This document shows, in pieces, positions 1-64,000 of a DNA stretch of 64,000 nt. Position 1 is the first letter of the stretch. Each line of letters begins with the position of its first letter. A program made the translations under genes and the position numbers. Origin of the DNA: Mobula hypostoma (Eukaryota); NCBI RefSeq assembly GCF_963921235.1, contig NC_086112.1, positions 14,384,001-14,448,000 on the forward strand. The letters run 5' to 3'. The notes beneath the pieces were generated by a model. The model was not told the origin of the DNA and did not search any database. It saw only the letters and a program-made list of their open reading frames with translations.

Positions 1-448
1 CTACAGTATTTAGTTATAGAATCCTGGAGCATTGCAGCACAGGAACAGGCATTTTGGCCTATCTAGTCCATGCCAAACTATTCTAGTCCCATTGACCTGC
101 ACCTGGACCATAGCTCCCTATACCCCTCCCATCCATATACTTATTCAAACTTCTCTTCAATGTTGAAATCAAACCTGCATCCCACTTCAGCTTGCAGCAC
201 ACTCCTACCACCCTGAGTGAAGCATGTTCCCCTTAACCATTTCACCCTTCGCCCCTAACCCATGATCTCCAGTGTTAGTCTCACCCCACCTCTAGGACTA
301 CGACGGGAAAGAGTTAACCGACTCTTTTGTGTCCTAGTCCTGAAAACTGTCAGATTCTCCTCTTCGGTTCTTATCCAAAATCCCTGTTAGAAATTACTAA
401 TGAATCTTTTTCTATCCTTTTCATAACACCAAATGATTTCTTTTTGCA

Positions 449-2210
449 TAGCAAGCAAGCAAGTTTATTTGCATAGCACTTTTCAAACACAAAGCAATTC
501 AAAGTGCTTTACATAGAACAAGATATAAAAATCAAAAATCAAATTGCAGACAATATATATGAGAATAAAATCACACAAAAAAATAGATATGATAAATAGA
601 AGTCCCAGTGCAGGAGATTCTAATTAAACACTACAGCAAAAAGAAAAGTCTTAAGCCTCGATTTAAAAGAGCTTTAAAATGGGGCAGACTTCAGATCCTC
701 TGGAAGGTTACTCCAGCTATGTGGAGCATAGTAACTAAAAGCTGCTTCATCGTGTTTAGTTTTGACCCTGGGGACAGTAAGCAGACCTGCCCCAGGCCAC
801 CTAAGAGCTCAGAAAGGTTCATAAAGCAGCATGTATTTTGGCCCTAGACCATTCCATGCTGAATAATCCAGTAGTAATACTTTAAAGTCAATCCTCTGAT
901 GGACAGGAAGCCAGTGTGGTGATCTGAGAACTGGGGTGATGTGTTCTACTTTCTTGGTTTTAGTGAGGACTCCAGCAGCAGTGTACTGAATGAGCTGCAG
1001 CTGTCTGAGGGATTTTTACAGAGACCTGTGGAAACGCCATTACAGTAGTCAAGCCGACTAACAATAAATGTGTGGACGAGTTTTTCTAGATCTTGCAGAG
1101 ACATGAGCCCTTTAACTCTCGCTGTATTTTTAAGATGGTAGCAGGCTGACTTTGCAATTGTTTTAATGTGGCTGTTAAAATTTAAGTCGGAGTCCATCAC
1201 AACACCACGGTTTCTGGTTTGGTTTGTGGACTGTAATGACAGGCATTCTAAGTGAGCACTGACTTTTAATTGCTCCGTTTGGCACCAAAAACAACTACGT
1301 CAGTTTTCTCTTTGTTTAACTGGAGAAAATTTTAGCTCATCCAATCAGTAATGTATTCGATACAGTTATTGTATGGGACCACAGTCACTTGATGAAACTG
1401 TTAGATAAATCTGAGTGTCATCCACATAACTAAGGTAAGATATATTGTTGCTTACCATGATTTGAGCTAGAGGAAGTGTATATATGTTAAACTGAAGAGG
1501 CCCCTAGTGTGGACCCTCGAGGCATATCATTCCTGTTCGTTCACACACACAGCTACCAATCGAGACAAAATACGATTTAAACCACTTTAGGACTGTCCCA
1601 GAAAGTCCCACCCAGCTTTCCAGTCTGGCCAGTAATATGCCATGGTCAACTGTGTCAACAGCAGCACCAAGATCCAGTAAAACCAAAACTGAAATGTTAT
1701 CATCATCATGGTTTAAGAGGATGTCGTTTAAATGACTGTTCTTGACCAGAACAGTCTCAGTGCTGTGGTGCTGTCGAAATCCAGACTGGAAAACATCCAT
1801 ACGGTTGCTTAGTGCCAAAAAAGCTATTACGTTGCTGATAAGCAATCTTTTCAATGATTTTACTTAAACCTGGTAAGTTTGATAAAGGCCTGTAGTTATT
1901 AATTACTGAGGCATTAGGGTTGTTCTTTTTTTAAAAGAGGCTTATTAACTGCAGCTTTCAGGGCTTTTGGGAAGCAGCCCGATAGAAGAGAAGTGTTGAC
2001 TATTTGCACAATATCAGGTGCCATGCAATTAAAAACATTCTAAAAAAGGTTGTTGGTAAAATGTTAAGGGAACAGGAGGAAGATTTCAGGTGTAGCACAA
2101 TTTCTTCTAAAGGTTTATAGTCAATAGGTTTGAATTGTGTCATCTTAACTATATTAGTTCTAAGTGAGTGAAAGGATCATACTGACTTTTGACCTAATGC
2201 AGATACATAG
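449..2210 (-). mobile_element. L2-clade LINE, degenerate 5'-truncated RT and 3' end
   Basis: QSGFRQHHSTETVLVK, VLVLLDLGAAVDTVDHGILL and LVHTFIVSRLDYCN motifs in broken ORFs; (TTGC)n tail near 450-462. Confidence 0.85.
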
Positions 2211-2886
2211 ACGGCATATTATTTTTTTCCCCAATCGTGTCACTTCCAATACTCAAGACCAACCAAATGGGACTGGAATGTACTTTGGGAATAACATCTG
2301 ATGCATTACTGAATTCTTACTCACTAAGCATACCCACGACAAATAGAAAAGCAAACAGACCACAAGAAAGATTTGTAGCCAGAAGAAGCAATGCTGTCTG
2401 GATTATTTAGAATATAACAAGTTACAATTACAATTTCAAAATCAAAGCCAGCTACCATATTGATTCATTTGAATACGTTTGACATATGAGTACTGCCATT
2501 ATAATAGTGTGCCAAAGGCTCACTGATTCGAAGATTCAAAGTACATTTATTTTCAAAGAATGCAGTTCACAACCTTGAGATTTGTCTTCCCCACAGACGG
2601 CCACAAAACAACAAAAACCATGGAACCTGTTCAAAGAAAGACATCAACTCCCCCCACTGACGCGCCAAAAAAAATTGTGCAAAGGGTGACAAAAAAAAAT
2701 GAGCAATAACACAGAATACAAAACACAACATTGAAAGAGTCCAGGTATATTCAGTTCAGCTCAATGTTCGTTATCTGCAGGCTGCCCCGATTCAAAACCG
2801 CCCAGTAGCGACATAAAGTCAAGATGGTTATCTTTACTGAAATGATTTTAACATGAGAGAACAAAAAAAAATTCACATATGCGTAC

Positions 2887-2964
2887 CTTTTCCAAAATCT
2901 TGTTTCGTTCTCCTGTTTTTTGCAGCAAGGTTTTTGTGTGAACTGTGGCTTTATCAAACATTGC
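2887..2964 (-). CDS. CCDC125: CCDC125 coding exon 4 (78 nt); gene continues beyond the window start
   Basis: ccttaaccag|AMFDKATVHTKTLLQKTGERNKILEK|gtacgc; resembles human AILGKATSHTQAVLQKTMEQNRSLEK. Confidence 0.92.
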
Positions 2965-4173
2965 CTGGTTAAGGAGAGTAAAATGTCAGCACATACACCA
3001 ACACTGCTTATTACTTTCTACTTCTTGAAAAATTAAAGCACTTAAAAACTTAATAAGAGTAAATTTCACATTATTATAATGTGGGGGAACAATTTGTTCC
3101 CAAGAGGCGAATATCACTGGAAATGTCTGCATTTGTTGTTCACGTATGTCATTGAAGACTGTAGCAAATTCCTGTTGGAGGGCATTCTGTTGGGTATGGA
3201 GGCTCCAATGCACAGGATCACGAAAAGATTGGTTGTAGACTCAGCCCACTCCATCATGGACACCAGCCTCTCCAGCACCGAGGACATCTTCAAGAAGGCA
3301 GCACCCATCATTAACCACCCTCACCATCCAGGACATGCCCTTTACTAAGTTCAAAGTAAGTTTATTATCAAAGTACATATATGTCACCATATACTACCCT
3401 GAGATTCATTTTCTTGCAGGTATTCACGGAAAGTACAAAAAAACACACACAATAGAACCAATAAAAAGCCGCAACAACAAAGACGGAAACGTGCAAAAGA
3501 CAACAAAAAGTGCAAATACAAAAAGAGGGAAAAAACACATAAAATTATAATTATAAAAAATAAGCAATAAATAACGAGAACATGAGTTGTAGAGTCCTTG
3601 AAAGTGAGTTGATAGGTTGTGGAACCTGTTCAGTTTTAGAATGAGTGAAGTTATCCACTCAGGTTCAAAAGCCTGATGGTTCTCATTGCTACCATCAGGG
3701 AGGAGGTACAGGAGCTCGAAGACCCACACTCAATGACTCAGGAACAGCTTCTTCTCCACCACCATCAGATTTCTGAACAGTCCACCTCACCATTTTGCTC
3801 ACTTTCTGCACTATTTATTCTTTCTATACTTATTGCAATTTATAGTAAATTCTATGTATTGTACTGTATTGTTGCCATAAAACAACAAATTTCTCCATAA
3901 TAAACTGGATTCTGAACGGCCCTTCACCAACGAGATAGTTAAGATTCCGTCGTAGGGCAGATTGGGTTGAGACTGCAGCTTCCTTTTCCGAAGGAGAAAA
4001 GTGAATCAGTTAAGTTTTTCCACAGCTGAGTAGCAGCTCTGGGGAAGCGATGGTTAAAGGGGGAGAAATGCTGATTTAGTTCTTTGAACATTTGCACTGA
4101 ACTGAAGCAGAGACCTCTGGATCCTAATTCAGTAACTCAACTACTATGCTATTGTCAAATCTTTCCTTTTAGG

Positions 4174-4815
4174 ACCATAAGACATAATAGCAGAATTAGG
4201 CCATTTGGCTCATTTCATCATGGCTGATCCATTTTTCTTCTCAGCCCCAATCTCCTGCCTTCTCCCTGTGTATCTTCTGACCAATCAAGAATCTATCAGC
4301 TTTTGCCTTAAATATACATAACGTCTTGGCCTCCACAGCTGCCTGTGGCAATGAATTCCACAGATTCACCACTCTCAGACTTAAGAAATCCCTCCTTATT
4401 TCCATCCTAAAAGGATGCCCCTCTATTCTGAAGCTGTGTCCTCTGGTCTCAGACTCTCCCACCATAACAAGCATCCTCTCCCCAGCCACTCTATCAAGGC
4501 CTTTCAACATTCGATGGGTTTCAATTATGTCGCCCCTCACTCTTCTGCATTCTAGTGAATAAAGGGCCAGAGCACTCTTCATATGACAAGCTGTTCAATC
4601 CTGGAATCATTTTTGTGAACCTTCTTTGAATCCTCTCCAGTTTCAGCACATCCTTTCAAAGAGAAGGGGCCCAAAACCGCTCATAATACTTCAAGTGAGG
4701 CCTCATCAGTGCTTTATAAAGTCACAATATCACATCCTTGCTCTTATATTCTAGTCCTCTTGAAATGAATGCTAACATTGCATTTGCCTTCTTCACCCAC
4801 AGACTGAACCTGCAA
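4174..4815 (-). mobile_element. CR1 LINE 3' fragment
   Basis: LYSLECRRVRGD...TRGHS...VVNLWNSLP, typical of the CR1 ORF2 C-terminus, plus 3' tail. Confidence 0.85.
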
Positions 4816-5711
4816 ATACTTCTATACATTAAAGAGCCCAACCTCAAGAAAAGTCAGTTGCAAAGTCTTTATGTATTTCCATATTTTATCTACAATATGC
4901 CAATGAACAATGTTGATGCTGCACCATTAGAAAAGTCATAAAACACTGCAATGGCGAAGAAATGGAAATCCTTTGCTTTTGAAACAACTTCCTTCACTAG
5001 GTTAGGCTTTTGTTTGTTCACTGCCTCATTGAGATAATTACCCACGCACTGGCACTCCACCGGTCTGTTTACCCACAGTAAAATCTGATAACGGAGGGGA
5101 AGAAGCTCTTCCTAAAATGTTGAGTGTGTGTCTTTAGGCTATATACTGTATATGCTCCTTAGACTTCTGCACAGTGCTGTAAATAAATAAAATAAACTGC
5201 ACTTTGATATTCCCCCACCTTCCTTAGTTTGACATGGATTTTGCATCCTTCCCCTGGCCTAATGCTTCTCTTTTTCACTGGAATGTAGATTTACAAGCTT
5301 TGTCCACAATATTACCTTTTTAAATCTATTAACCTAGTCCAGCTCAGCCAACTGTTTTAATTGCTGGGATCGTCAAAGTTTAGAATGTTAAGTTTCATTC
5401 CCAAATTTCTCAACCTCGAATTCTAAATGCTAGATATTCTGTAGATGCTTAATCCAGCCCAAGACACACAGGATGCTGTGGGAGCTCAGGAGGTCTGGCA
5501 GTGTCGATGGAAGGGAATAAACAGTTAATTTTCAGTCAATCTTTTCCTCAGTGCAGCCAATTTTTCCTGATCTACTAGTTGTGCACTGAGAGTGTGCAGT
5601 CACTTTGGGCTCTCCTTTACACTGTGCGAGCACCAACAACTCAGCGGAAGTTCATCAACAGTATTTGAAACAGGATTTAACGGGAAATAATAACATCACT
5701 GTGGGGCTCAC

Positions 5712-5798
5712 CATGCTCTGAAGGATTTTTAAGGCTTTATACTTCCCTTCAAGTTGCTGTTGTGTTACTTCAAGTTCAGATCGTAGAAATTCTGCTTC
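5712..5798 (-). CDS. CCDC125: CCDC125 coding exon 3 (87 nt)
   Basis: tttctcccccag|EAEFLRSELEVTQQQLEGKYKALKILQSM|gtgagc; resembles human EVEMLKTELEASQRQLRGKEEALKILQSM. Not in the ORF track. Confidence 0.93.
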
Positions 5799-6380
5799 CT
5801 GGGGGAGAAAAAAGGTTTCAATTCATAAGACCATAAGATATAGGAGCAGAATTAGGCCATTTGGCCCATTTAGTCTGCTCCACCAATTCATTATGGCTGA
5901 TCCATTTTTCCTGTCAGCCCCTATCTCTTGCCTTCTCCCCGTATACCTTCATGTCCTGACCAATCAAGAATTTATCAACCTCTGCCTTAAATATACATAA
6001 AGGTTTGGCTTCCACAGCTGCCTGTGGCAAAGAATTCCACAGATTCACCACTCTCTGACTAAAGAAATTTGTCCTCACCTCTGTTCTAAAAGGACGCCCA
6101 TCTATTCTCTGGCCTTAGACTCTCCCACCATAGGAAACATCCTCTCCACATCCACCCTATCAAGGCCTTTCACCGTTTGATTGGTTTCAACGAGGTCACC
6201 TCTCATTCTTTTGAATTACAGTGAATATAGCCCCAGAGCCATCAAACGTTCTTCATACGACAAACCAGTCAACCCTAGAATCATTTTGGTGAACCTCCTT
6301 TGAATCCTCTCCAGTTTCAGCACATCCTTTCTGAAATAAGGGGCCCATAACTGCTCACAATACTCCGAATGAGGCCTCAC

Positions 6381-7659
6381 AGTGCGCATGCGCCAGTCGT
6401 GCCTGCGTCGGTCGTGCCTGCGCCGGTCGTGCCTGCGCCGGTCGTGCGTGCGTCGGTCGTGCCTGCGCCGGTCGTGCCTGCGTCGGTCGTGCCTGCGTCG
6501 GTCGTGCGTGCGCCGGTCGTGCGTGCGTCGGTCGTGCCTGCGCCGGTCGTGCGTGCGTCGGTCGTGCCTGCGCCGGTCGTGCCTGCGCCGGTCGTGCCTG
6601 CGCCGGTCGTGCCTGCGTCGGTCGTGCGTGCGCCGGTCGTGCCTGCGCCGGTCGTGCCTGCGTCGGTCGTGCGTGCGTCGGTCGTGCCTGCGCCGGTCGT
6701 GCGTGCGTCGGTCGTGCCGCCGGTCGTGCGTGCGGGTCGTGCCTGCGCCGGTCGTGCCTGCGCCGGTCGTGCCTGCGTCGGTCGTGCCTGCGTCGGTCGT
6801 GCGTGCGCCAGTCGTGCATGCGTCGGTCGTGCATGCGTCGGTCGTGCCTTCAGCCCGTTACAGCTGTTCCGATCTATTCTTACTTTCTTCTTCTTACTTT
6901 TTAATTTACGTTATTTTTTGTATTTTTTTTTCTCACGGTAACACGTTGAAGCTGCACCCTCTCTTACATGCTGGTAGAGAGTTTTATTTGGGTTTTTTTT
7001 AGCGCTGGAAATGGTTACATCCCGACACGCGGGACAGAAGCAAGGTCGCATTGTGTATTCCAGGGACCAGCTAATGCCGGCCGGTTTAGCGAACAGAGCG
7101 GCGGACACCCCTGCTGAAATCCGGAGGAAAACACACAGAGGATGCAGAGGGGGATCACAAAGGCGAGGAAAGAGGACCGGGTCGAGACAACAGAGACGTT
7201 TGGAGAAGAGGAGTTCAGTGGGTAATACCGTTCCGGCTGACCGGAAGTGCATTGACAGCGGTAAGCGTAAAGGAGCTGGGTCCTTACTGATCTGGTTAAC
7301 AACAGATGGTGCAATCCGGGGCATATTATGATCGAGGAACGTGTTTGCAGACTGGATATTGAACTTTTTACTGTTGGACTTCCGCCACATTCCACCGTGA
7401 TACAACACTTGGTGGCACGGGAGGTCGTTCCTGCCTGTGGCCATCGAACGTGCAGCTCCTCCTGTGGAGGGTCAGACACCCTGAGCCAATAGACTGGTCC
7501 TGGACTTATTTTCCATCTGGCATAGTTTGCATTTTGTTGTTTGATTGTTGGGGGTTTTTGTATTGCTATATTTACTCTCTTTTCTTGGTTGGTGCAGCTG
7601 TAACAAAACCAAATTTCCCTTGGGATTAATAAAGTATATCTATCTATCTCTCTATCTAT
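6381..7659 (+). mobile_element. Internally deleted Rex1/Babar-type LINE derivative with 5' minisatellite
   Basis: YSRDQL...IRRKTHRGCRGG ORF start, APE-endonuclease fragment VNNRWCNPGH...DIELF, direct jump to C-terminal RSFLPVAI, and 3' end aatttcccttgggattaataaagta(tcta)n. Confidence 0.75.
6395..6848. repeat. 15-bp CpG-rich minisatellite (GGTCGTGC[C/G]TGCG[C/T]C), about 30 copies
   Basis: Direct reading; produces 5-aa repeat ORFs in several frames. Confidence 0.97.
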
Positions 7660-8084
7660 CAGTACTTGATAAAGTCTCAACATTACATCCTTGCTTTTAT
7701 ATTCCAGTCCTCTTGAAATGAATGCTAACATCACATTTGCTTTCCTCACCACAGACTCAACCTGCAGATTAACCTTTTGGAAATCCTCACCACAAGAGTG
7801 AAACAAATGATCAAACTCACAGTTGAGTAATGGAGCCGTCATAATGCTTTACCAATATTTCTCAGAATGAAGAGTGTATACTCAGCCATAAAAGCGATAC
7901 TTTTATGCACCATTAAGTGCTAATTCCGCCATGGATGGTTCCAAGCCTGGCTGCAAGAGGAGCAGGCTTGGGCACAGGGCTAGCAACCACATCCCATAAA
8001 AACCCAGAGCTACAGAATCACCAACAGAAGCTCCGAAGACCTCATCCCTGGGACAGGAAGGGTCTTCGAAGATAGGCTATTGCC

Positions 8085-8650
8085 AATGGTAGAACATAGA
8101 TCTTTGTCTTCTTCAGCCTGTCGAATGATAGCATTTGTCACTTTAATGGCGAGAAGATCTATTTTGTTGAACTGGAAGGAAACTAATCCTCCAACTACAT
8201 TCCAATGGTTTTCTCAAACTATATTGTTTAAATTTAGAAAAAATTAGAAGTGATATTTTTGACCCTTCGGTTAAATTTGAAGAAAATTGGAAACCTTTTA
8301 TGCAACATTTTCATATGATGTAATCTGACCTTTCCGAATCTTTTTTCTAAACTTAATTTATATGATGAGAGGAGCGGAGTTAACGACATTACTGAACGTG
8401 TCTGATACAAGCTATTGGTCTAGCCCTGTTTTGCCTTTTTTTGGGGTTTTTTTTTGTTTATATATTTTTTTCTTTTTATTTTTTTTAAAGATTAATTTCA
8501 TTGTGAGTTTGGAAGTCTTTTATATATCTATGTTACTTAAAATTCATTTCATATATGCTGATTAATATTTTTCCAATCTCTTTGTACCAACTTTGTTATT
8601 AAGTTTATAATTTTGAAAACTAATAAAAAGATTTAAAAAGAAAGAAAGAA
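8085..8650 (+). mobile_element. L1-clade LINE 3' fragment inserted in an RTE-like fragment (about 7915-8755)
   Basis: AFVTLMARRSILLNWKETNPPT...LEKIR...WKPF, an L1 ORF2 C-terminal pattern; tail aataaaaagatttaaaaa(gaaa)n; imperfect flanking repeat gaagat(a)ggc. Confidence 0.65.
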
Positions 8651-9851
8651 GATGGCCTCATCCGGGGAGAATCTGAAAGACTAGCCCAGAACAGGGGAAT
8701 CTGGCGATCTGCTGTCAACGCCTTATGCCACAGTAAGGGCGATGGGCTAAAAGAACAACTATTAGATGTTACAATGAAATATCTAATGGTGTTTGTGTGC
8801 AAACACTTTAAATATCAATATTACTGCTTAATGGTCTTAAAGATCTTCTCATTAAAATCACTGGAAAAACTTTAAACTATTTAAAGTTTATGAATTGGTA
8901 TGATTTTCTCTGAATGTTTTGAACACAAAAAAGTATGATAGAAATCCAGAATAATTATTTACACTCGACCATTTAATTAAAAAGTACTTCTGTGGCCTCA
9001 GGGTAGATAACTTTAGATTCGACTCTGATAGAAACCAAACTCAATACTTCATGACTGCTTTACATGGACAATCGAGTTCTCCTCTGTACCTGGGTAAAAA
9101 TTGGTCTTTAGCCTGAAAAGGCTGAAAAACAAGATGGGGAAATTTAATATTTTTGTTACTGGCTTAAAATGTGATTTTTGTATTAATTAATTTCACTTGC
9201 AGTTTCCATCTTCAGTGCATTTCACAGGTTTAACTATGTATTTTGGAACAGCTCAGCACATCACAGAAACCAGCCTCTCCTCCATGGACTCTGCCTACAC
9301 TTCTCGCTGCCTCAGTAAAGCAGCCAGCGTAATCAAAGACCCCATGCATCCAGACATTCTCTCTTCACCCCTCTCCCATCGGGCAGAAGAAACAAAAACC
9401 TTAAAGCACATACTTCCAGGCTTAAGGACAGCTTCTATCCCACTGATATCAGACTCTTAAACCGAAAGAACTGTTGCAGGGAGCTTAAATGTCAAAAGAG
9501 ATAATGGTGTGAAGTGAAAGGGTTTGGGAATGGGATAAGTAAAAAAAGAAAAAAAACCTGAACCACGTTTATTATCACTGACCTGTAGAACATAGAACAT
9601 TACAGCACAGTACAGGCGCTTCAGCCCACGATGTTGTGCCGACTGTATAATCTACTCTAACATCATTCTAATCCTTCCTTCTCCCATAGCCTTGCAATTT
9701 TATACAGACAGAGATGGAGGAGCTTCATTGCAGCGTAATGGACAGTAAGTAAATACCTGCAACAATGTCCCAGTGAACTTTGGTCAAAATGAAGTAATTG
9801 CAAATACAAGTTACCACCGAAAGAAATTTCCACTCGCAAATGAGACCTCAC

Positions 9852-9910
9852 CTGCATAACTTCCTGCAGCCTCAGTTTTAGTTCTTCATTCGTCATTTCA
9901 ACATCTACAC
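9852..9910 (-). CDS. CCDC125: CCDC125 coding exon 2 (59 nt)
   Basis: gttgtag|GT GTA GAT...ATG CAG|gtgagg; (G)VDVEMTNEELKLRLQEVMQ resembles human ELSNEELRQCLNETLE; phase 1 to 0 fits both neighbouring exons. Confidence 0.9.
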
Positions 9911-10085
9911 CTACAACGGCAGGACATGATTTAGAAAACAATCAAGGTGTTGTACATTGTTAAACTAATAACAAAAAAAATCAACTTTATCTAAGTAAAC
10001 ACTTCAGATCCTGTTTACCATTTCCCTCTAAGGCAAACAATTTGGTCACTTATTAACCTTTTGGTAAAGGAACCTCACTATCACA

Positions 10086-10190
10086 GGCAACACACATCAA
10101 AGTTGCTGGTGAACGCAGCAGGCCAGGCAGCACATCTAGGAAGAGGTACAGTCAACGTTTCAGGCCGAGACCCTTCGTCAGGACTACTAT
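10086..10190 (-). mobile_element. 105-bp Penelope-like terminal fragment carrying a hammerhead motif; 12-bp TSD
   Basis: TSD CTCACTATCACA at 10074-10085 and 10191-10202. Confidence 0.8.
10150..10185 (-). ncRNA. Minimal type I hammerhead ribozyme motif (PLE-type)
   Basis: Minus strand: AGUC-CUGACGA-AGGGUCUCGGCCU-GAAA-C-GUU-GACU. Stem I AGUC/GACU, intact core boxes, palindromic ACGU stem III. Confidence 0.7.
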
Positions 10191-10815
10191 CTCACTATCA
10201 CAAGTTACCTGGGTCACTTCCCGTGCTAAGCATTTAGAACATTTCTAAAGTTATTTAGCTGTGAAACTCTTTGGGTCACCCTGGAAATTACAAAAGGTTA
10301 TATACAAGTATAAGTTTGTTCACGGTTAATTTTAAAGTGATTTTCAAATTACAAACAAGCTTAAAAACACAAAAGATTTGCAGAACTAAATTTTATACAA
10401 TTGTCAATTAATGATCTTTTAAAAAACGATTAGAAAATGGTTATTTGCCAATACACAAATTCATACTCTAATTGGGACGAAGAAAGGCCAGCACATTTTC
10501 CCTCAAGCAGACAAATTGAGTAAAGGAGTCACATAATAAGAAATCAAATTATGAGCAGAGAAGTCAGAAAAACTTTTCTTTTTAAAAATAGCATTGCACA
10601 TTGACTCAAGAGATTCTGCAGATGCTGGATATGGAGAGAAGAACACATAGAAAGCTGGAGGAACTCAGCGGGTCGGGCAGCATCTATGGAGAAAACAAAC
10701 AGTCGATGTTTTGGGCTGAGAACCTTCATCGGAACTAGAAAGGAAGGGGGTGCAAACCAGAATAAGGAGCAAAACCCACAAATCCTGGAAGAATTCAGCA
10801 GATCAGGCAGGATCT

Positions 10816-11052
10816 TTTTTTTTCTTTTCATTTTAAATTTGAAGTTTTTTTCCCTCTCTTTATGAATTGATAAGAGGAGAATTAGTTGTCCTTTTTTATT
10901 ATATATTGCGTATTTGCTTATTACTATGATTATGATAATATCTACTGTATTTCATCTTTTGTTTATATTGTTGCTGATATATATATTTGAGATAATTCTC
11001 CCCTTGTCTGTATATATGTTTTCTCTAAATCAATAAAAAGATTAATAAAGAA
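10816..11052 (+). mobile_element. L1-like 3' UTR fragment nested in a Penelope-like fragment; 16-bp TSD
   Basis: TSD AGATCAGGCAGGATCT at 10800-10815 and 11053-11068; tail caataaaaagattaataaagaaag resembles the tail near 8620-8650. Confidence 0.7.
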
Positions 11053-11125
11053 AGATCAGGCAGGATCTATGGAGATGCACATTTATCATGAAAAATGTTG
11101 GGAAAAGCATTAATGTGTACAAATT

Positions 11126-11654
11126 ACATTCAGTGGCCACTGAGTATATGTTTGTGGTCTTTTGCTGCTATAGGCCAATCCACTTCAAGGTTTTACACGT
11201 TGTGCATTTAGAGAGGCTGTTCCACACACCACTGTTATAACACACAGTTATTTGAGTACTGCCACCTTCCTGTCAGATTGAACCAGTCCGGCTACTCCCT
11301 ACTGACCTATTTCATTTACAAGGGTTCCCACTGAACTGCTGCTCACTGGATACTTTTCTGTTTTTCACACCATTCTCTGTGAATTCTCGAGATTGTGGTG
11401 CATGAAAATCCCAGGGGATCAGCAGTTTCTGAGATACTCAAACCACCCCATCTGGCACCAACGATTATTCCATGGTCAAAGTCAATTAGATCACATTTCT
11501 TCCCCATTCTGATGTTTGGTCTGAACAACAACTGAACCTCTTGACAATGTCTGCATGCTTTTATTCATTGAGTTGCTGCTACATGCATGGCCGATTAGAT
11601 ATTTGAATTAACAAGCAGGTGTACAGGTGTTCCTAATAAAGTGACCACTGAGTG
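11126..11654 (-). mobile_element. Non-autonomous Tc1-derived element
   Basis: Termini cagtggccac... and ...cctaataaagtgaccactgagtgta; remnant MGKKCDLIDFDHGIIVGARWGGLSISETA (Tc1 HTH). Confidence 0.8.
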
Positions 11655-12893
11655 TAGGCTGGGCTGCTTGAGGATTAAAAGAATATACTCCCCAAGTGAC
11701 TCAACTTGGATCTAGCTCATGTACTGGCGATTGTGTAATATTCCTCAATCTCTGCTCTATCTTGTTCAGCTTTCATTCATTTACTCTTTAGGCTTCAGTA
11801 CATTAATTGTGATACATTTTATGATTATTATTTCTCAGATGAGTAATTCCTGCTTTAATTTCTTTTTCTGCTCCTGACTTTCAAGATCTGTAAATTTAAA
11901 CTGACAGCCAGAGGAAAGAACCGTAAGCAATATTGAGCTTACTCAATTAACTTGATGCGTAAATGTTGCCTTTTCCACCACAGTATAGCACTATGCATTT
12001 ATCCGTCAAAACAAAGATATTCTAGCATAACTGCCTCAGAGCTCATGTGCGCATATAGTTTACATCTGATTGTACACTATTAATAGTAGCCTTTACTTTA
12101 TTTATTTGGAAAAATGAGAACATTCCATCAGAGCAACACCCAAAACGCTGGAGGAACTCATCAGGCCAGGCAGTGTCTATGGAGAGGGCAAGATTGGAAA
12201 GGACAGGTACGGGCCAAATTGAGGCCTGGGCATGAGAGTGTATCGAAGTGGCAGCACCCGAGTCTGAGAGCAAGGAGTGACCCAAAATTTGGCTCCTTTA
12301 AGCACCAAGCCAGATTGAAAAGGTTAGGGTGTTGGGGCCAGAAGCGACGGACGGGCTGGAGTTCTGTTTGCTGCTCCGCGAGGTTTACTCATCAGAAGCT
12401 GTGGCCTGCAACTAACGGGCTCCTGTATTGTCTGTGACTGGCTTCCTGGCTAAGGACTCACTGCCGTGAACTTCCGTTCTGAACGTTATTTGCTTACTTT
12501 CATTGTTTGCATGATATGTTTTTTTTCTGCACATTGGGTGTCTGACAGTCTTGTTTTTTAAAAAGGGGTTCTATTGGGTTTCTTTGTTTTGTGGCTGCTT
12601 GTAAGGAAATGAATCTCAAGTTGTAAATAGCATTCATACTTTGATAATAAATGTACTTTGAACCTTGAATAAATAGCATGTGCAGAATCTTGTGTTTGGG
12701 ATTAATGATGTAATACTATTCCATAAAAGTACAGACAAATTCTACCCATAAAACTGGGTTGATTTAAAGTTATTATTAATTTCCCCAATATTCTGTTTTT
12801 CAATTAAATAATGTTTACAGAGATCATATCACAACAATTCAGAACTAATCTTCAATGCAATGTATGTAAGTATCGTGAAACTTGCAGATTTAC

Positions 12894-13197
12894 CAATAGT
12901 GCTGGATTGTCTGCTGATGCTAGTCACGTCAGAGTTCGAAAGCTGATGGAAGGAACCGGAAATGCTGCCAGTTTTGCTCCAACGCTGACATGGATATTCA
13001 TCCTTGTTTACACTTCTACTAAAAGCATCGCCATTGCAGTCTGATCCTTGTCTTGATCTCGCAGTCTCAGCAGCAGAACTGTGTTGCCGGTCATAAATCC
13101 CACCAGGCTTCCTATAAAAGCCGTCACCCAAATCTCCGCTCAACATATCATCTTCCTCTGGTCCCTTTCCCTTTGGTACGCTGTGTCGATCAGACAT
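12894..13197 (-). CDS. CCDC125: CCDC125 first coding exon (exon probably begins at 13247 with a short 5' UTR)
   Basis: MSDRHSVPKGKGPEEDDMLSGDLGDGFYRKPGGIYD...SISRQSST resembles the human CCDC125 N-terminus (EEDDMTEGDLGYGLGRKPGGIYE...RRQSST). Acceptor ttttctcag before 13247; donor G|gtaaat after 12894 (phase 1). Synteny with AK6/RAD17. Confidence 0.92.
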
Positions 13198-13931
13198 GAG
13201 GAGAGGTGTACTCCTTCGTCAGCCCAATTCGCCACCCAGAGACAAGACTGAGAAAACAAAGACCATTAAACATTCTGATGTATTCACAAAAATAGGGAAA
13301 AATCTGTTTCTGAACATTTAATACAACAAACTAGATATATTAAAGTACCAGTGTCAGTTGTGAGCATGAAGCATCAAACCAATATAGAGAGGTTTTGGGT
13401 GAGACATGGTGAGGAATGCTGACAGTTCCTCACCAAGTCCGAAGCTTCGTCTATTCTCTGACTGAACTCCGCCACAATTGTTTATGTGGCGTTCAGTGGT
13501 GAAGGACTGGAATCTCCCCGAGCACTTAAAGTAGCATCATGCGAACGCTGCTTATCTGATGCTATGTGCCTGCAACGTTGCTGCAGGTATATCACTGCAC
13601 CTGTGCGCACGTCGACTTGTGCAGTTGACAATAAATCGGCTAGAATCTGGACCTGACAGATGAAGGTAACAGTAAAGTAAGGTACAATTTTTTCATAAAG
13701 TCTAGATTTCTCCAATGCTTTTATTTAAAAGTGCTCCGTGCAATTTTATGGGATTCAAAATGTTTTCCTTTTAATATTGTGTTCGATTTTGAAAAGGTGT
13801 CAGAAAAATTAAAACAAGTTGATGTGCTGAAGAATAAAGGCATTACCAGCGGAGGGTGGGTGATTCTGATGGTGTTCGACCTCACAGATACAGAGAAGGT
13901 AAACCAACAAATGTGTAGCTTCAGGGACTTA

Positions 13932-15075
13932 GACCATAAGATATAGGAGCAGAATTAGGCCATTTGACCCATTGAGTCTGTTCCACCATTTCATCATGGC
14001 TGATTCAACTTCTTCTCAGCCCCAATCTCCTGCCTTCTCCCCGTATCCCTTCATGCCCTGACCAATCAAGAATCTATCAACCTCCCACCTTAAACGCTTC
14101 CAATGACATGGCCTCCACAGCCGTCTGTGACAATGAATTCCAAAGATTCACCACTCTCTGGCCAAAGAAATTCCTCCTCATCTCTGTTCTAAATGGAGTC
14201 CCCCTATTCTGAGGCTGCGTCCTCTGGTCCTAGACTCCCCCACCATAAGAAATATCCTCTGCACATATCCTCCATCAAGGCCTCTCAACATTTGATAGGT
14301 CTCAGTGAGATCCCACCTCGTTCTTCTAAATTGCAGCGAGGACAGGACCAGAGCCTTTATTCACTGTTCATATGACTTCATTTCTGTCTTACTTTTCAAT
14401 TGCCATGCTCTCTCAGATCAGATCCATAATTCATTCAAAGTGGGGTTACAGCTAGATAGGGTCATAAGGAAAGCTCTTGGCACATTGGCTTTCATAATTC
14501 AAAGTACTGAGTACAGGAGTTAGGATGTTGTGTCGAAGTTCTAATGACATTGATGAGGTCTAATTTGGAGTGTCGTGAACAGTTTTAGTCACCTATCTAC
14601 AGGAAAGTTAGCAATAAGATTGAAAGAGTACAGAGCAAATTTAAGTGGATGTTTCCAGGGCTCGAGGACTTGAGTTACAGGGAAAGGTTGAGTGGGTTAG
14701 GACTTTATCCCCTGGAGTGAGGAGAATGAGGGGAGATTTGATAGAGGTAGGCAAAGTTATGAGGGGTATAGGGAGAGAGTAAATGCAAGCAGGCATTGTC
14801 CTCTGAGATTGTGTGAGACCAGAACTAAAAGTTATAGGTTAGGAGTGAAAGGTGAAATGTTTGAGGGGAGGTTCTTCACTCAGTGGGTGGTCAGAGTATG
14901 GAACGAGCTGCCAGGGAAAAGGGTTCGATTTCAACATTTGAGAGAAATTTGGATAAGTACATGCATGAAGGGCTCTGGTCCAAGTGTGGGTCGATAGGAC
15001 GCGGCAAAATAATAGTTCAGCAAGGATTAGATGGGCCAAAGGGCCAGCTTCTGTGCTATCATGCTCTATGACTCT
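13932..15075. mobile_element. Two CR1 3' fragments (13932-14375 minus; about 14425-15075 plus)
   Basis: Same 3' sequences as other CR1 copies in the window; FFTQWVVRVWNELP remnant. Confidence 0.8.
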
Positions 15076-16145
15076 ATCAACAGGGACAATATGTTACTGG
15101 CCCGGCCCTGCAGCTCCACTGACTTATTGAATGAAGAGACTCAGGATGCACTCCGCTGAACCTGTCACCTACAACCCTCAGTTATGGTCATGGGCCGGAG
15201 TTTTTAAAACTTCCATTTGGCTTTTAGTTTTATAACAGACTTTACTGCAGGTTACCATCACCTCACATCTATTCACTGGTTCAGTCAAAAGTTCAAAGTA
15301 AATTTATTATCAAACTACGTATACGTTACGGTATAATACCCTGAGATTCATTTTCTTTCAAAGCTTTCACACGAAAGAATAATACAACTGTACGAAGAAC
15401 AAAGACCAACAAATAACTAATGTTCAAAAGAAGACAAACTGTGCAAATATAAAAATAATACTGAGAACCTAAGTTGTAAAGAACCCTTGTAAGTGTTGAT
15501 GTTTAAAGAAATCTCCAAACTCAGTTAATCCAATGTATTTTTGTCAGCCCTCTTGTTCTCCAAAATATACTGTAGCTTATCTAATTTTTTGGCTATACCT
15601 AACCCACAATTATCTAGCACCTGTCGCTCCTTTTCACACTGATTTGCTTTTCTTCTGTGTGTATCAGTGTTATTTTGTTCCTTCTCTATCACTGTAGATA
15701 ACTCCACTCACCTGCATTTCTACTTCAAAATCTTCCTTCTGTTTCCATCCGTGCATGGCTCCCACTGTCCTGTTGCAAGGAGCCACCCCTCTCCCACACC
15801 TTGCAACACTCTGATGCTCCAACTCTGATTTCTCATGCAGTCTTTCTTTCAATCTCTCTCTCTCTCAATGGTGGCTACACCTTCAGCTCCCTTTGTCCTA
15901 TTACCTAGAATTCACTATAAGACCATCATTAAGGACCTGCATCACCCGAGACATGCCATCTTCTCATTATTACCACCAGGGAGGATGTACAGGAGCCCAA
16001 AGGCATGCACTCAACATTTTAGCAACAGCTTCTACCCCGCTGTCATCAGATTTCTGAATGGACAATGAACTGACCCATGAACTCACCTCACTATTTTCTC
16101 TCTCTTTTTGCAGTACTTATATTATTATAAATAAATGAGTATACA

Positions 16146-17464
16146 CAGTGGATTCCTGTTAATTGGGACACACTGAGACACATTTTGGCTCAATTAAGTG
16201 GCTGTCCCAATTAGCTGAAGTTTCATGGAAATAGTTAAAAAGGTATAAAAAAAAGACAAGCTACCACATAATCAAGTAACAAATTATGTAAGCAATACTT
16301 CTCAAAGGTATTCAACACCCCCCGCCCCCACCGTGGGTTTTCATGTTTTATTGTTTTACAATATTGAGTTGCTTGGAGTGTTCTTTTGTTTTCATGGTAT
16401 AGTTTTTGCCGGGATACTGATTCACCAGCAGATCCAGGTGTATTTTTTGCAACAATCACTTGAAACACTTTGACTGCACACAGATCTCCAAAAACACAAT
16501 TCTATTTAACTAATTATGTGACTTCTAAAATCAATTGGCTGCACCAGTGATGATTTGGTGTGTCATATTAAAGGATGGCGAGTAATCATGCAATTAATTA
16601 TTTTGTGTGTTATATTTGTAATTAATTTGGATAACTTAGTAGAAATCTGTTTTCACTTTGACACTAAAGAGTCTTTTTCTGTTGATCAGTATCAAATAAG
16701 CCAAATTAAATCTACTGTGATTCAATGTTGTAAAACAATAAAACATGAAAACTTCTAAGGTGGGTGAATGGGTGAATACTGTTTACAGGCATTTAGTATA
16801 AATTAGAACCCTACTGAAACTAATACAGTACGGTAAAACTGTGTATTAATTCCTAATAGTTATCGACAGAGGAATTCATTCAATGTACATTGACGAGTTG
16901 CTTTGATATTGTAGATGAAGAAAATGAGCGCAGACAGCTAGTGCAGATAATGGACTGCCTTCATACAATGCTTTTGATGATTGCATCCTCCAAATCTTCA
17001 TTTTCATTGTAACATTCGAGATGATTGTCGATACCTTCAAATTCTTCATAGTTCTGAGCATGTTGAAGTAGTGAAATTGTTTCATTTTCACTCATGGTCC
17101 TTTCTTGCATCTCTGAGCCTGATGGTTTGAAACCGCAGTGAGCAAAACGGTTCTAAATTGTCTTACTGTTTATTACTCACCCAACAATCAGTGACAAAAA
17201 AAAATCACTGCCTTTTGAATGCAAACACACAAGTGACACTATTTAAAATCTGTTCACTCTAAGCACAGTATAGTGCTTAACGGCCACACGACGTGCACGT
17301 AACGGATAATAGTGAGGAAACGTTTGGCAACTGTCTCCTGCCCCAAATGAGCTGCATAGTGTCCCAAATAAACAAAGGGAGTCCCAGCTATTTTTTTCCA
17401 ATTTGTTTTTGTCTTTAAGAGTTGTCCCAGATATGTGGCTGCCCTGATTAACTGGAATCCATTG
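16146..17464. mobile_element. Tigger/pogo-like non-autonomous DNA element with a nested Tc1-type MITE (about 16290-16795)
   Basis: TIRs CAGTGGATTCC.GTTAAT...ATTAACTGGAATCCATTG; second copy at 42490-43216. The nested element has inverted gttttattgttttacaa / ttgtaaaacaataaaac. Confidence 0.7.
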
Positions 17465-17643
17465 TATATATAATATATATTATTGTAATGTATAGGTTGT
17501 TTCTATGTATTACACTATACTGCTGGCACAAAACACCAAATTTCACAACATACGCCAGTGATAATAAACCAGTTTCTGAATCTGAAACCATCAAATAGGT
17601 TTCCTTCAAAAACTCCACAAAAAAAAGCAAATCTTAAATCTGA

Positions 17644-17778
17644 AGTCCTGAAGAAGGGGCTCAGCCCAAAACGTTGACTGTTTACTCTTTTTCATAGATG
17701 CTGCCTGACCTGCTGAGTTCCTCCAACATTCTGGGCGTGCTGCTCTGGATTTCCAGCATCTGCAGACTCGTGTTTGTG
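17644..17778 (+). mobile_element. Penelope-like terminal fragment with decayed hammerhead (GAAA to AAAA)
   Basis: agtcCTGAAGAaggggctcagcccAAAAcgttgact; flanking repeat aatcttaaa[t/c]ct on both sides. Confidence 0.75.
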
Positions 17779-18072
17779 AATCTTAAACCTATATTTCGGT
17801 CACCAGTTATTTTAGTCAATATTAATTTTCATTGCACTTCTGAGATATTTTAGAGAATTTTGTTATTAAAAGTAGTTTGTAAACCTCCACTGAACTTAGC
17901 AATGGAATTTATACCTTTCCATTTAAAATGCCTTTTATTATAACTACCCAATCATTTACACAAAATGATTTTACATGACTAATTTGTTCTGACTTTCACA
18001 TCAGGTTTTTTTTTTAATAAACCAGTCTAAAACTACCCACGAGGGCTGTAATGTTGTAAAAGAGTTCTAAGC

Positions 18073-18151
18073 CAGGGGTGCCAACCTCTTTTATGCCATT
18101 GACCAATACCATTAAGTATGAGGTCTGTCGACCCCAAGTTGAGAACTCCTG
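18073..18151. mobile_element. 79-bp hAT (Charlie-like) MITE with 8-bp TSD
   Basis: CAGGGGT...ACTCCTG termini; TSD TTCTAAGC on both sides; sister copy at 37723-37801. Confidence 0.85.
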
Positions 18152-19118
18152 TTCTAAGCGGTGAATTCCAGATGATGTTTACACCATCGTCCAGGTCAGC
18201 TGATAAAGTCCCTTGTCTGGAAATATCACTGACAACTATAATGGGATCAAAATTCTTATTTGTTTATGACTCTTAGTCTGTCAAGTTGACCAGAATTATG
18301 TCCCAGACATCCCTGCACAGAGCACAGTATCCTATTTTGCTGTACAATGCAAACATCTGTAAGACCCAGTGTAAAATAGATTTAGCAAAATTACAATTTT
18401 TCATAAATCTACCTAAGGAATTACAGGAAAGATGAAAATGTTGAAAACTCGGGAAGGGCAATAAAATCAGTATAGATTTTGTGTGGCAATGGGAAAAAAA
18501 CATACTATTCCATTTATGGTGGTTATTAAAGGAATACAAATACTGAGCTAGTCAAGTTTGAGGTGAAAAGGGTGTTAGAATAACAAAGCAAGGCTGGTTA
18601 CTATGAACAAATAGTACTAGGAACAAACAGTAGGTAACACCCACGGTATTGTGGAAAAGTCTTAGGCACATAAACGTAACTAAGACTTTTGCACAGTACT
18701 GTGTTGTCAACGTGGAGCAGAGGCTGAGGTTGTAAATTTGGTGGGAGCAAAGGATGTTGGGAATGGCGAGGGTGGAGCGCTGTGGGAGAGTTGTGGGACG
18801 GGAGGCAGAGGAGTGCCAAGGGCATGGGTCGCGAAAGTGCAGACACACCCAGCCCTGAGACACCAGGCAAGGTCATTTGATTCCAAATACCTGGTTGACT
18901 GATGATTACAGAATGTGTATCTGGTGTTTCCTGCTCCCTCCCTTCTTCCAGACCATAATTCCCTCCCTGTCCCCTTCCCACTCTCAGTCCACAGTAGGGA
19001 CCCACATCAGAATCAGGTTTGTCATCACTCACATATGTCATGAATTCTGTTTTTTTTTCAAGGTCACAACAAGTTACAAGGGAAAAAATCAACCTTCATG
19101 CAACCAGGAACAGTTTTA

Positions 19119-20875
19119 TGTGAATGATGAGGAGCTTCCGTTCCTAGTGGGCTATGTGGGCAGTTCACCTTGAACCAGAAGCTTCCGTGGCTCGTGACGA
19201 GTGTTGAACACAATTAAGTAATAAAGTGTTCTAGTGTTTACCCATGCCAAGTTTGTCTTTATTAAGAACAAACGTAATCTGGTGTCAGAAGTTGGTGTGA
19301 GAACGAAACACAGAGAGTAAATGAATACCCTGAGCAACAGAGAAAAAGACTGCATGAATACGGAAAGGATGGCCAGCTGCTAAGAATGACTGTCCAATGT
19401 GTGTTCAGGATTATTGGGCATCTAGAGATGAACTGTCAGTAGTGGAAGATATGGTCTTCAGAGGGAACAGGTTTGTGATTCCAGTGTCGCTACGCAAGGA
19501 AATGCTCCACAAGATACATGAAGTGAATCTTGGTGAGGAAAAATGTGAATGTAGAGTTCATGAACTGGCCAAGAATGAAGCAAGACATCAGCCAGACCAT
19601 TGCTTCATGTGAAATATGCCTTACCTACAACCAATGCAGCAAGCGGAACCACTTACACCACTCCCTGTACCAGACAGGCCACACTTCTAGGTTGGAGTGG
19701 ATTTGTTTGATTGTAATGGGAAGAGTCATATTGTTGTAACAGACTACTTTTCCAATTACCCAGAGGTTGAAGCACTGCGATCAACACCCAGTACACCAGT
19801 CATCAACTTCCTGAAAGCTGTGTGTGTGAGGCATGGAGTTCCGTGGGAAGTGGTATCAGGCAATGGTTCACAATTATTGAGCTGTGAATTTGAGTCCTTT
19901 GCCAATGATTGGGAGTTTTGACATACAACTTCAAGCCCACATCAAACAAAATCTAATGGCCTAGTAGGGAGTTTGGCCAAGGTAGCGAAGGGCCTCATGA
20001 AGAAAACAGAAGATGGATGAGAGGATTTCTACAAAAGTCCAATGATTTACGGAAGTGCACCACTGCAGAATGGCCTTTCACCAGCCCAAATGCTGATGGG
20101 TCAACACATATGCACTAACCTTCTAGTGCATGAAAACCTGTTGACACCTAAAGGAGTACACAAGGTCAAATTGACTAAAGTGAAAGGGAAAGGAAAACAG
20201 AAACAATATCATGACAGGACTGTGAAAAGCCTATCAGTCCTGAAGCCTGGAGATCAAGTGCGAAACCAAGATCACCATTCTGGCACATGGTCCATGCAAG
20301 AGTATGTGCAAGAGGAAGTTGCTCCACATTCCTACAAATCCAACCACAGCAAGGAACACCTCTGAGAAGCAAATGTGTGGATCCACAAACATAATCCCCA
20401 ACTCATAGCAGTGACATGTCACCTGTCAATATACTAAGGGGCCAACAGATGTAAAAAAATGAACTTGTTGATCAGAGTTCTCAGAAAGACACAAATATTG
20501 ATGCACCAAATGCAAACAATACACCTGTGGAAACAAATACCAGACCAAAAAGGATAATTAAACCACTTCAGAGACTGACTGAAAGTTCATGAGTGGGAAA
20601 GGGACTGGCTACAGTATCTGGATATCTTTATTGAAAAGGATTATTGTTCCTTGCAGGTTTTTGAGGACATAGTATTGTGTTTGTTTTCTTTAAAGGGGAA
20701 AGATGTGTATATAATAAAAAACTTCAGTTCCCAGTGGGCAATGCAGGTGGTTTGCCTGGAACCAAAAGCTTTGATAGTGGTATTGTCGCATGTGCTCAGT
20801 GCAGAACGCAATTGAGTAGTAAAATGTCCTTGTGTTTACCCATGCCACATTTGTCTTTATTAAGACCAAACATAA
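19119..20875 (+). mobile_element. Internally deleted Gypsy/Ty3 LTR retrotransposon (two LTRs, PBS, integrase remnant, PPT)
   Basis: LTRs about 19119-19279 and 20704-20875; PBS TGGTGTCAGAAGT at 19280 (tRNA-Leu complement); integrase remnants IHE..LG..KC, CEIC, DLF...VVTDYFSNYPEV; PPT aaaggggaaaga at 20692-20703. Confidence 0.88.
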
Positions 20876-21726
20876 GTTTGAGTAAACAATAAAACATTTT
20901 TTGAAAGGTAGTATCCTGGAAAGTCCGATGTTCACTACAGCACTTTACATTTTGTAATTTTGCCATATCTACTCAATAGGCTGAGTTTTTTTTTACAGAA
21001 CAATTAGGACAACTTCCACTGTTCATCTCCAAGCACCCTGGAGAATTTCTGTATTGTTGCTGTCTGTGTGTGTTCAGGATTGAAACTAGCAATGATTGAA
21101 GAAGTGACAATTGCAGCTGAGATTTTCAGGTGATGAGACTGGAATTGAGATGTATTGAAATTAATGGGCTTCTTTGCTCTTAAGAGCAAGATCCTGTGAG
21201 ATTCCGTAAGTTTCCAAACTGTCATATAGATTCAGTGCCCATAGAGTCATGCTCCCAGTGCCCACACTGTCAAAGAAAGGATAGAAGATGAGGGTTTGAG
21301 GAAAGAATCCAATGAAATATTTCAGCCATACAGCATGTTGTAACATTCTGGCTCTGCTTTTATCATCCTGGAGACCCAAGAATTCACCCCTTTGCTATTC
21401 TAAGACAATTAAAAGATTAGCTTTATTTGTCACATGTACATTGAAACATGGAAACATATAGCGGAATGTGTTGTTTTGCGTCAACAACCAACATAATCCA
21501 AAGATTTGCTGGGGGCAGCCCGCAAGTGTACCATGCCTCCAGCACCAACATAACTTACCAGTCAGTACATCTCTGTAATGTGGGAGGAAACTACAGCACC
21601 CTGAGGAAACCCACACGGTCACAGGAAGAACATACAAACTCGTTATAGACAGCAGCTTCCCCTCTGCTATCTGATTTCCGAATGGATAATGAATCCATGA
21701 CCACTACCTCAGTGTCTTTTCTTCAG

Positions 21727-24190
21727 CAGGTAGACTGGAGGAATCAGGTTGGTACTGGACCCCAAGAAAGGGAGTTTGTGGAGTCCCTCCGAGATGGATT
21801 CTTAGAACAGCTTGTACTGGAGCCTACCAGAGAGAATGCAATTCTAGATTTAGTGCTGTGCAATGAACCAGATTTGATTAGGGACCTCGAGGTAAAGGAG
21901 CCATTAGGAGGTAGTGACCATAATATGATAAGTTTTAATCTACAATTTGAGAGGGAGAAGGAAAACTCAGAAGTGTCAGTATTACAGTTGAACAAAGGCA
22001 ACTATGGTGCTATGAGGGAGGAGCTGGCCAAAGTTCAATGGAACAATACCCTAGCAAGGATGACAGTGGAACAGCAATGGCAAGTTTTTTTGGGAATAAT
22101 GCAGAAGGTGCAGGATCAGTTCATTCCAAAGAGGAAGAAAGATCCTAAGGGGAGTAAGGGGAGGCCGTGACTGACAAGGGAAGTAATGGACAGTATAAAA
22201 ATAAAAGAGAAAAAGTATAACATAGCAAAGACGAGTGGGAAGCTGGAGGATTGGGAAACTTTTAAAGAGCAACAGAAGGTAACTAAAAAGGCAATACGCA
22301 GAGAAAAAATGAGATACAAAGGTAAGCTAGCCAAGAATATAAAGGGGGATAGTAAAAGCTTCTTTAGGTATGTGAAAAGGAAAAAAATAGTTAAGACCAA
22401 AATTGGGCCCTTGAAGACAGAAACCGGTGAATTTATTATGGGGAACAAGGAAATGGCAGACGAGTTGAACAGGTACTTTGGATCTGTTTTCACTAGGGAA
22501 GACACAAACAATCTCCCAGATATAATAGTGGCCAAAGGACCTAGAGTAATGGATGAACTGCAGGAAATTTATATTAGGCAGGAAATGGTGTTGGATAGAC
22601 TGTTGGGTCTGAAGGCCGATAAGTCCCCGGGACTTGATGGTCTGCATCCCAGGGTACTTAAGGAGGTGGCTTTCGAAATCGTGGATGCATTGATAATCAT
22701 TTTCCAATGTTCTATAGATTCAGGATCAGTTCCTGTGGATTGGAGGGTGGCTAATGTTGTCCCTCTCTTCAAGAAGGGAGGAAGAGAGAAAACAGGGAAC
22801 TATAGACCGGTTAGCCTGACGTCAGTGGTGGGAAAGATGCTGGAGTCAATTATAAAAGATGAAATTACGACACATCTGGATAGCAGTAACAGGATTGGTC
22901 CGAGTCAGCATGGATTTACGAAGGGGAAATCGTGCTTGACTAATCTTCTGGAATTTTTGAGGATGTAATTATGAAAATGGACAAGGGAGAGCCAGTGGAT
23001 GTAGTGTACCTGGACTTTCAGAAAGCCTTTGATAAAGTCCCACATAGGAGATTAGTGGGCAAAATTAGGGCACATGGTATCAGGGGCAGAGTACTGACAT
23101 GGATTGAAAATTGGCTGGCTGACAGAAAACAAAGAGTAGCGATTAACAGGTCCCTTTCGGAATGGCAGGCGGTTACCAGTGGGGTACCGCAGGGTTCAGT
23201 GCTGGGACCACAGCTGTTTACAATATATATTATTGATTTAGATGAGGGAATTAAAAGTAACATTAGCAAATTTGCCGATGACACAAAGCTGGGTGGCAGT
23301 GTGAAATGTGAGGAGGATGTTATGAGAATGCAGGGTGACTTGGACAGGCTGGGTGAGTGGGCAGATGCATGGCAGATGCAGTTTAATGTGGATATCCACT
23401 TTGGTGGTAAGAACAGGAAGGCAGATTATTATCTAAATGGAGTCAAGTTAGGAAAAGGGGAAGTACAACGAGATCTAGGTGTTCTTGTACATCAGTCACT
23501 GAAAGCAAGCACGCAAGTACAGCAGGCAGTGAAGAAAGCTAATGGCATGCTGGCCTTCATAACAAGGGGAATTGAGTACAAGAGCAAAGAGGTCCTTCTG
23601 CAGCTGTACAGGGCCCTGGTGAGACCACACCTGGAGTACTGTGTGCAGTTTTGGTCTCCAAATTTGAGGAAGGACAGTCTTGCTATTGAGGGAGTGCAGC
23701 GTAGGTTCACAAGGTTAATTCCTGGGATGGCGAGACTGTCATATGTCGAAAGATTGGAGTGACTAGGCTTGTATAGTCTGGAATTTAGAAGGCTGAAAGG
23801 GGATCTTATTGAAACATATAAGATTATTAAGGGATTGGACATGCTGGAGGCAGGAGGCATGTTCCCGCTGATGGGTGGGTCCAGAACCAGAGGCCACAGT
23901 TTAAGAATAAGGGGTAGGCCATTTAGAACAGAGTTGAGGAAAAACTTTTTCACCCAGAGAGTGGTGGATATATGGAATGCTCTGCCCCAGAAGGCTGTGG
24001 AGGCCAAGTCTCTGGATGCTTTCGAGAAAGAGATGGATAGAGTTCTTAAAGATAGTGGAATCAAAGGTTATGGGGATAAGGCAGGAACTGGATACTGATT
24101 GTGGATGATCAGCCATGATCACAGTGAATGGCAGTGCTGGCTTGAAGGGCCGAATGGCCTACTCCTGCACCTATTGTCTATTGTCTATTC
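21727..24190 (+). mobile_element. Young 5'-truncated CR1 LINE, ORF2 (end of endonuclease plus RT) with few disruptions
   Basis: Consecutive ORFs 21682-24098 with SDH, NYRPVSLTS, YLDFQKAFDKV, GVPQGSVLGP and KFADD motifs; (ctattgt)n tail. Confidence 0.96.
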
Positions 24191-24658
24191 TCTTTTTTGT
24201 ATTTCTTATTTAAATTTTTTATACATACTTCTTATTGTAATTTGTATTTTTTTTAATTATACATTGCAATGTATTGCTGCCACAAAACAATAAATTTCAC
24301 GATATATGCCAGTGATATTAAACCTGACTTTGATTGAATTCCGATCTTCCCAGCGCTTGCGCTGTAAAGCGTTATACTAACTGCTCTGTTACTGTGCTGT
24401 CCACCAGCAATAACTCTGGTACACCTGAAGACCTCCATTAGTCGGAGTCAACCCTACATGATACACAGGCCAGGGCTGTACGATATGAAGAACAAGCTGT
24501 TGCCCATGTAGCAGGCTCCCCCTCTCAGCACAGCTGATGAACCCAAGGGAATGGCAGAGACCGATACAGTTCGGCACCAGCGGTGTCGCAGGAGTTGCCA
24601 GTCAGCATTGAACTCAATGTACGACTGCCTTAGGGACTCCAGGACCAGATTTTTCATA

Positions 24659-25686
24659 TGTGAGGGGATCCAGGAGTGCCCCTATTAACTGATTGGAGAG
24701 AGACATTTATCATTGATGGTTTGTTTGGAAAGGAGAGAGAGACAGAGCTATTTACCACCGATATGTTGCTTTTGGAAGAGAGAGCGAGAGAGAGACGAAG
24801 ATCAACAGTTGGACTGTCACTTTAAGGCATTGGAAGTAACTTTGGATTTTTACTGAGTTTGGAGTTGGAGACAGCACCGAGCAGCTCGTAAGTTGCTATG
24901 GTGACCGAAGGAGGTGTTATTTAATGGACACTCGATGTTATGATTTTCAGCAGGTTGTTGATATTTCTTCAAGGACTTGTTGCCTGCTTGTGCATTTCTT
25001 TACAGACAAAGGAAGGAGGGACTCTTTGAGTGACAGGTGATGCTCAGCCTGGTGAAATAAATAGGAGGTCAGATGATACAGACATTAGGACACATGATCT
25101 GGACACTGAATGAGCATTGTTGTGCCTGCAGAGAAAGTGGGTTTTGGAGGATCGATCAGGCGGATCGATCCAAATTGCTATTCCAACGGTAAAGAAGGGG
25201 TTGACTGGTGGGGAGTTGTCTATGTGTCCACCCTTGCTGGGGTGATAGCTCCACCCCTGGTTAAAGTCAGAGTCGGTGACTTGTGAAGGATTTCGGAGGA
25301 CGACGAGAAGATCGACAGTATCAGCTCACCTGAAGACTCAACTCACTCTCTCTCTCTCTCTCTCTCTCCATCACTACTCAACTAAATACCACGAACTGAA
25401 CTGAACTGAACTTTACTCAACATCGTAAGACTGTATCTTTTTACCCCTAGACTTAAAGAAGCTTGGTTTTCATACATATATTTCCACACTTACTGATTTA
25501 TGTACACACACACACACACGCACATATATAAATATATATATTCATTACTAACCTGTTTGATTTATCTTCATTTATATTACTGTATTGTGTAGTTACTAAT
25601 AAATATTATTAGTTGTTAGCAATACGAGACTCCAAAGTGCTTTCTATTTCTGCTGGTTCTTTATCCCTGTCACGGGGTACGTGACA
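24659..25686 (+). mobile_element. Solo LTR, about 1.03 kb, 4-bp TSD
   Basis: TGTGA...GTGACA termini; TSD CATA at 24655-24658 and 25687-25690; internal AATAAA, (CT)n, (CA)n and (AACTG)n. Confidence 0.8.
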
Positions 25687-26774
25687 CATAGAATCAGAGA
25701 AAAGTACAGCACAGAAACAGGTCCTTTAGCCTAGATTGTCTGTACCAAACCACTTAAACGGCTTATTCCCATTGCACTGCACCTGGACCATCGCCCTCCC
25801 GTCCATGTACCTATACAAACCTCATAAATTTTGAAATCGAGTTTGCAGGCACCACCTGTGCCAGCAGCTCGTGCCACACTCTCATGACCCTCTGAGTGAA
25901 GAAGTTTCCTTTCATGTTCCCCCAAACTTCTTCAGGGTTTAGTCCCAAAATTGTCCGGATGAGTGGGTATAGCCGCGAGGCAGCGGAAGTTTGAGATCAG
26001 AGATTTTCCTTCCAGTTGAGTTGCCAACCACAGCTGACGAGCCCCATCCGCCCAAAGCAAATGGTTTTAAGGCCCCAGTATCCCACCTTTGCTCCTTCTC
26101 TTTTCAGTAGAAGCTGTTCCACTGGGCTTAGTAGCTAAGCCACACATGAAGGCCAGGAGCTGGACTTGGTTGTCAGAGGCTATGTGAGACGCAGGTCATT
26201 CGGAGCATTTAATAGGTAGCAGGAGCCTATCTTGTATAATTATTGTAATATTCCAATGACCTTTCAAGTCAGATACAATTACTGTGTTTAAGAGACATTT
26301 AGACAGACACTTTTAAAAGAGCACTAGGATCCTGATGCAGGCCGTGAGCCAGTTTCTGTGCCATATGTCTCTGACTGAATAAATGCAAACTGCACTCCAA
26401 ATCCCTCCAATCTGAAGCCATTAAGCATACACAGAAAACAACCTTCAACAGAACTTTGTCATCAAAATCCTTCTGCGCTAATCACCTGCTTCTTTACATG
26501 TTTGGAAACCGTTTGCATCGGACAAGTGAATAACATTTGATGGGATCACTGTAGAATGCAAGGCCATGAGCAAGTTGATAAAATGGAGTCAAGATCTTTT
26601 AACCAAAATATAACCAGTGACAAATAATTCTTATTCACCTGGAACTTTATAGAAGTATGAACGCCCAAATCCTGTGATCCATTAACTTGTCTGACAATAT
26701 CAGTAATCCCAGAACAAGCCTGCCATATTTGATACTGGACCCAGGTAAAATATTATCAAGTTGCATAATGAGAT

Positions 26775-27050
26775 GGCATGGTGTCACAGTGGTTAACACA
26801 ACGCTTTATAGTTCCGGTGACCCAGGCTCAATTCCTGTAGCTGTCTGTAAACAGTTTGTACGTTCTCCCTGTGACCGCATGGGTTTCCTCCAGGTGCTCT
26901 GGTTTCCTCCCACAGTCCAAAGATGAACCATTTGTAGGTTAATTGGTCATTGTAAATCGTCCCAGGATAGGCTGGGGTTAAATCGTGAATTACTGGGCAG
27001 CGTGGCTGTAAGTCCAGAGGGGCCTGTTCTGTGTTGTATCTCAATAAATA
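26775..27050 (+). mobile_element. V-domain (HE1-like) SINE; further fragments near 21540-21655, 33890-34050, 38170-38285 and 58240-58400 on the minus strand
   Basis: tRNA-like head followed by the V-SINE core gtttgtacgttctccctgtgaccgcatgggtttcctccaggtgctctggtttcctcccacagtccaaaga. Confidence 0.75.
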
Positions 27051-27487
27051 GATCGATAATGTAAGCCCCTTTGACTAATGTAAAACTCACTGGACAAGTT
27101 AGCCAGGGCACATCACTCACCAGCAGCAGCGAGTCCTGCTGGGGGAAAGGCAACCTCAGCGAGTTCTTTTGGGGGAGGGCAATCTCAGTGACATTTGCAG
27201 GAAGGGAAAATATAATTTTCTGTCAGATTTCCAGCAACTGTGCTTTCCCTCACATTCAGTGACAGCCACACTGATTACCAGATGAAACTAAAGCTTTTTG
27301 ACAGATTACAGCATAGGGGGTACATAGCAGTATGGGGTGATTTAGCTATTACAGGATGGAAACAGGGCAGTTGGCCCAAGGAGTCTCTGCTAACCATGGT
27401 GCCCACCAAGATAGCCCCAATTTCCTGTATTTGGTCTACATCCCGCTAAGCTCCACCCCTCCATGTACCGACCTGTGCTTCTTAAAT

Positions 27488-28760
27488 AGAAAAGTACAGC
27501 ACAGAAACAGGCTCTTTGGCCCATCTGGTTCCTGCTGAACCATTTAAACTGCCTACTCCCATCGACCTGCACCAGGATCATAGCCCTCCATACCCCTATC
27601 ATCCATGTACCTATCCAAACTTCTCTTAAACTCACATGCATCACTTGTGCTGCCAGCTCGTTCAACACCCTCACAACCCTCTGAGTGAAGAAGTTTCCCC
27701 TCATGTTCCCCTTGAACTTCTCACCTTTCATACTTAACCCATGACCTCTAGTTGTAGTCCCACCCAATCTCAGTGGAAAAAGCCTGCCTGCACTTACTCT
27801 ATCTATACCCCTCATAATTTTTGTATACCTCTATCGAATCTCCTCTCAATCTTTTACGTTACCTATTCAATCTTTTCTTATAACTCAGGTTCGCCAAACC
27901 CAGCAACAATCTTGTAGTTTTTCTTTGTACTCTTTCAACCTTATTTACGTATTTTCTGTAGGTAGGTGACCAAAGCTGCACGATGTACTCTAAATTAGGC
28001 ATCACCAATGTCTTATGCAACTTCTTTGCTTTATGAAGGCCAATGTGGCATAAGTTTTCTTTATGACCCTATCTACCTGTAACACCATTTTCAACAAACT
28101 ATAGTCCTGTATTCCCAGATCCCTTTGTTCTACCACACTCCTCAGTGTCTGACCATTCACCGTGTAAGACCTACCCTGGTTGGTCCTACTGAAGTGCTAA
28201 CCCTCACACTGTCTGCATTAAATTCCATCTGTCATGTTTCAGCCCATTTTCCAGGCTGGTCCAGATCCCACTGCAATCCATGATGGTCTTCCTCGCTGTC
28301 CACTACACCCCTAGTCTTGGTGTCATCCACAAATTTGCTGATCCATTTTACCACATAATCATCCAAGTCATTGATATAGATGACAAATAACAGTGGACCC
28401 AGCACCAGTCCCTGCAGCACTCCACTCATCACAGGCCTCCAATCAGAGAGACAACCATCTACTACCACTCTCTGGCCTCTCCCACGAAGCCAATGTCTAA
28501 TCCAACTTGCCACCTCGTCTTGAATGCTGAGTGACTGAACCTTCTTGACCAACTTCCCATACAGGACCTTATCAAAATCCATGTAAATAACATCCACTGC
28601 CTTGCCTTCATCAACTTTCCTGATAATTTCCTCAAAAGACCCTGCAAGATTGGTTAGACATGACCTACCATGCATGAAGCCAGCTGACTATCCTTAATCA
28701 GTCCATGTCTATCTAAATGCTTATATATCTGGTCCCTCAGAATACCTACTGATAACTATT
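27488..28760 (-). mobile_element. CR1 LINE RT and 3' fragment
   Basis: GVLQGLVLGPLLFVIYINDLD...KFVDD; NFFTQRVVRV. Confidence 0.9.
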
Positions 28761-29329
28761 GGAATACTATTGTACTCAACCGCTTCCTCTGGCAGCTGGT
28801 TCCATATGGTCACCACTCTCTCCTAAGGTCCCTTTTAAATCTTTCCCCTCTCACCCTAAACCTATGCTTCCTAGTGCTGGTTTCCCCCACTCTGGGGAAA
28901 AGACTGTCACCTCTCATAAATGTAAATATTTCTATAAGCTCGCTCCTCATTCTCGTACATTCCATGGAATAAAGACCTAACCTGGCCAACCTCTCTCTAT
29001 AACTCAGACCCCGCCCCCCGAGTCCTGGCGACACGGTTGTACATCTTTCCTGCACCTGTTCCTCACCCTGAATGGGGTAATTGATCAAAAATGCATTGAA
29101 GTGGGCAAACAACTTGGTCTTCCAGTGAACTTGGTACGGTCAGAGCGAGTTAGTAAGTAACTAACTAAATGTATGGTTAGTTATAAATATACAAGTACAT
29201 TCATATATAATTAATTTACAATAAACAATTATTTATATTTGTTTTAACAAGTACAAAACTGTGTGTGTATAACTTCCACAAACATACATAAATACAACTC
29301 TATCAGTAAGTCGGTCTTCTTCAGTTACT

Positions 29330-30060
29330 GGAGGCCTCGCGGAGCCGCAACCCAGACACCCCCGCACGTCCGCCGGCCTGAACTGCTGTCCCCGTTCCGC
29401 CCCACCGGCCCAGGGCTCCCGCCTCCGACCGACCACTCCACCTGTTACCCTCCCAGCCTCATCCGTCCCACGCCGTCAGACCTGTCCACCTCTGCTCCGC
29501 ACCGCCGCACTTGCCCAGGGCTCCCGTACCGTGCCCCCGCCGCCGACCACCCCACCTGTTACCCTGCCAGCTTCATCCGTCCCACGCCATCACACCTGTC
29601 CACCTCTGCTCCGCACCGCCGCACTTGCCCAGGGCTCCCGTACCGTGCCCCCGCCGCCGACCACCCCACCTGTTCCTCACCTGCCCAGGGCTCCCGCAAT
29701 GTCCACCTCACCTGTTTCCCAACCCAGCCTCACCTGCCCAGGGCTCCCGCAATGTCCACCTCACCTGTTTCCCAACCCAGCCTCACCTGCCGGCCTGTTC
29801 GACAGCCGAGCGTGATGCAGGGAAGTTCCTCGGTGCCGAGAACTTTTCAGGCTGAGAGACGGAGCAAGGGGACAGACCCTGAAGCGACTGGACGGTGTCA
29901 GGGTCCGGAGGAAACCGCCTCCACCTCACCACAGCCACTTTCACCCGACCCTTACCTACTCGGAGCGGCGAAACTCCGGAATCTGACCGCAAACCCCGAT
30001 CACACGGAACACCCGCCCTTCCCTGATGTCACATCCACGGCAGCTCCTTACGTACACATT
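29330..30060 (-). promoter_or_regulatory. CpG island; probable CCDC125 promoter and non-coding first exon ending at a donor after 29956
   Basis: Sharply GC/CpG-rich compared with the flanks. Strong minus-strand donor GAGTAG|gtaagg, with a GC-box-like cccgccc and a CRE-like tgatgtca just upstream on that strand. Lies 5' of the CCDC125 coding exons; the assignment to CCDC125 is an inference. Confidence 0.55.
29432..29790. repeat. Local tandem duplications (about 114 bp x2 and about 54 bp x2) inside the CpG island
   Basis: Repeated ccacctgttaccct...gccgacca blocks and repeated ctcacctgcccagggctcccgcaatgtccacc blocks. Confidence 0.85.
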
Positions 30061-30129
30061 GTTCCCACACACACCTCTTCCCGTCTACAGCTGTCACCAC
30101 AGTCCTACACAGGCCACTTCCCACAGCTA

Positions 30130-30830
30130 GCTGTTCCTACACTCAGTGTTCCTGTCCACAGCTCTTCCCATCTACAGTTCTTCCCACAGCCCTTCCTACA
30201 GTGTTACTGTCTACAGCCCTTCCTACAGTGTTCCTGTCGACAACTCTTCCTACAGTGTTCCTGTCGACAACTCTTCCTACAGTGTTCCTGTCTACAGCCC
30301 GTCCTACGGTGTTACTGCCCACAGCCCTTCCTACAGTGTTACTGTCTACAGCCCTTCCTACAGTGTTCCTGTCGACAACTCTTCCTACAGTGTTCCTGTC
30401 TACAGCCCTTCCTACGGTGTTACTGTCCACAGCCCTTCCTACGGTGTTACTGTCTACAGCTCTTCCTACAGTGTTCCTGTCAACAACTCTTCCTACAGTG
30501 TTCCTGTCTACAGCCCTTCCTACAGTGTTCCTGTCTACAGCCCTTCCTACGGTGTTACTGTCCACAGCCCTTCCTACGGTGTTACTGTCTACAGCTCTTC
30601 CTACAGTGTTCCTGTTGACAACTCTTCCTACAGTGTTCCTGTCGACAACTCTTCCTACAGTGTTCCTGTCTACAGCCCTTCCTACAGTGTTCCTGTCCGC
30701 AGCCCTTCCTACAATGTTCCTGTCTACAGCTCTTCCTACAGTGTTCCTGTCTATAGCTCTTCCTACAGTGTTCCTGTCTACAGCTCTTTCCCATCTGCAG
30801 CTCTTTCTGTCTACAGCTCTCCTCACACAC
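30130..30830. repeat. 27-bp minisatellite (CTTCCTACAGTGTTCCTGTCTACAGC[C/T]), about 25 copies with degenerate flanks
   Basis: Direct reading; produces 9-aa repeat ORFs in multiple frames. Confidence 0.97.
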
Positions 30831-31135
30831 TATTCCTACACACGGTCTCTCTGTCTACATCTCTTCCAATATCCAGCTCTTTCCACATCCAGCTGTTCCT
30901 GCCTACAGCTACACTGCATTGTTTTTGGTCTCATTAGCAACTTTTTGGTCACTTAGTCCTTTCTGTCTTGCACTTCAATCAGAAAGTTATGCTTTCATGA
31001 ATTCACTGTTCCCCATGATAGAAAGTAACAACTGAAATAAATATTTTAAAAATATATATTGGCAGTAAGTGGGTACTTGTATGTTCCAAGCCTCTGCACT
31101 TGTACCAACTTTGTATGACATTTACATCAACCTTG

Positions 31136-31628
31136 TGTCAGTACCTCCAGTTGAACTTTGTCTTTTTGTGTGTTTCCCCTAGCTGTCAGTCTGTGGTTTT
31201 GTATTGCCATGTGCTCCTGTCCCCACTCCTGCTCTACTCCGGCCCCTGTATTACTGAGTACTCTGTCTCTCATCAGTTTCCCATTATTACCTGTATTGCT
31301 GCCACTTGTGTCTCATTGTGCTCCACCTATCATCTGCCTCTCTGTTTATTGCTCAGTGTATTTCTGTCCTGTGTTTTCACCTGTTTGTTGCTAGATTGTG
31401 CCAGTGAATTTTCCTGAGCCTTTCCAGCATTTGTATCTGTACTCTATCTGTCTGAATATTGACTCTGCCTGTTTCCCAATTCTGGTTTTTGGATTTCTCT
31501 GTATATTTTGATCTCTGCTGGAACTTTGATGTTGACTTTGTTTGCACCTTGGGACTTGTTACTCAATTAATATCACTGTGTGCACAGTACTGGGTCTGCG
31601 ATTGGATCCCTGCTCCAGTGTCCTGACG
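31136..31628 (+). mobile_element. Solo LTR, 493 bp, 5-bp TSD
   Basis: TGTCAGTAC...GTCCTGACG inverted termini; TSD CCTTG at 31131-31135 and 31629-31633. Confidence 0.8.
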
Positions 31629-34600
31629 CCTTGTTGGAGTGGGTCTCTGGAGTGACATTCAAGTTCACTGACAGTGGTACATTGGGGTAAGGCAAACTGC
31701 TGGAAAAAATTCTGAAATTTAAAACTCAATCAAAATATACATCAATTAATTCATTTTTAATCCTAATGTTTTAGTTATATTTCTAAATTATCAGATGTCT
31801 TTAAGGAAAGAAAATCTGCCATCTTTATCTAGTCTGATTTACTTGTGACTCCAGGCTCACTGATGTGGTTGACGCTTAACTGCCCACTGAAATATGTAAC
31901 TTACTCCTAAACATCATCACAATGTTACCCAGTTTTAACTTCTTGACTGGGTATGCAAAATCAGGCATAATGCAAAACACAAGATGAATTAAAAAGGAGT
32001 CAGATGTGTTATAGTCTAGTTAATTTGTTTATTAAAGAGGTTACAATGTACAAAGTTTTACAAAGGCACTTGTACCTCTAGCTTCTGATACATTTCAACT
32101 TTCGATACTCAAATATGTTTTTACTTATAGGGAGCACAGATTTATTTAATATACAGCTCCCCCGAATGGAGAGCTGTGTGATAAGCTGCATAGGTTGAAC
32201 AAGTTTTAATGTACTTACTAAGCTTTGGTTGATGCAACATTACTGCAGTTACCCTTGCCAAGGACTGCAACAATATCCACAGCATGCCAGGTGCTACTGA
32301 CTACTGAACTAACTCCAGCTGTTTCTGAAAAACAGCCATAAAATATCAGTGGCAAACAGCACAGCAGCAACAGCCAGGGCTGAGGGTCTCAGAGAACCCA
32401 CCTCATCTCAAAGAACGCTCATTCACATGCAACCTGGTGATCCCTATCCAATGTGAGTCAGAGAGTTGACAGTACCAGGACTGGTCTGAAATCTACACTA
32501 ACAAAGTAGATTACAGGCATAGGACGATTGGACAGGCATAGACTTTTTCCCCAGGGCAGAAATAGCTAGTATGAAGGGGCATAATTTTAAGGTGAATGGG
32601 ACAAAAATATAGGGGGGAATGTCAGAGGTAAGTTCTTTACACAGAGTGATGGGCGCTGGAATGCACTGCCGGCAGTGGTGGCAGGGGCAGATACTGAACA
32701 TTTCAGAGACTCTTGGATGCTAGAAAAATGCAGGGCAATGTAAGAAGGGAGGGTTAGATTGATGTTAGAGTAGGTTATACGGGCGGCACAACATCGCAGG
32801 CTGAAGGGCCTGTAATGGGCTGTAATATTCTCTGTTCTACAAGTCAGTGATAATAAATGTGGTTCAGGTTTTTTTTTTTAACTTATCCCATTCCCAAGCC
32901 CTTTCACTTCACACCATTATCTCTTTTGACATTTGAGCTCCCTACAACAGTCCTCTCCCTTCATCCCTTCCTCTCCTCACTTTCCCCGCAATTTAGACAA
33001 TGAGGCTTTGATATTTTTCCAGTTCGAATGAACCTAATAGACCTGGAAGTTAACACTCTTATTTTTATATATATATATATAAAACAGTTATATATATTCT
33101 TGTATTTAAAAACAAAATCCTAATCCTTTCAGCTCAGGGTAACAACCTTGACTGGTAAAACAAAATTGATATCGAAATAGTAATGAAGAGTCCTTCTATA
33201 TCTGTGTGTGACTGTATGGACAGACAGAGATGGAGGTAGGTGCATGGATCTTAGAAAAATAGAGGGCTATGGGTAACCCTAGGTAATTTCTAAAGTAAGG
33301 ACATGTTCGGCATAGCTTTGTGGGCCTGAAGGGCCTGTATTGTGCTGTAGGTTTTCTATGTTTCTAATTGTGTGCATACGGATTGTATCACCTCGCACAA
33401 GTACTTCACTATGAGAGGATCAGAATGGAACAGATTAAAGAAATAACTTGCTGCCCATTACACCGCTGGTGTTTAGGGCAGCAATGGAAGAGCTCCTTCT
33501 CTGTTTCGATATCAGTTTTGTTTTACCAGTCAGGGTTGTTAGCCCTGAACTAAAACTCCAAACCTGAAGGACTGGTGGACCACTCTTACTCTGGCCTTTA
33601 CCCTTTGACCAGTTTGCCATGGCTGACCCTACCAAGAGCTAAAGCATAGAGCCCTGGCTCCAGCCAACATAGCTCTCCGGGTCACTGAGGCATGCCAGCC
33701 GCCAAGCCCTACGAAAAAGTCATATTATTTCTTTATATGACTAAAGAAATAAAGATTACCTATATTTTTTACATGTACATTGAAGCAAACAGAGAAATGT
33801 GTAGCTTGTGTCAAATCACGAGCACTGCGCTGGGCAGCCCCTGCCCCCCGTGTTGCTATGCTTCTGGTGTCAACATAGTATGCTTTCAACTTACAAACCC
33901 TAACTTGTACATCTTTACTATGTGGGAGGAAACCCAGGCAGTCACCAGGAGAGTGTACAAGTTCCTTACAGACAGCAACTGGAATCGAACCCCAATCTTA
34001 CAGCTGGCACACTGTAAATTGTTGAGTTAACCATATTGCTTCTCTGCTACCCCAATAGCTCTAATTGTTTGAACTGGGGAAACTCCAACAGCACTCAAGA
34101 GCTGGGCACTATCCAGAATAAATCAGCCCACTTTCTCCCCTAGTGTACTTCTGCCATCTAAAGAATATATTTGGAATCACTTAATGCTGATACTTCAACA
34201 GCATCGCACAAACTTGCACTGCCTACCACCAACCTGTACATTCTAAGAAACACCCATCATTCTGTCTGCAATATCTCTGTTCCTTCACTGTTGTTGGATT
34301 CCCCTCATGGAATTCCCTATTCGTAAGAGCAGCTGTTTTCCAAGAAGGCTCCAGGACATTTAGGGATTGCTGGCTTTGCCTGTGTTGTCACTCCCAAAAA
34401 TATATGTCCACTGGCTTAATCATTACGCTGGAAGGAGAGGTCCATGTGACCCAGTCCTCTAATGTGTTGATTACAGCAGGAAGTGAGTGAAGACCATGAT
34501 CTAGGTAGAAATTCAAATTTGTAATGCTTTGATCTCTATTTCTTCCAACACATTTTATGGCTGAGTATGATGTCTGATGTAGGGAGACAATAAATTGTAG

Positions 34601-34895
34601 GAGGAAGCAGGGGAAGAGATCAGAGGTGACAGAGGAAGGTCAAATTTCACTATCTGATGGTTGAAATCGGTACGTTAAATCTTTAAATTGTCAAGAAAGA
34701 ATTAGATTCAGTTTATCATGATGATTCCAATTCCTGATTGAAACTGTTTACACTGCTTTTTCCTAGTTGGAAGTATTTATGGCTGTAAATTGAAAAAAAA
34801 ACACACAAGCTGAAGTGCCACCTCTACTTCAAGTTTGTGAAAATTCAACTTAAACTTTGACAAACTTCTATAGATGTGCGGTGGCGAGTATACGA

Positions 34896-36408
34896 ACCTA
34901 TAATGTGATCAGATCTTCATCCAAGTCCTAAACCCAATTAAATAAATAACACAAAAACATTACACTTGTTCATTTATTTATTGAGAAAAATGATCCAATA
35001 TTACATGTATTTGTTGGAAAAAGTATGTGAACATTTGCTTTCAGTAACTGGTGTAACCCCCTTGTACAGCAATAACTTCAAACTTTTCTGGTAACTGTTG
35101 ATCAATCCTGCACAGCAGCTTGGAGGAATTTTAGGCCATTCCTCTTTACAAATCTGCTTTAACTCTAGGATGTTGGTGAGCTTCCTTGCATGAACTACTT
35201 CCTTCAGGTCCTTCCACAACATTTCTACAGGATTAAGGTCAGGACATTGACTTGGCAATTCCAAAAGATGAAGTTACTTTTTTTAAAAGACCATTCTGTT
35301 GTTGATTTACCCTCGTCTTTCAGATCATTGTCTTGTTGCAGTATCCAACTTCTATTAAGCTTCAGGTGATGGACTGTTTGCCTGACATTCTCCTGTAAAA
35401 TGTCTTGATAAAATTTTGAATTCATCATTCCCTCAACGATTGCAAACTGTCCAGGCCCTGAGGCAGCCAATCAGCCCCAAACCATGATGCTCCTTCCACC
35501 GTGCTTCACAGTTGGGTTGAGGTTTTGGTGTCGGTGTGCAATGCCCTTTTTCCTCCTAACAGCAGTGTGTCTTTCTGCCAAAAAGTCCACAGAACATTGT
35601 CTCAAAGGCATTGTGGAACATCCAGGTGGTCTTTTACAGACTTGCAGCAATTTTTTTTTTTTTTTTTTGGAGAGCAGTTGTTTCCTTCGTGGTGTACTTC
35701 CATGAACATCATTCTTGTTCAATGTTTTTTCTTATAGCAGACACATGAACAGAAACTTTAGCAACTTTAGAGATTTCTGCAGGTCTTTTGCTGTTACCCT
35801 TTGGTTCTTTTTCACCTCCTTCAGCACTGCATGCTGTGCCTCGGTGTGATCTTTGCAGGTTGCCCTCTCCGGGGGAGAGTAGCAACAGTATTGAGTCTCC
35901 TCCATTTGTAGACAATTTCTCTGACTGCAGACTGACGAACACTCAGGTCTTTAGAAATGCTTTTGTAGCCTTTTCCAGCTTGATGCATCTCTACAATTCT
36001 TCTTCTAAGCTTCTCTGAAAGCTGTTTTGATTGAGGCACGATGCAGATAAACAGATTTATATTGAGAAGAGCAGGCTCTGTCAGTAACCTGACTTTGTGT
36101 GTCTTTTTCGTAGGGCAGGCACCTCTACAACACACACCTCCAATCTCATCTCATTGATTGCAACAACTGACTCCAAATAGCTTTTGTAGTAGGCATTACC
36201 CCAGAGGTTCACATACTTTTTCCAACAAATATATGTAATATCAGATCAATTTTCTCGATAAATCAACATGTACAATGTTGTTGTGATATTTATCTAATTG
36301 GGTTCTCTATCTAGTTTTAGGACTTGCATGAAGATCTGATCACACCTTAGGTCATATTTATGTAGAAATAGAGAAAATTCTACAGGGTTCACAAACTTTC
36401 TAGCACTG
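34896..36408 (-). mobile_element. Tc1-family transposon with long TIRs and frameshifted transposase
   Basis: SKQLSEKLRRRIVEMHQAGKGYKSISK (HTH), TVKHGGRSIMVWG, LQQDND and PDLNPVEMLW motifs; about 200-bp inverted repeats; right end CACTG-TA; left TIR lacks its outer tip. Confidence 0.93.
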
Positions 36409-37722
36409 TAAATAGTAGTGCTCGAAGAAACATCATAATGTGTTGTGCCACCAAAGAGACACCTATTTTATTTATAACGAAATAACATTATTGCACTTTA
36501 GAGGTCAAATTACAAAATATGATAAGTACTATATGTTTTGCATTATAATTTTAACTTTCGTTTCCATGGCTTAAATATCTTCCACTCTAAAGTATTGAAT
36601 TTGTATGAATAGTTACATTTTTACATTGATAGAATGGCTCTATTAAGAAATTTTGAATTCAGTAACAAAAATAACAATACTTTCTCCACCCAGGTGTATC
36701 TCAAAAATAAACACATTTAAATAAAAGGCATTTACACCAGTGCAAAGCTCCCTTAGGACTGCTCTGGAATATCTACTTCTGTTCATTGTTCATTGTTCAT
36801 TGATCCTGTTTACAGGTACTGTTCTATAGATTTGCTAAGTATGCGTGCAGGAAAAAGAATCTCAGGGTATGTGGTGATATGTACGTACCCCTGATAATAG
36901 ATTCTACTTTGAACTTTGATGACTTTAACTCACAACCTTCTGACTCAGAAATGACCGTGCAGTCCAATGAACAGTTAGTTCATTGGCAAGTTCCTCATCA
37001 CAAGCAATCCTGCAACTTCAGCACACGGCTTGGCAGTCCATATCTTTGTTTTTGCATGTTTACCCTAACTATATAAGGGACATGCCTGTCCTAGCACGGA
37101 AAGTCACCTCTGGCAGACTGGGTGGATGAGATCTACAGTGAGAGTGGAAGGCAGTTCTTCAACACTTCATACAGAGAAAGGGCATGACAAGACATAGAAG
37201 AAGTCACTGCAACCAAAGAAGACCGCAGTTGTGACAACGACTTGTACAACTGGGCCCAGACTTCCAAAGTCAAAACAGCGTAACTACCAAAGCACAATGG
37301 CTTTTCCACTTTAAAAACTCTCCTGCACAGGCTTGTTTGTGCAATTCAAATCATCTAACAGAAGAAATGCACAAATCTGTCATCGTCGCATACAACGGAC
37401 AACCAAATCAATCACCCAAACTATTTAGTTCCTACAGAACTGACAGCAAATGCAACCTGTAAATGAAAAGCAATGATATTTCTTCAATTAGCTTTAACAA
37501 TATTGATTTATACATCTTGGTTTAATAGCAAAATTTCTGCATTGATCATTATACAATTCTGTTCGTAAATACACAAGTAAATATCTATACAGTCTAAATG
37601 TTCTTTGTGTTTTCCACTGTGTAAAATACCAGTACTCTTTCACAATGATACATACAGCCCAATGAAAACCAGCTGTCTCAGTATACTAGTTTCTTTTTAA
37701 GCCAGCAATCAATCTTCTAAGC

Positions 37723-37801
37723 CAGGGGTTACCAACCTATTTTATGCCATGGACCAATACCATTAGCAAAGGGTCTATGGACCCCAGGTTGGGAACCCCT
37801 G
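37723..37801. mobile_element. 79-bp hAT MITE in the AK6 3' UTR
   Basis: CAGGGGTTACCAACCT...AGGTTGGGAACCCCTG; imperfect TSD TTCTAAGC/GTCTAAAC. Confidence 0.85.
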
Positions 37802-37835
37802 GTCTAAACCTAAAACTGTCCTTAATTGCTAGCAT

Positions 37836-38054
<219 letters not shown>

Positions 38055-38914
38055 TTATTATAATAAGGGAGCCTTTTTGATCAAAGAAATTTGGTTTGTT
38101 ACAGAATATCTTGTAAGTAAGATGAGCAAAGCAAACACTAACACATTTAATACTAATACTCTTAGAGCACTGGTCACGGGGAGAACATACAAACCCCTTA
38201 GGACAGCAGTGAGAATTGAACCCCGACCGGTGATCACTGGCACTGTAAAACATTGTGCTAACTGCTACTCTACCACGCTACCCTGTTTTTCTTTTTTTTG
38301 CTAACAGCAATCGAACCGTGATCAATAATCACTGGTATTGTAAAACGTTACACTAACCATTATGCTACTCTGCTGCTTGCTTTTAAAAATAAAGAATTCT
38401 CTTTAATGCAGACGAAGTAAAACTAATGTTAACTTCAGAAGGGGCTTCACTGGCAGGGATCTAGCAAAAGAATCAGAATCAGGTTTAATATCATGGCATA
38501 TGTCATGAAATTTGTTAGAAAAGGGAAACATGAAATTGGATACCTTTTTCTAATTAATTCACACAAGGCTGCTGCTGTCCCATGCATTGAACTAGTCTAC
38601 TGACAGTTACTGTTAAAGTTCTGACATAAACAGCGGACTTCTGGACAAAGTATAAGGGAAAAAAAAACACTGCCCTGGAAACTATATTCATTGCTGAGAT
38701 CATAAAATGCAGGAGTAGAACTAGGCCATTTGGCCCGCTGAGCCATTTCCCTCTGCCCCAATCCTCTGCCTTCTCCCTGAAACCCTTATAGCACCTTTCT
38801 CTGCAATCTGCAATTTCCCAAAGATCAGTTCAATTAATGAGTAACTAGGGTGATTTTTTTTTTAGGGGAAAACGGTACATGTACAATAAACTACTTTGAA
38901 AACACTGCAAGTTA

Positions 38915-39094
<180 letters not shown>

Positions 39095-39359
39095 TTAGTC
39101 AAAGTCAAAATATTATCAATCTTTAATTCGTTATCATATACTAACGAGATTCATTTTCTTGCAGATATTTACAGAAAATAAGGAAATACGGAATTTATGA
39201 AAAAAATCTATATTTAAACAAAAACTTACAGATAACCAATGTGCAAAAGACAAATTGCGCAAATAAAATAATACTATTAATACCAAGAACAAGTTGTAAA
39301 GAGTCATTGAAAGTGAAACTATAAGTTGCAGAATGTGGTGATTGAAGTTATTCGCACCA

Positions 39360-39680
39360 ATTCAATAACTGTTCCTGAACCTGGTGGTGAAGGACCTACA
39401 GCTTCTGTACCTTCTCCCTGATAGTAGCAGCCAGAAGAAAGCATGGACTGGATGGCGGGTGTCTTTTATGATGGATGCTGCTTTCTTGTAGCAGAGCTCC
39501 TTATATTTGTGCTCAATGGTGGGGAAGGCTTTGCCTGTGATGGACTGGGCTGTATCCACCACCTTCAGTAGACTTTTCTGATCCTGGGCATTGGTGTTTC
39601 TATATCAGGCCGTGATACAGCCAGTTAGGATACTCTCCACTGTGCAACTACAGAAGTTTGTCAAAGTTTTTGGTGAGGGT
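39360..39680 (-). mobile_element. Rex1/Babar 3' fragment (similar pieces near 3150-3900, 9245-9460, 15920-16070, 50530-50970 and 58400-59000)
   Basis: KAASIIKD..HP.H..F.LL.SGRRYRS..TTRFRNS C-terminal pattern. Confidence 0.75.
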
Positions 39681-40044
39681 AGAACAAACCAGAGATATCT
39701 TGGTTCAGTTGTTTAATAAACATCAAATGTTGAAACCCAAATTCTACCCAAAACACAGAAAAAAACAATATCATTGACAGTGGACAAGGCAAGGAATGAA
39801 ACTCATGAAGATGAGAGATGTTGGAAATCCAAAGCAACACACAAAAGCTGCTGGAGGCACTGAGCAGGTGCTGCCTAACCTGCTGAGTTCCTCCAGAATT
39901 TTGTATGTGTTGCTAAGGAATGAAACTCCAAGGTTTCATTCAGGCAACAAGTACAACCTGGTTGTTTTACAACTTAGTTGATTCCTTCCCTGCTCTATTC
40001 CAATGCTAATGCACAATTATGTAAATAAGTCTAACTTTCCTGGT

Positions 40045-42200
40045 TAGAAACATAGAAAGCCTACAGCACAATACAGGCTCTTTGGCCCACAAAGCTGTGC
40101 CGAACATATCCTGACCTTAAAAATTACCTAGTATTACCCATAGCCCTCTATTTTCCTGAGCTCCATATACCTGTCTAGGAGTCTCTTAAAAGACCCTATC
40201 ACATCCGCCTCCACCACCGTCACCCCATTCCACGCACTCACCACTCTCTGCGTAAAAAAACTTACCGCTGATATCTCCTCTGTACCTACTTCCAAGCACC
40301 TTAAAACTGTGCCCTCTACTGTTAGCCATTTCAGCCCTGGGAAAAAGCCTCTGACTATCCACACGATCAATGCTCTCACCATCGTATACACCTCTATAAG
40401 GTCACTTCTCATCCTCTGTCGCTCCAAGGAAAAAAGGTCGAGTTCACTCAAACTATACTCATAAGGCATGCTCCCCAATCCAGGCAACATCCTTGTAAAT
40501 CTCCTCTGCACCCTTTCTATGGTTTCCACATCCTTCCTATAGTGAAGTGACCTGAACTGAGCACAGTACTCCAAGTGGGGTCTGACCAGGGTCCTATATA
40601 GCTGCAACATTACCTCTCGGCTCCTAAACTCACTTCCATGAAGGCCAATGCACCATATGCCTTCTTAACCAGAGAGTCAACCTGTGCAGCACCTTTGAGT
40701 GTCCTATGGACTCGGACCCCAAGATCCCTCTGATCCTCCACACTGCCAAGAATCTTACCATTAATACTATATTCTGTCATCATATTTGACCTATCAAAAT
40801 TAACCACTTCACACTTATCTGGGTTGAACTCCATCTGCCATTTCTCAGCCCAGTTTTGAATGCTATCAATGTCCCGCTATAACCTCTGACAGCCCTCCAC
40901 ACTATCCACAACACCTCCAACCTTTGTGTCATCAGCAAATTTACTAACCCATCCCTCCACTTCCTCATCCAGGTCATTTGTACAAATCACGAAGAGTAGG
41001 GGTCCCAGAATAGATCCCTGAGGCACACCACAGGTGACCGACCTCCATGCAGAATATGACCCATCTACAATCACTCTTTGCCTTCTGTGGGCAAGCCAGT
41101 TCTGGATCCACAAAGCAATGTCCCCTTGGATCCCATGTTCCTTACTTTCTCAATGTCTTGCATTGGGTAGCTTGTCAACTGCCTTGCTGAAATCCATATA
41201 CACTACATCTACTGCTCTACCGTCATCAATGTGTCTAGTCACATCCTCAAAAAATTCAATCAGGCTCGTAAGGCACGACCTGCTTTTCACAAAGCCATGC
41301 TGACTATTCCTATTCATATTATGCCTCTCCAAATGTTCATAAATCCTGCCTCTCAGGATCTTCTCCATCAACTTACCAACCACTGAAGTAAGACTCACCG
41401 GTCTATAATTTCCTGGGGTATCTCTACTCCCTTTCTTGAATAAAGGAACAACATCCACAACACTCCAATCCTCCGGAACCTCTCCCATCCCCACTGATGA
41501 TGCAAAGATCATCGCTGGAGGATCAGCAATCTCTTCCCTCACCTCCCACAGTAGCCTGGGGTACATCTCGACCAGTCCCGGTGACTTATCCAACTTGATG
41601 CTTTCCAAAAGCTCCTGCATATCCTCTTTCTTAATATCTACATGCTCAAGCTTTTCAGTCCGCTGTAAATCATCCCTATAATCGCCAAGATCCTTTTCTG
41701 TAGTGAATACTGAAGCAAAGTACTCATCAAGTACGTCTGCTATCTCCTCCGGTTCCATACACACTTTTCCACTGTCACACTTGATTGGTCCTATTCGCTC
41801 ACGTCCTCTCCTCTTGCTCTTCACATACTTGCAGAATGCCTTGGGGTTTTCCTTAATCCTGTCCGCCAAGGCCTTCTCATGGCCCCTTCTGGCTCTCCTA
41901 ATTTCTTTCTTGAGCTCCTTCCTGCTAGTCTTATAATCTTCTAGCTCTCGATCATTACCTTGCGTTTTGAACCTTTCATAAGCTCTTCTTTTCTTCTTGA
42001 CTAGATTTACAACAGCCTTTGTACACCGTGGTTCCTGTACCCTACCATCCTTTCCCTGTCTCATTGGAATGTACCTATGCAGAACCCCACACAAATATCC
42101 CCTGAACATTTGCCGCATTTCTTCCGTACTTTTCCCTGAGAAAAGTACGGAATATCTGTTTCCAATTTATGCTTCCAAGTTCCTGCCTGATAGCCTCAAG
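40045..42200 (-). mobile_element. CR1 LINE, 5'-truncated ORF2, in AK6 intron 3
   Basis: ORFs 41150-42118, 40877-41113, 40610-40834 and 40134-40610 with NYRPVSLTS, MDFSKA, GVPQGSILGP and KFADD. Confidence 0.95.
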
Positions 42201-42309
42201 TTCCTTGATTTAAGCTGACATTTGGGATTGAACAAATCAACACAAAGTAAATGGGCAGATGTTTGAAATGCATTTTGGATGATAGTAAGTTTTCTACTGC
42301 AATACTCAC

Positions 42310-42368
42310 CCCGTCTTCATCCAGAATGGGACACGAATATTCTTCATCATAGCCTTCATACAGCTGAC
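42310..42368 (-). CDS. AK6: AK6 exon 3 (59 nt)
   Basis: gcaaag|(G)QLYEGYDEEYSCPILDEDG|gtgagt; human QLYDGYDEEYDCPILDEDR. Confidence 0.95.
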
Positions 42369-42489
42369 CTTTGCAGATATATTACAAACATACTGGTTTA
42401 TAGCTGTCTCCTGACTAGCAACATCCATTAGAACAGAAAAGTACAGATACATTCACAAATATTAAACCCACATTGATACATAAAATATA

Positions 42490-43216
42490 CAGTGGATTCC
42501 AGTTAATATGGACACATCAGGACCAGTATATTTTGCCAAAGTTTTATACTTAAAAAGGTATAAAAATGACAAGCTGAGTAACAAATTTAATATTTAAATG
42601 AAATACAGAATAAATTAGAACATTACCAATACTACTACAGTACTGGAAAACTGTATTAGTTCCTAATAGTTACTGACGGAGGAATTATTCACTGTACAAA
42701 AACATATTCCTTCGATTGACTGTAAATGAGCAAAACCAGCACAGACACTGAGTGGAGATAATGGACTGCCTTCACACAGTGTTCTTGACGATTGCCTCAG
42801 AAGGCAGTGGAGGCCAATTCTCTGGATGCTTTCAAGAAAGAGTCAGATAGAGCTCTTAAAGGTAGCGGAGTCAAGGGATATGGGGACAAGGCAGGAACTG
42901 GATACTGATTGTGGATGATCAGCCATGATCACAGTGAATGGTGGTGCTGGCTCGACGGGCGAATGGCCTACTCCTGCACCTGTTGCCTATTGTCTATCCT
43001 CCATTTAATTGTAACATTAAAGATGATTGCCGATATTTTCAAATTCTTCTTAGTTCCTAACTTGTTGAATAGTGAAATTGTTTCAATTTCACTCCTGACC
43101 ATTTCTGGCATCTCCAAGCCTGAATGCTTGAAACTGCTGTGAGCAAAACGGTTGTGAATTTTTTAGGAGTTGTCCCAAAGAAGTAGTTCGCCCAATTAAT
43201 TAACCAGAATCCACTG
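42490..43216. mobile_element. Tigger/pogo-like element with nested CR1 3' tail (about 42797-42996)
   Basis: TIRs CAGTGGATTCCAGTTAAT...TTAACCAGAATCCACTG; the nested piece closely matches 23988-24190. Confidence 0.75.
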
Positions 43217-43846
43217 CATATAAAATCAGGGCGAGAATTGCCACACAACAGTATCAAGCAATGGTCATCACTTCCCAGAGGTCTTTTCTATCTAAACTCA
43301 AAATGTTCATGCTTTCATCAGAACACAACATTCATTATTACGTTTAAATAAGGAAATCCATCAAGTAAGCCAAGGTAATTGTTTCCAAAATCAATTGTTT
43401 TACTAGACAAACATTTCATCATATTACATCCTGTTATTAGTTTATAAAATGTCACTGCTAGTACAAAGACTTAGCATACTTTTTGAAATATTTAATTGTC
43501 ATTTTTCAGTAATGCAAACATTCAGTCAACTTTGTCATTTAGTCAAACATTAGTCAATTTGTCCAGACACTGTAAATCTTTTCTGCAGCTGCTAAAAATT
43601 CAGTAGTCTGAACGTCCTTTAATTAATGGAGATAAATTAATTTATGACAAACAATGTTTCCTAACACTGGCTTTAATTTGCTGAAAATTAAAAAAGGCAA
43701 TATATTTATGCTTACTGGGAATGGAAGTATATATACTGGAGCTACGTTATCAATCCTTCCTTTAAAAATGAAACTCAAACTTTTCAAGAATTGTGAGTAT
43801 CACTTAGTGAAGAGATGTAGATTTTTAGAAATGTTTTCATGTGTTA

Positions 43847-44056
<210 letters not shown>

Positions 44057-45389
44057 TTACAGCATCCCTGTGGGAATGCTCCCCACCTACCTCCCAGAGT
44101 GTAGTGTCACAACGCACAACATCAATGCTTTCTCCCTCCCACGAGGATTTACAGTTCCACACGATTGTATCATTCTTTTCATGGTGGTTCAAAATCACAG
44201 ACTTTATGATAGGTTCCAGTATCTTCCCCCACTATCTCATTGAGCTGACAGGTTTTTAATTTCCAGTTTCTTTTGTGTGTGTGTCTCTCTCTCCTTTGTG
44301 GTTACATTTGGGACCCTTCAATCTACAGGAACCATTGCAGCATTTTTTAAAAACTTTGGCAGATAAAAAGCAAATAATTTACCATCTCTGAAGTCACCAG
44401 TATCAAATGTCATTAGATCCTTGAAATTAATCAATTTTCAAGTTTGCTAACCTCCGTTACAATGTTTTTAAAATTAATGCTGGCTTTATTTTACTTCCCC
44501 ATTTCCTTCAGCCTTCACTACTTCTGGGAGTTTTGTTTTTGTATTTTCCCTGTATAATGCAATGTAACCTGCATGCACCACTTGCACTGGCAGCTCATTC
44601 CACTCTCACAACCCTCTGAGTGAAGAAGTTTCCGCTTGTGTTCCCCTTAAACGTTTCACCTTTCACCCTTAACCCGTTACGTCTCGTTGTAGTCCCACCC
44701 AACCTCAGTGGAAAAACCTCATTTACCCTGTCTATAACCTTCATAATTTTTTTTAAACCTCCTTCAAATCTCCTCAATCTTCTGCGTTCTAAGAAATAAA
44801 ATCCTGACCTATTCAATAATGCAACAGAACAACACACACAAATGCTGGAGGGATTCAGCAGATCAGGCAGCAAATATGGAGGGGAATAAACAGTTAACGT
44901 TTTGGACTGAGACCCTTCATCATGGATGGGATGGAAGGGGGAAGAAGCCAGAAGCCAATGTAACAGAAAGAGCTTTCTGAAGTTATAACTAGTAGAGCAG
45001 AGAAAACATTGCATGTAGCTTCTCTCAGTTGTCAGATGTTGTAGCACCCTTAGAAACTTTAACAATACTAGACAAAAGTAGCATAAAAAGTAAATCCCCA
45101 CTGGGAATATATGCTGCCCCCCCACTCATATGCATTTGCCACCACTCCTCAATCCACTGACTCCTCCAGCATCTTCAGCAACAAGCAGATTTTTGTGTCT
45201 CCACCAGCATCTTGATTTTTGCCCCTAAAAAAACTCACCTCATGCACAAGCAACAGTTAAAGTAAAATAGCTTGCCCTCCTTTACCCTACCCAGACAACC
45301 CATCTTACACTCTCCCGGCTGTCCCCACACAAACAGCTCAACCACCACTCCCTACCCCTACCACAATCTCACCCCAATCCAACCCCTCC

Positions 45390-45875
45390 CCACACATCTT
45401 TCAGAAAGATATTTGGCGGTCTCTCTATGGTTACTCACGATTCCTCTCCCTCCTTCCCCGATACATCCTACTCCCGCACAATGAGGACATTTGGCCATCT
45501 CTATGTGATAAGACACCACACACATACACGCCTCATACATATAAACTCCTGACCCCACCCTCCACCTGAGAGAAGGATATTCGGCCGTCTCTCCATGGTG
45601 ACAGACACCATACACATAAACCCCTGACCCCCATACTCAGACCCACACCCCTCACCTGTGAGGAGGATATTCGGCCGTCTCTCCATGGTGACTAACACCA
45701 CACACATAAACCCCCGACCCCCATACTCAGACCCACACCCCTCACCTGTGAGGAGATAAGATCGTCTCTCTATGGTGACAGACACCACACACATAAACCC
45801 CCGACCCCCATACACAGACCCACACCCCTCACCTGTGAGCAGGATATTCGGCCGTTTCTCCATGGTGACAGACAC
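45390..45875 (-). repeat. Tandem ~90-bp repeat whose unit contains AK6 exon 1 plus its splice donor (4 good and 2 degenerate copies)
   Basis: Start-codon positions at 45863 (ATG), 45773 (ATA), 45686 (ATG), 45596 (ATG), 45504 (ATA) and 45428 (ATA); donors after 45833, 45746, 45656 and 45566. Confidence 0.93.
45833..45863 (-). CDS. AK6: AK6 (adenylate kinase 6 / hCINAP) exon 1, promoter-proximal copy
   Basis: accATG GAG AAA CGG CCG AAT ATC CTG CTC ACA G|gtgagg = MEKRPNILLT(G), compare human MLLPNILLTG; phase 1. Confidence 0.9.
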
Positions 45876-46169
45876 GAGCTCCTACCCGTGGGGTCTTTCG
45901 CTCGACTTGAGCCATCTCCCTTTGCGTCACGGCTCGTCCTGCTCACTGCCGAAATGATCAGAAACATTTCACGCACAAACAGACCACTCCCAATGATTCA
46001 AAGTTGATTCTGTAGGAAACAGTGGCTCTCCCGGTACCGTCGCTGCATCAAGGAACACAACGGGCAAAATTCTGGACAACTAAAATACGATTGAGAGCTG
46101 AGAGTGGAGAAAGGGAGGACCCCTTGGTGAGCTGGTGTTTGTTAAAAAATCGGAGTGAGAAGTGAATTG
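45864..46169. promoter_or_regulatory. Bidirectional AK6/RAD17 promoter and probable non-coding RAD17 exon 1 (donor after 46169)
   Basis: CpG-enriched segment directly upstream of the AK6 ATG; CRE-like tgcgtcac near 45923; plus-strand donor GAATTG|gtgagt. Head-to-head arrangement as in mammals. Confidence 0.65.
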
Positions 46170-48095
46170 GTGAGTGTAAAGTGTGTGTAATGTGGAGTGT
46201 TATGTGTCTCCTGGGGTGTGTGACGTGTAATGTCTGTATTAGGCTGTGTAATGGGCTAGCTGGGGTGTCCGGGGGTCGGGCTGTCATGTATCCCGGTACA
46301 TAATAGTGTGCTTTCAGTCAGCTGGAGAGAGTTTTGCTCTGTTCTGCGAACCTGAACACTCAGACACTCGTCCCATTTCCATCGTCCACCTTCACTGCTT
46401 CTCTGCCTCATTTCAATTCGAGTGAAATCAGACCCTCTACGTCTGTGCTCTCACTGCCACTCCCTCTGCCCTGTAATTTGATTTCTATTTCACTCATTTC
46501 TGCCGAAAGCTCCTTGACCTGAGACATAATTTGTTTTTATTGTGTTCACTGAAGCAGGAGAGCCCTGTATATCTGTAGCTTTTTTCCATTTTTATTGTAG
46601 TTCCCTGTGTCAGAAGTGATGGTAATAAACTATTTTCCTTTTTAAATCATACAGAATTAATAATCTTCATAACAAAATTGTGGAACTATTTAAGTTATGT
46701 GTACTAATATTTCTTACTGTGGCTTGCCTGTGTCCAGCTATTTAATAGCTGACTAAATTATTTGATTGCAGTTTACAGTTTCCTACACTTAGAAAATAGC
46801 TTGTGTAGTGCTACATTGTTGTATCCCATTTGACAATTTTAGTTAATCATTGATTTGTTGCAAATTACATAATGTCCTTGATTTTCTTTCTGGATTCTCT
46901 TTGTACCTGATGGATGGAGGACTGTGAACATCTGTGGTAGTTTCTCACAGCAAACAAATTGTATGAGGAAAAAGATTGTATGGATTTTAATGAAGTTGAT
47001 GAATATGAACCATTCAAGGAATTAGGGATACTCGAAAACGGTTCTTTCTTCAGTCCCCTCCTCCTTTTGGCTACAGCCATGGACATTATTTACATGTTGT
47101 CTGTTATTTTTAATTATATAATTTAAGACTAGTAACTTGGTAGGGGTTGTTTGATACAACTGAAAATAAACAAGCACTTTCAACCATTGTGTCAGTCTGC
47201 AACTGGGCATAACCTGACCACCAGTAAGTTCATGATGTCAATATCTTTTCTGAGCTGAATGGTTATTCCTGGTGAACCAAGTAGAGGATTTACAACTATA
47301 TTTTGGGAACGTAGTTTCTGCAACAGGCCTCAGTTGTTGTATCTTTAAAAACCACACAGTGCAATTTTGCACTTGTATGAACATTGATTGCTCTTGGTAA
47401 TTTTTTTTCTCTCTTTTTCTTTTTCTTTTCCCCCTTCCCTCTTCTTTCATTTCCCACTTGGCCTCTTACCTCTTTTCCTCATCTGCCTGTCACCTCCCGC
47501 TGGTGGCCCTTCTTCCCTTTCTCCCATGGTCCACTCTCTTCTCCGATCAGATTCCTTCCTCTCCAACCCTTTACCTTTCCCGCCCACCTGGCCTCACCTA
47601 TCACCTTCTAGCTTGTCCTCCTTCCCCTTCCCCCTTGCTTTTATTTGGTCATCTTCCCCCTTACTTTTCAGTACTGATGACCAGAAATGGCAACTGTTTA
47701 AGTTTAAAGTTCAAAGTATATTTATTCAAAGTATGCATACTATATACAACCTTGAGACTTGTCTCCTTACGGGCAGCCACAAAACAAAGAAACCCAATAG
47801 ACCCCGTCTTTTAAAAAAAGACCATTGAACATCCAATGTGCAGAAAAACAACAAACAAGTCGCGCAAACTATAAAAGTAAGCAAGTAGTATTTAGAGCTG
47901 AAGTTCACGAAAGTGACTGCACAGCCAAGCTGATTTAGAAGCCTGTCAGTTGCACTCTACGGCCATAGTTCAGCACAGAGATGAGTATATCAGCGGAGCA
48001 GAGAGCTGAACCAGTCTATCCCTCGCCTCTGGCCCAGACACCCTGGCCTTTTAATTTTGGTCCACCACTTAAATCATTCAAACCTCATTCACTTT

Positions 48096-48226
48096 GTCCT
48101 GACGAAGGGTCTCGGCCCGGAACGTCGACTGTACCTCTTCCTAGAGATGCTGCCTGGCCTGCTGCGTTCCACCAGCAATTTTGATATGTGTTGCTTGAAT
48201 TTGCAGCATCTGCAGAATTCCTCGTG
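48096..48226 (+). mobile_element. Penelope-like terminal fragment with hammerhead motif (GAAA to GGAA); 8-bp TSD
   Basis: gtcCTGACGAagggtctcggcccGGAAcgtcgac; TSD TTCACTTT at 48088-48095 and 48227-48234. Confidence 0.78.
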
Positions 48227-48825
48227 TTCACTTTCATGAATGCTATCTGACCTGCTGAGTTCCTCCAGCATTTTGTGCCTGTTACTCTGGATTTCCAGCT
48301 TCTGCGGAATCGCTTGTGCTGATAATTTTCTCGTTAGTGTGCAGTGCTCAATTCCTTAGGGAATAAGGAAAACAATTGCTGATTCTGTGAATGGGTGGCA
48401 GAGACATCAAGTGCTTAACCACTTCAGCAGCATGTGTGGGGAGAACAGCGTGACTGATAAGCTTTTCTCAGAACTGGAAAAAAGTTTTAAAAGCACGCTG
48501 TTAATATACACAGATAGGAGTGGAGGTGAGAATGCCTGTGATGAGGTCAAAGGCTGAAGGTGATTATGCAAGGCAAAGGTGGCGTTTAATGGTATTAGAA
48601 AGAATACAAAGGTGATTTTCAGAAGAACTGTAGGTAAAGGTACTGCGGCTGAATATTACCTTTAATTGTTGAACCTAATGTTGAATTCTAGAGGATAGAA
48701 TGGACAAAAAAAGTACAATATCAAAGCTACATTTTGCATATTCTTTCTTTTTCAAGCTGGAGTTTTCTTTATCACTTTATTGATGACAGTGTGGATCATA
48801 GCCCACATATGACTTCCGGCAGTCG

Positions 48826-48870
48826 ATGATGTCAAAATCTTCTCTCGGCAGAAAGATTGTTTCTGCTAAG
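48826..48870 (+). CDS. RAD17: RAD17 first coding exon (exon probably 48757-48870)
   Basis: MMSKSSLGRKIVSAK|gtaaga resembles the human long-isoform start MSKTFLRPKVSSTK; acceptor ttctttttcaag at 48755-48756; phase 0 joins VTDW. Confidence 0.85.
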
Positions 48871-49602
48871 GTAAGAGTATTTCACAACAGTACTTTGAGA
48901 ATATGAGTTTTTTTGCACTATGTCATAGTTCTAGTACCTGCATTGAGAATACAAATTTATCTTTAGTTTCTGTGATCAAACAACTTAACTTAAAGAATGG
49001 TATTAACAAATCAGATCCTTGGGCTTGGGCTGTGTTTTATCCTGATATTAGCGGACAGAGGCTGTGCATGTTGGCCTCTGTCCGCTAATATCACGATAAT
49101 AACGAATAGACTTCTAGTGTCGTGCTTGCTGGCACCTGTATGCTAATATTGGCATAATAACGAGCAGACCTCCAGTGCCACGCATGCTGGCATCTGTAAG
49201 TTAATATTACATGGCATTGTGGGCATCACTTAGAGGCTGAAAAAAGCTCTCAGTTGGGAGCTTAATATCCAAGGATACAGAGTGTATCGAAAGGATAAGC
49301 AGGTATGCAGAGGGGGTGGGCTGGCTTTGTTGTTAAAGATGCAATGAAATCCTTACAAAGAGGTGACATAGGATTGGAAGATGTAAAATCCTTCTGGGGA
49401 GAGTTAAGAAACTGCAAGAGTAAAAAAGATGCTCATGAGAATCACATACGGGACTCTGAACAGCAGCAAGGATGTGGGGGACAAATTACTAGGGAGATGG
49501 AAATAACAAGGATTTTGCAGATGCAGTAAATAAACCAAGTAATGACAATATACGGCAAAATTAATTCCTTGATTAAAAGTATTGTGTAAATTGTTATTTC
49601 AG

Positions 49603-49884
49603 GTGACCGACTGGGTGAATCCATCATTTGATTGCATCAGCAAATCTCCCTTACCACAGGTTGCAGACAGAAAGCCATCTGCTTGTTCAAAGTCAAGTGG
49701 TGGGAATCAGAAAATTCTTTGGACAGGAAGTGACAAAAAATTTCATTCCAATACCTTAAATGACACAAAGGATCAAAAAAGAATTAAAGTATCTCATGTG
49801 GAACAGACTTTAAGTCGCTGTAGGCAAAACTCCACCTCAAATCGCAGTAGTTCCTGGGTGGATGAATATCGACCTCAAGCACAG
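49603..49884 (+). CDS. RAD17: RAD17 coding exon 2 (282 nt)
   Basis: tttcag|VTDWVNPSFD...WVDEYRPQAQ|gtagga; human VTDWVDPSFD...WVDKYKPETQ. Confidence 0.94.
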
Positions 49885-52800
49885 GTAGGAAAGTGATATA
49901 TAATAAATTCCATAATTTATTATGGGCCATATCTATTAATTTTGGATTTTAACTCCTTGTCTATGTGAAGGATGTAAGTAATAAAGTCAATTCAAATTTC
50001 CATACTTTTATGATTTCAGTTTAGAGAAGCTTATCTCTACAGTTATGCAAATAGGTCTGATATCCTGTTACATCTTTATTTATTATGGGAGTGTGTTTCT
50101 TATTGACCTCCCCCTGTCTACCCAGTGTAAACTTCAGATTTTCCAAAGCAAATCCTAACTTGAGTCTCATCAGCCCTGCAATTTCGGACTTTCATTTACA
50201 GTATACTCCTGCTTTAGGGAGAGGTTGTGTTCCTAAACTAAACCATCCGTATGCAAATACTCCATAATGTAAACCCTTTTTTCCTACGTGTTATTTCTGG
50301 AGAAGCGATTCTACAAGAAGATTTATCTCACAAGTAATGCCCCAACCGTGGGTCCTCAACCTATAGGCACAGGAATTCCGATTATTTTGTAGGTAAGAGA
50401 GAAAAGGTTGTTACTTGAGTTAACTAGAAACAGATGTTACATTGTTTGATAAATTATCAATGAAAGGGATTCCCTTGTCAGTTGTCATCTCCAAGAGGCT
50501 TCTCCCTCCCTCTGGTGAAGGGAAATTTAGATAGATGGATAATTTATTGATCCCAAAGGAAATTACAGTGTCACAGTCCAATTACAAGTGCACAGATACA
50601 CAAATATTAGAGAAGTAAGAAAGAATAAAAAAAGTTACCTTAAAAATAAGATGTACAAGATTTACAAGTCAAAGATTACAAGATTTAGAAGTTCACACAT
50701 TTTTCCAAGTGGAAAAATTACCGTAATATTGTACAGTAATGAGTGCACATTTGCACTGTCTAGACAAGAAGTGATGGTACGATTGACAGGATGTCTGAGA
50801 CAGCAGGGTGTGGTAAACAGAGCTTAAACAGAGGTTAGTAACAGTCTAACAACATCACTTCCCTGGCTATAGGTTGACATTATAGAGCCTAATGGCCGCG
50901 GGTAAGAATGACCTCATATAGCGCTCTTTGGAGCAGCACAGTTGTCTTAGTCTATTCCTGAATGTGCTCCTCTTAGAAAGTTAAGGAGAAGAGACATATT
51001 GATTGGGGAGATTTGCAGAATGCGTAATGATAACCAGAGTCTGTCAAGACAGACCAGACTGTGTCTTCAGGTCAAGTCAGAACATATAAAACTGAAGACT
51101 CATTCTTTGAATGTATTTGTAACATGGTCACATTAAGAGTGTTGCTTTCGATTCCAATACCTCCATTACAGGAAGGATGTGGAGACTCTGAAGAGGGTGC
51201 AGAAGAGCTTCAGCAATATGTTAGCTGGGTTAGAGTATTACACCACTCAACCAGCTGATCTATTTTGCTCCTGTAAGCTGCCTCACTACCATCTGAGATT
51301 TTGCCAACAGCAGTGGTGTCGCTGACAAATTTATAGATGGTATTTGAGCTGTGCTTGGCCACACAGTAATGAATGTAGAGCAGAGTAAAGTCGAAAGCTA
51401 GGAAGTCTAGAGCCACTCCCAAAGTAATGGGTTAGCAATTCAGGGATGAGAGGAGAAGATGTTTTTTCATGTAAAAGGTAGAGAATCTTTGGACTTTTCC
51501 GCTCAAGGAGACAGGGACTTATCTACTAAGTATATCGAAGACAGAAATTGAAAATGTGAAGGGAATCGATGAATGTGGTTCAGTGTATGGAAGTGGCTTG
51601 AACTCTTTCAAATTCAAGTTTATTGTCATTCATCTGTACATGAAGCAACGTTCCACTGGGACCAAGGTACAAAACACAATACATATATCACACACAGCAC
51701 ATAACATAATATTAACACAATAATAGTAACAGATTAAAAGTAAGTACTATGTAGATGTGCAAGTTGACATAAGTTCAAGTTTAAATTTAATTAACGTTCA
51801 ACCATACCCATGAGCACAGCCAAACAAAACAGCATTCCTGCAGAGCCAAGGTGCAAAACACAGCATCACAGTAAACACAGCGCAAGGCACAGATAGCACA
51901 TGTAATTATGATCGCAGAAAAACAGACAGCATCAAATAATCCCACATTCGGTGGGTCACATCAAAGCTCTGCAGCTCCACCGACGTAAAATGGCAGAAGA
52001 AAATTAAACAGCCCTGGGGAGGAGACAACTCCTCGTCACTGATAGGAGAGAGCAGCATGTAAATGCCAGAGACATGCCTGAAATATTTGCAATTCTCCTC
52101 AGCTGGAAGTAACAGATTGATGTAGTCCCTGCCGCTACATTGTCTCTGGTATTTACTGAATCCAGTTGATTCAGTGTGCATGATGTCACAAAATGACTGA
52201 GTGTACTCGGAATAGAAAATACTGTGGGACCACACCACATCGAGGTTATTGTCCTGAAGACGTGCTTTCCAATACCATAAGACAAGAAGACGTAAGGGCA
52301 GAATTAGGCTATTTGGCCCATCAAGTCTGCTGTATGTCAGCCATGCCCAGATTTGTAATTTTTTACAAAAAATGGTGTAGGTACAATCAAGCCGACAACA
52401 ACCTCTTCAGTCTACTCTCAATCAACAGCAAATGATGGAAGGAATCATAATGCCAGTATCAAGCAGCACTTAGCAATGAACCACTGACTAACGCTCAGGT
52501 TGGCTTTGGCCAGGACACTTAGCTCCCAGCTTCATTACAACCCTGGTCCAAACACAGACAAAAGAGTTGACTTCCAGAGGTAAGGAGGGAGGGGGATTAT
52601 TGCCCAGGATAGTAAGCCATTGTTAGATTGAATGTGGCCGTGGTTAAAACTAGTTAGGATGAATCATGCAGAGACTGTTCCTTAAGTTGAAGTAACACCT
52701 CACACACAGAATTCTGGTGCTGTTTGTAAGATGTCAAGTCACCTTTAACCCCGGACTTAGCCGTAGAAATTGCCCAGGGCAGTGTCCTAAACCATTTTCA

Positions 52801-52911
52801 GCTTTTCACCTTGAATCTTTGTTTAATCATCTCAAACACTGTGTGCTTACATCACTGACACTGCAGATTACAGGTGAGAGAAAAATATCAAAGTTGGATG
52901 AATAGAAATAT

Positions 52912-53612
52912 ATACTTAGTGGCCATTTTATTAGGTACACCTGTACCCCTGCTCTTTGAATCAAATAGCCAATCAGTTAATCATGTGGCAGCAATTTAAT
53001 GCATAAAAGCTACAGACATGGTCAACAAGTTCAGTTATTGTTAAGACCAAACATCAGAATGAAGAAGATCTAAGTGACTTAGATTGTGGAATGATTGTTG
53101 GTGCCAGATTGGGTGGTTTGAGTATTTTAGAAACTGCTGATCTCCTGCTTTTTCATGCAAAACAGTCTCTAGAGTTTACAGAGAATGCTGCGAAAAAACA
53201 AAAAAAAAATCCAGTGAGTGGCAGTTTTGTGGGTGAATTCACTTTATTAATGAGGGAGGTCAGAGGAGAATGGCCAGTCTGTTTCAACCTGACAGGAAGG
53301 CGACAGCAACTCAAATGCTGTTTCGTATGGCAGGTGTTGTTCTCTTCACACTTCCCATTAGATTTGTCAAGATGAATTGTGTCCCGGGAGGGGCTGACAC
53401 GAGTCAATCCATTTGGGAGCCAGGGTTGAAATAACGTTCATCTGAACTCGTTGCAACTCAAATAACCAAGTCTTACGGCAGTGGTGTGCAGAAGAATATC
53501 GCTGAATGCACAACACGTTGAACCTTGAAGTGGATGGGCTTTTGCAGTAGAAGATCACAAACATACATTCAGTGGTCACTGCAGGAAATAGCTAATAAAG
53601 TGGCCACTGAGT
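52912..53612 (+). mobile_element. Non-autonomous Tc1-derived element, same family as 11126-11654
   Basis: tacttagtggccattttattagg...ctaataaagtggccactgagta; MIVGARLGGLSILETADLL remnant. Confidence 0.8.
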
Positions 53613-54165
53613 ATAGGTGTTGTGTTTATCCAGACTGGTAGTCTTACACAGTAGTAAGTTGTATCTACCATGCAATTGTATGAAAAACAAGAAGTGAGTA
53701 GTCAAAAGATCTCTGAGCCTTGACTTGCAGAAGGAAACATGCAATGACATTGCTTATCTTTCAAATAAGACTTTAATTTCGGACGAAGTTAAATCTTTTT
53801 TAATTAGTTCTACCTCACTTTTAAACATATGGACCTTTTAAATTTTTTTCTCTTTTTATTTAGCATTGACTTAAATTTTATTCACCACAATTGATACTGT
53901 AATTCATAGTGTTATTTCTATGTTGTTTTAAATATTCTCATATTACATCCCTTTTTTATTAAAGAGGAATATGTTGTTGCCACAAAGCTTTTCAATGGTT
54001 TGAGTAAGAGTTCACGCTCAAAAGGGTTGGGATCACTGTCCTAATGCATAACTGCTTCTAAGTCCAACTTTTTGTCATGTATATTATTATAAAACACTGC
54101 AGGTTTCTTTATAAACATGTTACAAAAATATTCCTCTGATGGTTTTCTGATCCCTCCTGCTGCAG

Positions 54166-54249
54166 GGTGAACTTGCGGTTCACAAGAAGAAAATTGAAGA
54201 GGTTGATAGTTGGCTGAAGGCCCATACATCAGAGAGATGCCATCGGCAA
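54166..54249 (+). CDS. RAD17: RAD17 coding exon 3 (84 nt)
   Basis: ctgcag|GELAVHKKKIEEVDSWLKAHTSERCHRQ|gtgagt; human HELAVHKKKIEEVETWLKA. Confidence 0.95.
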
Positions 54250-54739
54250 GTGAGTCACATTTCTTATTTTGCTGTCTTTTCTTGTGAGCTTCATTGAGTT
54301 CTTCCATCCCTCTCTGTTGGGAAAAAAAAAAGGCCTGCATGTGTTTTTATGAGTGCATTTTCTGTGCACTTTGTCAGTGGTATACATGATTACCTAAACC
54401 TCTTTGCTTCTGCACACTGGTCACTCCCAGAAATCTCCCTTTTACTGGATGACCTTGTGATTCTTCACCTTGATTGCTAAATGGCATCATTTTGACAGAT
54501 CAGTTATATGCCTTCTCCCATTCATACACCACACTGTGCCTCGTAGTTACACATCACTTGCAAACTTAGATGACCCATTCGTTAATCTGTTGTTGAAAAG
54601 CTGAGGATTCTGATGGGCACCTCCTGCCCATTGGGGATCTAGCCCTTTATTCCATCTCTCTGACACTCATCTTCCAGCCCATTAAAGACGCACGTCATTA
54701 TTCTCATATATTCTTATGACAGTGAATCTGGAACTTGGA

Positions 54740-57410
54740 ATGCTAAAGCACAGTACAGTCCCTACGATGATGTGCCAACCTTTTCAATCTACTCTAAGAT
54801 CAGCTTAGCCCTTCCTTTCCACATAAACCTCCATTTTTATTTCATTCATGTGCCTATCTAAGAGTTTCTTAAATTTCTCTAATTTATCTGCTTCTACCAG
54901 CACCCTGGCAGTTCCACTGACCCACCGTATTTTTTAAAAAAAGCTTACCTCTGACACCCGCCTATATTTTGCTACAATCACCTTAAATTATGTTCCTTAG
55001 TATTAACCATTTCCACAATGTAAAAATGTCTCTGACTGTGCACCTTATCTATGCCTAATCATCATGAACACCTCTAACAAATAACCTCTCACCCTCCTTT
55101 GCTCCAAAGAAAATAGTCCTAGCTCACTCAACCATTTCTCATAAGGTATGTTCTGGTAAATCACAAGATAACTTAGCAAATCTCTTCTGCATCCTCTATA
55201 AAGCTTCCACATCCTTCCTATAGTGAGGTGACCTGGACTAATCACCATACTCCAAGCGAGAAAATAGAATATAACAGCTCAGAAACAAGCCCTTCAGCCC
55301 ACAATGTTGTGCTGAACCAATTCAATTAAACTGATCCCATCTGCCTCGACAATGTCTGTATCCTGCCATTTCCTCACAGTCGTGTACCTATCTAAACACC
55401 TCTTAAAAAGTTTCTAATGTATCTGCTATTACCAGTACCCCAGGCAGCACATTCCAGGCACACACCACTTTGTAAAAAAAAAACTTGCCCTTTACATCTT
55501 CTTTGAAATGATCCCTTCTCACCTTAAATGCCTGCCCTCTGGTATTAGACATTACAATACTGGGAAAAAAAGATATTGTCTGTCTACTCTATGCCTCCCA
55601 TAATCTTGGTAAGCTCCTTTTTCACCCTCTCCAAAGCTTTGGCATCCTTCCTATAATGGGGTGACCAGAACTGACTGCAGTACTTCAGATGCAGCCTAAC
55701 TAGAGTTTTATAAATCTGCAACATACAGTAACTCCCTGACTTTTGAACTCAGTGCCTGGACTAATAAAAGCAAGTATGTCATGTGCCTTCTTAACCACCC
55801 TATCAACTTGTGTAGACACTTTCAGGGAGCTATGAACTTGGACCCCAAGATCCCGTTGCACATCCACACTGTCTTGCCCTAAACAGTGTACTGTTTCTTT
55901 ATATTTGACCTATTCCAAGGTGTAACACTTCAGATTTGGCTGGATTAAACTTTGTCTGCCATTTCTCTGACCATATTTGCAACTGATCTATATCGCACTA
56001 TATTCTTTGCCAGTCTTCTATGCTATCCACAACACCACCAATCTTTGTATCATCTGCAAACTTACTAACCCACCCATCTACATTTTCATCCGGATCATTT
56101 ATATACATCACGAACAGCAGAGGTCCCAGTCAGATCCCCCCAGAACACCACTAATCTCAAACCTCCAACTAGAAAAAAGTCTTCTTGACCACTACCTTCA
56201 AATTTCTAAGAGAAAACCAGTTCTGAATCCAAACAGCCAATTCACCATAGATCCCATACATCTTAATCTTCTGGATGAGCCTCCCTTGAGGGATCTTGTG
56301 AACCACCTTACTAAAGTCCCTGTAGTTAATGTCCACAGCTGTACCTTCATCAATCACCCTCATCACCTTGTCAAAAAAACTCTATCAAATTAGTAAGCCG
56401 CGACTTGCCCCATACAAAGCCACGCTGGCTCTCCCTAATTAGGCCATGGTTTTCCAAATGCTCATAAATCCTATCCCTAAGAATTCTGTCCAGTAGCTTC
56501 TCTTATCACTGACGTGAGACTCGCTGGTCTAGGGCTTGCAGGATTATCACTTGTTGAATAATGCAACATTCACTTGTCACCAATCCTCCGCAACCTCGCC
56601 TGTAGTAAGAGACGACACAAAGTTATTGGTAAAGGGCCCAGCAATCTTTTCACTTGTTCTCGTTTAATAAATTGGGTATATCCCATCAGGCCCCAGGGAC
56701 TTATCTATCTTAATGCTCTTTCAAAGACCCAACACTACCTCCTCCTTTACCTCAACATGCCCTATCCTGTATCCTGCATGTCCTTTTCCTTGGTAAATGC
56801 TGATGTGAAGTACTCATTAAAACATGCCCACATCCTCCACATTCAACCAAACATTCCCCTTTATCCTTGAGTGTTCCTACCCTCTCCCTAGTTCAGTGGT
56901 CCTACACTCTTGCTTCTGATGTTTGTATAGAATCTGTTTAATCTTACTTACCAAGGATTTTTAATGCCCCTTCCTGGCTTTCCTAGTTACCTTCTTTAAT
57001 ACTGTTCTGGCTTATCAAAAATAATCAAGGGCTTTGATTCTAGTTTTCTAAGATTTACGTACTTTCATTTTTCTCCTTGGCTAATTCATCACCTCTCTTT
57101 TGCTATCCACAGTTCTCTACCTTGCCATCCTTGTCTTTCCTCCTGACTGGAACCTACCTGTCCTGTGCTCTGTATTGCACCCTCCACATGTTGGATATGG
57201 ACTTCCCCAAAAACAGCTGTTCCCAGTTAACTCTCCCTAGTATCTGCCGAAAGCTCTTGTAGTTTGCTCTGCTCCAATTTAATACTCTCCTCCAAGGTCC
57301 ATACTTATCCTTATCTATAACTGTCCTGAAAATCGAGGAGTTATGGTCACTTCCCTCACTGTCCACCCACTGAATGGCTGGTCATGTGGCCAGGCTCATT
57401 ACAGTACAGA
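54740..57410 (-). mobile_element. Degenerate CR1 LINE pieces (two 3' ends plus an RT/endonuclease remnant)
   Basis: DEGTAVDINYRDFSK, GSDHNS and LFSLEQRRVRG remnants. Confidence 0.85.
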
Positions 57411-59385
57411 TATTTGGTCCATGCTGGTTTTCAGGGAATTTCCATGGGCTCCCCATTGGCCCCTGTTCTCACCCTCCCCCCCACCATTTCTTGTCACCCT
57501 TTCTCTCTGATGTGCACATTAACGTTCCAACTCGTCCGTTCTCCTGCTGCCTTTTAACATAAATAGTGATTTTCTATAAACCTACCTGAATGTCTTCGAG
57601 ATGTGGGAGGAGACGGGACCATCTGGTAGAAACCAATACCAATTTGGGCGATGTATGAACTCCCATGGCCTGTCTCTGAGGACAGGGTCAAGGCCCCAGC
57701 AACAACACTAATTGTTCTGCCCCTCACCACCACCTTCCATTAGGTTGTGTCCAGTTGTATGCATGATTCATTTTGCTAACATCTTTCATGCTAAGCCTTT
57801 TCCAGGTGTTTTCTGAGTATCTCCTTGGACAACATCCTATCAATTCCCAAATTATCCTTCAAATCTATTAATATTACAAACATCAACCGGATTATTAAAA
57901 AAAAGATTATATAATGATTAGCTTTATTTGTCACATGTACATCAAAACATATATCACTTAGGTCACATAGCTGAAATCAGTTCTGTTAGTATATTTTAAA
58001 TGTTCTCTTTGCTGAAATTATTGACTTAAACTCTGCATTTAAATGCTGCAAATCACATGGTTAATCCGGTGTGCAGCAGGTACGTTTGTAAAGTACATTT
58101 CCCTTCAAAAGTTTCTACCGATATTTTTTTCTGGCTCCAACTATCCTTGCTCCATTCTGTTGCAAACCAAATTCCAATTATTATTGAGATTTGTAAAGAA
58201 TTCGTTTTATTTCGGGATACAGCACTATAACCAGCCATTCTGGCCCAGTGAGCCTGTGCCAACCAATTGCACCCATCTGACTGATCTGTACATGTTTGGA
58301 ATATGGGAGGAAACTGGAGCACCTGGAGGAAACCTGCATGGGAGAATGTACAAACTCCTCAGAGACAGCGGTGGAATTGAACCTGGGTCGCTGGCGTTAT
58401 CAAACTTGTATAGATGTGTAGTGAGACTATATTGACTGACTACATCACAGTATGGCATGGAAACACCAATGCCCTTGAACGGAAAATCCTGCAATAATTA
58501 GTGGATTCAGCCCAGTCCATCACTGGTAGAGCCCTCCCAACCATTGAGCACATCTATATAAAATGCAGCATCCATCATCAGGGACCCCCACCTCCCAGCG
58601 CATGCTCTCTTCTCGCTGCTGCCATCAGGAAGGTGGTATAGGAACCTCAGGATCACACCACCAGGTTCAGGAGCAGTTTTTACCCCTCATACATCAGGCT
58701 CTTGAACCAAAGGGGATAACCTCATTGATATGTTCCCACAAGCAATGGACTCACTTTCAAGGACACTTTATCTCATGTTCACAATGTTCATTGCTTATTT
58801 ATTTATTATTATTATTATTTCTTCCTTTTGTATTTGCACAGTTTGTTGTCTTCCGCAATCTGTTTGCACATCCAAGTTGGGTGGTATTTCATTTATTCTT
58901 TTATGGTTATTATTCTATAGATTTATTGATTATGCCCACAAAATGAATCTCAGGGTTGTATATGGTGACATAAGTATACTTGGATAATAAAATGTAATTT
59001 GAACTTTTAATAGTGTTGAGCTAACCACGATGCCACCACATTTTATTCTTTTAAAAGCCGTATTTTACCTTCCCATTAGGTCACATTAGTTTTCAATATT
59101 CTTGTTATTACATCACAGTTTATTCTTTTAAAAACTGTATTTATCAAAAAAGAATCCCTTTTGTCAGGTTTGTTCTTTCTTAAAAGCAGGGCAAGGAAAC
59201 CAATTGTAGACTCCTTGCCCCTGTCCTGGCCAGTACTGGGTGGTGGAAGGTATAATGTAACACATTGAACTTGGAGCAGTCCTCCTCATGGTATTGCATT
59301 GTTTTAAAATTTTGTAACAATTGTGGGATTGTAAATGTTGGTGTAAAATGAACCGTAACTGACTCTGTTTAAATGTTGTGTGAAG

Positions 59386-59548
59386 GATGGCTCCATCCTG
59401 CTGTTAACAGGTGGCTCAGGCACTGGCAAGACGGCTACCATACACGTCCTTGTGAAGGAGCTGAGCATTCAGCTACAGGAATGGATAAACCCATTATCGC
59501 AAGAGAAATTTAAAGCTTGGGATGAATTCGAACACCACTATAACACTG
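59386..59548 (+). CDS. RAD17: RAD17 coding exon 4 (163 nt, Walker A)
   Basis: gtgaag|DGSILLLTGGSGTGKTATIHVLVKELSIQLQEWINP...HYNT(G)|gtaaga. Confidence 0.93.
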
Positions 59549-60770
59549 GTAAGAGCACATTTCAGAAATGTGAACCCTGTTGTGGATATCATTAATGCAG
59601 TCCCTGCCACAACTGTACAGATGCTGGTATTTTATCCACATCTGTCTTGTTGGCCAGTGGTAGCCACAATGGATGTATGCTGTAAATCTGATGGATGGGT
59701 GGAAGATGTTAAAGTATGTTCTAGGTTAAGGAATTTTTAAAATCTCCATAATGAAGTGTGTAATTCCAAAAACATTTTGTCACTGCATTGGTTCTCTCCT
59801 CCTCTAATTTGCTACTTGTCTATTTAACAAACACACACATTTTCCACTGGCTTTTAAGCTCAGTGTGTTAATGCATTAATGTTGTTAAGTCAGTAACAGT
59901 CCTTAATGTGCTCTTCTCATTCAAATGGAAGCCATAAACATTTCATATGCTTAAGGAATTAAAACAAGCCTCATTCTATTTCCCCTCTTTTTAAGTAAGA
60001 ATTGGCTGTGATTGTGCTCTTTGTGCTCTGGGAATATGCTGAAGATAAGTAATAATTATCATTGGAAACTTCAGTTCCAAATAACAATGTTTGGGCAAAT
60101 ATATTTGTACTGGTTACACTGGTGTTTGCAGAGACCATTTTGTTTTTTTCAATTTTGTCTAGAGGGTAAGTGTTAAGAGTGGGTAGGGGAGGAAGGCAGG
60201 CAGATTTCTATTGGTTCAAAGGAGGCGACATAATTTCTTGGTGATTGGAGGAAAGCATAGGGAGCATGTCAGAGATGGGTTTATTACATAGAGAGTGGTG
60301 GATGCATGGAGTGCCCTGCTGGGGTGGTGGTAGAGGCAGATATATTACAGGCATTGAAGAGGGACTTAGATAGACATATGGACTATAGAAAAAAGGGGGG
60401 CTATGCAGAAGGGAAGTGTTAGATTGATTCTGGGGTAGGTTAAAAGTGTGGCACAATATCATGGGCTAAAGGGCTATAACGTTCCATGTTCTATTTTAAT
60501 GTTGTTTTAACTTGCACACAAACATGTTTGTCAGCTGCATTACCTACTTTTCACTTCATCCAACTAACAAGCTGGTTCAGATCTCAGTGTTGAAAGTGAG
60601 CCAGTAATATTGATATCCAATGATTAATGCTTGCTGCTGATCCCCCACCCAGCATAAAAATTTCAGAAATCAAAGATTGCATATGGATTGATTGTACGCT
60701 TTAGAATTTCTCTATTTTATTTTTGAATAAAATCTGAACTTCCTCTAATCTGTTCTTTAATTTATTTCAG

Positions 60771-60907
60771 GCTCCAGTTTCCAAGCGTACATGGGCAAGC
60801 CACAAGCTGTCCAGTTTGAAGAATTTTTGCTGCGAGCCAGCAAATATAAAAAGCTCCAGATGGTGGGAGACGTTCTGCATTTGGACAAGAAACTGATTCT
60901 TGTTGAG
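60771..60907 (+). CDS. RAD17: RAD17 coding exon 5 (137 nt; KYxxL motif, start of Walker B)
   Basis: tttcag|(G)SSFQAYMGKPQAVQFEEFLLRASKYKKLQMVGDVLHLDKKLILVE|gtgagt. Confidence 0.95.
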
Positions 60908-61225
60908 GTGAGTACAATCTTTTTGAGCTCTTTAATTGGTTCCTTGCAAGAAAACAAACCCTTGGAGCAGTTCACACATGAGATTAAACAGTAGGTTGTG
61001 TGTTCAGAAAAGTTTGGGCATTTTTGTTTTATTTCTCAGTAAAAGGCCTTTGAAGTACTAATGACTTTTGTAATTGATTCTTTTAAAGTTAAAATGAATT
61101 TTCTTCATAATATTGAAATCTAAAATAATATTGAAATTTTCAGATATCACAATGTACATGAGAGCTTTCTGTACTTTTAGCTAAAACTGTACATGTTGTC
61201 CAATGATAATTCTTCTTCTTCACAG

Positions 61226-61278
61226 GATATCCCTAATCAGTTTTATAGAGAACCCTCTTGTTTGCATGATATCTTACG
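61226..61278 (+). CDS. RAD17: RAD17 coding exon 6 (53 nt); gene continues beyond the window end
   Basis: cttcacag|DIPNQFYREPSCLHDIL(R)|gtaagt; human DLPNQFYRDSHTLHEVLR. Confidence 0.94.
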
Positions 61279-63249
61279 GTAAGTTTCCTCAGATTTTTAT
61301 TCAAACTGAAACGAAATGTCATTTATACAATAAGTTATTTCACTGACTGCTTCTGATGAGCCATTTATAAAATTATTGAATGACTAAATGGCCTATATTT
61401 TACTTTCTTCAGCCTCCCTCCCTTCTTAAAGAATGGAGTGACATTTGCAGTTTTCCAGAACCATTCCAGAATCTAGTGATTTTTGAAAGGTCATTACTAA
61501 TGCCTCCACAATCTCTTCAGCTACCTCTTTCAGAATGCTGGGTGTAGTCCATCTGGTCCAGGTGACCTATCTCACTTCAGTCCTTTCATCTTCCCAGGCA
61601 ACTTCTCCTTAGTAATAGCAACTGCATTCACTTCTGTCCCCTGACACTCTTGAAGTTCTGGCGTACTAGCAGTGTCTTCTACAGTGAAGGTTGACGCAAG
61701 ATACTTATTAAGTCATTTGTCTTTTTTTTGCCCCCCGTTACTACCTTTCCAGTGTCATGTTTCTGCAGCTGATCTCTCATCTCTCTTTATATATCTGAAA
61801 AAAAAAACTTTTTGAATCCTCATTTATATATTGGCTAGCTTACCTTCATATTTCATCTTTTCTCTCATTGCTTTTTTTTAAGTTGCATTCTGTTGGTTTT
61901 TAAAAGCTTCCAAATCCTCTAGCTTCCCACTAATTTTTGCAATATTCTATGTCTTCTCTTTTGCTGTCATGTCGGCCATGGTTACATCTCATCCTCCCTT
62001 TAGAATACTTCTTCATCTTTGGGATGTATCTGTCCTGCACCTTCCAAATTGCTCCCAGAAACTCCAGGCAGTGGAGTTATCATCCCTGCTAATGTCCTCT
62101 TCCAATCAACTTTGGCCAGATCCACTCTCGTGCCTCTGTCATTCCATTTAATCCGCTATAATACTGATACATCTAACTTTACCTTCTCCCTCTCAAACTG
62201 CAGTGGGCATTCTATCATGTTATGATCACTGCCTCCTAAGGATTCCTTACCTAAGCTCCCTCATCAAATCTAGTTCATTACATAACACCTGATCAGAATT
62301 GCCTTTCCCCTAGTGGGCCTGATCACAAGCTGTTCTTAAAAAGGCATCTCGTAGGTTACATACAAATTCCCTCTCTTGGGATTCAGCGCTGACCTGATTT
62401 TCCCAGTAGACCTGCATATTGAAATCCCCCCATGACTATCGTAACATTTCCCTTTTTACCTGCGTTTTCTATCTCTCAGAGTATTTGTATCCCATATCCT
62501 GGCTGCTGTTTGAAGGCATGTATTTAACTCCCATCAGGGTTTTTTTTTACCCTTGTAGCTTCTTAACCCTACCCACAAGGATTCTACATTTTCTAGTCCT
62601 ATGTCACTTTTTACCTATAGAGCCACCCCACCCCTTCTGCCTACCTGCCTGTCCTTTCAATACAATGTATATATATCCTTCGATGTTAACCTCCCAACTA
62701 TGATCTACTTTCAACCATGACTCATTGATGCCCACAACATAATTTCTGCCAATCTCTAACTGCACTACAAGATCACCTACCTTATTCTGTATTCTGTGTG
62801 CATTCACTATAACATCTTCAGTCCTACATTCAACACATTTCGATGTTACACTTTAACTGATCTCACTGAATGTAATTTTGCCCTATCACTTGCCTGTCCT
62901 TCCTGACAGTCTCACTATACACTGCATCTATCAACTGTGCCATCCGTAGCACTATCACTCATTTCGTCCCTCCGCAGCAGCTCTAACATACCTCCCTGTG
63001 AGGCTGTTGGTCCCCCTTGGGTACGGGTGTAACACATCAATTTGGACAGTTTATACTTTCCCCAGAAGAGACCCTAATAATCCAGAAATCTGAAACACTG
63101 CCCCCCCTCCACCAATTCCTCAGCCACGCATTCATCCGCCAAATCTTTCTACTCTTACCCTCATTGGCACATGGCACAGACAGCATTCCAGAGATTACTA
63201 CCCAGAGAGGTTCTGCTTTTCAGCTCTCTACCCAGCTCCCTATATTCTC

Positions 63250-63520
63250 TAGGAAGAGGTGCAGTCGACGTTTCAGGCCGAGACCCTTTGTCAGGACTAA
63301 CTGAAGGAAGAGTGAGTAAGGGATCCCTCCCCCTCCTGTCTTCTCCTATCATTTTGGATCTCCCCCTCCCCCTCCAACTTTCAAATCCCTTACTCACTCT
63401 TCCTTCAGTTAGTCCTGACGAAGGGTCTCGGCCTGAAACGTCAACTGCACCTCTTCCTAGAGATGCTGCCTGGCCTGCTGCATTCACCAGCAACTTTTAT
63501 GTGTGTTGCTTGAATTTCGT
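63250..63520. mobile_element. Penelope-like insertion with inverted duplication and two hammerhead motifs; 13-bp TSD
   Basis: TSD TCCCTATATTCTC at 63237-63249 and 63521-63533; arms about 63248-63323 and 63387-63461 are reverse complements. Confidence 0.85.
63411..63447 (+). ncRNA. Minimal type I hammerhead ribozyme motif (PLE-type)
   Basis: AGUC-CUGACGA-AGGGUCUCGGCCU-GAAA-C-GUC-AACU; intact core and GUC triplet, one stem I mismatch. Confidence 0.65.
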
Positions 63521-64000
63521 TCCCTATATTCTCCCTTCAGGACCTCCTCCCTGTCCTTACTTATGTCGTTGGTATCAATATGTACCACAACTTCTAGATG
63601 TTCGCCCTTCCCGCCCCCAATTACAATACTGTGGACCTGATCTGAGACATTCCTATCCCTGACAATATACCATCATGTCCACAGAATCTCCTGTCTGCTG
63701 CTCTAACTATGAAATGTCCTATCACTACTGCACTCCTCTTTTACTCCCTCCCCTTCCCTTCTAAGCCACAGAACCAGACTCAGTGCCAGACACCCATTCC
63801 TACAGCTTTCCCTGGTAGGTTGTCATCCCCCACCCCAACAGTGTCCAAAGCGGTACACTTATTATGGAGGAGTACGGCCGCAGGGGTGATCTGCAAGGGC
63901 TGCCTTTTACCTTTCACTCTCCATACCGTCACCCAGGTGCCTGCCTCCTGTAACATAGAGTGACTACCTCCCTATAACTTCTGTCTGTCATCTCCTCATT

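What the first reader, a model, noticed from the sequence alone, without database searches (positions are those of the whole stretch)
45390..45875. AK6 exon 1 (ATG, codons 1-10 and splice donor) is tandemly amplified in frame
Seen: a ~90-bp unit containing the AK6 start, the first beta-strand before the P-loop (MxxRPNILLTG) and the GT donor recurs about six times, with the most distant copies most decayed. Copies at 45863, 45686 and 45596 keep accATGG and a donor (gtgag, gtgag, gtgga). The copy at 45773 keeps gtgag but has ATA. The spacings 90/87/90 are all multiples of 3, and the frame is stop-free to 45501. Inference: choosing donor 2, 3 or 4 would splice in phase 1 to exon 2 and give AK6 with +29, +59 or +89 aa repeat N-terminal extensions and an intact P-loop. 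Initiation at an internal ATG could still give near-normal AK6. This would be a possibly variable tandem repeat made of a functional exon, acting as an array of competing donors and starts.
Basis: partly seen in the sequence, partly recalled or inferred. Interest (0 to 1): 0.8.

Follow-up and report, generated by a model that had tools for sequence, protein, structure and literature searches.

The report
AK6 exon-1 boundary minisatellite, extra donors silent
In a devil-ray genome, the first coding exon of the housekeeping gene AK6 and its splice donor have been copied head to tail into a 90-base minisatellite, but the one RNA data set available shows only the first copy spliced, as in a known class of boundary-spanning minisatellites.

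Summary
On the minus strand, a 90-bp unit is repeated 3.7 times at 88% match, followed by two decayed copies. The unit holds 12 nt of 5' leader, the AK6 ATG, 31 nt of coding sequence, the donor, and about 47 nt of G-rich intron.

The functional reading is not supported.
- One RNA contig from the same species joins exon 3, exon 2 and exon 1 through the canonical donor at 45833. That run has no RNA contig on copies 2-4.
- In a close relative, one unit is about 15 times deeper than its flanks and carries a 2-nt insertion. Its inferred period is 89, which is not a multiple of 3, so the frame is not conserved.
- In copy 2 the exon-like part has decayed faster than the intron part.
- No database protein carries the read-through peptide.

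This fits a known class of minisatellites whose first unit spans an exon-intron boundary (human F7 IVS7, LMNB2, PDGF, CBS, IFI6). In those, the most upstream donor is used.

New here: the unit contains the whole coding part of exon 1, including its start codon, and the AK6 intron-1 start is a recurrent repeat hotspot in rays.

The scan found a similar donor-repeating minisatellite in this genome's SMIM19.

The parts
45864..45911 (-). 5' UTR of AK6, as far as the RNA contig reaches
   Evidence: The exon-1 piece of the X1 RNA contig lies on 45831-45911. An upstream ATG at 45915 lies just outside it.
45833..45863 (-). AK6 exon 1 coding part (MEKRPNILLT + first base of G); this authentic donor is the one used
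   Evidence: Sequence. The RNA joint 44023>45831 (cut +2) has GT..AG ends on the minus strand. The spliced 172-aa product is 171/172 identical to Mobula birostris AK6.
45786..45875 (-). repeat unit c1 (12 nt leader + exon 1 coding part + 47 nt of intron)
45699..45785 (-). repeat unit c2, 87 nt: ATA instead of ATG at 45773, 3-nt deletion, donor CAG|GTGAGG at 45746
   Evidence: Compared with c1, the exon part differs at 10 of 31 positions and the intron part at 1 of 47.
45609..45698 (-). repeat unit c3: ACCATGG at 45686, encodes MERRPNILLTG, donor CAG|GTGAGG at 45656
   Evidence: It matches the exon-1 state seen in related species B and C at the two sites where they differ from c1.
45519..45608 (-). 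repeat unit c4: ACCATGG at 45596, weaker donor CAG|GTGGAG at 45566, rearranged intron part
   Evidence: Its intron start resembles the authentic sawfish intron start.
45443..45518 (-). decayed unit c5 (ATA at 45504, donor lost); supplies the in-frame TAG at 45503
45353..45442 (-). decayed unit c6 (ATA at 45428, donor lost)
   Evidence: Possibly orthologous to the decayed copy in sawfish at L001:2801-2831; this is an inference.
44026..45832 (-). AK6 intron 1; contains units c2-c6 and a high-copy transposon fragment at about 44528-44929
   Evidence: RNA joint skipping 1807 nt; depth table
43933..44025 (-). AK6 exon 2 (P-loop GTPGVGKT)
   Evidence: Sequence; RNA contig piece on 43931-44023
42310..42368 (-). 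AK6 exon 3
   Evidence: RNA joint 42366>43931
38937..39082 (-). AK6 exon 4
   Evidence: E 6e-24 to human AK6 structures 1RKB and 3IIJ.
37836..38025 (-). AK6 exon 5 coding part with TAA stop

Best explanation
This is a minisatellite whose first unit spans the AK6 exon-1/intron-1 boundary. A segment running from 12 nt before the ATG to about 47 nt into the intron was duplicated head to tail. The likely mechanism is slippage or unequal exchange at the GT-rich ends of the unit, in a G-rich stretch just downstream of the promoter with G-quadruplex motifs. An old round left two decayed copies (c5, c6). Later rounds gave c4, then the nearly identical c1-c3. The array keeps changing between related devil-ray species.

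The spliceosome uses the most upstream, cap-proximal donor at 45833. Copies 2-6, with their ATGs and identical donors, are removed as part of intron 1, and normal 172-aa AK6 is made. The extra donors are silent 5' pseudo-sites. The open frame and the spacings in multiples of 3 are inherited from the unit plus some luck, not maintained by selection.

Shown: the anatomy, the canonical junction in RNA contigs, and the differences between species.
Inferred: the duplication mechanism, the neutrality, and the reason the first donor wins.
For: - Array and anatomy.
- RNA: the X1 contig (624 nt, depth 152) joins exon 3, exon 2 and exon 1 with GT..AG at 45833/44025. X1 depth is 0 across 45466-45733, and its depth in bin 45734-45867 is fully explained by exon 1 alone.
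- Relative B: a 119-nt contig on 45711-45827 has depth 84.6 against 5.7 in the flanks, with a 2-nt insertion, giving 87+2 = 89 nt. That matches 89+30 for a k=31 cycle. B also has 2-nt and 12-nt indels elsewhere in the array.
- c2 exon part 10/31 changed against intron part 1/47, and its ATG is lost.
- No protein matches the read-through ORF.
- The annotated AK6 of Mobula birostris, Hemitrygon, Pristis and the skates is listed as a single 172-aa product, with no isoform label.
- G-quadruplex motifs occur in units c1-c3, with strong G-skew on the RNA-like strand.
- Precedent: PMC1557585 lists F7 IVS7, LMNB2 and PDGF as using only the authentic donor, and shows experimentally that in F7 the most upstream of identical donors is chosen.
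- Sawfish AK6 intron 1 starts with about 30 donor-like 25-nt units after its authentic donor, yet the annotated product uses the first donor.
Against: - RNA evidence is one run of unknown tissue, seen only as assembled contigs. Contigs drop rare isoforms, and 192 joints were not listed.
- Three identical strong donors in phase 1 with an open frame would escape nonsense-mediated decay, so a minor isoform could exist.
- IFI6 and CBS, members of the same class, do use the next one or two pseudo-sites.
- All three spacings being multiples of 3 is somewhat unlikely by chance (roughly 1 in 27, assessed after the fact).
It was not read from a long molecule.
Confidence: 0.8

Rival explanations
1. The array works. 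Donors 2-4 and the internal ATGs are used at a low level or in particular tissues, giving AK6 with +29, +59 or +89 aa repeat extensions.
For: Donors at 45746 and 45656 are identical to the authentic one. All are in phase 1 and the frame is open for 120 codons. IFI6 and CBS use proximal pseudo-sites. Mammalian AK6 models with extended exon 1 exist (P0240, P0259).
Against: - X1 has no RNA contig on copies 2-4, although the main isoform has depth 152.
- The frame is not kept in relative B.
- The c2 exon part has decayed and its ATG is lost.
- No protein matches the repeat peptide.
- Ray AK6 annotations list a single product.
Confidence: 0.12
2. The repeat is kept because it regulates AK6. Extra U1-binding 5' splice sites and G-runs close to the promoter would boost transcription or splicing of the first intron, with copy number tuning expression.
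For: The array begins at the start codon, at least 49 nt into the transcript. It is G-rich with G-runs after each donor. G-rich, donor-like minisatellites occupy the same place in sawfish. From general knowledge, promoter-proximal 5' splice sites and intronic G-triplets can enhance expression.
Against: No expression comparison is available. Skates have a C-rich repeat at this place and a bamboo shark has none. Copy number and unit differ freely between species, as expected for neutral turnover.
Confidence: 0.06
3. It is an assembly artefact: a single exon 1 wrongly expanded.
For: Short-read contigs break inside copies 2-3.
Against: The copies differ in sequence, and a DNA run holds 0.91 of the sampled words. 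Every bin of the laid stretch has depth, and exact contigs cover 45193-45655 and 45784-46149. Two other species carry parts of the array.
Confidence: 0.02

Closest known systems
Human F7 intron 7 37-bp VNTR (Borensztajn et al. 2006, PMC1557585)
   Same: The first monomer spans the exon-intron boundary, so the authentic donor is followed by identical 5' pseudo-sites. Only the most upstream one is used. Copy number varies.
   Different: The F7 unit holds only the last 4 bp of an internal exon. Here the unit holds the whole coding part of the first exon, with Kozak ATG. The period is 90 rather than 37, and the extra copies would be in frame. Use of the pseudo-sites after loss of donor 1 was tested in F7 but not here.
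Human LMNB2 (100-bp unit, 10-15 copies) and PDGF intron 4 (81-bp unit, 16-18 copies) boundary minisatellites, as listed in PMC1557585
   Same: Long units of about 80-100 bp that reiterate the donor. Only the authentic donor is used.
   Different: I read these only as cited in PMC1557585. Neither is described there as containing a start codon.
Human IFI6 (6-16) intron 2 and CBS intron 13 minisatellites, as listed in PMC1557585
   Same: Donor-reiterating minisatellites.
   Different: In those genes use of the pseudo-sites is seen in transcripts. Here the RNA contigs show none.
SMIM19 63-bp donor-repeating minisatellite in this same genome (scan note s1-141808)
   Same: Same genome and same kind: an exon end plus donor copied many times.
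   Different: It involves an internal exon 2 end, with 13 copies. I did not re-examine it.
Tandem exon duplication giving alternative or mutually exclusive exons (general knowledge: Kondrashov & Koonin 2001; Letunic et al. 2002)
   Same: An exon duplicated in tandem within its gene.
   Different: Those duplicates carry both splice sites and are alternatively included. These copies have no acceptor and no promoter, and are not seen in RNA.

Membership tests
Boundary-spanning minisatellite with 5' pseudo-sites (F7 IVS7 class) | Head-to-tail array of at least 3 similar units | tested here: met
   Period 90, 3.7 copies, 88% match, score 517, plus two decayed copies.
Boundary-spanning minisatellite with 5' pseudo-sites (F7 IVS7 class) | The first unit contains the exon-intron junction, so the donor is reiterated in the intron | tested here: met
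   CAG|GTGAGG at 45833, 45746 and 45656; CAG|GTGGAG at 45566. The junction at 45833 is confirmed by RNA.
Boundary-spanning minisatellite with 5' pseudo-sites (F7 IVS7 class) | The most upstream donor is the one used in mRNA | tested here: met
   A single RNA contig joins 45833 to 44025, and no RNA contig lies on c2-c4. This is contig-level evidence from one run.
Boundary-spanning minisatellite with 5' pseudo-sites (F7 IVS7 class) | Copy number varies (VNTR) | tested here: inconclusive
   Between species: in relative B the unit is about 15 times deeper than its flanks (84.6 vs 5.7), and B has indels of 2 and 12 nt. Variation within the species was not tested.
Boundary-spanning minisatellite with 5' pseudo-sites (F7 IVS7 class) | Pseudo-sites are functional when the upstream site is inactivated | not testable with these tools
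   Needs minigene mutagenesis.
Alternative first exons or tandem duplicated alternative exons | Each copy is included in some transcripts (own promoter or alternative splicing) | tested here: not met
   X1 RNA depth is 0 over 45466-45733. The units carry only 12 nt of upstream sequence.
AK6 / CINAP adenylate kinase isoenzyme 6 | Sequence homology over the full length, with P-loop GTPGVGKT | tested here: met
   Exon 4 peptide matches human AK6 structures at E 6e-24. The spliced 172-aa product is 171/172 identical to Mobula birostris AK6.

The most novel reading that the evidence does not exclude
The extra exon-1 copies may not be inert. In some tissue or stage, donor 2 or 3 (or an internal ATG) could be used to make N-terminally extended AK6. 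Alternatively, the number of promoter-proximal donor and G-run units could tune AK6 expression, with copy number differing between devil-ray species (about 4 here, about 15 in a relative). Either way, this would be a natural system of competing identical donors and starts that includes a start codon.
Probability: 0.12. Interest if true: 0.55.

Novelty: new member of a known kind. Interest (0 to 1): 0.3.

Why it matters
This is a clean natural example of the rule that the first of several identical donors wins. It extends that rule to a first exon, where the repeat also multiplies the start codon, and to a cartilaginous fish. It could serve as a comparative model for 5' splice-site choice and for minisatellite birth at G-rich starts of first introns.

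It also matters for gene annotation. Gene predictors could mistake the 120-codon open frame, or the downstream ATG-plus-donor copies, for real isoforms. It does not change what AK6 is or does.

Tried and rejected
- TAF9 sharing the 5' exon, as in human: no TAF9 histone-fold motif on either strand of the window. In mammals Taf9 is a retrocopy hosted by Ak6 (PMC4772013), so this idea was dropped.
- First run search, on 2.2 kb: it found only small shares that came largely from transposon fragments. The second, narrower search found usable runs.
- Protein search with the exon-5 peptide: it returned mostly fragmentary or mispredicted AK6 models. It served only to reach full-length ray proteins.
- Search for proteins carrying the read-through repeat peptide: none among candidates of 66-210 aa. 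The +59 and +89 aa isoforms lie outside that length range, so this is weak negative evidence.
The array could therefore be compared with relatives only through the short-read contigs.
- Assembly artefact: rejected.
- Dispersed repeat family: the donor-spanning 23-mer occurs only in the array within the window.

Full report
**The observation**

Tandem Repeats Finder reports an array at 45551-45875 with period 90, 3.7 copies, 88% matches and score 517. On the minus strand each unit reads, in order:
- 12 nt of leader ending in CACC;
- ATGG and 31 nt encoding M-E-K/R-R-P-N-I-L-L-T-G;
- the donor CAG|GTGAGG;
- about 47 nt of G-rich intron ending in a TG-rich tract.

The units are c1 45875-45786, c2 45785-45699 (87 nt), c3 45698-45609 and c4 45608-45519. 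Two clearly homologous but decayed copies follow: c5 at about 45518-45443 and c6 at about 45442-45353.

ATGs in ACCATGG context lie at 45863, 45686 and 45596, and c2 has ATA at 45773. Donors with identical 9-mers end at 45833, 45746 and 45656, and a weaker CAG|GTGGAG ends at 45566. All are in phase 1. A 23-nt donor-spanning word occurs three times, against 0 expected. The frame from ATG 45863 is open for 120 codons to the TAG at 45503, and the other two frames contain stops.

**The gene**

Exon 2 (44025-43933) encodes the P-loop. Exon 3 is 42368-42310, exon 4 is 39082-38937 and exon 5 is 38025-37836. The exon 4 peptide hits human AK6/CINAP structures at E 6e-24.

The spliced 172-aa product is 171/172 identical to the annotated AK6 of the giant manta Mobula birostris, differing only at K3 versus R3. 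The window therefore comes from a close relative. An earlier scan note names the genome as the lesser devil ray.

No TAF9 motif is found in the window. That is expected, because mammalian Taf9 is a retrocopy hosted in Ak6 (PMC4772013). In the manta and stingray records, Rad17 lies head to head upstream of AK6.

**Is the array real DNA?**

A DNA run of the same species (X8) holds 0.91 of the sampled words of 45480-46000. When laid on the window it gives exact contigs on 45193-45655 and 45784-46149, and every bin has depth. Contigs break only inside the near-identical copies 2-3, as expected for k=31. Two related species also carry parts of the array. An assembly artefact is rejected.

**What RNA shows**

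The contigs of run X1 total 241 Mb and lie on exons but not on the unique parts of the introns. I read it as RNA of the same species.
- One 624-nt contig of depth 152 joins exon 3 to exon 2 (42366>43931) and exon 2 to exon 1 (44023>45831).
- With the stated 2-nt shift, the second joint gives an intron 45832-44026 with GT..AG ends on the minus strand.
- This is the canonical junction, 45833 to 44025.
- The exon-1 piece of the contig ends at 45911.
- X1 depth is 0 in the bins covering 45466-45733.
- The 42.1 in bin 45734-45867 equals 37/134 of 152, which is exon 1 alone.

So copies 2-4 are not in the assembled transcripts. The limits are one run, unknown tissue, contigs only, and joints that were not all listed. 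A minor isoform cannot be excluded.

**What relatives show**

Species B is about 98% identical in the flanks.
- A 119-nt contig on 45711-45827 has depth 84.6 against 5.7 for the flanks, suggesting about 15 copies of one unit type.
- In that unit the c2 ATA reads ATG, and 2 nt are inserted in the TG tract at the unit border.
- The unit would then be 87+2 = 89 nt. This equals contig length minus 30, as expected for a k=31 cycle. A period of 89 is not a multiple of 3. This is an inference, not a long-read observation.
- B also has a 2-nt insertion between c3 and c4 and a 12-nt insertion in c4.

Species B and C both read CTC and AGA where c1 has CTG and AAA. The ancestral exon 1 therefore encoded MERRPNILLTG, exactly as c3 still does. 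Species C shares the decayed c5/c6 region almost unchanged, so the array predates these species (all).

**Signs of selection, or their absence**

Compared with c1, c2 has 10 of 31 changes in the exon-like part, including loss of the ATG and a 3-nt deletion, but only 1 of 47 in the intron part. That is the opposite of purifying selection on a coding copy.

The 90-nt length of c4 results from offsetting indels in its intron part. An open frame across units follows automatically once one unit is open and the period is a multiple of 3. The sequence is also A-poor, which makes stop codons rare.

A search of 5.8 billion proteins with the 120-aa read-through ORF found nothing. This covers only candidates of 66-210 aa. 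The AK6 entries of Mobula birostris, Hemitrygon, Pristis and two skates carry no isoform label.

**Wider context in rays**

Loci were fetched for five other species.
- Sawfish (Pristis pectinata): the authentic donor is followed at once by about 30 copies of a 25-nt G-rich unit that itself looks like a donor (AAG|GTGAGA). There are 31 sites scoring at least 7, in all three phases. A decayed partial copy of exon 1 plus donor follows 790 nt downstream, 84% identical with GT changed to AT. By its position before a conserved intron block, this copy may be orthologous to c6 (inference).
- Numbfish (Narcine): a decayed copy of the 5' UTR, exon 1 and donor lies 1.84 kb upstream.
- Two skates and a bamboo shark: no exon-1 copy. 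The skates have a C-rich minisatellite at the start of the intron.

The start of AK6 intron 1 is thus a recurrent repeat hotspot in batoids. The strand is strongly G-skewed, and c1-c3 each carry a G-quadruplex motif. From general knowledge, that is typical of unstable minisatellites.

**Comparison with what is known**

PMC1557585 describes exactly this kind of object: minisatellites whose first monomer spans an exon-intron boundary.
- In human F7 IVS7, LMNB2 and PDGF, only the authentic donor is used.
- In IFI6 and CBS, the next one or two pseudo-sites are also used.
- In F7, mutagenesis showed that the pseudo-sites are functional but that the most upstream site always wins.

The AK6 array meets the testable defining features: a tandem array, a boundary-spanning first unit, and use of the upstream donor in RNA. 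The feature I did not find described is that the unit includes the whole coding part of a first exon, with its Kozak ATG. The same genome has a comparable donor-repeating minisatellite in SMIM19 (scan note s1-141808; not re-examined).

**Verdict**

It is a new member of a known kind. The most likely state (about 0.8) is a neutrally evolving boundary-spanning minisatellite whose extra starts and donors are removed with intron 1. Residual probability goes to low-level alternative donor use (about 0.12) and to a regulatory role for the promoter-proximal donor and G-run copies (about 0.06). Interest is modest.

Noticed in passing
L001:2045-2763 (Pristis pectinata AK6 intron 1): A 25-nt G-rich minisatellite of about 30 units, each resembling a strong donor (AAG|GTGAGA), starts 14 nt after the authentic and weaker donor CAG|GTGGGT. 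A decayed copy of the exon-1 end plus donor sits at 2801-2831.
   Followed up: partly
L005:100-215 (Narcine bancroftii, 1.84 kb upstream of AK6 exon 1): A decayed duplicate of the AK6 5' UTR, ATG, first codons and donor region. It could be an old first exon or the product of a larger tandem duplication.
   Followed up: no
window 41153-42166 (minus strand, AK6 intron 3): A 338-aa stop-free segment that looks like a LINE-type reverse transcriptase fragment. This rests on its residues only, with no domain search.
   Followed up: no
window 42384-43187 and 44528-44929: Very high-copy repeats in AK6 introns 2 and 1. Summed contig depth reaches 5.8e5 in DNA runs and is also high in the RNA run. They are shared by all three species laid and are presumably SINE/LINE fragments.
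   Followed up: no
window 45915 (minus strand): An upstream ATG (GGGAGATGG), out of frame with AK6, lies 4 nt beyond the 5' end of the RNA contig. If transcribed, it would open an upstream ORF overlapping the AK6 start.
   Followed up: no
window 45840 and 45856: The functional exon 1 of this species carries two derived changes relative to two related species and to its own copy c3: CTC>CTG (silent) and AGA>AAA (R3K). The intronic copy c3 therefore preserves the ancestral exon sequence better than the exon itself.
   Followed up: partly
upstream of AK6 (window beyond about 46100, plus strand): In the Mobula birostris and Hemitrygon records, a Rad17 gene lies head to head within 3 kb of AK6, as in human. 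The window's own RAD17 exons were not located.
   Followed up: no
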